Origin: an uncultured Methanosarcinales archaeon
GTDB lineage: Archaea; Nanobdellota; Nanobdellia; Woesearchaeales; DATDXC01
Direction: 5' to 3'
Assembly: GCA_964510025.1 (NCBI GenBank)
Contig: CAZDZV010000012.1
Coordinates: 1-47,504, forward strand
DNA length: 47,504 nt
Made by a program: the position numbers and the translations under genes. Below, piece by piece: positions 1-47,504 of this stretch (position 1 is its first letter; each line of letters starts with the position of its first letter). A model generated the notes under the pieces. That model was given only the letters and a program-made list of their open reading frames with translations, was not told the DNA's origin and ran no database searches.

Positions 1-10
1 GCCGTTTAAT

Positions 11-1753
11 GTGCAGTGCGACAAGCCCTCTGAGATCAATATAAAGCTGCCTGCACACTTCAGCGATCTTAGGCTGTTGACATGCAGGGGAAGCGATTGC
101 GCCGGGCCTCATCCTGTGACCATAACAGCAGAGGAGACTTTGGATCAGGATGGTTTTAGCGAAGATGCGGGCAAATCCTATCTTCATGAAACAGTCAGGG
201 TTCTGGAAAAGCCATCCTTGTTCTATCTGCAGGCCGTAGATGATCCCGAAATTACCCTTCCTTACACCCTTGATAAGAAGGTCTATGAAAAGAGCATAAC
301 AATCATGGCCCATGATGCAGGCAGGTGGATGTTCTTGGACAGCAGCATAGATAAGAAAGGCAAGATTGTCTCAGCAAGGATCCCATATGATTTGGTCGAT
401 GAAAATAATACAGTAAAGGCGGCAGTAGCAGGCGTAATCCAGGGTCTGGAGCAGCAGGGATTTATGATTCTGCAGGAGCCTTCAAGATTCAATGCAGCTG
501 CATTGCAGGGTTCTGCCATAACACTGCCATACAGCCTCAATAGGAAGGTGCAGGAGGACAGCCTGGTCATGCTTGCGAAAGAGAAGGGCAGCTGGATCCA
601 GGTAAAAAGCAGGCTTGATAAGGATGGTAAGATTTTGACAGCACAGATTGAAGATCTGCCTGACAAAGATCCCCTGGAGCTTGCAGTTGGAGGAAGTTTC
701 ATTGATGAGCATATAAATGCAACCTTAGACAGGATATATAATCCAGGATCCCGGGATGCTGTTGTTCTGGTGCATGGATTCGGCACAACCCCCGAAACCT
801 TCAGCTACCTTATTGAGGACATCAAGGAATCCAGACAGCCCTATCAGGTTTGGGCTTTCGGCTACAGCACAAGAAATTACATTGATAAGATAGCCAGCGA
901 CTTGGCAGGGATGCTTGACTCCAATATTGCTGAATATGACAGGCTCTACATTGTTACTCATAGCCTTGGCGGGATGATTGCCCAAAAAGCATTGCTGGAT
1001 TCATATGCTCTGGGCAGGCAGTTTGTAAGCAGGGTTGAAAAGGTGATTCTCATAGCTGCCCCTAACGAGGGCAGTGTTGTGGCAGATGCATATGAGAACC
1101 TGTTTTCGCTGCTTGTCAATGCCGCCAGCGGAATTGACGATATCTATGCTACCCATCCCCTGATTCTAGAGGACCTGAAAAAAGGGAACATGATCCCAAG
1201 GATAGCTGGTGTTGATTATTATGTCATAGCAGGCACAATGCCATATACACAAGGCCTTATGGGCTCTATCTCAAAGTCAATACCTGCAGAAATAAAGCAC
1301 GATGGTGTTGTCTCTACTCAAAGCGCCCGGAATATCGGGGGGGAATATGTTGATGATATGTGTAAAAATTATTGGGAAGTGAACATGACGCATATGGAGC
1401 TGGTTGATGACTTTACATCGAGACGGATAATAGGCAATATCATATCAGAACAGGTACAAAGGTCAAAAGCGCTCGGACAGACACAAACCTATACTTTTAC
1501 AGCTCAGTGCGCAGATGACCTGTTCTATCTGCCGATTGGAAAGAAGATAGGGGAAGACGCCATCATGGGCTGCAGCTGCGGAGATAAAATCTGCAGCTCC
1601 GATGAAAATATGTTCAGCTGTCCTGCAGACTGCGCCATCTTTCTGGCTCCTGAAAAAGGCAGCAATTTCCCTGCTATGCTCCTGGTAGCAGCTGTCGTAA
1701 TGGCGCTTATCATGCTCTATTTCAGAAGGCTTTCAAGAGGGAAAAATTTATAA
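11..1753 (+). CDS. Membrane-anchored alpha/beta-hydrolase (PGAP1/lipase-like) with duplicated beta-rich domains; 5' end probably outside the window
   Basis: VLVHGFG oxyanion motif, THSLGG nucleophile elbow, HDGVV and late His (THMEL); C-terminal Cys motif, TM helix and basic tail; reading frame is open to the window edge. Confidence 0.75.
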   Translation: MQCDKPSEINIKLPAHFSDLRLLTCRGSDCAGPHPVTITAEETLDQDGFSEDAGKSYLHETVRVLEKPSLFYLQAVDDPEITLPYTLDKKVYEKSITIMAHDAGRWMFLDSSIDKKGKIVSARIPYDLVDENNTVKAAVAGVIQGLEQQGFMILQEPSRFNAAALQGSAITLPYSLNRKVQEDSLVMLAKEKGSWIQVKSRLDKDGKILTAQIEDLPDKDPLELAVGGSFIDEHINATLDRIYNPGSRDAVVLVHGFGTTPETFSYLIEDIKESRQPYQVWAFGYSTRNYIDKIASDLAGMLDSNIAEYDRLYIVTHSLGGMIAQKALLDSYALGRQFVSRVEKVILIAAPNEGSVVADAYENLFSLLVNAASGIDDIYATHPLILEDLKKGNMIPRIAGVDYYVIAGTMPYTQGLMGSISKSIPAEIKHDGVVSTQSARNIGGEYVDDMCKNYWEVNMTHMELVDDFTSRRIIGNIISEQVQRSKALGQTQTYTFTAQCADDLFYLPIGKKIGEDAIMGCSCGDKICSSDENMFSCPADCAIFLAPEKGSNFPAMLLVAAVVMALIMLYFRRLSRGKNL

Positions 1754-1776
1754 GTAGCTCTGCTATTCTGAGCACC

Positions 1777-1986
1777 ATGGATAGAGAAACATTTAGGTTC
1801 ACAGCGGCATTTGTTCTTTCTCTGGCAATAATGCTGGTTTACTTGGGTTCATCTGTCACAGGATTTGTAACAGGCACCAGCCCAGGCTATATGTCTTTTG
1901 AAAGGGAAGGGAAAACTGCGCTGAATATGCTGATCATATTGGCTATGGTAGGTATAGCTGTAGCTTTCTACTCTAGAAAAAGTTAA
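1777..1986 (+). CDS. Small two-TM membrane protein
   Basis: Two hydrophobic helices with an SVTGFV motif after the first; TATA-like TTTATAAA about 25 nt upstream. Confidence 0.6.
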   Translation: MDRETFRFTAAFVLSLAIMLVYLGSSVTGFVTGTSPGYMSFEREGKTALNMLIILAMVGIAVAFYSRKS

Positions 1987-3416
1987 GGGCATCCATAGCC
2001 GGTACAGCAAGTGGGATTTCCGAAACACTGGCTGTCATCACAGTCAGTCCATCCGTCTTCTTCATTATCAGCCCCGTCACTGCAGTATTTTTCATAGCCG
2101 CAGTCAGCTTCGCATTCTTCACCCCAAGAGCAGCTGCCATCAGGACAGCTGCCGCCGACTTCAATACTGCATGCAACATCACACCCATCGCCATTGTCTA
2201 AAGGCGGCGCATCACAGTCAGCTGGATATCCAACACTGATACATCCATCATCGCACTCCTCTCCGGTATTAAGATAGCCGTCTCCGCAGATCCCTGCATC
2301 ACAGTCTATCATAGATATCTCACAGGCACCTGCATTATCAGCACACGTTAGGTCTCCAGCACTGTAGTCCTTGTCATAGAAATTGCATAAGGAGACGCCA
2401 TCGCCATAGAACCTGAATACATCAAGGTCGCATGGTTCGCCCTTGTTAAGATAGCCGTCATTGCATGCTCCCAAAGCGCATCCGGCCGTATCCACGCTGC
2501 AGCTTCCGTCGCATACAAGGTTTCCGGCGCTCAACTCATCATCATAATCATAGCATTTGTCTGTGCCGTCCCCAAAGTTTCTGAAGATAGCTGTATCGCA
2601 CCATTCTCCGGGATCGACATTCCCATCGCCGCATTCGTCCAGATTTTCTATCTGGCATGCCTCAGAACATCCATCATAATTATCAATATTCCCATCATCG
2701 CACTCCTCTCCGGCATCTATCTTTCCATCTCCGCATGCATTTTCAGATTCAAGCTGGCATGTTGATGAGCAGCCGTCCAGGCTGTCAGTATTCCCATCAT
2801 CGCACTCCTCTCCGGGATCATAAAGCCCGTTCCCGCATAGCGCAATATTATCAAGCTCGCAGTCAGTGCATCCATCCCCGTCGATCATATTTCCATCATC
2901 GCATTCCTCAGCCCCCTCTACCAGATCATTCCCGCATTCATAAGGGGCTGTGCCAGGAGCCACTGATACCACAATATCAGCTGTGACCGTTTTTACGAAT
3001 CCCCTTGGGTCTATTACCTGGATGACTCCTTTTACCTGCTTTTTCCTCTTCTCTGTCAGCTTCGGGCAATTGCCGTCTGGACCGTTTTTGTTGAATACAG
3101 CAGTCCTGGATTCTCCCTCAGATATGGTCAATCCGCCGCTGCTGGTATAGCAGTTGTTGTTCTCATCTGTAACATAGGATGAAGCCCCTATGACAAGAGG
3201 CTGTGCAAGAACATTCCTAAGATGAAGCTTGATTACTCCTGCTTCTCCGCTCCATGCATCGCAGAAAAGGCCCGATCCAGGAGGCACAAGACATTTCTCA
3301 GGCAGTATGCTTGATGGCTCTATAAAATTGATGACAGTGCCCATAACGACCAGTGCTACCAGTATAGCCCAGCCGTATGTCATTAGAAACTCCATGGCAG
3401 CTGCTTTTTTTTCCAT
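1983..3416 (-). CDS. Type IV pilin-like protein (class III signal peptide) with C-terminal Cys/Asp-rich repeats (Myxococcus Cys-rich/DUF4215-like)
   Basis: N-terminus KKAAAMEFLMTYGWAILV is typical of archaeal pilins; at least 6 repeats of C(G/N)(D/N)Gx4GExCD. Confidence 0.8.
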   Translation of the reverse strand: MEKKAAAMEFLMTYGWAILVALVVMGTVINFIEPSSILPEKCLVPPGSGLFCDAWSGEAGVIKLHLRNVLAQPLVIGASSYVTDENNNCYTSSGGLTISEGESRTAVFNKNGPDGNCPKLTEKRKKQVKGVIQVIDPRGFVKTVTADIVVSVAPGTAPYECGNDLVEGAEECDDGNMIDGDGCTDCELDNIALCGNGLYDPGEECDDGNTDSLDGCSSTCQLESENACGDGKIDAGEECDDGNIDNYDGCSEACQIENLDECGDGNVDPGEWCDTAIFRNFGDGTDKCYDYDDELSAGNLVCDGSCSVDTAGCALGACNDGYLNKGEPCDLDVFRFYGDGVSLCNFYDKDYSAGDLTCADNAGACEISMIDCDAGICGDGYLNTGEECDDGCISVGYPADCDAPPLDNGDGCDVACSIEVGGSCPDGSCSWGEECEADCGYEKYCSDGADNEEDGWTDCDDSQCFGNPTCCTGYGCP

Positions 3417-3581
3417 ATTTTTCCCTCTTTTTAAATTATAGTGCAGCCTGTCTTATTTAAATTTAATGGATTTGTTTTTGATTAACTAGACCTTTAATAA
3501 ATATATATTATAATATTTAATAGATTTTATATTATAAAATACATAAAATATATAAACCTGCTTACATACAGCCATTAGAAT

Positions 3582-3725
3582 ATGTCTAAAAAGGCAATTT
3601 CAGCCACAATTGATGAAGATCTGATTAGATGGATAGACTCAGAGATAAGCGACAAGAGAAAATACAGAAACAAGTCACATCTTATTGAGATTGCTATCGA
3701 GACATTCAAAAATAGGGGTGAATGA
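3582..3725 (+). CDS. Ribbon-helix-helix (CopG/MetJ-like) transcription regulator, 47 aa; missing from the ORF track
   Basis: Manual translation MSKKAISATIDEDLIRWIDSEISDKRKYRNKSHLIEIAIETFKNRGE fits the RHH pattern; stop overlaps the ATPase start (ATGA). Confidence 0.8.
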   Translation: MSKKAISATIDEDLIRWIDSEISDKRKYRNKSHLIEIAIETFKNRGE

Positions 3726-6013
3726 TGGCGCTGTTTAACAATAGGGATGCTTTTTCATATGATTTGTCCAGGGAAGGGGATGAGGTTATCCTTACCATCG
3801 ACTGCCTTAACTATCCCAGGCTTCCCTCACTTGAAGACGATCCCATGACAATGGCCAGAGCCTGTGACATACTGACCGAGGTTCCTCATGCCACCAAGAT
3901 CATCTTCAAACAGAAGCGCAACTATGAATACGATGCCTCTCAGGTGCCTCTTCTTGCAGAGATCGCAAGACTTTATTCAAGGCTTGCCGTGGAAAAAGAC
4001 CTGATAGGGTACAGCTCGCTAATCTCCTACCCTAAATGCACGAAATGCACAAACGGTTGGTATGCAAAGCTCAGGTATACGGTGTCCAACCGCCTTAAGA
4101 CAGACCCTATAGGGGCCTATGTAGAGCTTAAAAGGGCAATACGCGAAGAAAAGATAAAGGCAGAAAAGACAACAGATTCAAGATGCTACAAGTGCGAGCA
4201 GAATTATATATCGGTTCTTGAAAAACTGTTGTCGCTTTTGGATAAAACACAGCTCATAGCTACAGCAAAGCCCTACCTGGCAGGCTATAAGCTTGGGGAC
4301 AGGGGCATCTACAGGCGTATATTTGTTCCGATTATCCGCCCTGATTTTATGTACACCAAACTGATGTCTGAGTACCCGCTTGATGCAGACGAGGTGGATA
4401 GCTATAAGGTAAACAATAGCCAGGTGACAATCTTTGAGCTTCCAGACACTGTGCAGTCTCTTTATCACGTGGTGCCGCCGGAATTCCGTTTGTCAGAAGA
4501 CCAATACGAGCTGCTTGATACCGCAAGAGACATAATGGCTGAGCACAAGCCCACAAAAGAGGAATTTGTTGATCCGCAGCGCATGCGAAGGGTCTTCTTT
4601 AATGTCGGGAAGGACCTCCTTCAGGAGCTAATAGAGCACAAGGGCATAAAGATGACCCAGAAGCAGCTGGATGAGCTGGCCAACATACTTGTCAGATACA
4701 CAGTCGGCTTTGGGCTTATAGAGGTTCTTATGCAGGATAAGAAAGTGCAGGACATCACTATAAACAGCCCAATGGCAGAGATCCCGATCTTCCTTGTGCA
4801 CCAGGATTACGGCGACTGCTACACAAACATCCTGCCTACAAGGGCAGAATCAGAATCCTGGGCATCTAAATTAAGGATGATATCTGGCAGGCCTTTGGAT
4901 GAGGCAAACCCAATACTGGATACCGAGCTTATCCTTCCCGAGGCAAGGGCAAGGGTTGCCGTAATTTCACCCCCTTTGAATCCTACTGGCTTGGCATATG
5001 CCTTCAGGAGGCACCGTGACGAGCCATGGACCCTGCCCCTATTCCTTTCAAACAGGATGCTGAATCCTCTTGCAGCGGGTATCCTTAGCTTCCTGATTGA
5101 TGGAAGCAGGACCATGCTTATTGCCGGAACAAGGTCAGCAGGAAAGACCTCTCTTCTGGGCAGCATACTTACAGAGATAATGAGGAAGTACCGGGTAATA
5201 ACCATTGAAGACACTTTAGAGCTGCCGGTATCATCCTTACGCAAGCTTGGCTATAATATCCAGTCTATGAAGGTAGGCGCAGCCATGACAAAAGGCACAG
5301 CTGAGGTGCCAGCCGATGAGGGAATAAGGACCACTCTAAGGATGGGCGACTCTTCTCTTATAATAGGAGAAGTGAGGAGCACAGAAGCAAAAGCCCTGTA
5401 TGAGGCGATGCGCGTAGGCGCAATGGCAAATGTTGTGGCAGGCACGATTCATGGAGATTCGCCTTATGGTGTTTTTGACAGGGTTGTTAATGACCTGGGT
5501 GTTCCAAGAACGAGCTTCAAGGCTACTGATATCGTGGTGGTGACAAATCCTATCAGGAGCTCTGACGGACTTCACAGGTGGCGGAGGATCACACAGATAA
5601 CAGAGATAAGGAAGCAGTGGGAGCAGGATCCCCTTCTCGAGAACGGCTTCGTGGATCTTATGAAATACGACACAAAGAAAGACGAGTTGGAGCCTTCGTC
5701 AGATTTGATAAACGGCGAGTCAGATGTGCTTAAGGCTATAGCAGGAAGTGTAAAAGAGTGGGCAGGAAACTGGGATGCTGTATGGGATAATATCCTGCTG
5801 AGGGCAAAGATAAAGAAGACAATGGTGGATTGTTCAGTTAAGAGCAAGATGCCGTCTATGCTTGAAGCAGGCTTTGTCATTCATGCCAACGACCAGTTCC
5901 ATAAGATATCCGACAGGATCCGGGAGGAGGTGGGCAGCCTCGACTCCAAAAGGATATTTTTTGACTGGAACGAATGGCTTAAGAGATATGTAAAGAAATC
6001 AAGGATAAAATGA
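3722..6013 (+). CDS. Type II/IV secretion system ATPase (PilB/TadA/ArlI family)
   Basis: Walker A GTRSAGKT, Asp box TIEDTLEL, Walker B LIIGEVR, GTIHG His box. Confidence 0.92.
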   Translation: MMALFNNRDAFSYDLSREGDEVILTIDCLNYPRLPSLEDDPMTMARACDILTEVPHATKIIFKQKRNYEYDASQVPLLAEIARLYSRLAVEKDLIGYSSLISYPKCTKCTNGWYAKLRYTVSNRLKTDPIGAYVELKRAIREEKIKAEKTTDSRCYKCEQNYISVLEKLLSLLDKTQLIATAKPYLAGYKLGDRGIYRRIFVPIIRPDFMYTKLMSEYPLDADEVDSYKVNNSQVTIFELPDTVQSLYHVVPPEFRLSEDQYELLDTARDIMAEHKPTKEEFVDPQRMRRVFFNVGKDLLQELIEHKGIKMTQKQLDELANILVRYTVGFGLIEVLMQDKKVQDITINSPMAEIPIFLVHQDYGDCYTNILPTRAESESWASKLRMISGRPLDEANPILDTELILPEARARVAVISPPLNPTGLAYAFRRHRDEPWTLPLFLSNRMLNPLAAGILSFLIDGSRTMLIAGTRSAGKTSLLGSILTEIMRKYRVITIEDTLELPVSSLRKLGYNIQSMKVGAAMTKGTAEVPADEGIRTTLRMGDSSLIIGEVRSTEAKALYEAMRVGAMANVVAGTIHGDSPYGVFDRVVNDLGVPRTSFKATDIVVVTNPIRSSDGLHRWRRITQITEIRKQWEQDPLLENGFVDLMKYDTKKDELEPSSDLINGESDVLKAIAGSVKEWAGNWDAVWDNILLRAKIKKTMVDCSVKSKMPSMLEAGFVIHANDQFHKISDRIREEVGSLDSKRIFFDWNEWLKRYVKKSRIK

Positions 6014-8136
6014 GCGAATATCTTAACGATCTTCATATGAAATACAAGCAGCGGATAGAGCAGGAGCTGGGCATAAAACTGCCAAAGAGGGAAGGCTCTA
6101 AGGAATATAAGCAGTTCAGGGATGAGATTAAGCCCACGCACCATTCGTTCTATGAGAAGGCATGCGCATTCAGCGAAGGTCTTCTGAAGATAAAGCCTGA
6201 CAAGTCAAAGCAAGCAGACCTGCAGGAGAGCATCAATATAGCTCATCTCAACATAACACCTTCAGGAGCAGCATCCTTTGGACTGCTGGCGCCAATAGCG
6301 ATCATGCTCTTCGGCTCCCTTATCTCATTTGCTATATTCCAGTCTCTCTTCTTCGTGTTCTTTTTCTTGATAATGGGGGTCTCGCTGATCAGCCAGTTTG
6401 GCCGGCTGCCCATACTTATTGCAAACAGCTGGCGCCTAAAGGCATCCAACCAGATGGTGCTTTGCATATTCTATGTTGTTACATACATGCGCCACAGCTC
6501 AAACCTTGAAGGCGCAATCCAGTTCGCTTCCGAACATCTCACTCCCCCGCTGAGCCTTGATCTGAGGAAAGTGCTCTGGGATGTTGAGACAGGAAAATTT
6601 TCAACAGTGCATGAGTCCCTTGATTTCTACCTTGAAAAATGGAAGAAATGGAATTTTGAGTTTATAGAATCATTTCATCTGGTCGAATCTTCCCTCTATG
6701 AGGGGGCTGAAGCAAAAAGGCTGGAGACTCTCGATAGGGCCCTTGATGTCATACTTAGCGAAACCTACGAGAAGATGCTGCACTATGCCCATAACCTGAA
6801 ATCACCTATAACAATGCTGCATATGCTCGGTATAATCCTGCCGATACTCGGCCTTGTAATCCTGCCGTTGATTGTTAGCTTCCTGGCAGAGATAAGATGG
6901 TTCCATATAGCGGCTATATACAATATTGCATTGCCTCTTATTGTTTATTATCTGGGAAAGAGCATACTGAGCACAAGGCCCACAGGATACGGCGACACAG
7001 ATATATCAGAACAGAATCCAGAGCTGAAAAAATATAAGAATATCCTCATAAAGGTCGGGAACCAGGAGCTGAAGATAAATCCTGTATTCGTCTCTATTTT
7101 TGTAGGCATGGTCTTGTTGATGCTGGGGCTGAGCCCGGTGATACTTCATGCGATGAATCCTGAATTTGACACCGTATTTATGGGTGGCAAGTTCCAGCTC
7201 TTAGGCTACAAAGCTACGACAGACACCGTAAAGGGCCCCTACGGCCTAGGTGCATCCTTCCTCAGCGTTCTTGTTACAATAAGCTTTGGCCTGGCCTTCG
7301 GCCTCTACTTTAAGCTCAAGTCCTCTAATGTAATCTCTATAAGGGAGAAGTCAAAGAACCTTGAGACAGAGTTCGCATCCTCCATATTCCAGCTCGGGAA
7401 CCGCCTTGGTGATGGCATACCTATAGAGATGGCTGTTGGCAAGGTGTCATCTTCCATGCAGGGAACCCTGTCTGGAAATTTCTTCCAGATAGTCAGCTCA
7501 AATATCCGCAGGCTGGGCATGGATATTAACCAGGCAATCTTTGACAAGAGATATGGCGCTTTGGTGTATTTTCCTTCCAACATAATAGAGAGCAGTATGA
7601 AAGTCCTTACAGAGAGCATCAAGAAAGGCCCCAAGGTGGCGGCAAATGCTCTTATGAATATCTCGAGATACATAAAGGAGATACATAAGGTAAACGAACG
7701 CTTGAAGGATTTGATGGCCGATATAATAGCCTCTATGACAACACAGATTAAGTTCATGAGCCCGGTGATAGCGGGCATAGTCGTAGGTATTACATCGATG
7801 GTTACGTTTATCATTGGGAAGCTTACAGACAAGATGCAGTCAGTAGGGTCCGGCTCTGATCTTGGCGGGGTTGGAGTGGCAACCTCCCTTTTTACAGAAG
7901 GCATACCCACATACTATTTTCAGATTATAGTGGGCATATACGTGCTGCAGATCGTGTACATACTTACCATACTCTCTCACGGCATATCGAATGGCTCTGA
8001 CAAGCTTGGAGAGAATTTTGAGATAGGCAGGAACCTGATCAGGTCGACGCTTCTTTATTCATTTGTTGCAGCTGCTATAATGTTCATCTTCAATCTGATA
8101 GCTGCAACTATCCTGCAGACAACAATAGCAATATAA
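6010..8136 (+). CDS. Type IV pilus membrane platform protein (PilC/TadC/ArlJ-like, two T2SSF-like halves)
   Basis: Polytopic membrane protein overlapping the ATPase stop; cytoplasmic domains alternate with TM clusters. Confidence 0.8.
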   Translation: MSEYLNDLHMKYKQRIEQELGIKLPKREGSKEYKQFRDEIKPTHHSFYEKACAFSEGLLKIKPDKSKQADLQESINIAHLNITPSGAASFGLLAPIAIMLFGSLISFAIFQSLFFVFFFLIMGVSLISQFGRLPILIANSWRLKASNQMVLCIFYVVTYMRHSSNLEGAIQFASEHLTPPLSLDLRKVLWDVETGKFSTVHESLDFYLEKWKKWNFEFIESFHLVESSLYEGAEAKRLETLDRALDVILSETYEKMLHYAHNLKSPITMLHMLGIILPILGLVILPLIVSFLAEIRWFHIAAIYNIALPLIVYYLGKSILSTRPTGYGDTDISEQNPELKKYKNILIKVGNQELKINPVFVSIFVGMVLLMLGLSPVILHAMNPEFDTVFMGGKFQLLGYKATTDTVKGPYGLGASFLSVLVTISFGLAFGLYFKLKSSNVISIREKSKNLETEFASSIFQLGNRLGDGIPIEMAVGKVSSSMQGTLSGNFFQIVSSNIRRLGMDINQAIFDKRYGALVYFPSNIIESSMKVLTESIKKGPKVAANALMNISRYIKEIHKVNERLKDLMADIIASMTTQIKFMSPVIAGIVVGITSMVTFIIGKLTDKMQSVGSGSDLGGVGVATSLFTEGIPTYYFQIIVGIYVLQIVYILTILSHGISNGSDKLGENFEIGRNLIRSTLLYSFVAAAIMFIFNLIAATILQTTIAI

Positions 8137-8151
8137 ATGGGGACGCCGGAA

Positions 8152-8170
8152 CTTTCAATGCATATGCATA
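8152..8170 (-). other. tRNA intron at position 59/60 with a strict bulge-helix-bulge
   Basis: CCGGA-TTCA-AAT-ATGC-ATAT-GCAT-TGAA-AGT-TCCGG: 4-bp central helix with two 3-nt bulges. Confidence 0.88.
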
Positions 8171-8209
8171 TTTGAATCCGGGACTCCTACGTCTTCAGCG
8201 TAGTGCTCT

Positions 8210-8236
8210 TTCCTGCTTAAAGCAAAGACTTTAAGT
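8210..8236 (-). other. tRNA intron in the D-loop (about position 20a/21) with a relaxed BHB/BHL motif
   Basis: CCTG-GGA-CTTAAAG-TCTTTG-CTTTAAG-CAGG-AAA: CCTG/CAGG helix, 3-nt bulge, 7-bp intron stem. Confidence 0.85.
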
Positions 8237-8305
8237 CCCAGGCTGAGCTACGTCCCCTTTTAGTGAATCAGAACTAAATGTTCATTTATAAATATTATGA
8301 AAAAA

Positions 8306-8692
8306 TTATCCAATATACTCTTCATCATTTACAGGCTCTTCTGAAAGCTGCTCCTTCTCTTCCTGAAATTCTTCTTTTGGGGCATTTGTAAAGACTTCTG
8401 GTTTCTTGTCCTTCACTTCCATCTTCCCGAATTTTCCTGTTGTAAGCTGTTTTTCTCCCTGAAACTCGTTGACATAGCCGTTTGTTATCTGCACTGTGTC
8501 GCCCACGCTGACCAAATCTATCTGCTCATTCCAGAGTGTGAGGATTATCTCTCCGCTAGCATCCTTGGCTTTGGCGCTGCATACCCTCCCCTTTTTGCCG
8601 AATTTTTCAAACTCTCTTACATCTCCCTTTTCGGTTACTTCCAGCACTATATCTACATTTCCCTGCCTTGCCTGAAGGTCTTTGACTCCCAT
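8306..8692 (-). CDS. ssb: Single OB-fold single-stranded DNA-binding protein (SSB/RPA) with acidic tail
   Basis: KDASGEIILTLWNEQ...GDTVQITNGYVNEFQGEKQL OB-fold signature; ATG at 8692 preferred. Confidence 0.85.
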   Translation of the reverse strand: MGVKDLQARQGNVDIVLEVTEKGDVREFEKFGKKGRVCSAKAKDASGEIILTLWNEQIDLVSVGDTVQITNGYVNEFQGEKQLTTGKFGKMEVKDKKPEVFTNAPKEEFQEEKEQLSEEPVNDEEYIG

Positions 8693-8713
8693 TATGGGAT
8701 AAGAAATCAATAT

Positions 8714-10372
8714 TTATTTAAAAATATGTTGGTTTGAACATATCAGTTTTTCCAGCTTGCCCTCTAATTCAGCTATCTTGACCCTTATCTGTTTTGTAGT
8801 GTCTCTGTCCCTTATCGTAACAGATTTATCCTTCAATGTGTCAAAATCAACTGTTATGCAGTAGGGAATTCCGGTCTCATCAGCCCGCGCATACCGCCTG
8901 CCCACGCTCCCAGATTTGTCATAGACAGCTGAAAAATTATTTTTAATCATCTCAAAAACTTCTTTAGCTTGCTTTTGCAGCTTGTTGACCAGCGGGAATA
9001 CAGCTGCTTTCACAGGGGCTAGCCTGGGATCTATCTTCAGAACTGCATTTCCCCTTTCCTTGTCATCATGATATGCATCGAATAAGAAGGCAAGAAATGC
9101 CCTGTCTATCCCTTGGGAGGGCTCAGAAGCAACATGGGGCACTACCTTTTTCTTCGACTCTTCATCAAAATATTCCAAGCTGGACTGCGAAGATTTCATG
9201 TGCTGCTTCAGGTCAAACTGCCCCCTGTCTGCATTGCCATGTATCTCTTTCCAGCCAAAAGGAAACCTGTATTCAATATCAAAGCATGCAGATGCATAAT
9301 GCGCTAATTCACCCTTGAGGTGCTCCCTTAACCTAAGGTTTTCCTTGTCTATCCCATAGTCAATGAAGAATTTATAGAACTGTGCAAGCCAATAGGCATG
9401 CCAAGGCGAAGCTATCTTCTTTTCTATAATGTCGTTCACAGCCACCTTGCTGTGTTCTTCATTCTTTTCCTGATTTTCAGCAGTCAGAAGCTGCACTTCC
9501 ATCTCCATCATTTTCGGCGCTTCCACACTATCAGGATTCACAAAATACTCAATCTCAAACTGTTCAAATTCCCTTGACCTGAATAAGAAATCCCTGGGGC
9601 TGATCTCATTTCTGAAGGCCTTGCCAGCCTGGGCTATGCCAAAGGGAAGCTTCTTCCTTGCCGAGTCCATCACCAATTTAAAGTTTGTAAATATTACCTG
9701 GGCAGTCTCTGGCCTGAGATATGCCCTACTGTCAGAGAAAGGGCCTACCTGCGTCTCAAACATAAGGTTGAACTTTCCTTGGTTTTCCAGATCAGAACCG
9801 CATTTCGGGCATTTCATTCCTCTATCATCATCACCTTTCATCAGGATCTTACATCCGTCGCACCTGTAGATATAGTCGGTAAAGCTGTCCACATGCCCAG
9901 ATGCCTGCCATACCTTTGGATGGGTTATGATTGTTCCGTCTATCCCCACAATATCCTCCCTGCTCTGGACAAAGGTTTTCCATAAAGCTCCCTTAATATT
10001 GTTCTTAAGCTCAACTCCTAAAGGTCCGTAGTCAAAAAAACCAGAATAACCGCCATATATCTCTGAGTTAGGAAATACAAATCCTTTCTTCTTGCAGAAT
10101 ATGGCCATATCGTTTATCGAAAGCATACTGCTGGAGATTCTCCCTGTTTTAAATAACTTTTCTTTAGGTACTACAGAACCATTTTCCTTTGATTTATTTT
10201 TAGGCCCTACATTTCTCTCAATCTGCCTGATTTTTTTCTTAATATCCTCTTTTGTAGGTCTTTTCTTGCCAAAATAAGCGATATTTTTTGATATTACCCT
10301 AGCTCCCTTTCTGATTGATTTTCGCAGATAGAAATAATCTTTTCCATTGATAGTCTTCTTGACAACATACAT
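8714..10372 (-). CDS. glyS: Glycine--tRNA ligase (homodimeric type) with an atypical 82-aa basic N-terminal extension
   Basis: FFDYGPLG, YLRPETAQ, FRNEISPR, ELAHYA, EPSQGIDR and the anticodon-binding domain; core begins at Met83 (10126). Confidence 0.95.
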   Translation of the reverse strand: MYVVKKTINGKDYFYLRKSIRKGARVISKNIAYFGKKRPTKEDIKKKIRQIERNVGPKNKSKENGSVVPKEKLFKTGRISSSMLSINDMAIFCKKKGFVFPNSEIYGGYSGFFDYGPLGVELKNNIKGALWKTFVQSREDIVGIDGTIITHPKVWQASGHVDSFTDYIYRCDGCKILMKGDDDRGMKCPKCGSDLENQGKFNLMFETQVGPFSDSRAYLRPETAQVIFTNFKLVMDSARKKLPFGIAQAGKAFRNEISPRDFLFRSREFEQFEIEYFVNPDSVEAPKMMEMEVQLLTAENQEKNEEHSKVAVNDIIEKKIASPWHAYWLAQFYKFFIDYGIDKENLRLREHLKGELAHYASACFDIEYRFPFGWKEIHGNADRGQFDLKQHMKSSQSSLEYFDEESKKKVVPHVASEPSQGIDRAFLAFLFDAYHDDKERGNAVLKIDPRLAPVKAAVFPLVNKLQKQAKEVFEMIKNNFSAVYDKSGSVGRRYARADETGIPYCITVDFDTLKDKSVTIRDRDTTKQIRVKIAELEGKLEKLICSNQHIFK

Positions 10373-10392
10373 AAGGTTATTTAGGCACTACA
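10163..10392. repeat. Three direct copies of the 13-bp motif TTTAGGnnCTACA (10163-10175, 10199-10211, 10380-10392)
   Basis: tttaggtactaca / tttaggccctaca / tttaggcactaca read directly from the sequence. Confidence 0.85.
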
Positions 10393-10418
10393 TATATATA
10401 AATATTTGGGTACATGAT

Positions 10419-11615
10419 TTACTTATTTTTTAACCACTTAATCTCTTCTTTATCTAGGTCCAGATAATCAGCAATAGCTTTAGCCATCTCCTTGTTCTTC
10501 CTGAATATCACCCTGAAATATTCTATATCCTTTATCACATCATTTGTAGAGCTATGTGTTTTTTCCCCTATCTTTGCTGCAATAGCTCTCTTTTTCAAAG
10601 ATTTTTGTTTGGCCCACCACATCTTGAGGAGCCTTCCGGTTGGTTTGTACTGGACCATCTTCTTGTATTTTTCATCCTTGCTTACAGCCACACCAGCTGT
10701 CAAAAGAGCATTTATGTAGACTAGAAATCTCCAATGCTGCCATCTTCTAATCCTTCTCCTGAATATATCTGCCTTGCTTAGCTTATCATAGGCTCTTGCC
10801 AGGTCTTCAGCTTTTTCATATTCTCTTGGAAGGTTTGCGTCTATCCAAAGAAACTGGTCATCGACATTTTCCCTTACATTATCAAATGCGGTGATGGCTA
10901 TCTTGGGATCTGTTGTCTTGAATATCCTTACCAAAGCGCTTGGCATGGATTCCTCTCTGTCCCTGTCAACCATCTCATCCAGGCTCTTAAGCTCCTTGCC
11001 GGGGCCAATAAGCATCTGCAAGTCATTGATTGCAGACCTGCAGTCACCCCCCGCCCTTCTTGCCAGGCTTTTCAGGATATCTGGCTTGTATTTTATTTTT
11101 TCCTTGTCACATATCTCCTTGAGCACCTCAAAAATAGCAGAATAGCCCATCGGCCGGAACTCCACCAAGCTGCACCTTCTTCTTAGCTTGTTGAATTTAT
11201 AATCCCATGGATTCTGGCATGTTAAAATTATTGGAAATGTGGTGTCCCCGATGAGCTTTATCAGCGCCTGTATGCCTCCTCTGTCCTTGTTGCCTGACAG
11301 GCCATCAACCTCATCTATTAGGATCAGTTTTCCTTTTGAAAACAGGCTTTGCTGTTTCACTGCAGAACCGACTTTCTGGTTTATCTGGTCCTTGTTTCTG
11401 AAGTCGCTGGCGTTTACCTCCACGATCTCTAGCTCATTATCATTGGTCAGAGCATAAACCGAGCTTGTCTTTCCGCTTCCGCTGGGCCCATATAGCAGAA
11501 GGGCTTTTTTCTTCTGTCCACCAGAAATAAATCTTTTTATCTGTTTAAGCGCCTCATCCTGTCCTTTTATCTCAGCCAAAGAGGCAGGCTGATATTTTTT
11601 TGTAAAAGGAATCAT
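10419..11615 (-). CDS. rfcL: Replication factor C large subunit
   Basis: KYQP box, GPSGSGKT, EVNASDFR, LIDEVDGL, GDCRSAINDL. Confidence 0.92.
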   Translation of the reverse strand: MIPFTKKYQPASLAEIKGQDEALKQIKRFISGGQKKKALLLYGPSGSGKTSSVYALTNDNELEIVEVNASDFRNKDQINQKVGSAVKQQSLFSKGKLILIDEVDGLSGNKDRGGIQALIKLIGDTTFPIILTCQNPWDYKFNKLRRRCSLVEFRPMGYSAIFEVLKEICDKEKIKYKPDILKSLARRAGGDCRSAINDLQMLIGPGKELKSLDEMVDRDREESMPSALVRIFKTTDPKIAITAFDNVRENVDDQFLWIDANLPREYEKAEDLARAYDKLSKADIFRRRIRRWQHWRFLVYINALLTAGVAVSKDEKYKKMVQYKPTGRLLKMWWAKQKSLKKRAIAAKIGEKTHSSTNDVIKDIEYFRVIFRKNKEMAKAIADYLDLDKEEIKWLKNK

Positions 11616-11694
11616 CTGTATGGTAAACAGTAACAACTTTATTAATCTTCTGCTAATAACAAACTTTATAAATCTGCCATAACCTCAACTGACT

Positions 11695-12792
11695 ATGACA
11701 TTGACCGCTGACCAAAGGTATAAGCTGAAGAAGTTTGTTAAGGAATTATCGAAGTATAAGGGCAGGCACACAGAGCTTGTCTCAGTTTATATTCCCCAGG
11801 GCTACGACATCATTAAGATAATCCAGCATCTTGACCAGGAAAAAGGCACAGCGACGAACATTAAGTCGGCCACTACAAGAAAGAATGTTATAGATGCCCT
11901 GGAAAAGATGACCCAGCACCTCAGGATATTCAAGAGGACGCCCGAACATGGTCTTGCTGTCTTTTCCGGAAATATCGCTTCACAGGAAGGTAAAAAGGAT
12001 TTCCAGGTGTGGAGCATCGAGCCCCCTTTGCCTGTCAAGACCAGGATTTACCGGTGTGACAAGGAATTTGTCTTGGGGCTTCTTGAAGATATGCTTGACA
12101 CAAAAGAAGTCTATGGTTTAGTTGTGATGGACAGACGAGACGCCCATATTGCGCATCTTAAGGGAAAGACAATAGTCCCTTTGTTGAAGACCCATTCAGA
12201 GGTGCCAGGCAAATTCAAGGCAGGAGGGCAATCTGCTCAAAGGTTTGCCAGGAACAGGGAATTGGCTGCTAAGGCGCATTATAAAAAGGTAGCAGAGTAT
12301 GTAAAAGAAAAGTTTTTAGGTGATCAAAACCTTAAAGGGATCATCGTGGGCGGCCCAGGCCCGACAAAGTATGACTTTGTCGAAGGAGGCTTTATAACAA
12401 ATGAGGTAAAGAAAAAGATAATCGCCATAAAGGACCTGAGCTATACAGGTGATTTTGGCCTGCAGGAGCTCGTAGACAAAAGCCAGGATGTTCTTGCAGA
12501 AGAGGAGATTGCAGATGAAAAGGCAGTGATGGGAAAATTCTTTGATATTCTTTCCAAAAAACCCGGCGAAGTAAGCTACGGTGAAGCTGAGGTGATGAGA
12601 AACCTTAAGATCGGCGCAGTTGATATCTTGCTCCTTTCTGAAGAGCTGGACGAAAAGAAAGTGGAGGAATTTGAGAAGGAGGCAGAAGCAGTAGGGACGA
12701 CTGTAAAGATAATATCCACTGAGACAAGAGAAGGCGTACAGCTGAGGGATATAGGCAAGGTGGCTGCTATACTAAGATATGAGGTAAAATAA
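11695..12792 (+). CDS. prf1: Peptide chain release factor aRF1
   Basis: NIKS, YRCD and GGQS motifs. Confidence 0.96.
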   Translation: MTLTADQRYKLKKFVKELSKYKGRHTELVSVYIPQGYDIIKIIQHLDQEKGTATNIKSATTRKNVIDALEKMTQHLRIFKRTPEHGLAVFSGNIASQEGKKDFQVWSIEPPLPVKTRIYRCDKEFVLGLLEDMLDTKEVYGLVVMDRRDAHIAHLKGKTIVPLLKTHSEVPGKFKAGGQSAQRFARNRELAAKAHYKKVAEYVKEKFLGDQNLKGIIVGGPGPTKYDFVEGGFITNEVKKKIIAIKDLSYTGDFGLQELVDKSQDVLAEEEIADEKAVMGKFFDILSKKPGEVSYGEAEVMRNLKIGAVDILLLSEELDEKKVEEFEKEAEAVGTTVKIISTETREGVQLRDIGKVAAILRYEVK

Positions 12793-12794
12793 GC

Positions 12795-14465
12795 TTAGAT
12801 GTCTCTAACCAAAGAAGGAACAAACCCATAGCTGACTGAAGCTAGCACCTTGGCTTTATACAGTTCAGCTGATCTTGAATTCTTTATTAGTTTTATCTGA
12901 TCATCCACCTCAATCTCGCTGTAGTACATGTTCCATGGATGGTCCAGGACAATGATGTCATCATACCACCATCCAAGCTGCACCAAAAAAGAGCCAGGAG
13001 CATGCGCCAGCGTATATGCCCTGATGGGTTTGCCTTCTGCTCCCTCACCTGAATAAGAATCCTCATTTGAAGCATACTCATACCCTAAGGAGCCAAGGAC
13101 TTCAGCATTGACTTCTACATCATCCCCTATCAGGCTGAGATAAGGTCCCCGGAAGCCCACTACATCTGTTTCAAATTTTTCTTCCAGAAACTTCCTGGAA
13201 GCATTAGCTTCTTCCTTGTCCCTGTCAATATCTTTGCCAAGCAAGGAATGATGATATGTGTGGGATCCAATCTCGATGAATCCCGAATCAACCAGCCGTT
13301 GGATGCGGTCGACAATATCAGGTTCAAGCTCTTCATAAACGCTTACTTCATAACCCACCATATAAAATGTCGCTGGGATTCCATAATCTTCTGAGATATC
13401 CAGTATAAGGTCAATACCGCTGAGCCCGGATACCCAGGGCCATCCTGTCTCATCACCGACAATTTCACTGAACCAGGGATTAATGTCAGCATCAGCGCAC
13501 ACAGGATTTTCAGCATGCCTTAGAAAAACTGGATCGCTGCAGGGGCTGATGCCTGTTTCCTGATGCACATATCTTCCAGATTCAATATCATACGAAAATG
13601 CAATATCGCTTTTTCTGAGCCGCTGGTTAAGCTCAGAATCAACATAAGCTTTGCCGTCCAGCATATCACCGTAGTCTTCTCCGCCGTAGCTGTATTCTTT
13701 TCCCTTTAATACAAAATAAACTGGCTCTAAGCCGCTCTTAATATATGCCTCCTCTTCTGCCAGCAATAACAGCATATCCCCCAAGGATAAGACCTCATCC
13801 TGGTAATATAGGTAATACTGCTTTGGATGGCCTTTAAAATTAAGATCTATTGCATCCTGCATATCAAGATAATCCCGGTAAAAATTTTTTACAAAGCTAA
13901 ATTCCTCCAAAGACAGGAATATGGCATTCTTAGGCTCCAGATACCTGGCTCCGATATCATCTCCTTCAATGAGAAAATCCTCTAGGAAATCTTCTGTCTC
14001 CGCCCTGACAGCATAGAAGCCAAAATCCAGAACAGGCGGCTTTGAAAAACTTGCATTGACTTGCTCACCCTGTATAGTGACACCTTCAACAGTTATAGAC
14101 GGCAACAGCCTGACTGTCCCGGTCGGTTCATAATACCCAACATCTAAGTCAACCTTTTTTGGGCTTAATTCAATCCTCTGCTCAGATACGGCTTTATATG
14201 AAACCAACCTGTTCATCAACAGGGCTGATTCGTTCTGATAGCCATAAGAACTTACCTTGATCTCATATTCACCGCTAGGCAGGAGAAATTTAGTGTTGTT
14301 GCCAAAAACAGATCTTACTCTGTTATTATTCCAATATACCTCGATATTTGAATTTACAGCATCACCCTTCTCATTTACCACATCTATTCTTAGAGAAAAA
14401 GGAAAAAAGTATCCCAGAACAAACAATGAGCATAATACAGCTAATATGGCTATTACCTTTCTCAT
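12795..14465 (-). CDS. Membrane-anchored polysaccharide deacetylase (NodB-homology) domain protein
   Basis: N-terminal TM, beta-rich linker domains, FSYDIE / IPATFY / EIGSHTYHH / GFRGPY motifs. Confidence 0.75.
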   Translation of the reverse strand: MRKVIAILAVLCSLFVLGYFFPFSLRIDVVNEKGDAVNSNIEVYWNNNRVRSVFGNNTKFLLPSGEYEIKVSSYGYQNESALLMNRLVSYKAVSEQRIELSPKKVDLDVGYYEPTGTVRLLPSITVEGVTIQGEQVNASFSKPPVLDFGFYAVRAETEDFLEDFLIEGDDIGARYLEPKNAIFLSLEEFSFVKNFYRDYLDMQDAIDLNFKGHPKQYYLYYQDEVLSLGDMLLLLAEEEAYIKSGLEPVYFVLKGKEYSYGGEDYGDMLDGKAYVDSELNQRLRKSDIAFSYDIESGRYVHQETGISPCSDPVFLRHAENPVCADADINPWFSEIVGDETGWPWVSGLSGIDLILDISEDYGIPATFYMVGYEVSVYEELEPDIVDRIQRLVDSGFIEIGSHTYHHSLLGKDIDRDKEEANASRKFLEEKFETDVVGFRGPYLSLIGDDVEVNAEVLGSLGYEYASNEDSYSGEGAEGKPIRAYTLAHAPGSFLVQLGWWYDDIIVLDHPWNMYYSEIEVDDQIKLIKNSRSAELYKAKVLASVSYGFVPSLVRDI

Positions 14466-14540
14466 CAGCAAATAGCAATCTTTTTTGCTATTTAATCATT
14501 TGTAAAAAAATTTATTAATAAGGCACATTCTCCTAAAAAA

Positions 14541-15197
14541 ATGCTCAAAAAAGCTGTAGCTGAGTTATACGAAAATTTCCCTTTTGAAACAAGGTTGAAC
14601 TATTCTGGGAAGTTCAAGCCCTATAGGGCAAATGTCAGGTTAAGGCAGAATATATTGACATTCAGCCTTTCCAAAACATGGAAATCGATCTCAGAGGAGA
14701 TCCAGATAGGATTGATACAGGAGCTGCTTCTCAAGATCCTTAGAAAAAAGCTTAAGCCTATCAAAACAACGACAGGTTCAATGGAGCTGTACAGCATATT
14801 CTTGAAAAAGGTCCATCTGGGCATACCGAAGACAAAAAAAGATCCCATACTGGAAAATTCATTTGATCGTGTGAATGAGAAATATTTCTATGGCCTGATG
14901 GAGACCCCTAACCTGGTTTGGGGCAATAAATCATCAACAAAATTCGGGCAATATGAATATGGCACAGATACCATAACCATAAATCCTCTTCTTAAGGGAG
15001 AGCTCCTGGATTATGTTATGTATCATGAGATGCTCCATAAAAAGCATAAGTTCAGGAGCAAGAACGGCAGGTCTTATCACCATACAAAAGAATTCAGGAA
15101 AAGCGAAAAGCAGTTTGAGAATTCAGAAGAGATGGAAAGGCAGCTTAGCCGCTTAGCCAGGCGTAGCATGATAAAAAGGGCTTTTTTTGGTTTCTAA
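14541..15197 (+). CDS. SprT/YgjP-like zinc metalloprotease domain protein
   Basis: DYVMYHEMLHKKH (HExxH) and downstream HHTKEF. Confidence 0.75.
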   Translation: MLKKAVAELYENFPFETRLNYSGKFKPYRANVRLRQNILTFSLSKTWKSISEEIQIGLIQELLLKILRKKLKPIKTTTGSMELYSIFLKKVHLGIPKTKKDPILENSFDRVNEKYFYGLMETPNLVWGNKSSTKFGQYEYGTDTITINPLLKGELLDYVMYHEMLHKKHKFRSKNGRSYHHTKEFRKSEKQFENSEEMERQLSRLARRSMIKRAFFGF

Positions 15198-15246
15198 AGA
15201 CCAAAACCTTTAAATATAATCCAGATTCACCAAAAACTGTGATATT

Positions 15247-15456
15247 ATGGCTGAGAAATACCTGCCACTGGCTGCTATGGAAAAGATCATGAAGAAATCA
15301 GGAGCTGATCGCGTTTCTGATAAGGCAAAGGCGGCATTAAAAGAGATAATGGAAGAAAAGGCCAGGATTATAGCGGAGAAAGCTGTTAAGCTGGCCCTGC
15401 ATGCAGGTAGAAAGACTATAAAGGCTGATGATATTAAATTAGCTTCTCGTCAATAA
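15247..15456 (+). CDS. Archaeal histone (HMf family)
   Basis: [11 protein letters not shown]...RVS...[12 protein letters not shown]. Confidence 0.95.
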
Positions 15457-15468
15457 TAAGGTGATATA

Positions 15469-15861
15469 ATGGCTACAAAACCAGTTAGTGTAGGGACGCT
15501 CCAGAAAGGCAGCTATGTTGTCATAGATGGTGCAGCCTGCAGGGTTAACAGTACCCAGACCTCAAGGCCCGGAAAACATGGTCATGCAAAGGTCCGACTG
15601 GAAGCCATAGGCCTGATTGACAATAAGAAAAGAGTTATCGTAGCGCCAGGCCATGATAATATACAGGTTCCTATAATCGAGAAGAAAAATGCTCAGGTTC
15701 TTTCTGTGCAGGACAACACAGCAAATGTGATGGACACAGAATCCTATGAGACCTTCGACCTGGCTATACCAGATGACCTTAAAGGGCAGATAACAGAAGG
15801 CATTACTGTTCTATACTGGATAGTGATGGACAAAAAAGTAATGAAGCAGGTGAAGAGTTAA
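15469..15861 (+). CDS. eif5a: Translation factor aIF5A
   Basis: SRPGKHGHAK hypusine motif; GGTGA RBS. Confidence 0.96.
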   Translation: MATKPVSVGTLQKGSYVVIDGAACRVNSTQTSRPGKHGHAKVRLEAIGLIDNKKRVIVAPGHDNIQVPIIEKKNAQVLSVQDNTANVMDTESYETFDLAIPDDLKGQITEGITVLYWIVMDKKVMKQVKS

Positions 15862-15862
15862 A

Positions 15863-16024
15863 ATGGCAAAATTTCCCGAAGCAGAAGCAAGATTATTCCA
15901 TCGCGTATTTGTCTGCAAGAAATGCAAGACAAAGCAAAGAGCCCCCAATCTCAAGGTTTTGGCCGGGAAGATTACCTGCAAAAAATGCGGCTCAAGCGCT
16001 TTCAGGCCAGTAAGGAAGAAATAG
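15863..16024 (+). CDS. rpl40e: 50S ribosomal protein L40e, 53 aa; missing from the ORF track
   Basis: MAKFPEAEARLFHRVFVCKKCK...CKKCGSSAFRPVRKK. Confidence 0.9.
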   Translation: MAKFPEAEARLFHRVFVCKKCKTKQRAPNLKVLAGKITCKKCGSSAFRPVRKK

Positions 16025-16063
16025 CAAAACCTTTAAAAATAATTTCTACAAATTATAATCAAA

Positions 16064-17239
16064 ATGGAATTTTTGACGTTTTTGGATAGTTATAAAACAG
16101 TTATTATCTTTTATTCCCTTGTTGTTATTGTCATCTATCTTAATAGGAATAAGTTTCAGTTTGAGGGTAAGCTGCTCGCTCTTTACCGCACAAAGGTGGG
16201 GCTAGGGCTGATGGACAGGATTGCCAAAAGATATAAGGAATTCATCAGGCTGCTAGGATACTGCTCGCTGGGGATTGCATATGTGGGATTTTTCGCTGTT
16301 TTCTTTCTCTTAATGAAGGTTGCTGTAGATCTTGTTCTTCAAAGACCCGGGGCAGTGGGTGCCTCTCCTGTAGTGCCTGGGCTCCCAATAGCAGGCACCG
16401 GAATAGTCTTCCCCCTTATCATCGGCTGGATATCGCTTTTTGTGATAATCGTGGTGCATGAGTTCTCACATGGTCTGGTAGCGAGGTCATTTAATCTTAA
16501 GGTTCTCCATTCAGGAATTGTCTTTATCGGTCCGATACTGGGCGCATTTGTTGAGCCGGATGAAAAAGAGCTTGTAAGGAGGCCGGATATTGAGCAGTAT
16601 TCAGTTTTCGCAGCCGGTCCAGTATCTAATATATTCCTTTCGATAATAGCTGGAGCTATCATGGTATTCCTGCTTGTTCCGGCATTTGCGTCATTAAGCG
16701 AGCCTGCTGGTGTAAGGATAGAGATTCAGGAGGGCTATCCTGCACAAGCTGCATCGATCCCGCAGGATAGTATAGTCTCTTCAATTAATGGCATCCCTGT
16801 CCAGGATTTTGATAGCTTTATCAACGCATCAGCGACACTTCAGCCCAATCAGGACATCATCATTTCAGCAGAAGATAAGGACTATAAGCTTACCACTGCA
16901 GAAAATCCCAGCGATCCTCAGAAAGGGTATATGGGCGTCCTTCTGAAAGAAAACGTAAGGGAGGCCAAAAAAGGTTATGGTCTTTTGTTCTTCGTTCTCA
17001 GATGGTTTAGGGATCTTTTCTATTGGATAGCTTTTATTAGTATTAACATCGGACTGATCAACCTATTTCCTATTTTCATAACAGACGGAGCAAGGATGCT
17101 TAAGCTAACCTTGGAAAAGCTGGTAGCTGATAAGAAAAAAGCATTTGCCATCTGGAAAAACATAAACATGTTTTCCATCTTAATTTTGCTGCTTCTTATT
17201 TTCCTTCCTTTTCTAAGGTGGATCAGCACCCTGGTTTGA
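16064..17239 (+). CDS. Site-2 protease (M50) with PDZ domain
   Basis: [30 protein letters not shown]. Confidence 0.9.
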
Positions 17240-18614
17240 ACCTGAGCTCAGGCTCTCTTGCAGCCTTTACAGCATCTAATCTCTTGACAACAGTTGTATG
17301 TGGGGCTGTCTTGACAATATCCGGATCAGAATTAGCTTCATCCTTTATCTTTATCATAGCCTCAATGAAGCTGTCAAGCATCTCTTTTCCTTCTGTTTCA
17401 GTAGGCTCTATCATCATAGCCCCATGCACTATCAGGGGAAAATATACAGTAGGTGGGTGAAAGCCAAAATCCAGCAGCCTCTTGGCTATGTCATTTGTAC
17501 TGATCTCATTTGGCATACCTTCGTCAGAAATAACGAACTCATGCTTGCAAAGACCCTTATAAGGAAGCTTGTAGAATCTTTTTAGTCTTTCTTTCATATA
17601 GTTAGCATTAAGCACAGCGTTCTCAGCAACTTCTCTTAATCCTTCCGCTCCCAGCGCCTTGATGTATGCATAGGCTTTCACCAAAACTGAGAAATTTCCA
17701 TAAAAGGCTTTCACCTTCCCTATTGATTTGCTGTATCTTCCAAATACATATCTGCCCTTGTTTTTTTCTATTCTGGGATTAGGTAAGTAGTCTTCCAGAA
17801 ATTTTTTGACAGCAACCGGCCCGCTTCCAGGACCTCCTCCCCCATGTGGAGTTGAAAAGGTCTTGTGAAGATTCAGGTGCATAACATCTATCCCCATGTC
17901 AGCCGGCTTCAATATCCCTAATAGGGCATTCATATTAGCCCCGTCCATATAGACAATGCTTCCGTGTTCGTGCACCATGCGCGTTATTTCAAGGATCTTT
18001 TCTTCAAATATTCCAAGTGTGTTGGGTATTGTAAGCATTATGGCCGCCACATCATCATTTAGGTGTTCCTTAAGGTCTTTCATATCTATCTGGCCTTTGC
18101 TGTTGCTCTTAATGGTCACGGTCTTAAGTCCGCACATCGAAGACGAAGCAGGATTTGTTCCATGCGAAGAGTCAGGGGTAAGTATTATGTTCCTTGTGCC
18201 GCCAAAGTGCTTCTTTATCATCATCAGGCCTGTCAGTTCTCCATGTGCACCTGCTGATGGCTGCAGTGTGACAGCATCCATGCCTGTTATTCCCTTGAGT
18301 TCCTCACCTAAATCATACATTAGCTCCAATGCTCCCTGACTAAATGGGCTGTATGGGTGAAGATCTGAGAAACCTTCCGGCAGCTGTTCATTTATCTTAG
18401 GGTTATACTTCATTGTGCAGCTTCCCAATGGATAAAATCCGTTATCTACTCCAAAATTTCTCCTTGACAATTCTGTAAAATGCCTGATCACATCAAGTTC
18501 AGAAAGCTCAGGCAGCCTGACCTCCTTTTGAGGCATCTCTCTTTCTGGAACGTCCAGCTTGGGCAGGGATACTCCTTTCCTTCCTTTTATGCTTTTTTCA
18601 AATATCAGTTTCAT
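17223..18614 (-). CDS. gcvPB: Glycine dehydrogenase (decarboxylating) subunit 2
   Basis: [38 protein letters not shown]. Confidence 0.95.
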
Positions 18615-19857
18615 TTATTATATCAACCGCTCGGTCTATGTCCTGTTTTTTGATCATCTCTGTTACGCAGAAAAGCAGACAGCCTTTCATCTCAGGATAA
18701 AGCTTTTCCAGCTCTAATCCTCCAATTATACCATCCTTGAGCAGCGCCTCATTTACAGCTCGGGCATCTTTAACCCGGATGACAAATTCATTGTAGAAAT
18801 CATGGTCAAAAACCAGCTTTGTCTTAAGCAAATCAGCCATGTAGTGGGCTTTCTGCCAGTTAAGCTTGGTCAGCTCCCCTAAACCATTCTTTCCTAATAA
18901 TGCCAGCTGCACAGCAGCAGCCAAAGCGCATAATGCCTCATTCGAGCAGATATTGGAACATGCCCTTTCCCTCCTAATATGCTGCTCTCTGGCTTGAAGT
19001 GTTAATATAAATCCTTCCTCGCCCTCTGCATCTAAGGTTTTGCCTACCAGCCTGCCTGGAAGATATCTCTTATATTTATCCTTGGTCGCCATAATCCCCA
19101 GATATGGGCCCCCAAAGTGCAGGGCATTTCCGAAGCTCTGCCCCTCACCTACAACGATATCAGCCCCCTCTGTTTTCAGGAGGCCTAGGGAACTGGCCTC
19201 CACAACGCTCATTATGACTAATGCATTTCCTTTCTCTATTTTGCTTATGTCTTTGATATTCCCAAAAAAATCAGGATTTTGGATCAACAAGGCTGCCGTA
19301 TTTTCATCCGGTTCTTCAGTCTCTTCTAATAAAAAATCATGCGCTTCGCAATATGTCTTAACAACCTCCCTGTGTTCAGGATGCACTGATTTCGGCATTA
19401 CAACCTTTTTTTTTCTTGTTATGGTGCAGGCCATGATACATGCTTCTGCCAGCGCAGTTGCACCGTCATAGACAGATGCATTTGCGACATCCATCCCTGT
19501 AAGCTCAGCTATCATCGTCTGGTACTCATAGATCGCCTGCAACATTCCCTGGGACATTTCAGCTTGGTACGGTGTGTATGCTGTATAGAATTCTGACCGG
19601 GAAACAATATGCCTTACTGCAGCTGGAATAAAGTGGTTGTAGCTGCCAGCTCCTAGAAAAGAGACAAGCCCTGTCTTATTTTTTTTTGATAGCCTGCTAA
19701 TGCTGGCGGCCAACTCAGCCTCAGAGAGCCCATTTCCTGCCCCTTTCTTGAGGACTATCTCTTTCGGAATATCCCGGAAAAGAGCGTCAATGCCGCTGAC
19801 CCCTAATTCCTTGAGCATATCTTTCTTCTGAGCTTCTGTATTGCAGATGAAATTCAT
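18598..19857 (-). CDS. gcvPA: Glycine dehydrogenase (decarboxylating) subunit 1
   Basis: [32 protein letters not shown]. Confidence 0.95.
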
Positions 19858-19938
19858 CACTGTCAATATAAACCACGGGTATAAAAAGATTGTTGTGATG
19901 CAAAATATTTATAAAATGTCCAGACAAACAGGTTTCCC

Positions 19939-20682
19939 ATGAAGCTTTATACCGAAGAACTGGTGTTCAAGAACAGTCGTGTCAAGGTTCTGACAGACAG
20001 GAAATCGCTGATTTCTGCAGCTTATGACGAGATAATAGCGCAGAGGCAGAAGCTTGAAGATTACATCAGGAAAGATGTCTATTTCCTCACCTCGCTGAAG
20101 CCCTATAATGTCAAATCATCAGCGCCCGAGATAGCTAGGAAGATGGCGCATGGTGCCGAGATAGCAGGGGTCGGCCCTATGGCTGCAGTAGCAGGCATTA
20201 TAGCTGAGTATGCAGCCAGAAAACTTGCTGATAAGGGAGCTAAGGTAGCAGTAGTAGAGAATGGCGGCGATGTTTTCGCAATAACCGATAGGGAAATAAC
20301 AATTGGCTTGTTTTCCGGCCAGAACAAAGTGGCAGAAAAGCTTGCCTTCAGGCTGAATAAAACCAATACTCCAATATCTATATGTTCCTCCTCTTCTAAA
20401 TTAGGCCATTCTCTGAGTTTTGGAAAATGTGATCTGGCCACTGTTTTCTCTGAAAAAAGCTATGTGGCAGATTCAGCAGCCACAGCAGTTGCTAATAAGG
20501 TCAGGAAAATTTCAGATATTGACAGGACCCTTAATTGGGGCATTAGTCTGGAAGACGTGGAGGGAGTGATAATCATAAAAGGCAGCAAGGTGGGTATGAT
20601 TGGGAATATACCAAAGCTGTTTTTAAGCAAGGACTCCAGACTAAAAGATAAAATTACCAGGGACCCTATATACGAATTTTAG
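19939..20682 (+). CDS. UPF0280/COG2122 ApbE-like protein
   Basis: VGPMAAVAG, VENGGD, ICSSS..GHSLSFG..D, ADSAATA. Confidence 0.88.
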   Translation: MKLYTEELVFKNSRVKVLTDRKSLISAAYDEIIAQRQKLEDYIRKDVYFLTSLKPYNVKSSAPEIARKMAHGAEIAGVGPMAAVAGIIAEYAARKLADKGAKVAVVENGGDVFAITDREITIGLFSGQNKVAEKLAFRLNKTNTPISICSSSSKLGHSLSFGKCDLATVFSEKSYVADSAATAVANKVRKISDIDRTLNWGISLEDVEGVIIIKGSKVGMIGNIPKLFLSKDSRLKDKITRDPIYEF

Positions 20683-21006
20683 TCCTTGCTTTCCATCTCT
20701 ATTCTTCTCCTGCCCTGCATCCAATGTTTCTGCATGTGACCATACTGTGGAGATTATGCGGAATCTCTGTCCCTTAGAAAACCCTGTCACAATAGCTGAG
20801 GATATTGGTTTCCATTTTACTCACTTTTCAACAAATTCTCGCATCCTGTCTGTATCGCAGCAAACAAAGAACCAGAATGCTTCCTCTTTTTCCAGTTTAA
20901 TCACCCCATCTGATATCTATAATATATTCCAAAGCTTATATAATTAACCTATCAAGACTATATAGTTAAGGAAAAATTTATATATAGGCTTTGCTTTATG
21001 CCATGC

Positions 21007-21948
21007 ATGCAAAGGAGAAAAATCCAGCTTATTGCCGGAACAACATATTCAGTCTCTCTTCCTAAAGACTGGGTGAAGAAGAGCAACCTGGATGTCCATG
21101 ATGAGGTTGTGCTGGAAGAAAAGAACGACAGGACCCTGGTCATATCGGGTTCCAGCATAAAGCAGAAAAAATTCAATGAGATATCCATCAATGTGGATGA
21201 ATATGCCCACAACATCGACCAGATACTTTTTGCGATCTATTATTTGGGTATAGAGAACATAAATCTGTTCTCTAAGAAGGAGCTGACAAAGGACGTCAGA
21301 TCCAGGATAAGAAAGACCCTGACGCACATGAGCGGCACAGAGATCAGCTATGAGGATAAGCAGAAGATTGCTATAAAGGTGCTTCTAGATAAGTCAAAGA
21401 TCAATCTGGCCCAGATCCTCTATAGGATCTCCCTGATAATCGAGCTTACTATCTGCAACCTTACAGATAAGCTGGACATCAGCGAGGTGCGAATAAATGA
21501 GAATGAGATCGACCGCCTTTATCATCTTACATCAAAGATTATCTCTTTATCGCTGATAGACGCAAATATCCTCAACTCTTCGAGGATTAGGAATGTTTCA
21601 CTGATTCCATCTTATTTCCTTATCGCCAAGAAGCTGGAGAATATCGGTGACAATCTTAATCACCTTGCCGAGCATATCAGAAGAAGGAAACCCATGTTTG
21701 AGGGCAAGAAAGAGATACTCAACTTCATAAAAAACCAGATAAATATGGCAACAAAGCACATCATACAGGCCTTTCCAAAAGATTATGAGAAATCAAATCC
21801 AACCAGGATAAACAACTATATCTCTAAGATAAAAGACGATGTAGTCAAGGATTACCTTAAGGAGACTGTCAGGTACGTGGCAGATATCCAAGGAGAGATA
21901 GTAAACATGTCATTTTACACAAAACTGATCAAGGATAACTCTCTTTAG
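21007..21948 (+). CDS. AbrB-PhoU fusion regulator (archaeal phosphate uptake regulator family)
   Basis: RRKIQLIAGTTYSVSLPKDWV AbrB N-terminus; ENEIDRLY and KKLENIGD PhoU-like motifs. Confidence 0.82.
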   Translation: MQRRKIQLIAGTTYSVSLPKDWVKKSNLDVHDEVVLEEKNDRTLVISGSSIKQKKFNEISINVDEYAHNIDQILFAIYYLGIENINLFSKKELTKDVRSRIRKTLTHMSGTEISYEDKQKIAIKVLLDKSKINLAQILYRISLIIELTICNLTDKLDISEVRINENEIDRLYHLTSKIISLSLIDANILNSSRIRNVSLIPSYFLIAKKLENIGDNLNHLAEHIRRRKPMFEGKKEILNFIKNQINMATKHIIQAFPKDYEKSNPTRINNYISKIKDDVVKDYLKETVRYVADIQGEIVNMSFYTKLIKDNSL

Positions 21949-22355
21949 TAGTTCACCCGCATAGCATTCACAGGGCATACAGGTATGCAGGCTTCGCACA
22001 GTATGCATTTGGACTTGTCAAATTCCACTTCCATCTTGTCTCTGTCTTTGATATACAGTGCCCCTGTGGGGCAGTGGACAATGCAGGCGCTGCAGTGGGT
22101 GCATTTGTTTTCGTCTCTCTCTATGTCCTTGCTGAGCGGCTGTATAGACACATTATTCTGTCTCAGGAAAGCTATGCCCTTTTCTATGTCCTTTTCATCT
22201 CCGGTGAGCTCCATGACCAGCAGGCCCTCTTTCTCGCCCGATACCTGGGCCTTAAGTATATTGAATATCAGGTCATAGTCTTTGATTAGCTTATAGACTA
22301 TGGGCTTGTCAGTTATCTCCTTTGGAAACTTTAGCACCAGTTTCTTGCTGACCAT
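21945..22355 (-). CDS. NIL domain-2x[4Fe-4S] ferredoxin protein (MA1822/MJ0099-like partner of homocysteine biosynthesis)
   Basis: NIL domain (KPIVYKLIKDYDLIFNILKA) and two CxxCxxCxxxCP motifs. Confidence 0.88.
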   Translation of the reverse strand: MVSKKLVLKFPKEITDKPIVYKLIKDYDLIFNILKAQVSGEKEGLLVMELTGDEKDIEKGIAFLRQNNVSIQPLSKDIERDENKCTHCSACIVHCPTGALYIKDRDKMEVEFDKSKCILCEACIPVCPVNAMRVNY

Positions 22356-22356
22356 T

Positions 22357-23544
22357 TTATCCACCTAGTGATTTGAACTTTATTTGGCTGCCCTTACCAG
22401 GCAATAATTGTATAGGCTCATTTATTAAGAACTTTCCGGTTTTAATGTCTTTTTTCAGGATATTCGCTATCTCAAGCGCTTTCCTGTAAGATGATAATCC
22501 TGCAGTCGGCACATGCTTTCCTTTTATCTTGATAGAGCCTGATTTAAGCTCTGCATAGCTGGCTTGGCCAAGATTGCTAGGCCTGCAGTTCGGATAGTCT
22601 TTCCCGTAATCAACAATCGGCGCATATATATCAGAGTCCTTAACAGCAGCATATCTTAGTATATCTTCATTCAGTATAGGGATAGGGATGCCGAGCCCGA
22701 CTGTAAGCGTAACACCATATCCCCTCATGCTCGTTCCCCTGATAAAATCAGGATCCATCTTTTTCATATCACCTACAACAGCTAAGGTGCCTGCTCCGCC
22801 TATCGGTGTATCATTCTTGCTCCTTTTCTCAGATGGAGAATGCTGTGTTCCCTGCCAATAGACATGTCCCTGGGCCCCTCCAAGCCATATCTTTGTGCCG
22901 ATGCCGATGGTCTTATACAGCGGATCATTTAGCAGCGGACTCAGCTGTCCCGCTGAACAATAGTTGGCATTTCCAAATCCAGGTTTCAGTGTCCCCATAT
23001 AGGTATATATTGTCTTCTCTGTGGCGTTGACTGCCACATTATAATTCTGATAGCAGTTTCTTGGGTTGCAGAGATAGGCTTCATTTAATCCCTTTAGGTT
23101 TATCCATGCTTCAAGCGCCTTTCTTGGATAGCAGTCAGTTCCATAGGCTGTGGCTCTCAATCTCACATCCTTGCCAGCTATCAGATCCTGTATTACGTGT
23201 CCGCCCCCATACCTGAAGCTTCCTGGATGTGTGGAGTTCCCTGGATCATTCACAGCAATCTCAGTTGCACCTATATAGAGGTCAACAGCAGCTAATCCTG
23301 CGTATGCCTCTACATCATTAAGCCATGCTTTGGTGATCTTCATCTTGGGATTGGAATGCCCTGTATTGATGAAAGCCCCAGAAGAGCACATAGGCCCGAA
23401 AGTGGCTGTGGTGACCAAATCAACTTCCTTTGCAGCCTTTTTAACTCCCCTTTCTTCTACCAGGGATATTACTTCCTCTGCATTAAGCACGACAGCTTCT
23501 TTGTTCCTAATTCTTTTATTTATTTCTTCATATGATTTAAGCAT
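22357..23544 (-). CDS. Homocysteine biosynthesis protein / L-aspartate semialdehyde sulfurtransferase (DUF39, COG1900; no CBS pair)
   Basis: KSYEEINKRI, VDLVTTATFGPMCSSGA, GTDCYPR, GQLSPLLNDP, TIGIGT. Confidence 0.88.
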   Translation of the reverse strand: MLKSYEEINKRIRNKEAVVLNAEEVISLVEERGVKKAAKEVDLVTTATFGPMCSSGAFINTGHSNPKMKITKAWLNDVEAYAGLAAVDLYIGATEIAVNDPGNSTHPGSFRYGGGHVIQDLIAGKDVRLRATAYGTDCYPRKALEAWINLKGLNEAYLCNPRNCYQNYNVAVNATEKTIYTYMGTLKPGFGNANYCSAGQLSPLLNDPLYKTIGIGTKIWLGGAQGHVYWQGTQHSPSEKRSKNDTPIGGAGTLAVVGDMKKMDPDFIRGTSMRGYGVTLTVGLGIPIPILNEDILRYAAVKDSDIYAPIVDYGKDYPNCRPSNLGQASYAELKSGSIKIKGKHVPTAGLSSYRKALEIANILKKDIKTGKFLINEPIQLLPGKGSQIKFKSLGG

Positions 23545-23652
23545 TATTACACCTTTGTAGTTATCCAAATGCCCAGATTTATAAATCTTGGTGATAGAAA
23601 TATTCTTATAAGAATATAAATCCTTAAATATTAGTAAATATTGTATGTCTCT

Positions 23653-24072
23653 ATGAATAAGATAGTCTATTCTCTTGCCATATTGTTGTTGCTTCTTTCT
23701 GCTTTCACATTATATTTATGCCTGTTTCTCTTGAAAAGCTTTTTAGAGATGTCGGCAATTTCTTTTTTTCTTGCCTTAGGGGCAATATCCATGCTGATGG
23801 GCTATGCCTCTCAGTTTCTTTTCAAGAAGCTATCCACCTCTGTTCTCTCTTTTGCAGCTCCTCCCATATCCATATCTCTGATTATCTCTGTTTTAGTCTA
23901 TTTCTTGCTCAATATTCAAAAATCTCTTACAGAACAGCATATGGTGTCTTCTGCCCTGGGCATGCTCGACAATGCAGCAATTGGCATAGTGCCAAATCCG
24001 ATTCTAGGTGCTGCTGCTGTCCTGCTTTTCTCAAATATTTTTCTGCCATTCTTCCTAAGAAAAAGCAACTAG
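23653..24072 (+). CDS. Hypothetical membrane protein (about 4 TM)
   Basis: Hydrophobic ORF filling the gap; no recognised motif. Confidence 0.55.
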   Translation: MNKIVYSLAILLLLLSAFTLYLCLFLLKSFLEMSAISFFLALGAISMLMGYASQFLFKKLSTSVLSFAAPPISISLIISVLVYFLLNIQKSLTEQHMVSSALGMLDNAAIGIVPNPILGAAAVLLFSNIFLPFFLRKSN

Positions 24073-24629
24073 TGTTTCCAAATAAAGGGAAATATGGCAG
24101 CTGCAGCAAGTGCCTTGAGGATATCTCCGATGATAAACGGCACAGCCCCCAGCATCAACAGTTGAACAAATCCAGCATTTCCAAGATATATTCCAAGCCC
24201 GGTCAACCCAAAGATATAGATGACCAGGTTGCCAGCCAAAATGCAGGCAAGCACACCCTTCCTTGTCCTGCCGTGCCCTTTTTCAACCATATGGCCGACT
24301 AAGAAAGCAGCTGCTAGGAATCCGATGATATACCCTCCTGTCGGACCTAGAATTACACCAAAGCCTGAGCTGTAGCCGGCAAATACGCTGAAACCCACTA
24401 GGCCAGCTAATATATATGCCATAACGCTCAGGAAGCTCTTTCTTGAGCCGAAAAAAAAGGCAATGATCCATATCCCAAAAGTCTGCATAGTTATTGGGAC
24501 AGGCCATAAGGGAATCCTGATATTGGCCATTACTGCAAGAAATACAACACTGAACATCACCATAAATATATCTAAGAAAAGGCTTTGGTTCTTGAAGAGC
24601 ATATCATACCATGTTTCAAATTCTTCCAT
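24069..24629 (-). CDS. bioY: Biotin transporter BioY
   Basis: PVPITMQT, GPTGGYIIGF, PFIIGDILK. Confidence 0.92.
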   Translation of the reverse strand: MEEFETWYDMLFKNQSLFLDIFMVMFSVVFLAVMANIRIPLWPVPITMQTFGIWIIAFFFGSRKSFLSVMAYILAGLVGFSVFAGYSSGFGVILGPTGGYIIGFLAAAFLVGHMVEKGHGRTRKGVLACILAGNLVIYIFGLTGLGIYLGNAGFVQLLMLGAVPFIIGDILKALAAAAIFPFIWKH

Positions 24630-24723
24630 GCTATCCCTGATATAGCCGCATATTTATATTTTTTATGTTTTTAAGCAAAACATTTTAATATTCCCTAAGA
24701 TTTGCTGATATCAGGCGATTGAT

Positions 24724-25515
24724 ATGGCAACATTTGAACTGCTTAAAAAGATAAGGGAAGAGAAGCCTTTGATACATCATATTACCAACTGGGTGACGAT
24801 TTATGACTGCGCTAATATTGTCAGGGCAGTGGGTGCTCTTCCTGTGATGGCCCATGCTAAAGAAGAAGCAGGGGATATGGCAAAGATTGCAGCTGCTCTG
24901 GTCCTCAACATAGGCACCTTAACACCAGAGCTGGTCGAGTCCATGAAGATTGCCGGAAAATCAGCAGAGGAAAAGGATATTCCCATAGTGCTTGATGCAG
25001 TAGGGGCAGGAGCAACAAAACTCAGAGATGAAAAAGCATTGGAGCTCCTCAATGAGCTTAATATCTCGATAATAAAAGGCAACGGCTCAGAGATAGCGAA
25101 ATTAGCCGGTATTGAAGTGCAGACAAAAGGCGTTGAATCCGCAAAGGTGGATGCTAATCTGATAGACGTGGCAAAAAAGCTGGCAGTAGAAAGAGGGGCG
25201 ACAGTTGTGATTACCGGAAAAGAAGATATCATCACAAATGGGGAATTGGTATATGTCTGCAGCAACGGCAGCAGGATGATGGCTCAGATTGTGGGTACAG
25301 GCTGTATGGCAACATCAGTCATAGCCTCATTCGCAGCAATTGAAAAGGACTATGTGCAGGCAGCAGCCTCTGCTTTGGCAGTATTTGGCATAGCAGGTGA
25401 GCTGGCTTCCAGGAACAGCTCAGGGCCAGGCACCTTTAAGTCTTCTTTTTATGATGAGATATTTAATCTGGATGAGATGGATATTAAGGAAATGGAAAAG
25501 CTTGAAAAAAGATAG
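24724..25515 (+). CDS. thiM: Hydroxyethylthiazole kinase
   Basis: PLIHHITNWV, NIGTL, IKGNGSEI, VGTGC. Confidence 0.95.
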   Translation: MATFELLKKIREEKPLIHHITNWVTIYDCANIVRAVGALPVMAHAKEEAGDMAKIAAALVLNIGTLTPELVESMKIAGKSAEEKDIPIVLDAVGAGATKLRDEKALELLNELNISIIKGNGSEIAKLAGIEVQTKGVESAKVDANLIDVAKKLAVERGATVVITGKEDIITNGELVYVCSNGSRMMAQIVGTGCMATSVIASFAAIEKDYVQAAASALAVFGIAGELASRNSSGPGTFKSSFYDEIFNLDEMDIKEMEKLEKR

Positions 25516-26151
25516 ATGCCAAGACAAAATTTCAGATTAATTGATTTTTACTTTGTTACAGATTCAGGGCTTACTAGAAATTCAGTTATCGACGACGTCA
25601 GAGCAGCAGTTAAAGCAGGAGTCAAGATAGTCCAGTACAGGGAAAAGAGCAAGTCCACAAAAGAGATGGTTGAAGAAGCATCAAGGATAAAGGAGATATG
25701 CAGGAACAAGGCCATTTTTCTTGTCAATGACAGGATCGATGTTGCATTGGCAGTAGACGCAGATGGTGTCCATCTGGGCCAGGATGATATGCCCTACAGG
25801 ACAGCGAGAAAGATTTTGGGGGATAGGATTATCGGTTTAACAGTGCATGATATCCAGGAAGCAGCGGAATCGGAAAAACTGGGCGCTGATTATGTGGGAG
25901 CTTCACCTATTTTCACAACAAAAACAAAGCTTGATGCAGGCAAAGCAGCAGGTTTAAGGTTATTGAGGGGCATCAAGAAACATACTAATCTTCCGGTGGT
26001 TGCCATCGGAGGGATTGATCTGGAAAACGCAGGTTCGGTTATTAGGGCAGGGGCAGATTCAGCAGTTGCTATTTCCGCAGTTGTGACAAAAGATGTAGAG
26101 GTTGAATGCAGAAAATTCATAAGAAAAATCCAGGAGAGCAAGCAGGATTAG
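25516..26151 (+). CDS. thiE: Thiamine-phosphate synthase
   Basis: [27 protein letters not shown]. Confidence 0.95.
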
Positions 26152-26297
26152 CTGGACCGAGCATTATTTTGGATGAAATTGAGGTTTATCCTAAAGTTTT
26201 GGAAATCGGTTTCAATCCGGTTTTTGGATAACATAAGGGAGGAGTCAGATTTGTATATTGCTATGAAAAAGGTTTGGAAACACCCACAAGGTAAAAA

Positions 26298-27560
26298 ATG
26301 ACCCAGCTGCAAAAAGCAAAAAACAATGAAATCACAGAAGAGATGAGATTTGTCTCTGAAGATGAGAATATAAAGCTAAGCACTCTGCTGAAAGAGGTTG
26401 CTGAAGGAAGAATCGTAATACCTGCTTCAAAAGGCCATAAGCATATTTCCCCGATAGGCATAGGAAACAAGCTTAGGGTTAAGGTCAATGCGAATATCGG
26501 CTCATCCCCTGACAAAGCATCAGACAAGGAAGAACTGGCCAAGCTGAAGATAGCGGTTGAAGCAGGAGCTGATGCTGTCATGGACCTTAGTACAGGGGAA
26601 AACATAGATAAAATCAGAAGAGAAATAATTCTTCATAGCAAGGTTCCCATCGGCACTGTCCCAATCTACCAGGCAGTGGTAGAGAAAGGGACAGTGATAG
26701 ACCTTGATGAAAAAGACTTCATTGACGGTATAAGCAAGCATATCAGGGATGGCGTTGATTTCATAACCATACATGCTGGCCTTACAAAAGCAGCTTTGCC
26801 CCTGATGAGGAAAAGGCTGATGCCTTCTGTATCAAGAGGAGGCTCTTTCATAGCGCAATGGATGGACCATCATAACAAGGAAAACCCATTATATTCAAAT
26901 TTTGACAAAATCCTGAAGCTCGCTAACAACTATGATGTAACACTAAGCCTTGGGGATGGATTGAGGCCAGGCTGCATAAAGGACAATACAGATGCTGCCC
27001 AGCTCCATGAGCTGAAGATGCTTGGGAAGCTGGCAAAGCTTGCATTCCAGGAGGATGTACAGGCCATGATCGAAGGGCCCGGCCATGTGCCTTTGAATAT
27101 GATCAAAGAGAATATGAGGCTCCAAAAAAAATATTGCAGCAATGCCCCTTTCTATGTTCTAGGGCCGATCGTGACAGATATAGCCCCGGGCTATGATCAT
27201 GTAACATCTGCGATCGGTGGAGCTTTGGCTGCATTCTACGGTGCTGATTTTCTTTGCTATGTGACAGCATCAGAGCATCTTGGTCTTCCTACTGCAGATG
27301 AGGTTAAGGAAGGGGTGATAACTGCAAGGATTGCAGCTCACGCAGCAGACATTGCCAGGGGCCTGCCTGGGGCGCAGGATTGGGACAATAGGATGTCAGA
27401 GGCAAGAGCACAGCTTGACTGGAAAAAAATGCTTGAACTTAGCATAGATTCCAAAAAGGCAACCAAGATCAAGAAAAGGTGCATGGATGCAGATCCAGAT
27501 GTGTGTTCTATGTGCGGTAAGTTCTGTTCTGTTAGGATTAGCAGCGACCTTAAACACTAG
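26298..27560 (+). CDS. thiC: Phosphomethylpyrimidine synthase
   Basis: KVNANIG, MDLSTG, SRGGS, GDGLRPG, EGPGHVP, CSMCGKFC; downstream of thiM-thiE. Confidence 0.93.
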   Translation: MTQLQKAKNNEITEEMRFVSEDENIKLSTLLKEVAEGRIVIPASKGHKHISPIGIGNKLRVKVNANIGSSPDKASDKEELAKLKIAVEAGADAVMDLSTGENIDKIRREIILHSKVPIGTVPIYQAVVEKGTVIDLDEKDFIDGISKHIRDGVDFITIHAGLTKAALPLMRKRLMPSVSRGGSFIAQWMDHHNKENPLYSNFDKILKLANNYDVTLSLGDGLRPGCIKDNTDAAQLHELKMLGKLAKLAFQEDVQAMIEGPGHVPLNMIKENMRLQKKYCSNAPFYVLGPIVTDIAPGYDHVTSAIGGALAAFYGADFLCYVTASEHLGLPTADEVKEGVITARIAAHAADIARGLPGAQDWDNRMSEARAQLDWKKMLELSIDSKKATKIKKRCMDADPDVCSMCGKFCSVRISSDLKH

Positions 27561-30228
27561 CTAGCTTTGATCTCGTTACTGTGATGAAGAACTTGCCTAT
27601 CTCCATGGCAAGGAATCCAATGCTCGATACCAATATTATCTTTAGCCAGTGTATCTGGGTAAGGGGCACAGTATTGAATACTAGCTGCAATGGCGCCCAA
27701 TATATCACCAGGATCTGGATCAATATAGATGATATCACAGCTAAAAAAAGCCACATGTTGGAAAAAGGATTCAGTTTTTCAAAAGGCTTAAAAGACCTGC
27801 TGCCCATTACAGCGAACATCTCAAACATCACAAGTGTAGTGAACGCCACTGTCTGGGCAAGCCTGAGATCCTCACTGAAATACTGGTTGAAAAGGTATAA
27901 TGTTCCCGCCCCCATAATCAGTCCAAATACGGCTATAAGAGCGATCATATGGCCCGAGATTGCCTTTTCCCTGGGATCCCTGGGGGGCCTGGTCATGACG
28001 TCTGAATCTGATTTCTCAACACTTAGGCCAAGAGCAGGAAGCCCATCTGTTATCAGGTTCATTAGGAGTATCTGTAAAGGCAGCAGGGGCAGAAAGGGGA
28101 ACATCATTATAGCGAAAAATACCGTGACGATCTCACCTGCATTGCAAGAAAGCAGATATCGTGTGGATTTGATGATTTTATCATAGATGTTGCGTCCTTC
28201 ACTTACTGCATTTACTATGGTGGCAAAGTTATCATCTACTAATATCCCTTTTGACACTTCCTTAGCAACATCTGTTCCTGTTATGCCCATGGCGATTCCA
28301 ATATCGGCTTTCTTTAGGGCAGGGGCGTCATTTACGCCATCGCCTGTCATGGCTACAACATGTCCATTTTTCTTTAAGGCATCGACTATTCTGGATTTCT
28401 GTATAGGCAAAGCCCTTGCAATTATCCTGATCTTGCTGATTTTTTTGGCAAGCTCCTTATCATCCATCTTCTCCACATCTTCCCCTGTAAGTACGAGATC
28501 ATCTTTCTTGAAAAGGCCGACTGCTTCAGCCACAGCTTTGGCAGTTATGGCATGGTCTCCTGTTATCATCATGACCCTGATACCTGCTTCTTTGCACAAT
28601 TTAATAGACTCTTCAACTTCCTGCCTTGGTGGGTCTATCATTCCTGCAAGACCAACAAAAATCAGGCCTTGCTCTACATGCTTGACATCAAATTTCTCTG
28701 ATTTTGGGACTTCCTTGTAAGCGAGACCCAGTACCCTCAAAGCCCGCTCGGCAAATTTTGTGTTAATGGCCAATATTTTTTTTCGATCAGCGGCTGTCAT
28801 ATTTCTTACCTTACCGTTTTCATTTATCCGGTCGCAACAGTTCAGCATCAGATCAGGCGCCCCTTTTACATACGCCTCTGTTTTCTTGCCCTTATACACG
28901 ACAGTCATCATCTTTCTTTCTGAGTCAAAAGGAAGTTCCTTTAGCATAGCGAATTTAGAAAAATATTTTTCGTCAAAGCCCGCTTTCCTGGCCAGGACCA
29001 CGAGGCTGCCCTCTGTGGGGTCTCCTTTGACCGTATATTTGCCCTTATCCTGGAGAAGCCTGGAATTATTACAGAGCCTTCCGATCCTTATAAATAATTC
29101 CAGCTCTTCTCTATTTATTTTCTTACCGTTTGCCGTAATTTCACCTTTTGGATCGTATCCCGAACCAGAAACCTTTATCAGCTTATCGCCGGCAAATATG
29201 TCTGTGATGGTCATCTGGTTTTTTGTCAAGGTGCCTGTCTTGTCAGAACAGATTATCGTTACAGAGCCGAGGCTTTCTGCAGCATGCAGCTTCTTTATTA
29301 TCATCTTGTTTTTTGCCAGTGTTTTGGCACCGAGGGACAGGCCTATGGTAACTATCGCAGGCAGGGAGCTTGGCACAGCAGCCACAGCAAGGCTAAGCGC
29401 GAAAATAAACAGTTCATCTACAGGGGTGCCTCCTTTGAACAGCCCGGTAGCAAAGACTATTGCTACCAGGATAATGACAGCAATCCCGATCTGCTTCGCC
29501 ATCTGCTCAAATTTGTATTGCAGCGGCGTTTTTGATGATTTGGTCGATTCAAGTGATTTGGCTATCTTGCCTAGCTCAGTCTCCATTCCTGTGGCTGTGG
29601 CTATTATCTTTCCCTTACCATATGCTACTATGCTGCTCATGAAAGCCATATTCTTCTGATCAGCTATCTTTGCCTCTTTTTTCATTATGTCAGTTGTCTT
29701 TTCCACTGCCAGCGATTCTCCGGTCAAGGAAGCCTCATCGATCTTAAGGCTGGCAGCTTCAATGATCCTTCCGTCGGCAGGCACAATATCTCCTGATTCC
29801 AGAAGAATGATGTCACCTGGTACAATCTCACCTGCAGCTATCTGCTTCTCCTTGCCGTCTCGAATTACATTGGCCATAGGCGCAGCTATTTTTTTCAGAG
29901 CCTCAATAGCCTTTTCTGCATTATATTCCTGAAAAAAACCGAGAATCGCAGAAAGCAGCACAATTGCGAAGATTGCAGAGGCGTCTATATACTCACCAAG
30001 AAAGATGCTGATTGCTGTAGCAACTAGCAGGAGGATGATCAGGAAATCTTTAAATTGATTTAGAAAAATTACAAAAACACTTGTTCTTTTGCCTTTCTTC
30101 AGCTCATTGTGGCCGTATCTCGCCAGCCTTTCTTCAGCTTCCCTATTAGAAAGCCCCTTTGCAGAGGAGCCTAGTTTCCTGATTACGTCATTAGTTGTCT
30201 GAGAGGAATAACTTTCATGCATTGGCAT
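27550..30228 (-). CDS. P2-type cation-transporting ATPase (SERCA/PacL-like scaffold with atypical M4 motif)
   Basis: TGES, DKTGTLT, KGAP, GMIDPPR, TGDGVNDAPAL; M4 reads AVPSSLP. Confidence 0.92.
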   Translation of the reverse strand: MPMHESYSSQTTNDVIRKLGSSAKGLSNREAEERLARYGHNELKKGKRTSVFVIFLNQFKDFLIILLLVATAISIFLGEYIDASAIFAIVLLSAILGFFQEYNAEKAIEALKKIAAPMANVIRDGKEKQIAAGEIVPGDIILLESGDIVPADGRIIEAASLKIDEASLTGESLAVEKTTDIMKKEAKIADQKNMAFMSSIVAYGKGKIIATATGMETELGKIAKSLESTKSSKTPLQYKFEQMAKQIGIAVIILVAIVFATGLFKGGTPVDELFIFALSLAVAAVPSSLPAIVTIGLSLGAKTLAKNKMIIKKLHAAESLGSVTIICSDKTGTLTKNQMTITDIFAGDKLIKVSGSGYDPKGEITANGKKINREELELFIRIGRLCNNSRLLQDKGKYTVKGDPTEGSLVVLARKAGFDEKYFSKFAMLKELPFDSERKMMTVVYKGKKTEAYVKGAPDLMLNCCDRINENGKVRNMTAADRKKILAINTKFAERALRVLGLAYKEVPKSEKFDVKHVEQGLIFVGLAGMIDPPRQEVEESIKLCKEAGIRVMMITGDHAITAKAVAEAVGLFKKDDLVLTGEDVEKMDDKELAKKISKIRIIARALPIQKSRIVDALKKNGHVVAMTGDGVNDAPALKKADIGIAMGITGTDVAKEVSKGILVDDNFATIVNAVSEGRNIYDKIIKSTRYLLSCNAGEIVTVFFAIMMFPFLPLLPLQILLMNLITDGLPALGLSVEKSDSDVMTRPPRDPREKAISGHMIALIAVFGLIMGAGTLYLFNQYFSEDLRLAQTVAFTTLVMFEMFAVMGSRSFKPFEKLNPFSNMWLFLAVISSILIQILVIYWAPLQLVFNTVPLTQIHWLKIILVSSIGFLAMEIGKFFITVTRSKLASV

Positions 30229-30304
30229 TTTTATTTTCAGGTTGATATATAAAGTTTGTTATATAAAAACTTTTATATATTGGGTCAAACGTACTAGGGA
30301 GCAG

Positions 30305-31246
30305 ATGAAGATAAGCAGGATTGGTGAATTTGGCCTGATTGACAGGATTAAGAGGAGGCCTAGAGATAAGAATATACTGGTAGGGATTGGCGATGATGCA
30401 GCTGTGGTCAGGATCGGAAAGAAGCTGGCTGTCTTTACCACTGATACTCTGGTTGAGGGAGACCACTTCAGCCTTGATTATTTTACCCCAGAACAGATAG
30501 GCATGAAAGCAGTGGAGATTAATGTATCTGACATAGGAAGTATGGGCGGCTTCCCTAAGTACGCACTGGTATCTCTGGCACTGAGAAAAGGTATGGACGT
30601 AGAGTTTGTGGAGAGGCTCTACAGGGGCATTAGAGCAGCAGCATCAAAATATGGCCTTGAGCTCATCGGCGGGAATATGACACATGCAAAACAGGTGGTG
30701 CTTAATCTTGATGTGATAGGGTTTGTGCAGAAGTCAGACCTTAAGCTCCGAAGCTCCGCAAAACCAGGGGATTTTATATTGGTGTCTGGATATTTAGGGG
30801 GGTCTACTGCCGGATTAAATCTGTTTAAGAAAAAAGTGAAGGGATTCCACAAAGTGAAAAAATATCATACAGAGCCCCATGCCGGATTCCACAAAGTGAA
30901 GCATTGTTTCAAATATGTTAATGCAATGATGGACATATCAGATGGCCTGGCTTCTGAAATTGCTCACATCTGCAAGCAAAGCAAAACAGGTGCCATTATC
31001 TACGCAGATAATGTCCCAATCAGGGATGAAGTGAGAGCAGCTGCAGAAGCTGTTGGCAAGTCAGCTTTGGATTTCGCCATGTATGGCGGAGAGGATTTTG
31101 AGCTTGTCTATACTGTTCCTGAAAAGAATCTAGACAAGGTCCAGGGATTCCTTGTTGGAGAGATAACAAGGCAAAAAGGGGTGAGAATGTACCACAAAGG
31201 ACGGGTCTCAAAAACCGCCCAGCATGGCTATGACCATTTTAGATAA
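30305..31246 (+). CDS. thiL: Thiamine-monophosphate kinase
   Basis: GEFGLI, GIGDDAA, NVSDIGSMGG, MDISDGL, GGEDFEL, GYDHF. Confidence 0.94.
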   Translation: MKISRIGEFGLIDRIKRRPRDKNILVGIGDDAAVVRIGKKLAVFTTDTLVEGDHFSLDYFTPEQIGMKAVEINVSDIGSMGGFPKYALVSLALRKGMDVEFVERLYRGIRAAASKYGLELIGGNMTHAKQVVLNLDVIGFVQKSDLKLRSSAKPGDFILVSGYLGGSTAGLNLFKKKVKGFHKVKKYHTEPHAGFHKVKHCFKYVNAMMDISDGLASEIAHICKQSKTGAIIYADNVPIRDEVRAAAEAVGKSALDFAMYGGEDFELVYTVPEKNLDKVQGFLVGEITRQKGVRMYHKGRVSKTAQHGYDHFR

Positions 31247-31380
31247 CCTAATGTCACATTTCTGTATATTAGGATTTTTTCTTATATCTTATTACATATT
31301 TACCAAACCAAAACTTTATAAACAGACATAACGATATTCTATCCTACTTTGAAACGTTGGGGTTCCTTGATTTGTGGGGG

Positions 31381-31656
31381 GTGGTCATTATAATCTCCTT
31401 AGATGACCTGAGAGTTCTGGAGAAGCTGGGCAAAAAACAATTTGCAAGCAGCAAGGATTACTTTGATTTCTTAATGATGGAGATACAGGAGCATCTTGTG
31501 GAAATCAACGACTTAAAGGAAAAGAATGATCCCCATGCTGCGGCAGAGATGGTGGATCTGTCAGTACTGGCCAGTCTACTGGCGTTAGAGGAGGGCGCTG
31601 ATAAAAAATTATCCATGCAGCGTTACAGGAAATTTAAGGAAAAAGCGTCAGCTTAA
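31381..31656 (+). CDS. Small helical protein, possibly MazG-like NTP pyrophosphohydrolase fold; start uncertain
   Basis: EIQEHLVEI...EMVDL acidic spacing is reminiscent of all-alpha NTP-PPases. Confidence 0.45.
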   Translation: MVIIISLDDLRVLEKLGKKQFASSKDYFDFLMMEIQEHLVEINDLKEKNDPHAAAEMVDLSVLASLLALEEGADKKLSMQRYRKFKEKASA

Positions 31657-31721
31657 ACATCAATTATTTATAAACTGGTTGCTTCAGGCATGCTACGCTA
31701 ACAAAAAGCGGGGGTGAGAAT

Positions 31722-31928
31722 ATGCCAAAAAAGAAATTGCCAAAAATCTTAGAAGAGTATTGCATAGGCTGCGGCCATTGCGTGCTGGCCTGCCATCCAG
31801 GAACATTGAAGCTGGTGGACAAGAAATCAAGGATTGTAAACCCAGAGACATGCGATTCAGAAGGCAGGTGCATTGCTGCATGTCCGGTTAATGCAATCCC
31901 CCATCTGGAAGAGAAGGAATATGGATAA
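31722..31928 (+). CDS. Ferredoxin (4Fe-4S dicluster type)
   Basis: CIGCGHCVLACH and CDSEGRCIAACP; GGGGTGA RBS. Confidence 0.88.
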   Translation: MPKKKLPKILEEYCIGCGHCVLACHPGTLKLVDKKSRIVNPETCDSEGRCIAACPVNAIPHLEEKEYG

Positions 31929-32436
31929 CAGGAAAATAGGCGCTATTTTGATCAGCGCATGCATTCTCTTGGGTCTCTTGATATTTGCTTTTAACCAGAA
32001 GCTTAAAGAGCAAGCAGAGGCCAGCTGCGAATGCAGCCTTATGGCTGATGGCGGATTATGCCCGCATGAACAGAATATCTCCTGGCAAACCTATCTGGCT
32101 GTCTTGCTTGTAAGCGCTATTGCAGCGTTGGGCTTCTATCTGATTTTTTTTGAGAAGTCGCAGAAAGCGATAATATCAACTCTCAATAAGCAGAAGCAGA
32201 TGCAGCTGGCAGAAGAGAAATTTAAATTTTTGCTCAAAGGGCTGGATAAGGACGAACAGAATGTCATAAAGGCAATAAGGGAGCAGGAGGGGATAACTCA
32301 GCAAACACTTAGGTTACGAACAGATTTGCACAAGTCTAAGTTGAGCATAGTCCTGGATAACCTGGAAAAGAAAAGCCTGGTGACTAGGAAAGCCAAGGGA
32401 AAGACAAAGCAGGTTTTCCTTAAAATCGCTCTATAA
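31921..32436 (+). CDS. Membrane-anchored winged-helix (MarR-like) regulator with a Cys/His loop between two TM helices
   Basis: TM-CECSLMADGGLCPHE-TM, then GITQQTLRLRTDLHKSKLSIVLDNLEKKSLV HTH. Confidence 0.78.
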   Translation: MDNRKIGAILISACILLGLLIFAFNQKLKEQAEASCECSLMADGGLCPHEQNISWQTYLAVLLVSAIAALGFYLIFFEKSQKAIISTLNKQKQMQLAEEKFKFLLKGLDKDEQNVIKAIREQEGITQQTLRLRTDLHKSKLSIVLDNLEKKSLVTRKAKGKTKQVFLKIAL

Positions 32437-32543
32437 ACGTTCTTATTGGAAAATTTATTAGAATCAGCCTTTCTGGCAACATCAGTTTCTGCACTTAATT
32501 ATATCTACTTGCTGTACTTACCAGACTGATGGAGGTATCTAAG

Positions 32544-32744
32544 ATGGAAAAGAAACTAATTGGATTGGCAATAGCCATTATATTGGTTGTAGGCTTGATG
32601 TTTGTTTCTGCAAACACACAGGCAGACAGCGAAGAAAAACCCACAGCATCTAGCTGCGAGATAGCTGAACCAATATGTGGCTCAAGCACATGCAACCAGC
32701 AATGTGGCGGCAGCTGCGGCATCCCTAGATGTGGCTGCAGCTAA
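32544..32744 (+). CDS. Small exported Cys-rich (metallothionein-like tail) protein
   Basis: Signal/TM helix followed by 7 Cys in the last 29 aa (CGSSTCNQQCGGSCGIPRCGCS); GGAGG RBS; T-rich tract downstream. Confidence 0.7.
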   Translation: MEKKLIGLAIAIILVVGLMFVSANTQADSEEKPTASSCEIAEPICGSSTCNQQCGGSCGIPRCGCS

Positions 32745-32804
32745 TTTTTTTTATTTTTTTTGTTAAACAGAAAACTTATAAGCACATGATGCTTGTTTTG
32801 TGTC

Positions 32805-33938
32805 ATGACTGCTAAAATAGATCCAATCTGTGGCATGAAAGGCCATATCAGGGCGCATGGCCATTATTTTTGTAGCCAGAAATGCATCGAAAAATATGAA
32901 AAAGAGCAGAATATACAGTCATGCCCTCATTGCTATATCAAGGGCAGCCATCTGCCTTGGTACAAGGAAAGGCTGTATGTTGTGGGCCTGATTACTCTGG
33001 CTCTGATAGCAATAAGTTACTTTATACCTGCGTTGAACAGATTGCATAATGCATTTATTGATTACTTCAAGCTGATATGGTGGGCCATATTGCTCGGTCT
33101 GTTGCTTGGCGGAGTGATAGACCATTTTATACCAAGGGAATACATATCAAAGTTCCTGGCAACCCACAAGAAAAGGTCTATATTCTATGCAGTTGGGTTC
33201 GGATTTTTGATGTCAGCATGCTCTCATGGCATACTTGCTATCGCTATACAGCTATATAAGAAAGGCGCGTCAATCCCTTCGGTCATAGCCTTCCTGTTGG
33301 CAAGCCCGTGGGCAAACCTGCCTATCACAATACTGCTTTTCAGCTTCTTTGGGGTAAAGGCATTGTTTCTAGTACTATCGGCTATCGTAATAGCTATCAC
33401 ATCAGGTATCATATATCAGATGCTGGACAAAAAAAGCTGGATAGAAAAGAATCCAAATACCGTCCGGATATCGGAAAAATTTTCCATAAAAAAAGATTTT
33501 AAGAAAAGGTTCAGCAGCTACAGGTTCTCAAGAAAGGATATTTTTGGGATATTGCATGGCTCTTGGTCTTTGGCAAAGATGGTTGTCTGGTGGATTCTGA
33601 TTGGTATGATAGTGGCAGCATTGGCAAGAACCTTCGTGCCTCAAGAGTTATTCGTGCGCTATCTAGGGCCAACCCTTTTAGGCCTGGTTATTACGCTGGT
33701 TTTTGCCACCATAATAGAAGTATGCTCTGAAGGCTCATCTGTTCTGGCCTTCGAGATCTTCAATCAGACAAAAGCCTTTGGAAACAGCTTTACGTTTCTT
33801 ATGGCAGGCGTAGCAACAGACTATACAGAAATAGGCTTATTATGGAGCAACATCGGCAAAAAAACAGCATTATGGCTCCCTGCTATAACTGTCCCCCAGA
33901 TTTTGCTGCTAGGCTACCTCTTTAATATACTCTTATAA
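32805..33938 (+). CDS. ArsP/DUF318-family permease with N-terminal YHS/TRASH metal-binding domain
   Basis: IDPICGM...YFCSQKC; SACSHG, FLLASPW, EVCSEGS. Confidence 0.85.
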   Translation: MTAKIDPICGMKGHIRAHGHYFCSQKCIEKYEKEQNIQSCPHCYIKGSHLPWYKERLYVVGLITLALIAISYFIPALNRLHNAFIDYFKLIWWAILLGLLLGGVIDHFIPREYISKFLATHKKRSIFYAVGFGFLMSACSHGILAIAIQLYKKGASIPSVIAFLLASPWANLPITILLFSFFGVKALFLVLSAIVIAITSGIIYQMLDKKSWIEKNPNTVRISEKFSIKKDFKKRFSSYRFSRKDIFGILHGSWSLAKMVVWWILIGMIVAALARTFVPQELFVRYLGPTLLGLVITLVFATIIEVCSEGSSVLAFEIFNQTKAFGNSFTFLMAGVATDYTEIGLLWSNIGKKTALWLPAITVPQILLLGYLFNILL

Positions 33939-33968
33939 CAAAATATTTAAACAGATCCCATCTATCAT

Positions 33969-34532
33969 ATGCAGATGAAAATATATTTTGTGACCTGCAA
34001 TAAGGGCAAGGTCAGGGAATTTAAGGAAATCCTGGAGCCGGAGATCAATGTTGAGCAGCTTGCTATAGACTATCCGGAACTTCGATCAGATGATCCTGCA
34101 GAGATCGCGAAGCTGGCAGCAAAGCAGCTTGCGGACCTGCTGAAAAAGCCAATAGTTGTGGAGGATTCTGGACTATTCATCAAGGCATTAAACGATTTTC
34201 CAGGCACATGCTCAGCTTATATCCATAAGAGGATAGGGCTTGAAGGGCTTCTGAAGCAGATGAAGAATGTGAAAGACAGGACCTGCTTCTACAGGTCAGC
34301 TGTAGCTTATTGCAGGCCTGGCCAAGAGCCTTTAAGCTTTGTTGGAAGCGAAAAAGGGAGGATCTCTGAAAAAGTAAAAGGCAGGCACGGGTTTGGCCAT
34401 GATCCCATATTTATCCCAGGCAAGAACAGAAAAACCTATGGCCAGATGCAGGATGTTGAAAAGGTCAAGAAATTCAGAAGAAAAGCTGTATTGAAGCTGA
34501 AAAAATTTCTCAAAAATGAAGATAACCATTGA
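33969..34532 (+). CDS. rdgB: Non-canonical purine NTP pyrophosphatase (RdgB/HAM1)
   Basis: TCNKGKVRE, VEDSGLFI..LNDFPG, GFGHDPIF. Confidence 0.9.
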   Translation: MQMKIYFVTCNKGKVREFKEILEPEINVEQLAIDYPELRSDDPAEIAKLAAKQLADLLKKPIVVEDSGLFIKALNDFPGTCSAYIHKRIGLEGLLKQMKNVKDRTCFYRSAVAYCRPGQEPLSFVGSEKGRISEKVKGRHGFGHDPIFIPGKNRKTYGQMQDVEKVKKFRRKAVLKLKKFLKNEDNH

Positions 34533-35010
34533 AGAAGAGGATATAACAGAACTTGATGTAGATGCTATAGTAAATCCAGCTAATTCTTATGGCTATATGG
34601 GCGGCGGTGTTGCAGGAGCAATAAAGCGCAAAGGGGGCCAGGAGATTGAGATGCAGGCTGTGAGTTTTGCGCCTATACCCATAGGCCATGCAGTCTTGAC
34701 ATCAGCCGGATCCTTGTCAGCAAAACATGTTATTCATGCCCCCACTATGGAGCAGCCGGCCGGCCTCACAGATATCGACAAGATTAAGGAAGCCACTTGT
34801 GCAGCGCTTGAATGTGCAGATGAGAACAAGCTGAAAAAAATCGCTATTCCAGGTCTAGGGACAGGAGTAGGCTCTGTGCCAAAGGAAAAAGCAGCAAGGG
34901 CAATGCTGGAGATGATAGTCAACTTCGAGCCGAAGCACCTTGAAAAGATAATTCTCTGCGATAAGGATAGAGAAATGGTCGAAGCTTTTGAAAAAGAGTG
35001 GAAAGGCTAG
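34516..35010 (+). CDS. Macro domain protein (ADP-ribose binding/hydrolase)
   Basis: DAIVNPANS..MGGGVAGAI, VIHAPTM, PGLGTGVG. Confidence 0.92.
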   Translation: MKITIEEEDITELDVDAIVNPANSYGYMGGGVAGAIKRKGGQEIEMQAVSFAPIPIGHAVLTSAGSLSAKHVIHAPTMEQPAGLTDIDKIKEATCAALECADENKLKKIAIPGLGTGVGSVPKEKAARAMLEMIVNFEPKHLEKIILCDKDREMVEAFEKEWKG

Positions 35011-36740
35011 TTGCACATGCCTTGAAAGCTATCGCAATTGAACGAGAAATGCAATCCGCCATCATATTTGATTTCTAATGGGGATTCGAAAGGCACTCCC
35101 CAAAAACCGAAAGACACTGGCTTCTCTTTTGCTGCCAAAACACGTGTTCCCTTAGGGCAATATTGGAGAAAGGGCCTGCATAATCCTCTTTCTTCTAGCA
35201 ATCCAGCATTGCATCCAAAAATTACAACATCCTTGAGCCCAGGTATCTGTAAAGCATCTTTCAATTCATCATCCCTATGGTCAAGATATCTTGTCTCATC
35301 ATGGTTGTCGCCCGGAAAACGACTTTGGCGTAGGTCCAGTTCATAAGGGCCAGCATGACCAGCAATATACACAGCAATCGCCCCCTTTGCCCTCATCTCA
35401 CCCAGATATTTCACAACCTGCCTGTCATCTGCTGCAAATCTGACCGTAACATCACAATACCTTTTCAATTCCTCATAATCATACCGGGAGGCTGCTATTG
35501 CATTGTTATAATCATAGGCTGCCAATATCATAAGTACATTCGGCCTTTCTGTCTCCTCTGGATTAAGGTCCTCAGGCTTAAATCTGGCTGATACAGCCCT
35601 TGCTACAAGTGCTCCCCTATGTTCTTCTGGCATTTTGGAGGCGTAAGCATGGTATCTCTCTTTGGTCAACCTGTGCAGCATAAGGATTTTAGCAGCTTCT
35701 CCGTCTATCTGCTCCCCTTCCCCTATCAGCTCAAGAACAGCACTTAAATATCTTCCTAGGTATGTTCTTATTCTGCTAAACCCCGGAGAGCCATCACCCT
35801 CTACTTTGTCCTTAAGCATATGTTCCTTGCTTGCAAAGTAAGCTATCTGCTGGCCAGAGAAAAGTGTTTCACCATCTGCATCCTCAAATTCAGTCCAGCC
35901 AAGAGCATAATCCATTCCTTCCTTGCTGCCTAGTAGCTTAACAATTGATTTGCCGTCAAAAACCCTCTTGCCCTTATTGGTCCTGAGCCAGGCAAGCTTG
36001 TTTGCTGCGCCCATATCATAGTAGTTGATAATATCCGCAAGTTGAGAATCACTGAATAAAGCACATCTTCCTATCCTATTTTTTCTTGCTTCTGCCAGTT
36101 TGCTTGCTGGAATCTCTTTGGTGAAAGCTTTATATGTGATATCTGGACTCGAATGACAGTCACCTAAAGCTCTATAATAATCCAAATAGCTGTCCAACTG
36201 CTGTTCAGGCACAAGACTGAATGCGCTGGCCAGCTCTGCCGGGCTGTATCCTGCCTCGCTCATCTCCCTAGCAAGCTGCAGGGCAGCTTTGCTCTTGTTT
36301 TGCCAATGAGGTATAAATGATCTTAAGAAACGATAGAACTGCCTATGAATATGCTTTCCATTTACAAGCTGTACATCTGGATCCCCTGAATGATAGTCAT
36401 CTTGATCATAGAAGGGCATTATCCATGTGGGCTTACCATCTTTTTCCATGGAAAGAAGAATTTCAGATATTTCGCATAGCTTAGCCGGATCAATCTCTCT
36501 GTAGGTAGCAGCTCTTTCTTCACCAAAAACCCTGAATCCCCTGTATTCAAAATCCGGAACTGTCTGCTGGCTAGCCTTCCCTGCACTTTCTTCAGTTACC
36601 TTACCATCCAATGTGCCAGCCATTGGCACTTCTGGCGTTAAGTTTATAGTCGGACATCTAACAGGCTGCTCAGGATTTAGCAAAAAAGCAGCTGCCGCAG
36701 CTGCCAAGGACATTATTCGTCTGATATCCATGGCCATCAC
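35007..36740 (-). CDS. Hypothetical exported protein with 32-33-aa helical repeats and a C-terminal clan CD-like His/Cys domain
   Basis: N-terminal hydrophobic stretch; IAGHAG and IFGCNAG, each after a hydrophobic strand. Confidence 0.55.
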   Translation of the reverse strand: MMAMDIRRIMSLAAAAAAFLLNPEQPVRCPTINLTPEVPMAGTLDGKVTEESAGKASQQTVPDFEYRGFRVFGEERAATYREIDPAKLCEISEILLSMEKDGKPTWIMPFYDQDDYHSGDPDVQLVNGKHIHRQFYRFLRSFIPHWQNKSKAALQLAREMSEAGYSPAELASAFSLVPEQQLDSYLDYYRALGDCHSSPDITYKAFTKEIPASKLAEARKNRIGRCALFSDSQLADIINYYDMGAANKLAWLRTNKGKRVFDGKSIVKLLGSKEGMDYALGWTEFEDADGETLFSGQQIAYFASKEHMLKDKVEGDGSPGFSRIRTYLGRYLSAVLELIGEGEQIDGEAAKILMLHRLTKERYHAYASKMPEEHRGALVARAVSARFKPEDLNPEETERPNVLMILAAYDYNNAIAASRYDYEELKRYCDVTVRFAADDRQVVKYLGEMRAKGAIAVYIAGHAGPYELDLRQSRFPGDNHDETRYLDHRDDELKDALQIPGLKDVVIFGCNAGLLEERGLCRPFLQYCPKGTRVLAAKEKPVSFGFWGVPFESPLEIKYDGGLHFSFNCDSFQGMCN

Positions 36741-36853
36741 AGAAATCCACTACTATATAAACCTTTCTATTTTTTAATCACTAATAAGTGATAAATAAAA
36801 TAAGATAAAGTCTTACAGCAAATTATTTAAACAGACTTATTTTCTAGCAGCAT

Positions 36854-37138
36854 ATGAAAGTTGATGAATCCTTGATTAAAAAAGTGGCAGCACTGGCAAG
36901 ACTAAACCTCAAAGACCCTGAAATCGCCAGATTTAAGGCTCAGCTGAAGGAAATTCTGGATGCTTTTTCAAAGCTTGATGAAGTTGACACAAAAGATACC
37001 AAACCTAGTTTTCAGCCAGTCGAATTAAGGAATATGCTGAGGAGGGACAAGATCGAACCATGTCTTACCCAAGAAACAGCTTTAAAAAATTCTGAAAACA
37101 AAAAAGACGGCTACTTCAAAGGCCCAAAGGCAGTCTAA
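36854..37138 (+). CDS. gatC: Asp/Glu-tRNA amidotransferase subunit C
   Basis: IKKVAALARLNL, LRRD, DGYFKGP. Confidence 0.92.
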   Translation: MKVDESLIKKVAALARLNLKDPEIARFKAQLKEILDAFSKLDEVDTKDTKPSFQPVELRNMLRRDKIEPCLTQETALKNSENKKDGYFKGPKAV

Positions 37139-37139
37139 A

Positions 37140-38485
37140 ATGGATATTGACAATATACTTAGACAGACTGTACAAATAAACAAAGAATACCACTATTTCA
37201 ATACAATAACCCAAGACCTTGCAAGATCACAGGTAAAGGAGCTTTCAGTTGAACCAAAGGGGAGGTTAGCCGGAATCCTTGTTTCTGTAAAGGATTGCAT
37301 ATGCATCAAGGATGTTGAATCCAGAGCAGGTTCAAGGATACTGTCTGGCTATAAGCCTGTTTTTGATGCTACTGTGATTGAGAAAGTAAAACAGCAGGGC
37401 GGAATAATCATCGGAAAAACCTCTCAGGATGCTTTTGGGTTCGGCTCTTTCAGTACCAATATGGGATTAGACATAAAGCCTCCTTTGAATCCTTTTGATA
37501 AGAAAAGAGTGTGTGGCGGTTCATCAGGCGGTGCAGCTGGATTTGCCAAGAAAGCGCCATTTCGCCATATCGCTCTTGGCCAGTCTACAGGTGGCTCGAT
37601 AGCGGCGCCAGCTTCTTTTTGCGGTGTTGTCGGGCTGTGCCCTACTTATGGCAGGGTCTCAAGATGCGGTTTAATCGATTACGCAAACAGCCTGGATAAG
37701 ATAGGCCCAATTGCCAAAACAGTTGAAGATGTAGCTCTGATGCTGTCGGTTATTGCAGGCTATGACACAAGAGAAAGCACAACAATAAATGCAGAAGTTC
37801 CTGACTATCTTGATTTTGTCGAGCACCCTATTAAAAACAAGAAAATAGGGTCATCCAGCATGCTAAGGGCATCGATCAGGATGTGAAGGACAGTGTTCAT
37901 GAGGCCATCACATCGCTTGAAAAGCAAGGGGCAAAGACAGAAAAGGTAGCGCTTCCGCTGTCTGAAAAATATGGTATAGCCTGCTACTACCTGATATCAA
38001 TGTCTGAAGCTTCAACAAATCTTGCCAAGCTCTGCGGCATGAGATATGGCAAACACGAGAAGCTTGAAGGCAACTTTAACCAATATTTCTCAAAGGTCAG
38101 GGAGCTGAACTTTAATGAAGAGAGCAAGAGAAGGATCATAATAGGGACATTTGCAAGGATGGCGGGCTACCGGGATGCATACTACATAAAGGCTATGAAA
38201 GTAAGGACAAAGATTATAGAGGAATACAAGAAGCTCTTTAAAAGATTTGAAGTGCTTATATCCCCTGCGATGCCCACAGTTGCCCCTAGGTTCTCAGAAG
38301 TTGATAAGATGACTCCTTTGCAGAACTATATGATGGATATGCTTACTGCTCCACCTAACCTTGCAGGACTGCCCCACATGTCTGTTCCTGTAGGAGATAC
38401 TAAGCTTCCTGTGGGTTTGATGCTGATATCTGATCATCTCAAAGAAGAAAAGCTCATCCAATTTGGCTCTAAGCTGGAGGTTTAA
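37140..38485 (+). pseudogene. gatA: Asp/Glu-tRNA amidotransferase subunit A, split by a single -1 frameshift at about 37848-37850 (possibly a sequencing indel)
   Basis: 5' ORF has SVKDC, GGSSGG, STGGSI..PA; 3' ORF has EASTNLAK, RRIIIG, PPNLAGLP; one extra G restores KKIGVIQH. Confidence 0.88.
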
Positions 38486-38486
38486 G

Positions 38487-39065
38487 ATGGAAAAGAAGAT
38501 AACATATTTCGAAAATCCCGGGCAGGAGAACACCGCTCAGGCAATCAGCTTGGCAGTGGATTACGCCAAGGAAAATTCTATCAAAAAGATAATCATAGCG
38601 TCCTCTACTGGAGAATCTGCCCTGGAGCTCAGGAAAAAAGCCTCTGACCTTGAAATAATAGATGTGGTCTACTCAGAAGCAGTGTCTTACAAGGACACGC
38701 TCAGAAAGTTCCATGAAAACCAGAAAATCCTTGAAAAAAATAACATAAAGGTTGTAAGGTGCACCCATTCGTTCAGCGGAGTTGAAAAATGTGTAGCTCA
38801 GCGATATAAGGGTGTTTCTGTAAATGCCTTGATAGCAGATGTGCTTAAACTGTTTTCAGAAGGCATAAAAGTGGCAGTTGAAGCCGCCATGATGGCAGCT
38901 GACGTAGGGGCAGTGAAAAAAGAGCCAGTCCTTGTCTTGGGGGGGACATCTCATGGTGTAGACAGCTGTCTGCTTGTTGAGCCCTCTACAACATCAAATT
39001 TTTTTGAATTCTCCATATTAGAGATCATATGCATGCCCAGATTCGGAGGCTTAGCTCATGGCTGA
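38487..39065 (+). CDS. Pyruvate kinase C-terminal-like alpha/beta domain protein (COG1751/MTH1675 family)
   Basis: ITYFENPGQENT, IIASSTGESA, HSFSGVE, GIKVAVE..MMAADVG, GGTSHGVD. Confidence 0.8.
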   Translation: MEKKITYFENPGQENTAQAISLAVDYAKENSIKKIIIASSTGESALELRKKASDLEIIDVVYSEAVSYKDTLRKFHENQKILEKNNIKVVRCTHSFSGVEKCVAQRYKGVSVNALIADVLKLFSEGIKVAVEAAMMAADVGAVKKEPVLVLGGTSHGVDSCLLVEPSTTSNFFEFSILEIICMPRFGGLAHG

Positions 39066-40485
39066 TTTTCGTTCCGCTGTTGTAATTGGCTTGGAGATCC
39101 ATGTAGAGCTCAAAACAGCTTCAAAACTTTTCTGCAGCTGTGTACGTCAGGGCGAAGAAGATGAAGAGCCGAACACAAGATGCTGTCCGGTGTGCCTGGG
39201 CCACCCTGGATCAAAGCCGGTTTTGAACAGCAGGGCGGTTGAATATGCGCTTAAGCTGGCTCTGGCCACAAAATCAGAAATAGCTGACCAACTCATATTT
39301 TCCAGAAAATCCTATTTCTATCCAGACATGTCAAAGAATTACCAAATCTCGCAGTATGAGCTGCCGTTGGCACAAGGTGGGAAAATAAAGCTAGGGTCTG
39401 GAAAGTCCATTAACCTGGAAAGGATACATCTTGAAGAGGATCCAGCAGCTTTGGTCCACCCTAAAGGCATGCAGCATTCCAGCTACGTTTTGGTAGACTA
39501 TAACCGGAGCGGAAATCCTCTTGTGGAGATAGTGACAAAGCCAGAGATGTCTTCGCCGGCCGAAGCGCGCGATTTTATGAAGCAGCTTATCACAATTCTT
39601 GAATACTTGGAGATATTCGACATTAATAATTGCATCATAAAGGCAGATGCAAATGTGTCTGTCCGAGAATCAGGCTATGTCCGTTCAGAGATAAAGAATA
39701 TCACCGGATTCAAGGATATCGAAAGAGCCCTGAAGTATGAGGTCCAGAGGCAGCAGAACGACATAGCAGAGGGAAAAGCGCTCAAGCAGGAGACAAGGGC
39801 ATGGGACAGCGAAAAAGGAGCAACCTTCTCCGTGAGGGCTAAAGAAGTAGAGGAGGAATACGGCTACATAATCGACCCTGATCTTGTTCCAATTGACATA
39901 ACCCGTAAATGGATTGATTTGTTGCAGAAAGAGCTGCCTGAGTTGGCTGAGCAGAAGCTGGAAAAATTCCAGAAAAAGCACAAAATAGCTGAAGATACCG
40001 CAAGGGTCTTGGCAAAGAACAAGGAACTGGCCAATGTCTTCGAGGCCGTAGCATCATCAGTTAATCCGGAGTTAGCAGCCAAATGGATAAGAAGGGAGCT
40101 TCCAAGGGTGCTGAACTATAAAAAAAAGCGTTTCTCAGAGGTCGAGTTTTCCGAAAAGCATCTGGTCGACCTTCTAAAACTGATTGAGGGCAGGCAGATA
40201 ACTGATAAGACAGGCCAGAAAATTCTGGAGAAACTTGTTGAAAAGCCCTTTGACGTTGTTGGATATGTAAAAGAGCAGCGCCTGACAGCTGTTACTGATC
40301 AGGATGAGCTTGAAAAGATATGCATGGAATCGCTTAAGGAATCAGAAAAAGCAGTGCAGGACTATAAGTCCGGCAACCCAAAAGCTCTTAACTACATAGT
40401 GGGGATAGTAATGAAAAAGACAAGGGGCAAGGCCAGCCCAGATGTTGTTCAGGATATTCTAAGAAACCTAATTTCCAAAAGCTAA
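39058..40485 (+). CDS. gatB: Asp/Glu-tRNA amidotransferase subunit B
   Basis: IGLEIHVEL, CPVCLGHPG, RKSYFYPD, HLEED, DYNRSG.PLVEIVT.P. Confidence 0.96.
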   Translation: MADFRSAVVIGLEIHVELKTASKLFCSCVRQGEEDEEPNTRCCPVCLGHPGSKPVLNSRAVEYALKLALATKSEIADQLIFSRKSYFYPDMSKNYQISQYELPLAQGGKIKLGSGKSINLERIHLEEDPAALVHPKGMQHSSYVLVDYNRSGNPLVEIVTKPEMSSPAEARDFMKQLITILEYLEIFDINNCIIKADANVSVRESGYVRSEIKNITGFKDIERALKYEVQRQQNDIAEGKALKQETRAWDSEKGATFSVRAKEVEEEYGYIIDPDLVPIDITRKWIDLLQKELPELAEQKLEKFQKKHKIAEDTARVLAKNKELANVFEAVASSVNPELAAKWIRRELPRVLNYKKKRFSEVEFSEKHLVDLLKLIEGRQITDKTGQKILEKLVEKPFDVVGYVKEQRLTAVTDQDELEKICMESLKESEKAVQDYKSGNPKALNYIVGIVMKKTRGKASPDVVQDILRNLISKS

Positions 40486-40574
40486 TCGAAACATTTATAA
40501 ACTAGCTATCAAAATATTTTACTAAAAAGGGGTGGTGGAAGATTTCGCCTATTAGAAGGCATAAGGCTAGATAT

Positions 40575-43500
40575 TTGATCAATAGTACCAATTCAAATTC
40601 TTTACTGACTGATAAATCTGCTAGGTTTTTTCTTTTTGGGAGAAGACAGGAGGATCTTCCACCACCTCCTTCTCCTGATTTTTTTGTACAGGATTCACCT
40701 GAAGACAAACCAAAAGCTGGCAAAGGTGACAAAAAGAATCAAAAAGAAGCAGAAAAACAGAGAAGACTGGAAGAAAAAAAGGAGAGAGAAACAGAAAAAC
40801 TGCTGAAAGAGCGGCAGAAAGAACTTGAACTCCTGCGGAAAAAGGGCGAGATTGAGCCTGTTATAAACAAGACTGTAGTGAATCCTGTTCCTGCGAAACA
40901 ATCAAGATTAGAGGTGCGGCAGAGAAAGCTCCAGCAAAAAAGGCAGAAGATAGAAGAGAGGCTGAGAAAAAAGCTGGAGATCAGGAGACAGAAGTTGGAG
41001 CTCAAGAGGAAATTGCGTGAAGAAAGGCTTGAGAAAAAAAGGAAGGCTCAAGAGGAGAAACAGAGAAAAGTTGAAGAAAAAAGAAGGCAGAAAGAACTTA
41101 AGATACAGCAGAGGCTAGAAGCGAAAAAAGAGAAAGAGAAGTCTATTCTTCTTAAGGAGAGGCAAAAGGAGCTTGATTTGCTTAAAAATGATGCTGTCCC
41201 TGGACCCAGGCTGGCAGGGTCTGTGCCTAAGCCCCCATCGGCTCCATTAACGGAAAAGAAGCTGAAAAAGCTGGAAATTCAGAAACAGAAGCTTAAGGAG
41301 AAACAACAAAAAAGAGCGCAAAAACTTAAAGAGCTGGAAGAAAGACAAAGGCAGAAACAGGAGTTGAAAAAGCAAAAAGAAGAAGAAAAGCAGAAAAGAA
41401 TAGAAGAAAAAAGAAAGCAGCAGGAGATTCTGCAGAAGAAAAAAGAAAAGGAAAAAAGGCTGATAGAAGAAAAAAAGCTGCAAGAAAGAGAAAGGTTGAT
41501 GGAAAAAAAGCTTAAGCATCATGATTCAAGGCTAAAAAAGAAGCTTGTTGAATATGAGAAAAAGCATAATGATCCCTTCCGCTATAATGAGATCAAATAC
41601 TTGCTGTCCAAGCTGAACAATAACATAAGACTAATCGAGAAGCACAGCCACCTTATCTACAAGGATGAGGAAAAGCTACTGCGACTGTCGCAGAAGCAGG
41701 TTGATACCATACAGGAGAACCTTAAATCAGAAGAAAGGCTTATGGACGAGCTCAAGCACATTGACAGAAAGATATCGCATTATGAGAAGTTGTCAAAAAG
41801 GGACAGGACCAACCTGCACGATCATATAACCAGGCTTCGGGAATCTTTCTATGATTATCGCCACAAGTCAGATACCGTAAGGAAAGACATTCTGGATAAG
41901 CTTGCATCAGTGGATAAGCTGAAAAAGGAAATAGAGGCGGAAAATAGGAAACGTGAAAAAGAGGAGCAGCTTATAAGAGAAGAGCGTGAAAAAGAACGCC
42001 AACAAAGGGAAGAGGAAAGGCTGGAGCAGATAAATAAGGAGAAAGAGGCCCGCAGAAAGGAGCTTGAGGAAAGAAGGAAAATTGAGGAGCTACTGGTCGT
42101 GCAGAAACAGGAAGAGCTCAAGCGTAAGCTGGAAAGGAAAAGAAAGATCCAGCAAGAGAAGGAAAAAGCCCGTGAAAAGATCCAGCAAAAAAAGCTGCAG
42201 GAAAAACTGCAGAGATTAGAGCAAAGGAAAAAAATTCAGGAAGAAAAACAGAGAAAACAGCAGGAAATAAAGGAAAAAAAGCGACAGGAACGTGAAAGGC
42301 TGCTGAAAGAAAGACAAAGGCTGGAGGAAGAAAGAAAAAAGCAGCAAGAGCTCGAAAGACAGAAAAGAATAGAAGAAAGACAGAAAAGACAGGATGAAAC
42401 GATGAAGAGACTGGAAGCAGCGGCAAAGGAAAAAGAGGAAAAACGCAGGCAAGCTGAAGAGAAGCGAACACAGATGATAGCTGACAGACAGAAGCTTATG
42501 GAAAAAAGAAAAAAAGATAGGGCAGAAAGGCTTTTCCAAGAGAGGCAAAAGGAATTGAAATTTTTGAAAAAAGAGGAAATAGCTCCACCAATAGTAAAAA
42601 AAGGCGAAAGGCAGGCTGCAAAAACCAAGAAAGGCTTTTTTGCAAAATTCAGGAAATCCAAACCATTACCTTCTATCCCGCCACCGCCAGAACCATCAAT
42701 GATCAGCTCAAAAGACCTTAAAATACCTGTTAAGAATCCTGAAGAGATAGACATACCTGTCCCTGTGGCACCGCCGCCTGCAGAAAAAAAGCAGTCAGCA
42801 GATGAAAAGCAGGAAGCACTGCAGAAAACCCAGGATGAAAAGAAGAAGAGACAGGAAGAAAGACAGAAAAGGATAGAGGATAAAAAGAAGCAGCAAGAGC
42901 TGGAAAGGCAGAAAAAGCTGGAAGAAAAAGAGAAAATAAAGGCAGAGAAGCTTAAAAGGATAGAGGAAAAAAAGAAGCAGCAAGAGCTTCTAAGAAAGCA
43001 GAAAATTGAAGAAAAGAATAGGCAAAAACAAGCCAGGCTAAAGCAGATTGAGGATAAAAAGAAGCAGCAAGAGCTGGAAAGGCAGAAAAAGCTGGAAGAA
43101 AAGAGAAAAAAGCAGGAAGAGAAGCTGCAACAGGCAGAAGAACAGAAGAAGCAGCAAGAGAAAGAGCAGCCAGAGACTGAAGAGCACACCCCTGAAGAGC
43201 GAGATATAGAAGCCGTAGAATTGCCTGAAGCGATGGAGAAGACTGCCAAAAAGCCGTCGGATAAATTGACAGGACTTAAAGGCCAGGTAAAAAAGTTGCC
43301 AATCGAAAAGCAAGGAAAGCCGAAAAAGTCAGTTATACCTCCTCCGCCAAGACCCAGCGATGAGATACTGAATAAAATCAGAAAACCAAAGCCTGAGGAG
43401 CTGGTTAAAAAGGAGCCTGCTCTACATAAGCCTAAGACAGGGGCACCGCCGCCTGCAGAAAAAAAGCAGTCAGCAGATGAAAAGCAGGAAGCACTGCAGA

Positions 43501-44201
43501 AAACCCAGGATGAAAAGAAGAAGAGACAGGAAGAAAGACAGAAAAGGATAGAGGATAAAAAGAAGCAGCAAGAGCTGGAAAGGCAGAAAAAGCTGGAAGA
43601 AAAAGAGAAAATAAAGGCAGAGAAGCTTAAAAGGATAGAGGAAAAAAAGAAGCAGCAAGAGCTTCTAAGAAAGCAGAAAATTGAAGAAAAGAATAGGCAA
43701 AAACAAGCCAGGCTAAAGCAGATTGAGGATAAAAAGAAGCAGCAAGAGCTGGAAAGGCAGAAAAAGCTGGAAGAAAAGAGAAAAAAGCAGGAAGAGAAGC
43801 TGCAACAGGCAGAAGAACAGAAGAAGCAGCAAGAGATGCTGAAACAGCAAGAAGCCGAGATTCACCAGAAATCCCCTCAAGAAATGCCTGAAGCGCCTGT
43901 ATATGTAAAGAAATACGAAGAGTCAGATATCCAGTCAAGGCTGGAAATTGAAAATGCAATTGCAACTGCAAAAAAATCATCCAAAAAGCAGTCACCAGAT
44001 TTAGAGAATATTCATAAGCTTATGCTCGATTCCAGGGAATCTTTGATGGCGTTTGATTTTCAGAAGACAAAGGAATTATATATTGAGATTATGCAGGCGT
44101 ATAATAGGCTAAGCGATCATGAAAAGGCTCGGATCTACCAGGAGATAAATGACCTTTACCAGGAGAGAAAATCTGCAGAGAAATTATTCAAAAGAAGCTA
44201 A
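40575..44201 (+). CDS. Very large K/E/Q/R-rich coiled-coil or single-alpha-helix protein with Pro-rich linkers; start uncertain
   Basis: 1208-aa open frame, extremely charged, poly-Pro motifs, C-terminal helical domain. Confidence 0.75.
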   Translation: MINSTNSNSLLTDKSARFFLFGRRQEDLPPPPSPDFFVQDSPEDKPKAGKGDKKNQKEAEKQRRLEEKKERETEKLLKERQKELELLRKKGEIEPVINKTVVNPVPAKQSRLEVRQRKLQQKRQKIEERLRKKLEIRRQKLELKRKLREERLEKKRKAQEEKQRKVEEKRRQKELKIQQRLEAKKEKEKSILLKERQKELDLLKNDAVPGPRLAGSVPKPPSAPLTEKKLKKLEIQKQKLKEKQQKRAQKLKELEERQRQKQELKKQKEEEKQKRIEEKRKQQEILQKKKEKEKRLIEEKKLQERERLMEKKLKHHDSRLKKKLVEYEKKHNDPFRYNEIKYLLSKLNNNIRLIEKHSHLIYKDEEKLLRLSQKQVDTIQENLKSEERLMDELKHIDRKISHYEKLSKRDRTNLHDHITRLRESFYDYRHKSDTVRKDILDKLASVDKLKKEIEAENRKREKEEQLIREEREKERQQREEERLEQINKEKEARRKELEERRKIEELLVVQKQEELKRKLERKRKIQQEKEKAREKIQQKKLQEKLQRLEQRKKIQEEKQRKQQEIKEKKRQERERLLKERQRLEEERKKQQELERQKRIEERQKRQDETMKRLEAAAKEKEEKRRQAEEKRTQMIADRQKLMEKRKKDRAERLFQERQKELKFLKKEEIAPPIVKKGERQAAKTKKGFFAKFRKSKPLPSIPPPPEPSMISSKDLKIPVKNPEEIDIPVPVAPPPAEKKQSADEKQEALQKTQDEKKKRQEERQKRIEDKKKQQELERQKKLEEKEKIKAEKLKRIEEKKKQQELLRKQKIEEKNRQKQARLKQIEDKKKQQELERQKKLEEKRKKQEEKLQQAEEQKKQQEKEQPETEEHTPEERDIEAVELPEAMEKTAKKPSDKLTGLKGQVKKLPIEKQGKPKKSVIPPPPRPSDEILNKIRKPKPEELVKKEPALHKPKTGAPPPAEKKQSADEKQEALQKTQDEKKKRQEERQKRIEDKKKQQELERQKKLEEKEKIKAEKLKRIEEKKKQQELLRKQKIEEKNRQKQARLKQIEDKKKQQELERQKKLEEKRKKQEEKLQQAEEQKKQQEMLKQQEAEIHQKSPQEMPEAPVYVKKYEESDIQSRLEIENAIATAKKSSKKQSPDLENIHKLMLDSRESLMAFDFQKTKELYIEIMQAYNRLSDHEKARIYQEINDLYQERKSAEKLFKRS
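42767..43836 (+). repeat. 395-bp direct duplication (42767-43161 and 43442-43836)
   Basis: The two copies appear identical base by base; offset 675 bp, in frame. Confidence 0.92.
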
Positions 44202-44720
44202 GATTTTGTCTACTTTCTTTTTTAACTGCTGCAGCGAACCCTTGTTTGCAATGACAAAGTCGGATGCCCTTATGCACCGATTAATCTCCTGGCCTTTGGT
44301 CTTGCCGCGATTTTCCTTGTTGTCGAGCTTTTTGAAATCTTTAAAAGAGGTAGGATCGCCCTCTCTTTCACGCTTTCTTATTCTTTCATATCTAATCCGT
44401 TGGGGGGCTGTGATAGCTATCAGATAAAAATCTTTTCTCTTCCTGAATTCCCTTATTTCGTCCATATTCCTTATGCCGTCCACCACAGCATTCTCCTTCT
44501 TAATTTTTCTGCTGATCTTCTTGGACAATATTCCATTTGCTTTCTTCTTTATCTCGTTTCCTAATTTCTGGAGATTGATTCTCGTGGGGTTGATATCTCT
44601 TTGTTCAGCGATCTCCCTCAAAATATCAGAATACACAAAATGTTCAAAACCCTTTCTCGCTAGGTATTTGGCTACCTCAGCTTTGCCGGAACCCATAGTG
44701 CCTGTCAATCCTATTATCAT
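44184..44720 (-). CDS. P-loop NMP kinase-like protein (UPF0200/dephospho-CoA kinase-like)
   Basis: IIGLTGTMGSGK, SDILRE, VVDGIR..DE, RYERI..R.REGD. Confidence 0.8.
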   Translation of the reverse strand: MIIGLTGTMGSGKAEVAKYLARKGFEHFVYSDILREIAEQRDINPTRINLQKLGNEIKKKANGILSKKISRKIKKENAVVDGIRNMDEIREFRKRKDFYLIAITAPQRIRYERIRKREREGDPTSFKDFKKLDNKENRGKTKGQEINRCIRASDFVIANKGSLQQLKKKVDKILASFE

Positions 44721-44767
44721 GGTAATACAAAACTATATAAATTAATAATATTTACGGTTTTTTTGGC

Positions 44768-45634
44768 ATGAAAGCTTACTTGGATATAGTAGCAAAAATT
44801 CTAAAGCAGGGTATCAAGAAGAAGGACAGGACAGGTGTCGGAACGATAGCTACAGCCGGCCTCATCTTCCAGCATGATATGTCTGAGGGCTTTCCATTGT
44901 TAACGACCAAATCAGTTCCCCTCAGGCTGGTCGCTTCTGAGCTGGAATTTTTTCTGCGCGGCATATCTGATAAGAAATGGCTGCAGGATAGGGATAACCA
45001 TATATGGGATGAATGGTGCAGTCCTGCTATAGTGCCTTATGCCCATGATGCACAGACCAAGAAGAGGATGCTTGAAGAGAGGGATTTAGGCCCAATATAT
45101 GGCTGGCAATGGCGTCATTTCGGCGCTGTCTACAAAGGCTACAAGACAGATTATACAGGCAAAGGTGTTGATCAGGTTAAAAGGGTGGTGAACCTTCTAA
45201 AGACCGATCCTGAAGATCGTCAAATGCTTGTCTTGGCATGGAATCCCATGGATATTGATAAGGTTATCCCGCCATTTTGCCATTATGCGTGGCAGGTTAC
45301 TGTTCTTGATAATAAGCTGAATCTTATGTGGAACCAGAGAAGCGTAGATGTTGCTCTTGGGCTCCCCTTTAATATAGCTTCCTATGGCCTGCTTCTGCAT
45401 CTGCTGTCAAAAGAATCAGGGTTCCAGGAGGGTAAGCTTGTAGGATTCTTAGGAGACGCCCACATATATCTTAACCATATTGAAGGGCTTAAGGAGCAGA
45501 TTAAAAGGCAGCCTTTCAGGCTGCCACAGATAAGGACAAATACATTTTCTTCGATTTTTGACTGGAAATATGTTGACTCGGAAGTTCAGGATTACAGGCA
45601 CCATCCAAGGATAAAATTTGAGATAGCAGTATGA
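44768..45634 (+). CDS. thyA: Thymidylate synthase ThyA
   Basis: DRTGVGT, FPLLTTK, LGPIYG.QWR, PFCH, QRSVD..LG.PFNIASY, GDAHIY.NH. Confidence 0.96.
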   Translation: MKAYLDIVAKILKQGIKKKDRTGVGTIATAGLIFQHDMSEGFPLLTTKSVPLRLVASELEFFLRGISDKKWLQDRDNHIWDEWCSPAIVPYAHDAQTKKRMLEERDLGPIYGWQWRHFGAVYKGYKTDYTGKGVDQVKRVVNLLKTDPEDRQMLVLAWNPMDIDKVIPPFCHYAWQVTVLDNKLNLMWNQRSVDVALGLPFNIASYGLLLHLLSKESGFQEGKLVGFLGDAHIYLNHIEGLKEQIKRQPFRLPQIRTNTFSSIFDWKYVDSEVQDYRHHPRIKFEIAV

Positions 45635-46143
45635 CTGAGATAGTGATAATTGCAGCTGTAGCTCAGAATAGGGCGATAGGAAAAGATAATGATATTCCGT
45701 GGCATATAAAGGAAGATTTCCTGCATTTCAAGAATAAGACAAATGGATTTCCGATAATTATGGGGGATAAGACTTTTGATTCCTTGCCCAAACGTCCTCT
45801 GCCTGGCAGAGAGAACATTGTCTGTACCCTAGATAAGGATTACAGGGCAGAGGCTACACTTTTCTATGATTTCAAAAAAGCAATCAGGTATGTCAGGGAA
45901 AAAAAGCCTGAGCGGGCATATATCATCGGCGGCGCATCGATATATAGGCTTGGTATGGATGTTGCAGACACTCTTGAAATAACAAAGATATATAAGGATT
46001 ATGATGCAGACACATTTTTTCCGCATATCGATCCAAAAGAATGGCAGATCGTTGAAAAGGAAGACCATAAAGGCATAGATATAAAGAATAATGTTGAAGT
46101 TGAATATTCTTTTATCACATATAATAGAAAAACTAATAAATAA
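45631..46143 (+). CDS. folA: Dihydrofolate reductase
   Basis: AIGKDNDIPW, IMG..T..S, PLPGRENIV, IIGGA, DTFFP. Confidence 0.94.
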   Translation: MTEIVIIAAVAQNRAIGKDNDIPWHIKEDFLHFKNKTNGFPIIMGDKTFDSLPKRPLPGRENIVCTLDKDYRAEATLFYDFKKAIRYVREKKPERAYIIGGASIYRLGMDVADTLEITKIYKDYDADTFFPHIDPKEWQIVEKEDHKGIDIKNNVEVEYSFITYNRKTNK

Positions 46144-46163
46144 CTGATATCTAATGCAATCGT

Positions 46164-46763
46164 ATGGCGCTTTTTATTGTATTTGACGGCCTTGATGGTT
46201 CTGGTAAGGGGGATATGATTAGGCTCCTTAGGGATTACCTGTCTGAAAAGCATCTACATGTTCTTGTGACCAGGGAGCCGACTGAAGGCCAATACGGCAA
46301 AAAGATAAGAAAGATGCTGAGGAAGGATATCTATCCAAAAGAAGATGCAGAGTTATGTCTGCATTATTTTGTAAAAGACAGGGAAGAGCACCTGAAAAAG
46401 GAGATAGAGCCTGCCCTCAAAAAAGGTACCACAGTCATCTCTGACAGGTATTACTATTCCACCATAGCCTTTCAGAACACACAGGGTATTGATATCGAGC
46501 AGGTTGTTTTTGAAAATATGGCCTTTAGGACACCAGATATTGCCTTTATTCTCGACCTTCCACCTGGACTGGCTCTTGAAAGGATAGAGAAGCGGGGGTC
46601 CCCAAAAGAGAAATTTGAACAGCCTGATTTTATGAAAGAGCTAAGGCAGAATTTTCTGCGGCTAAAGGAAAAGCTGGATGATCCTATAAAGATTATCGAT
46701 GCCTCGAAGCCAAGAAAAGAAGTATTTGCGCAGATAAAGAAAGAGATTGACAGATTACTTTGA
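46164..46763 (+). CDS. tmk: Thymidylate kinase
   Basis: FDGLDGSGK, TREP, ISDRYYYS.IAFQ, PD. Confidence 0.93.
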   Translation: MALFIVFDGLDGSGKGDMIRLLRDYLSEKHLHVLVTREPTEGQYGKKIRKMLRKDIYPKEDAELCLHYFVKDREEHLKKEIEPALKKGTTVISDRYYYSTIAFQNTQGIDIEQVVFENMAFRTPDIAFILDLPPGLALERIEKRGSPKEKFEQPDFMKELRQNFLRLKEKLDDPIKIIDASKPRKEVFAQIKKEIDRLL

Positions 46764-47108
46764 GCTCTGTTTTTCGTAATAGAGCGGCGCGTTGCTGTAG
46801 ACTTTTTCGTTTCCCCTTCTTCTAGGAAAGATTCTATCAAAATTAAAAATAATTGCAGTAACTACCAGCGCAATTCCGATAATCCAGGCTGCTCCAGTGA
46901 AATCTCTTTGGACCACAACAGGATTGCTTTCCCTTACTATAACAGGTATCTTGTGGCAGGCAAAGTCAGATCCGCAGTATTGCTCATCTGAGCAGTCCTT
47001 ATTAGACTGGCATTCTCTCTGGCTAATGTTTACCAGCCAAGACAGAAATACCAATATGACAACAATAATGACGATAGCTGTTAAGCCCGCATCTGCTTTC
47101 TTATACAT
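46755..47108 (-). CDS. Small membrane protein with class III-like signal peptide and 4-Cys motif
   Basis: KKA+hydrophobic N-terminus, ECQSNKDCSDEQYCGSDFAC, second TM helix. Confidence 0.65.
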   Translation of the reverse strand: MYKKADAGLTAIVIIVVILVFLSWLVNISQRECQSNKDCSDEQYCGSDFACHKIPVIVRESNPVVVQRDFTGAAWIIGIALVVTAIIFNFDRIFPRRRGNEKVYSNAPLYYEKQSSK

Positions 47109-47171
47109 AAGCCAGTGAATAGAGAAATAGTATTTAAATCTTTCTATTTTTAACTACTATAAAGTAAATAC

Positions 47172-47273
47172 TTATTCATCAACCTCTTCATCCTCCTCTA
47201 AGGGCCGGCCCCCCATATATTTGGCTAATGTTTTGTTCATCTTGATTGTGTTATAGCTTATCTTTGGTTTCAT
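47172..47273 (-). CDS. 33-aa peptide downstream of dut
   Basis: MKPKISYNTIKMNKTLAKYMGGRPLEEDEEVDE preceded by GAGGTGA RBS overlapping the dut stop. Confidence 0.5.
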   Translation of the reverse strand: MKPKISYNTIKMNKTLAKYMGGRPLEEDEEVDE

Positions 47274-47276
47274 TTT

Positions 47277-47504
47277 TCACCTCTTTCCAGTTGATCCAAA
47301 TCCCCCCTCATTACGTTTGCTTTTTTCTAGTTCATCCACTAATCTGAACTCAGGTCTTTCAATCCTATTTATGACCATTTGCGCTATCTTCTGGCCTTTC
47401 TCGATCTTATATGTTTCTTGGCCAAAGTTGACAGCTATCACACCTACCTCCCCCCTATATCCTGAATCGATAGTCCCCGGTGTATTTAGAACAGAGATGC
47501 CATT
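47277..47504 (-). CDS. dut: dUTP diphosphatase, 3' part only (truncated by the window edge)
   Basis: NTPGTIDSGYRGEVGV, KIAQMV, RNEGGFGSTG. Confidence 0.93.
   Translation of the reverse strand, partial: NGISVLNTPGTIDSGYRGEVGVIAVNFGQETYKIEKGQKIAQMVINRIERPEFRLVDELEKSKRNEGGFGSTGKR

Follow-up and report, generated by a model that had tools for sequence, protein, structure and literature searches.

The question raised by this locus is why the gene of a housekeeping enzyme, glycyl-tRNA synthetase (GlyRS), should begin with a small basic module of its own, and what the three exact copies of a 13-bp motif around that module are doing there. The window, i.e. the whole 47,504-nt stretch of DNA that was analysed, belongs to genome G000. 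Our best model as a whole, for which we would put the probability at roughly 0.65, is that the module is a portable autoregulator and that glyS is a two-promoter gene; what we observed in its favor is co-occurrence of domain and site, promoter geometry, codon-level conservation, covariation, and the presence of the site in the ends of insertion sequences. The features on which the argument depends are the following.

8714..10372, minus strand: long form of glyS (ORF of 552 aa), consisting of N-terminal module, linker and dimeric (alpha2) GlyRS
10208..10372, minus strand: aa 1-55, basic three-stranded antiparallel sheet plus helix (pLDDT 92 model), putative sequence-specific DNA-binding domain
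10127..10207, minus strand: linker, aa 56-82, variable and disordered (pLDDT <50 at 56-81), carrying O3, part of O2, and P2
10124..10126, minus strand: ATG of Met83, predicted leaderless start of a short, ordinary GlyRS (470 aa), from conservation of the Met and the start of unfused orthologs
10393..10402, minus strand: TATA box of promoter P1, TTTATATATA, starting 30 nt before the ATG in leaderless geometry
10380..10392, minus strand: site O1, TGTAGTGCCTAAA, at -20..-8 relative to the ATG, flanked by the TATA box and the start, a repressor position
10199..10211, minus strand: site O2, TGTAGGGCCTAAA, in coding sequence (reads VGPK), -85 from the Met83 ATG
10163..10175, minus strand: site O3, TGTAGTACCTAAA, in coding sequence (reads VVPK), at -49 relative to the Met83 ATG and directly adjoining the P2 BRE
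10148..10162, minus strand: predicted promoter P2, a purine-rich BRE-like stretch (10157-10162) and TATA box TTATTTAAA (10148-10156), in L-F-K codons
10405..10414, minus strand: degenerate half site TGTACCCAAA upstream of P1, present as letters, with nothing above the matrix threshold

The product of glyS is a dimeric (alpha2) glycyl-tRNA synthetase. Its enzyme part is intact, scoring 559 bits against NCBIfam PRK04173 (cut-off 312) and 513 bits against TIGR00389 (cut-off 243), with a class II catalytic core and an anticodon-binding domain (PF00587 and PF03129), and no second GlyRS was found in G000 by tblastn. The sequence-only reading had let GlyRS similarity start at about Met83, which proved correct: the ORF runs from 10372 to 8714 and the Met83 codon lies at 10124-10126. 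It had also reported three exact copies of TTTAGGnnCTACA (TGTAGnnCCTAAA on the gene strand), and all are found, at 10163, 10199 and 10380. When one mismatch is allowed, the window contains four matches, against a mean of 0.83 in shuffled sequence and four or more in none of 100 shuffles, and the whole 1.70-Mb genome contains four exact copies, three of them at glyS, where about 1.1 would be expected from base composition.

The N-terminal basic beta-strand module noted earlier was recovered as a 55-aa β3-α domain in frame with the GlyRS of G000, AlphaFold2 placing strands at residues 2-8, 11-22 and 25-35 and a helix at 41-55 with a mean pLDDT of 92. It matches no Pfam family at cut-off; one domain member each reached Arm-DNA-bind_5 (E 0.014) and Arm-DNA-bind_4 (E 0.097). 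The predicted β3-α topology is one that AP2 and integrase arm-type β-sheet domains would have in common with it; in structural comparison, the best Z was 4.0 and the AP2/arm-type entries 6sy0 and 3jtz scored Z 3.2; these scores are at background level, so that homology is not established. Foldseek searches of PDB and BFVD gave no match at E <= 0.001, a PDB sequence search gave one chance entry only (E 1.6), the ESM Atlas returned unnamed clusters of 51-55 aa (0.92-0.93) with a DUF6788 lead at 0.79 only, and a scan of viral contigs with one solo domain protein found no relative. A likeness to SSV1-type integrases, which had been suggested earlier, found no support in these searches: no integrase family appears among the 120 of 356 database matches listed, and the best E in a PHROGs search was 0.024. 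Searches of the freely accessible literature listed no description of the domain, its site or such a GlyRS fusion.

A profile built from 11 copies of the domain has matches in 93 of the 151 genomes of the order (a tally that includes the unpublished G135 and G124), and 895 representatives remain at 50% identity. From part of a set of 200, 95 domain genes were kept of 99 distinct matches, the four dropped being two internal repeats, one bad start and one short flank. They encode 56 Fic proteins, 3 Fic fragments, 16 solo proteins (45-97 aa), 7 GlyRS, 2 PheRS-alpha, 1 GatD, 2 HydC/NuoE, 2 MNT, 1 PEP-utilising enzyme, 1 FAD oxidoreductase, 3 unknown 165-aa proteins and 1 IS1634 transposase. By hand count, the best 120 of 356 database matches comprise 43 DDE transposases, 15 NuoE-like proteins, 13 PheRS-alpha and 4 GlyRS, among others. 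The extension is in frame in the glyS of three of the four same-family genomes, and in 19 of 150 glyS matches listed from 401 genomes of the phylum (hand count; one is the unpublished G396), and a quick, unfinished tree of 55 GlyRS cores implies at least five gains or losses of the domain. A tally over loci L298-L324 is left out of these counts, its pattern having missed several domains.

G000 itself harbors three copies of the domain, each with its own site variant. Besides glyS, there is a NuoE/HydC-like first gene of an [FeFe]-hydrogenase-type operon (G000:C7, L031:1961-2554, minus strand), a type of fusion that recurs in 15 of the database matches listed and that has four upstream GTGGTA(A/G)TTA(A/G) sites in G000 (HydC variant TGTGGTAGTTAA), and a gene for a 165-aa protein of no known family (G000:C5:27905-28423, plus strand), with TCTGGTGCCTA directly after its TATA box and relatives in L090, L093 and L096. 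The module is also fused to the tRNA-handling enzymes PheRS-alpha (L073, L076) and GatD (L052), which are independent fusions with a promoter site at each. Most of the solo genes inspected (L075, L077, L078, L080, L082, L085; 45-97 aa) have two to four upstream copies of TGTAGTGCCTAA, with no upstream copy found at L085; L082 and L085 each encode two tandem domains.

The counts indicate that the domain is accompanied by a site. Of 95 domain genes, 35 have the pattern GT(A/G)GnnnnTAA in the 60 nt preceding the ATG; among controls, it occurs there in 9 of 554 genes from the same genomes and in 1 of 101 neighboring genes. With a de novo matrix derived from 48 genes (consensus TGTAGTGGCTAAC), 30 of 47 genes that had been held out scored higher than the 95th percentile of the controls, and after refinement a site was found in 73 of the 95 genes and two or more in 34, with 22 having none above threshold. 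Typically, the TATA box lies at -30 and a site at -20, and a further copy, direct or inverted, is found near -52 or -85; in glyS orthologs such as L246 and L247, a full second copy lies at about -52. A related promoter site is present in 27 of 33 fused glyS genes and in none of 26 unfused ones. The strict pattern misses six of the 33, including the same-family L004, and no site was found for hydC of L069, which has the domain; the closest unfused relatives, L005 and L006, are without domain and without site. In the reverse direction, genome contigs were searched for a TATA box followed by TGTAGTnCCTAA, and among the 116 stretches listed the domain comes directly after the site in 25 of the 30 matches with an archaeal title, in none of the 51 bacterial ones and in 14 of the 36 that are untitled. 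The training set already contained 4 of the 25. In two further archaeal matches (L129 and L165, discussed below), the site lies at the head of an operon that includes the fused glyS, and in the other three (L160 and two in L205) the domain does not follow. The earlier idea of a domain that travels with its own site thus stands on the control counts, the held-out test, the reverse scan and the comparison of fused with unfused glyS, and motif and extension co-occur in related glyS genes. We consider it very probable that the domain binds the site.

The same sequence-only reading had offered, as one option, a mini-element flanked by direct repeats, in which O1 and O2 would be recombination sites permitting excision. 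The domain is indeed bracketed by three copies in the same orientation, but the 26 unfused glyS genes do not retain even a single copy, a linker copy exists in only 8 of 40 fused glyS, and where other genes carry copies, these are confined to the promoter and often inverted. The copies also differ in the middle and number from 0 to 3 per ortholog linker. We regard this option as largely refuted. Contigs assembled from three DNA runs of one study, which drop rare variants and of which none spans the whole stretch, contained no joint between sites. In two Pacearchaeota-titled loci (L129, L165), the site heads an operon in which the fused glyS is the second gene, preceded by another, an arrangement that fits an operator and not an insertion scar, and the copies of TTTAGGnnCTACA look like putative operators, which is a better reading of them than direct repeats of an insertion.

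Alternatively, the synthetase might have acquired the domain for binding tRNA or mRNA, in which case the motif would be an RNA element; the strongly basic character of the domain and its repeated gain on GlyRS, PheRS-alpha and GatD speak for this. In G000, however, the position of TATA hexamers relative to the ATG peaks at -32..-28, so that leaderless genes are common, and O1, being upstream of a predicted leaderless start, must act as DNA; the -52 copies likewise lie upstream of the start. The site occurs in both orientations, and RNA enzymes are a minority of the carriers (of 95, 56 are Fic and 16 solo proteins), which leaves an RNA-binding role a very slim chance. A Fic subgroup (L033, L034, L042, L044, L053-L060) departs from the -20 layout: its inverted site pair at about -71/-44 lies wholly on the far side of the TATA box from the gene, and these genes may be subject to activation, or to repression at the BRE.

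The site variant follows the domain variant and not the partner gene. Similarity between domains correlates with similarity between sites (Mantel r = 0.46 over 73 genes), as it does for gene pairs on different partners (r = 0.42), with 0 of 1000 permutations as high, although these values, like the codon counts given below, overstate independence because kin share both domain and site. Thus TGTGGTA(A/G)TTAA is common to HydC and PheRS, and TGTAGTnCCTAA to GatD, GlyRS and some Fic genes. The most informative columns are residues 4, 30 and 17 of the window's domain, which, from the strand register of the model, should lie on one face of the sheet.

As to where the module came from, the resemblance to the N-termini of IS1634 transposases and Fic proteins that had been suggested earlier is supported by the profile matches. 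A profile from glyS, Fic and HydC alone found the transposases of L092 and L095, both of which pass NF033559, and those of L291 and L292 match the domain profile at E 9e-10 and 5.5e-15. A single bacterial IS1634 N-terminus was compared as well and gave no match. In L092, the inner 13 nt of the 34-nt terminal inverted repeats are TGTAGTGACTAA/CAA, and an inverted site pair lies between TATA box and ATG. Across five IS1634-like loci from 4 of 301 genomes (L092 / L289 (G005:C126) and L290-L293), which have TACCT-type terminal repeats, a site variant lies 20-35 nt inside the terminal repeats in all five (at both ends in four, the fifth having one end seen), and an inverted pair follows the TATA box in three. 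The site at the inner edge of the repeats points to a transposase origin. The simplest reading of these sequences is that the domain would be the end-binding, self-repressing domain of an IS1634 transposase, later recruited by host genes; the direction from transposase to host is not rooted, and we hold it to be reasonably likely. IS1634-family transposases (NCBIfam NF033559) are called poorly characterised in PMC4549789, and a candidate end-binding site and autorepression can now be predicted for the family. Four archaeal members share the N-terminal domain of glyS and carry the site both in the promoter and in the terminal repeats, whereas around the glyS module neither a DDE domain nor TACCT-type terminal inverted repeats were found and the three sites are direct copies.

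The part of the locus that is new relative to the sequence-only reading is a predicted second promoter in the linker before Met83. Linker sites, in one to three copies, are found in 8 of 40 fused glyS genes, and the V-x-P-K/N peptides that they encode use GTA..CCT in 17 of 17 cases against an expectation of 0.079. In the GlyRS group to which the window belongs, a Met lies 20-21 residues before the EIY motif in all 12 genes, and in all 12 TTTAAA or TATAAA, read as F-K or Y-K, starts 27 or 30 nt before this internal ATG while the remainder of the linker varies (10 of the 12 are in the GlyRS tree, L247 and L251 being too short). For comparison, the same dipeptides give such hexamers in 9 of 35 cases within the catalytic core, and such a hexamer precedes 30 of 9282 internal Met codons in G000. 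Met83 coincides with the start of unfused orthologs. All eight genes with linker sites possess P2, with the sites located between -49 and -85 relative to the internal ATG, and no linker site was seen in the 24 fused glyS lacking the internal Met or in the four others outside the group. P2 does not need a linker site, since 4 of the 12 genes (L002, L003, L004, L250) have P2 and no such site, and HydC, GatD, PheRS, MNT and the FAD oxidoreductase showed no internal promoter accompanied by linker sites. From these patterns in the sequence, we consider P2 likely to be active. A translation start at Met83 is then probably also true, and does not refute the model because the linker holds the putative second promoter.

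Two other explanations dispense with a functional P2 or with regulation altogether. In one, only P1 matters: O1 would be bound for autorepression, O2 and O3 would be auxiliary, through looping by the GlyRS dimer or as a roadblock, and P2 would be a silent relic or repressed as well. The sites are 172-220 nt apart, a distance that a dimer could bridge, and the internal Met is absent in 24 of 40 fused glyS, so P1 alone suffices in those lineages. What makes this account unlikely for the window is that TATA codons and Met keep their spacing in 12 of 12 genes where the rest of the linker is free to vary, and that linker sites exist only where P2 does, mostly at -49/-52 and -82/-85 from its ATG. 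In the other, an internally deleted IS1634 derivative inserted before glyS left behind its promoter, its first 55 codons and an end repeat, with the old glyS promoter persisting as P2 and no regulation taking place. The right-end site in IS1634 loci is oriented like the linker copies, P2 resembles an ancestral promoter of the kind seen in L008 and other unfused orthologs, and loss of the module is tolerated (L005, L006). Nevertheless, an NF033559 search of G000, which is 97.7% complete, found no IS1634 match, the module has remained open and in frame across GlyRS lineages that are only 37-71% identical, the codons of the sites are constrained, and the site stays at the operon promoter even with another gene between it and the fused glyS. 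A neutral relic is consequently quite improbable.

We therefore return to a portable autoregulator on a two-promoter gene, which could work as follows. A β-sheet DNA-binding domain from the N-terminus of an archaeal IS1634-type transposase, which would recognise its 13-bp site in the ends and promoter of the transposon, would have been fused many times to host genes together with that site, each copy with its own site variant. In the window, P1 would give the long domain-GlyRS fusion, which would bind O1 between TATA box and start and repress itself, keeping its own level low, and P2, within the linker codons, would give ordinary GlyRS from Met83. The long form would in addition bind O2 and O3 just upstream of the P2 BRE, an activator-type position, so that the amount of short form made would most likely be under its control. 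Paired sites could be served by the two domains of a GlyRS dimer, and where P2 is absent the fusion would simply be an enzyme that represses itself. Repression of P1 by the long form is probable; the glyS fusions have a conserved, promoter-overlapping site tied to the domain, as an enzyme-autorepressor should, and the earlier suggestion that GlyRS could be its own repressor is the best reading of the promoter copy O1, from its position between TATA box and start. That P2 is activated and not repressed is a guess with slightly unfavorable odds; a site placed ahead of a BRE can equally get in the way of TFB. Binding might be tuned by Gly, ATP or tRNA occupancy, although sensing of ligands through the enzyme part is speculation that we would sooner doubt than accept. 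The gene for the replication factor C large subunit (10419-11636 of the window, minus strand) ends 46 nt before the glyS ATG, and the two genes follow each other in this order in L005 and L006 as well, where glyS is unfused. Some glyS mRNA may therefore come from a third source, read-through.

Several known systems come close to this arrangement. PutA and BirA are bifunctional enzyme-regulators; in these two and in the archaeal RbkR, the DNA-binding domain is of the HTH or RHH type and stays with a single enzyme family. The glyS module would resemble all three in that DNA binding and catalysis are joined in one protein to control transcription, but it is predicted to be a β3-α domain, has no Pfam match at cut-off, and occurs on at least nine kinds of partner, each of which it is proposed to regulate in cis. 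RbkR is presented as an archaeal bifunctional enzyme-regulator in PMC5397151. Alanyl-tRNA synthetase of E. coli (AlaS) represses its own transcription in an alanine-dependent manner, according to the section of PMC13046290 that cites Putney and Schimmel (1981), and by analogy both it and the proposed GlyRS fusion would be aminoacyl-tRNA synthetases acting on DNA at their own promoter. The GlyRS fusion differs from AlaS in having a separate portable domain with a co-evolving site, in being archaeal, in its at least five gains or losses on the GlyRS tree and in its predicted second isoform. The position rule for archaeal promoters, as given in the part of PMC5937170 dealing with the Lrp/Phr repressors and the activator TFB-RF1, makes O1 at P1 a repressor geometry and O3 abutting the P2 BRE an activator geometry, hence the proposed control of both promoters by the long form; in glyS, unlike those systems, both geometries are present in one gene with two tandem promoters. 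What is new is the proposed portable, orthogonal, transposon-derived module and the predicted two-isoform circuit.

Gene regulation in the reduced DPANN archaea is, to our knowledge, largely open, and the present survey adds a previously unnamed family of putative DNA-binding domains, with a predicted site for most members, that occurs in most of the sampled genomes of the order. It points to a likely transposase domestication in archaea in which the binding site moved with the domain, to a synthetase isoform predicted to be its own transcription factor through operators in coding sequence, and to an end-binding domain and site predicted for archaeal IS1634 elements. Tentatively, and with the odds somewhat against it, one could go further and see a plug-in autoregulator of DPANN archaea, with orthogonal domain/site pairs on housekeeping genes, of which a minor long GlyRS would be the transcription factor for the bulk short GlyRS by way of coding-sequence operators and a coding-sequence TATA box, possibly sensing glycine or tRNA charging. 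The natural variants of domain and site provide a test set for a β-sheet recognition code and for small orthogonal regulators.

Some minor observations may be recorded. In L160, L205 and L221, a TATA box and site (several copies in the latter two) were seen with no domain gene found directly downstream, and these are possible targets in trans. The first gene after the site cluster in L129 and L165 is small and, by eye, ASCH/PUA-like. The fourth exact copy of the glyS-type site in G000 (G000:C3:5714-5726) lies about 27 nt upstream of the TATA box of another gene and is within chance expectation; the product of the gene downstream resembles, by eye, a gyrase or topoisomerase subunit.
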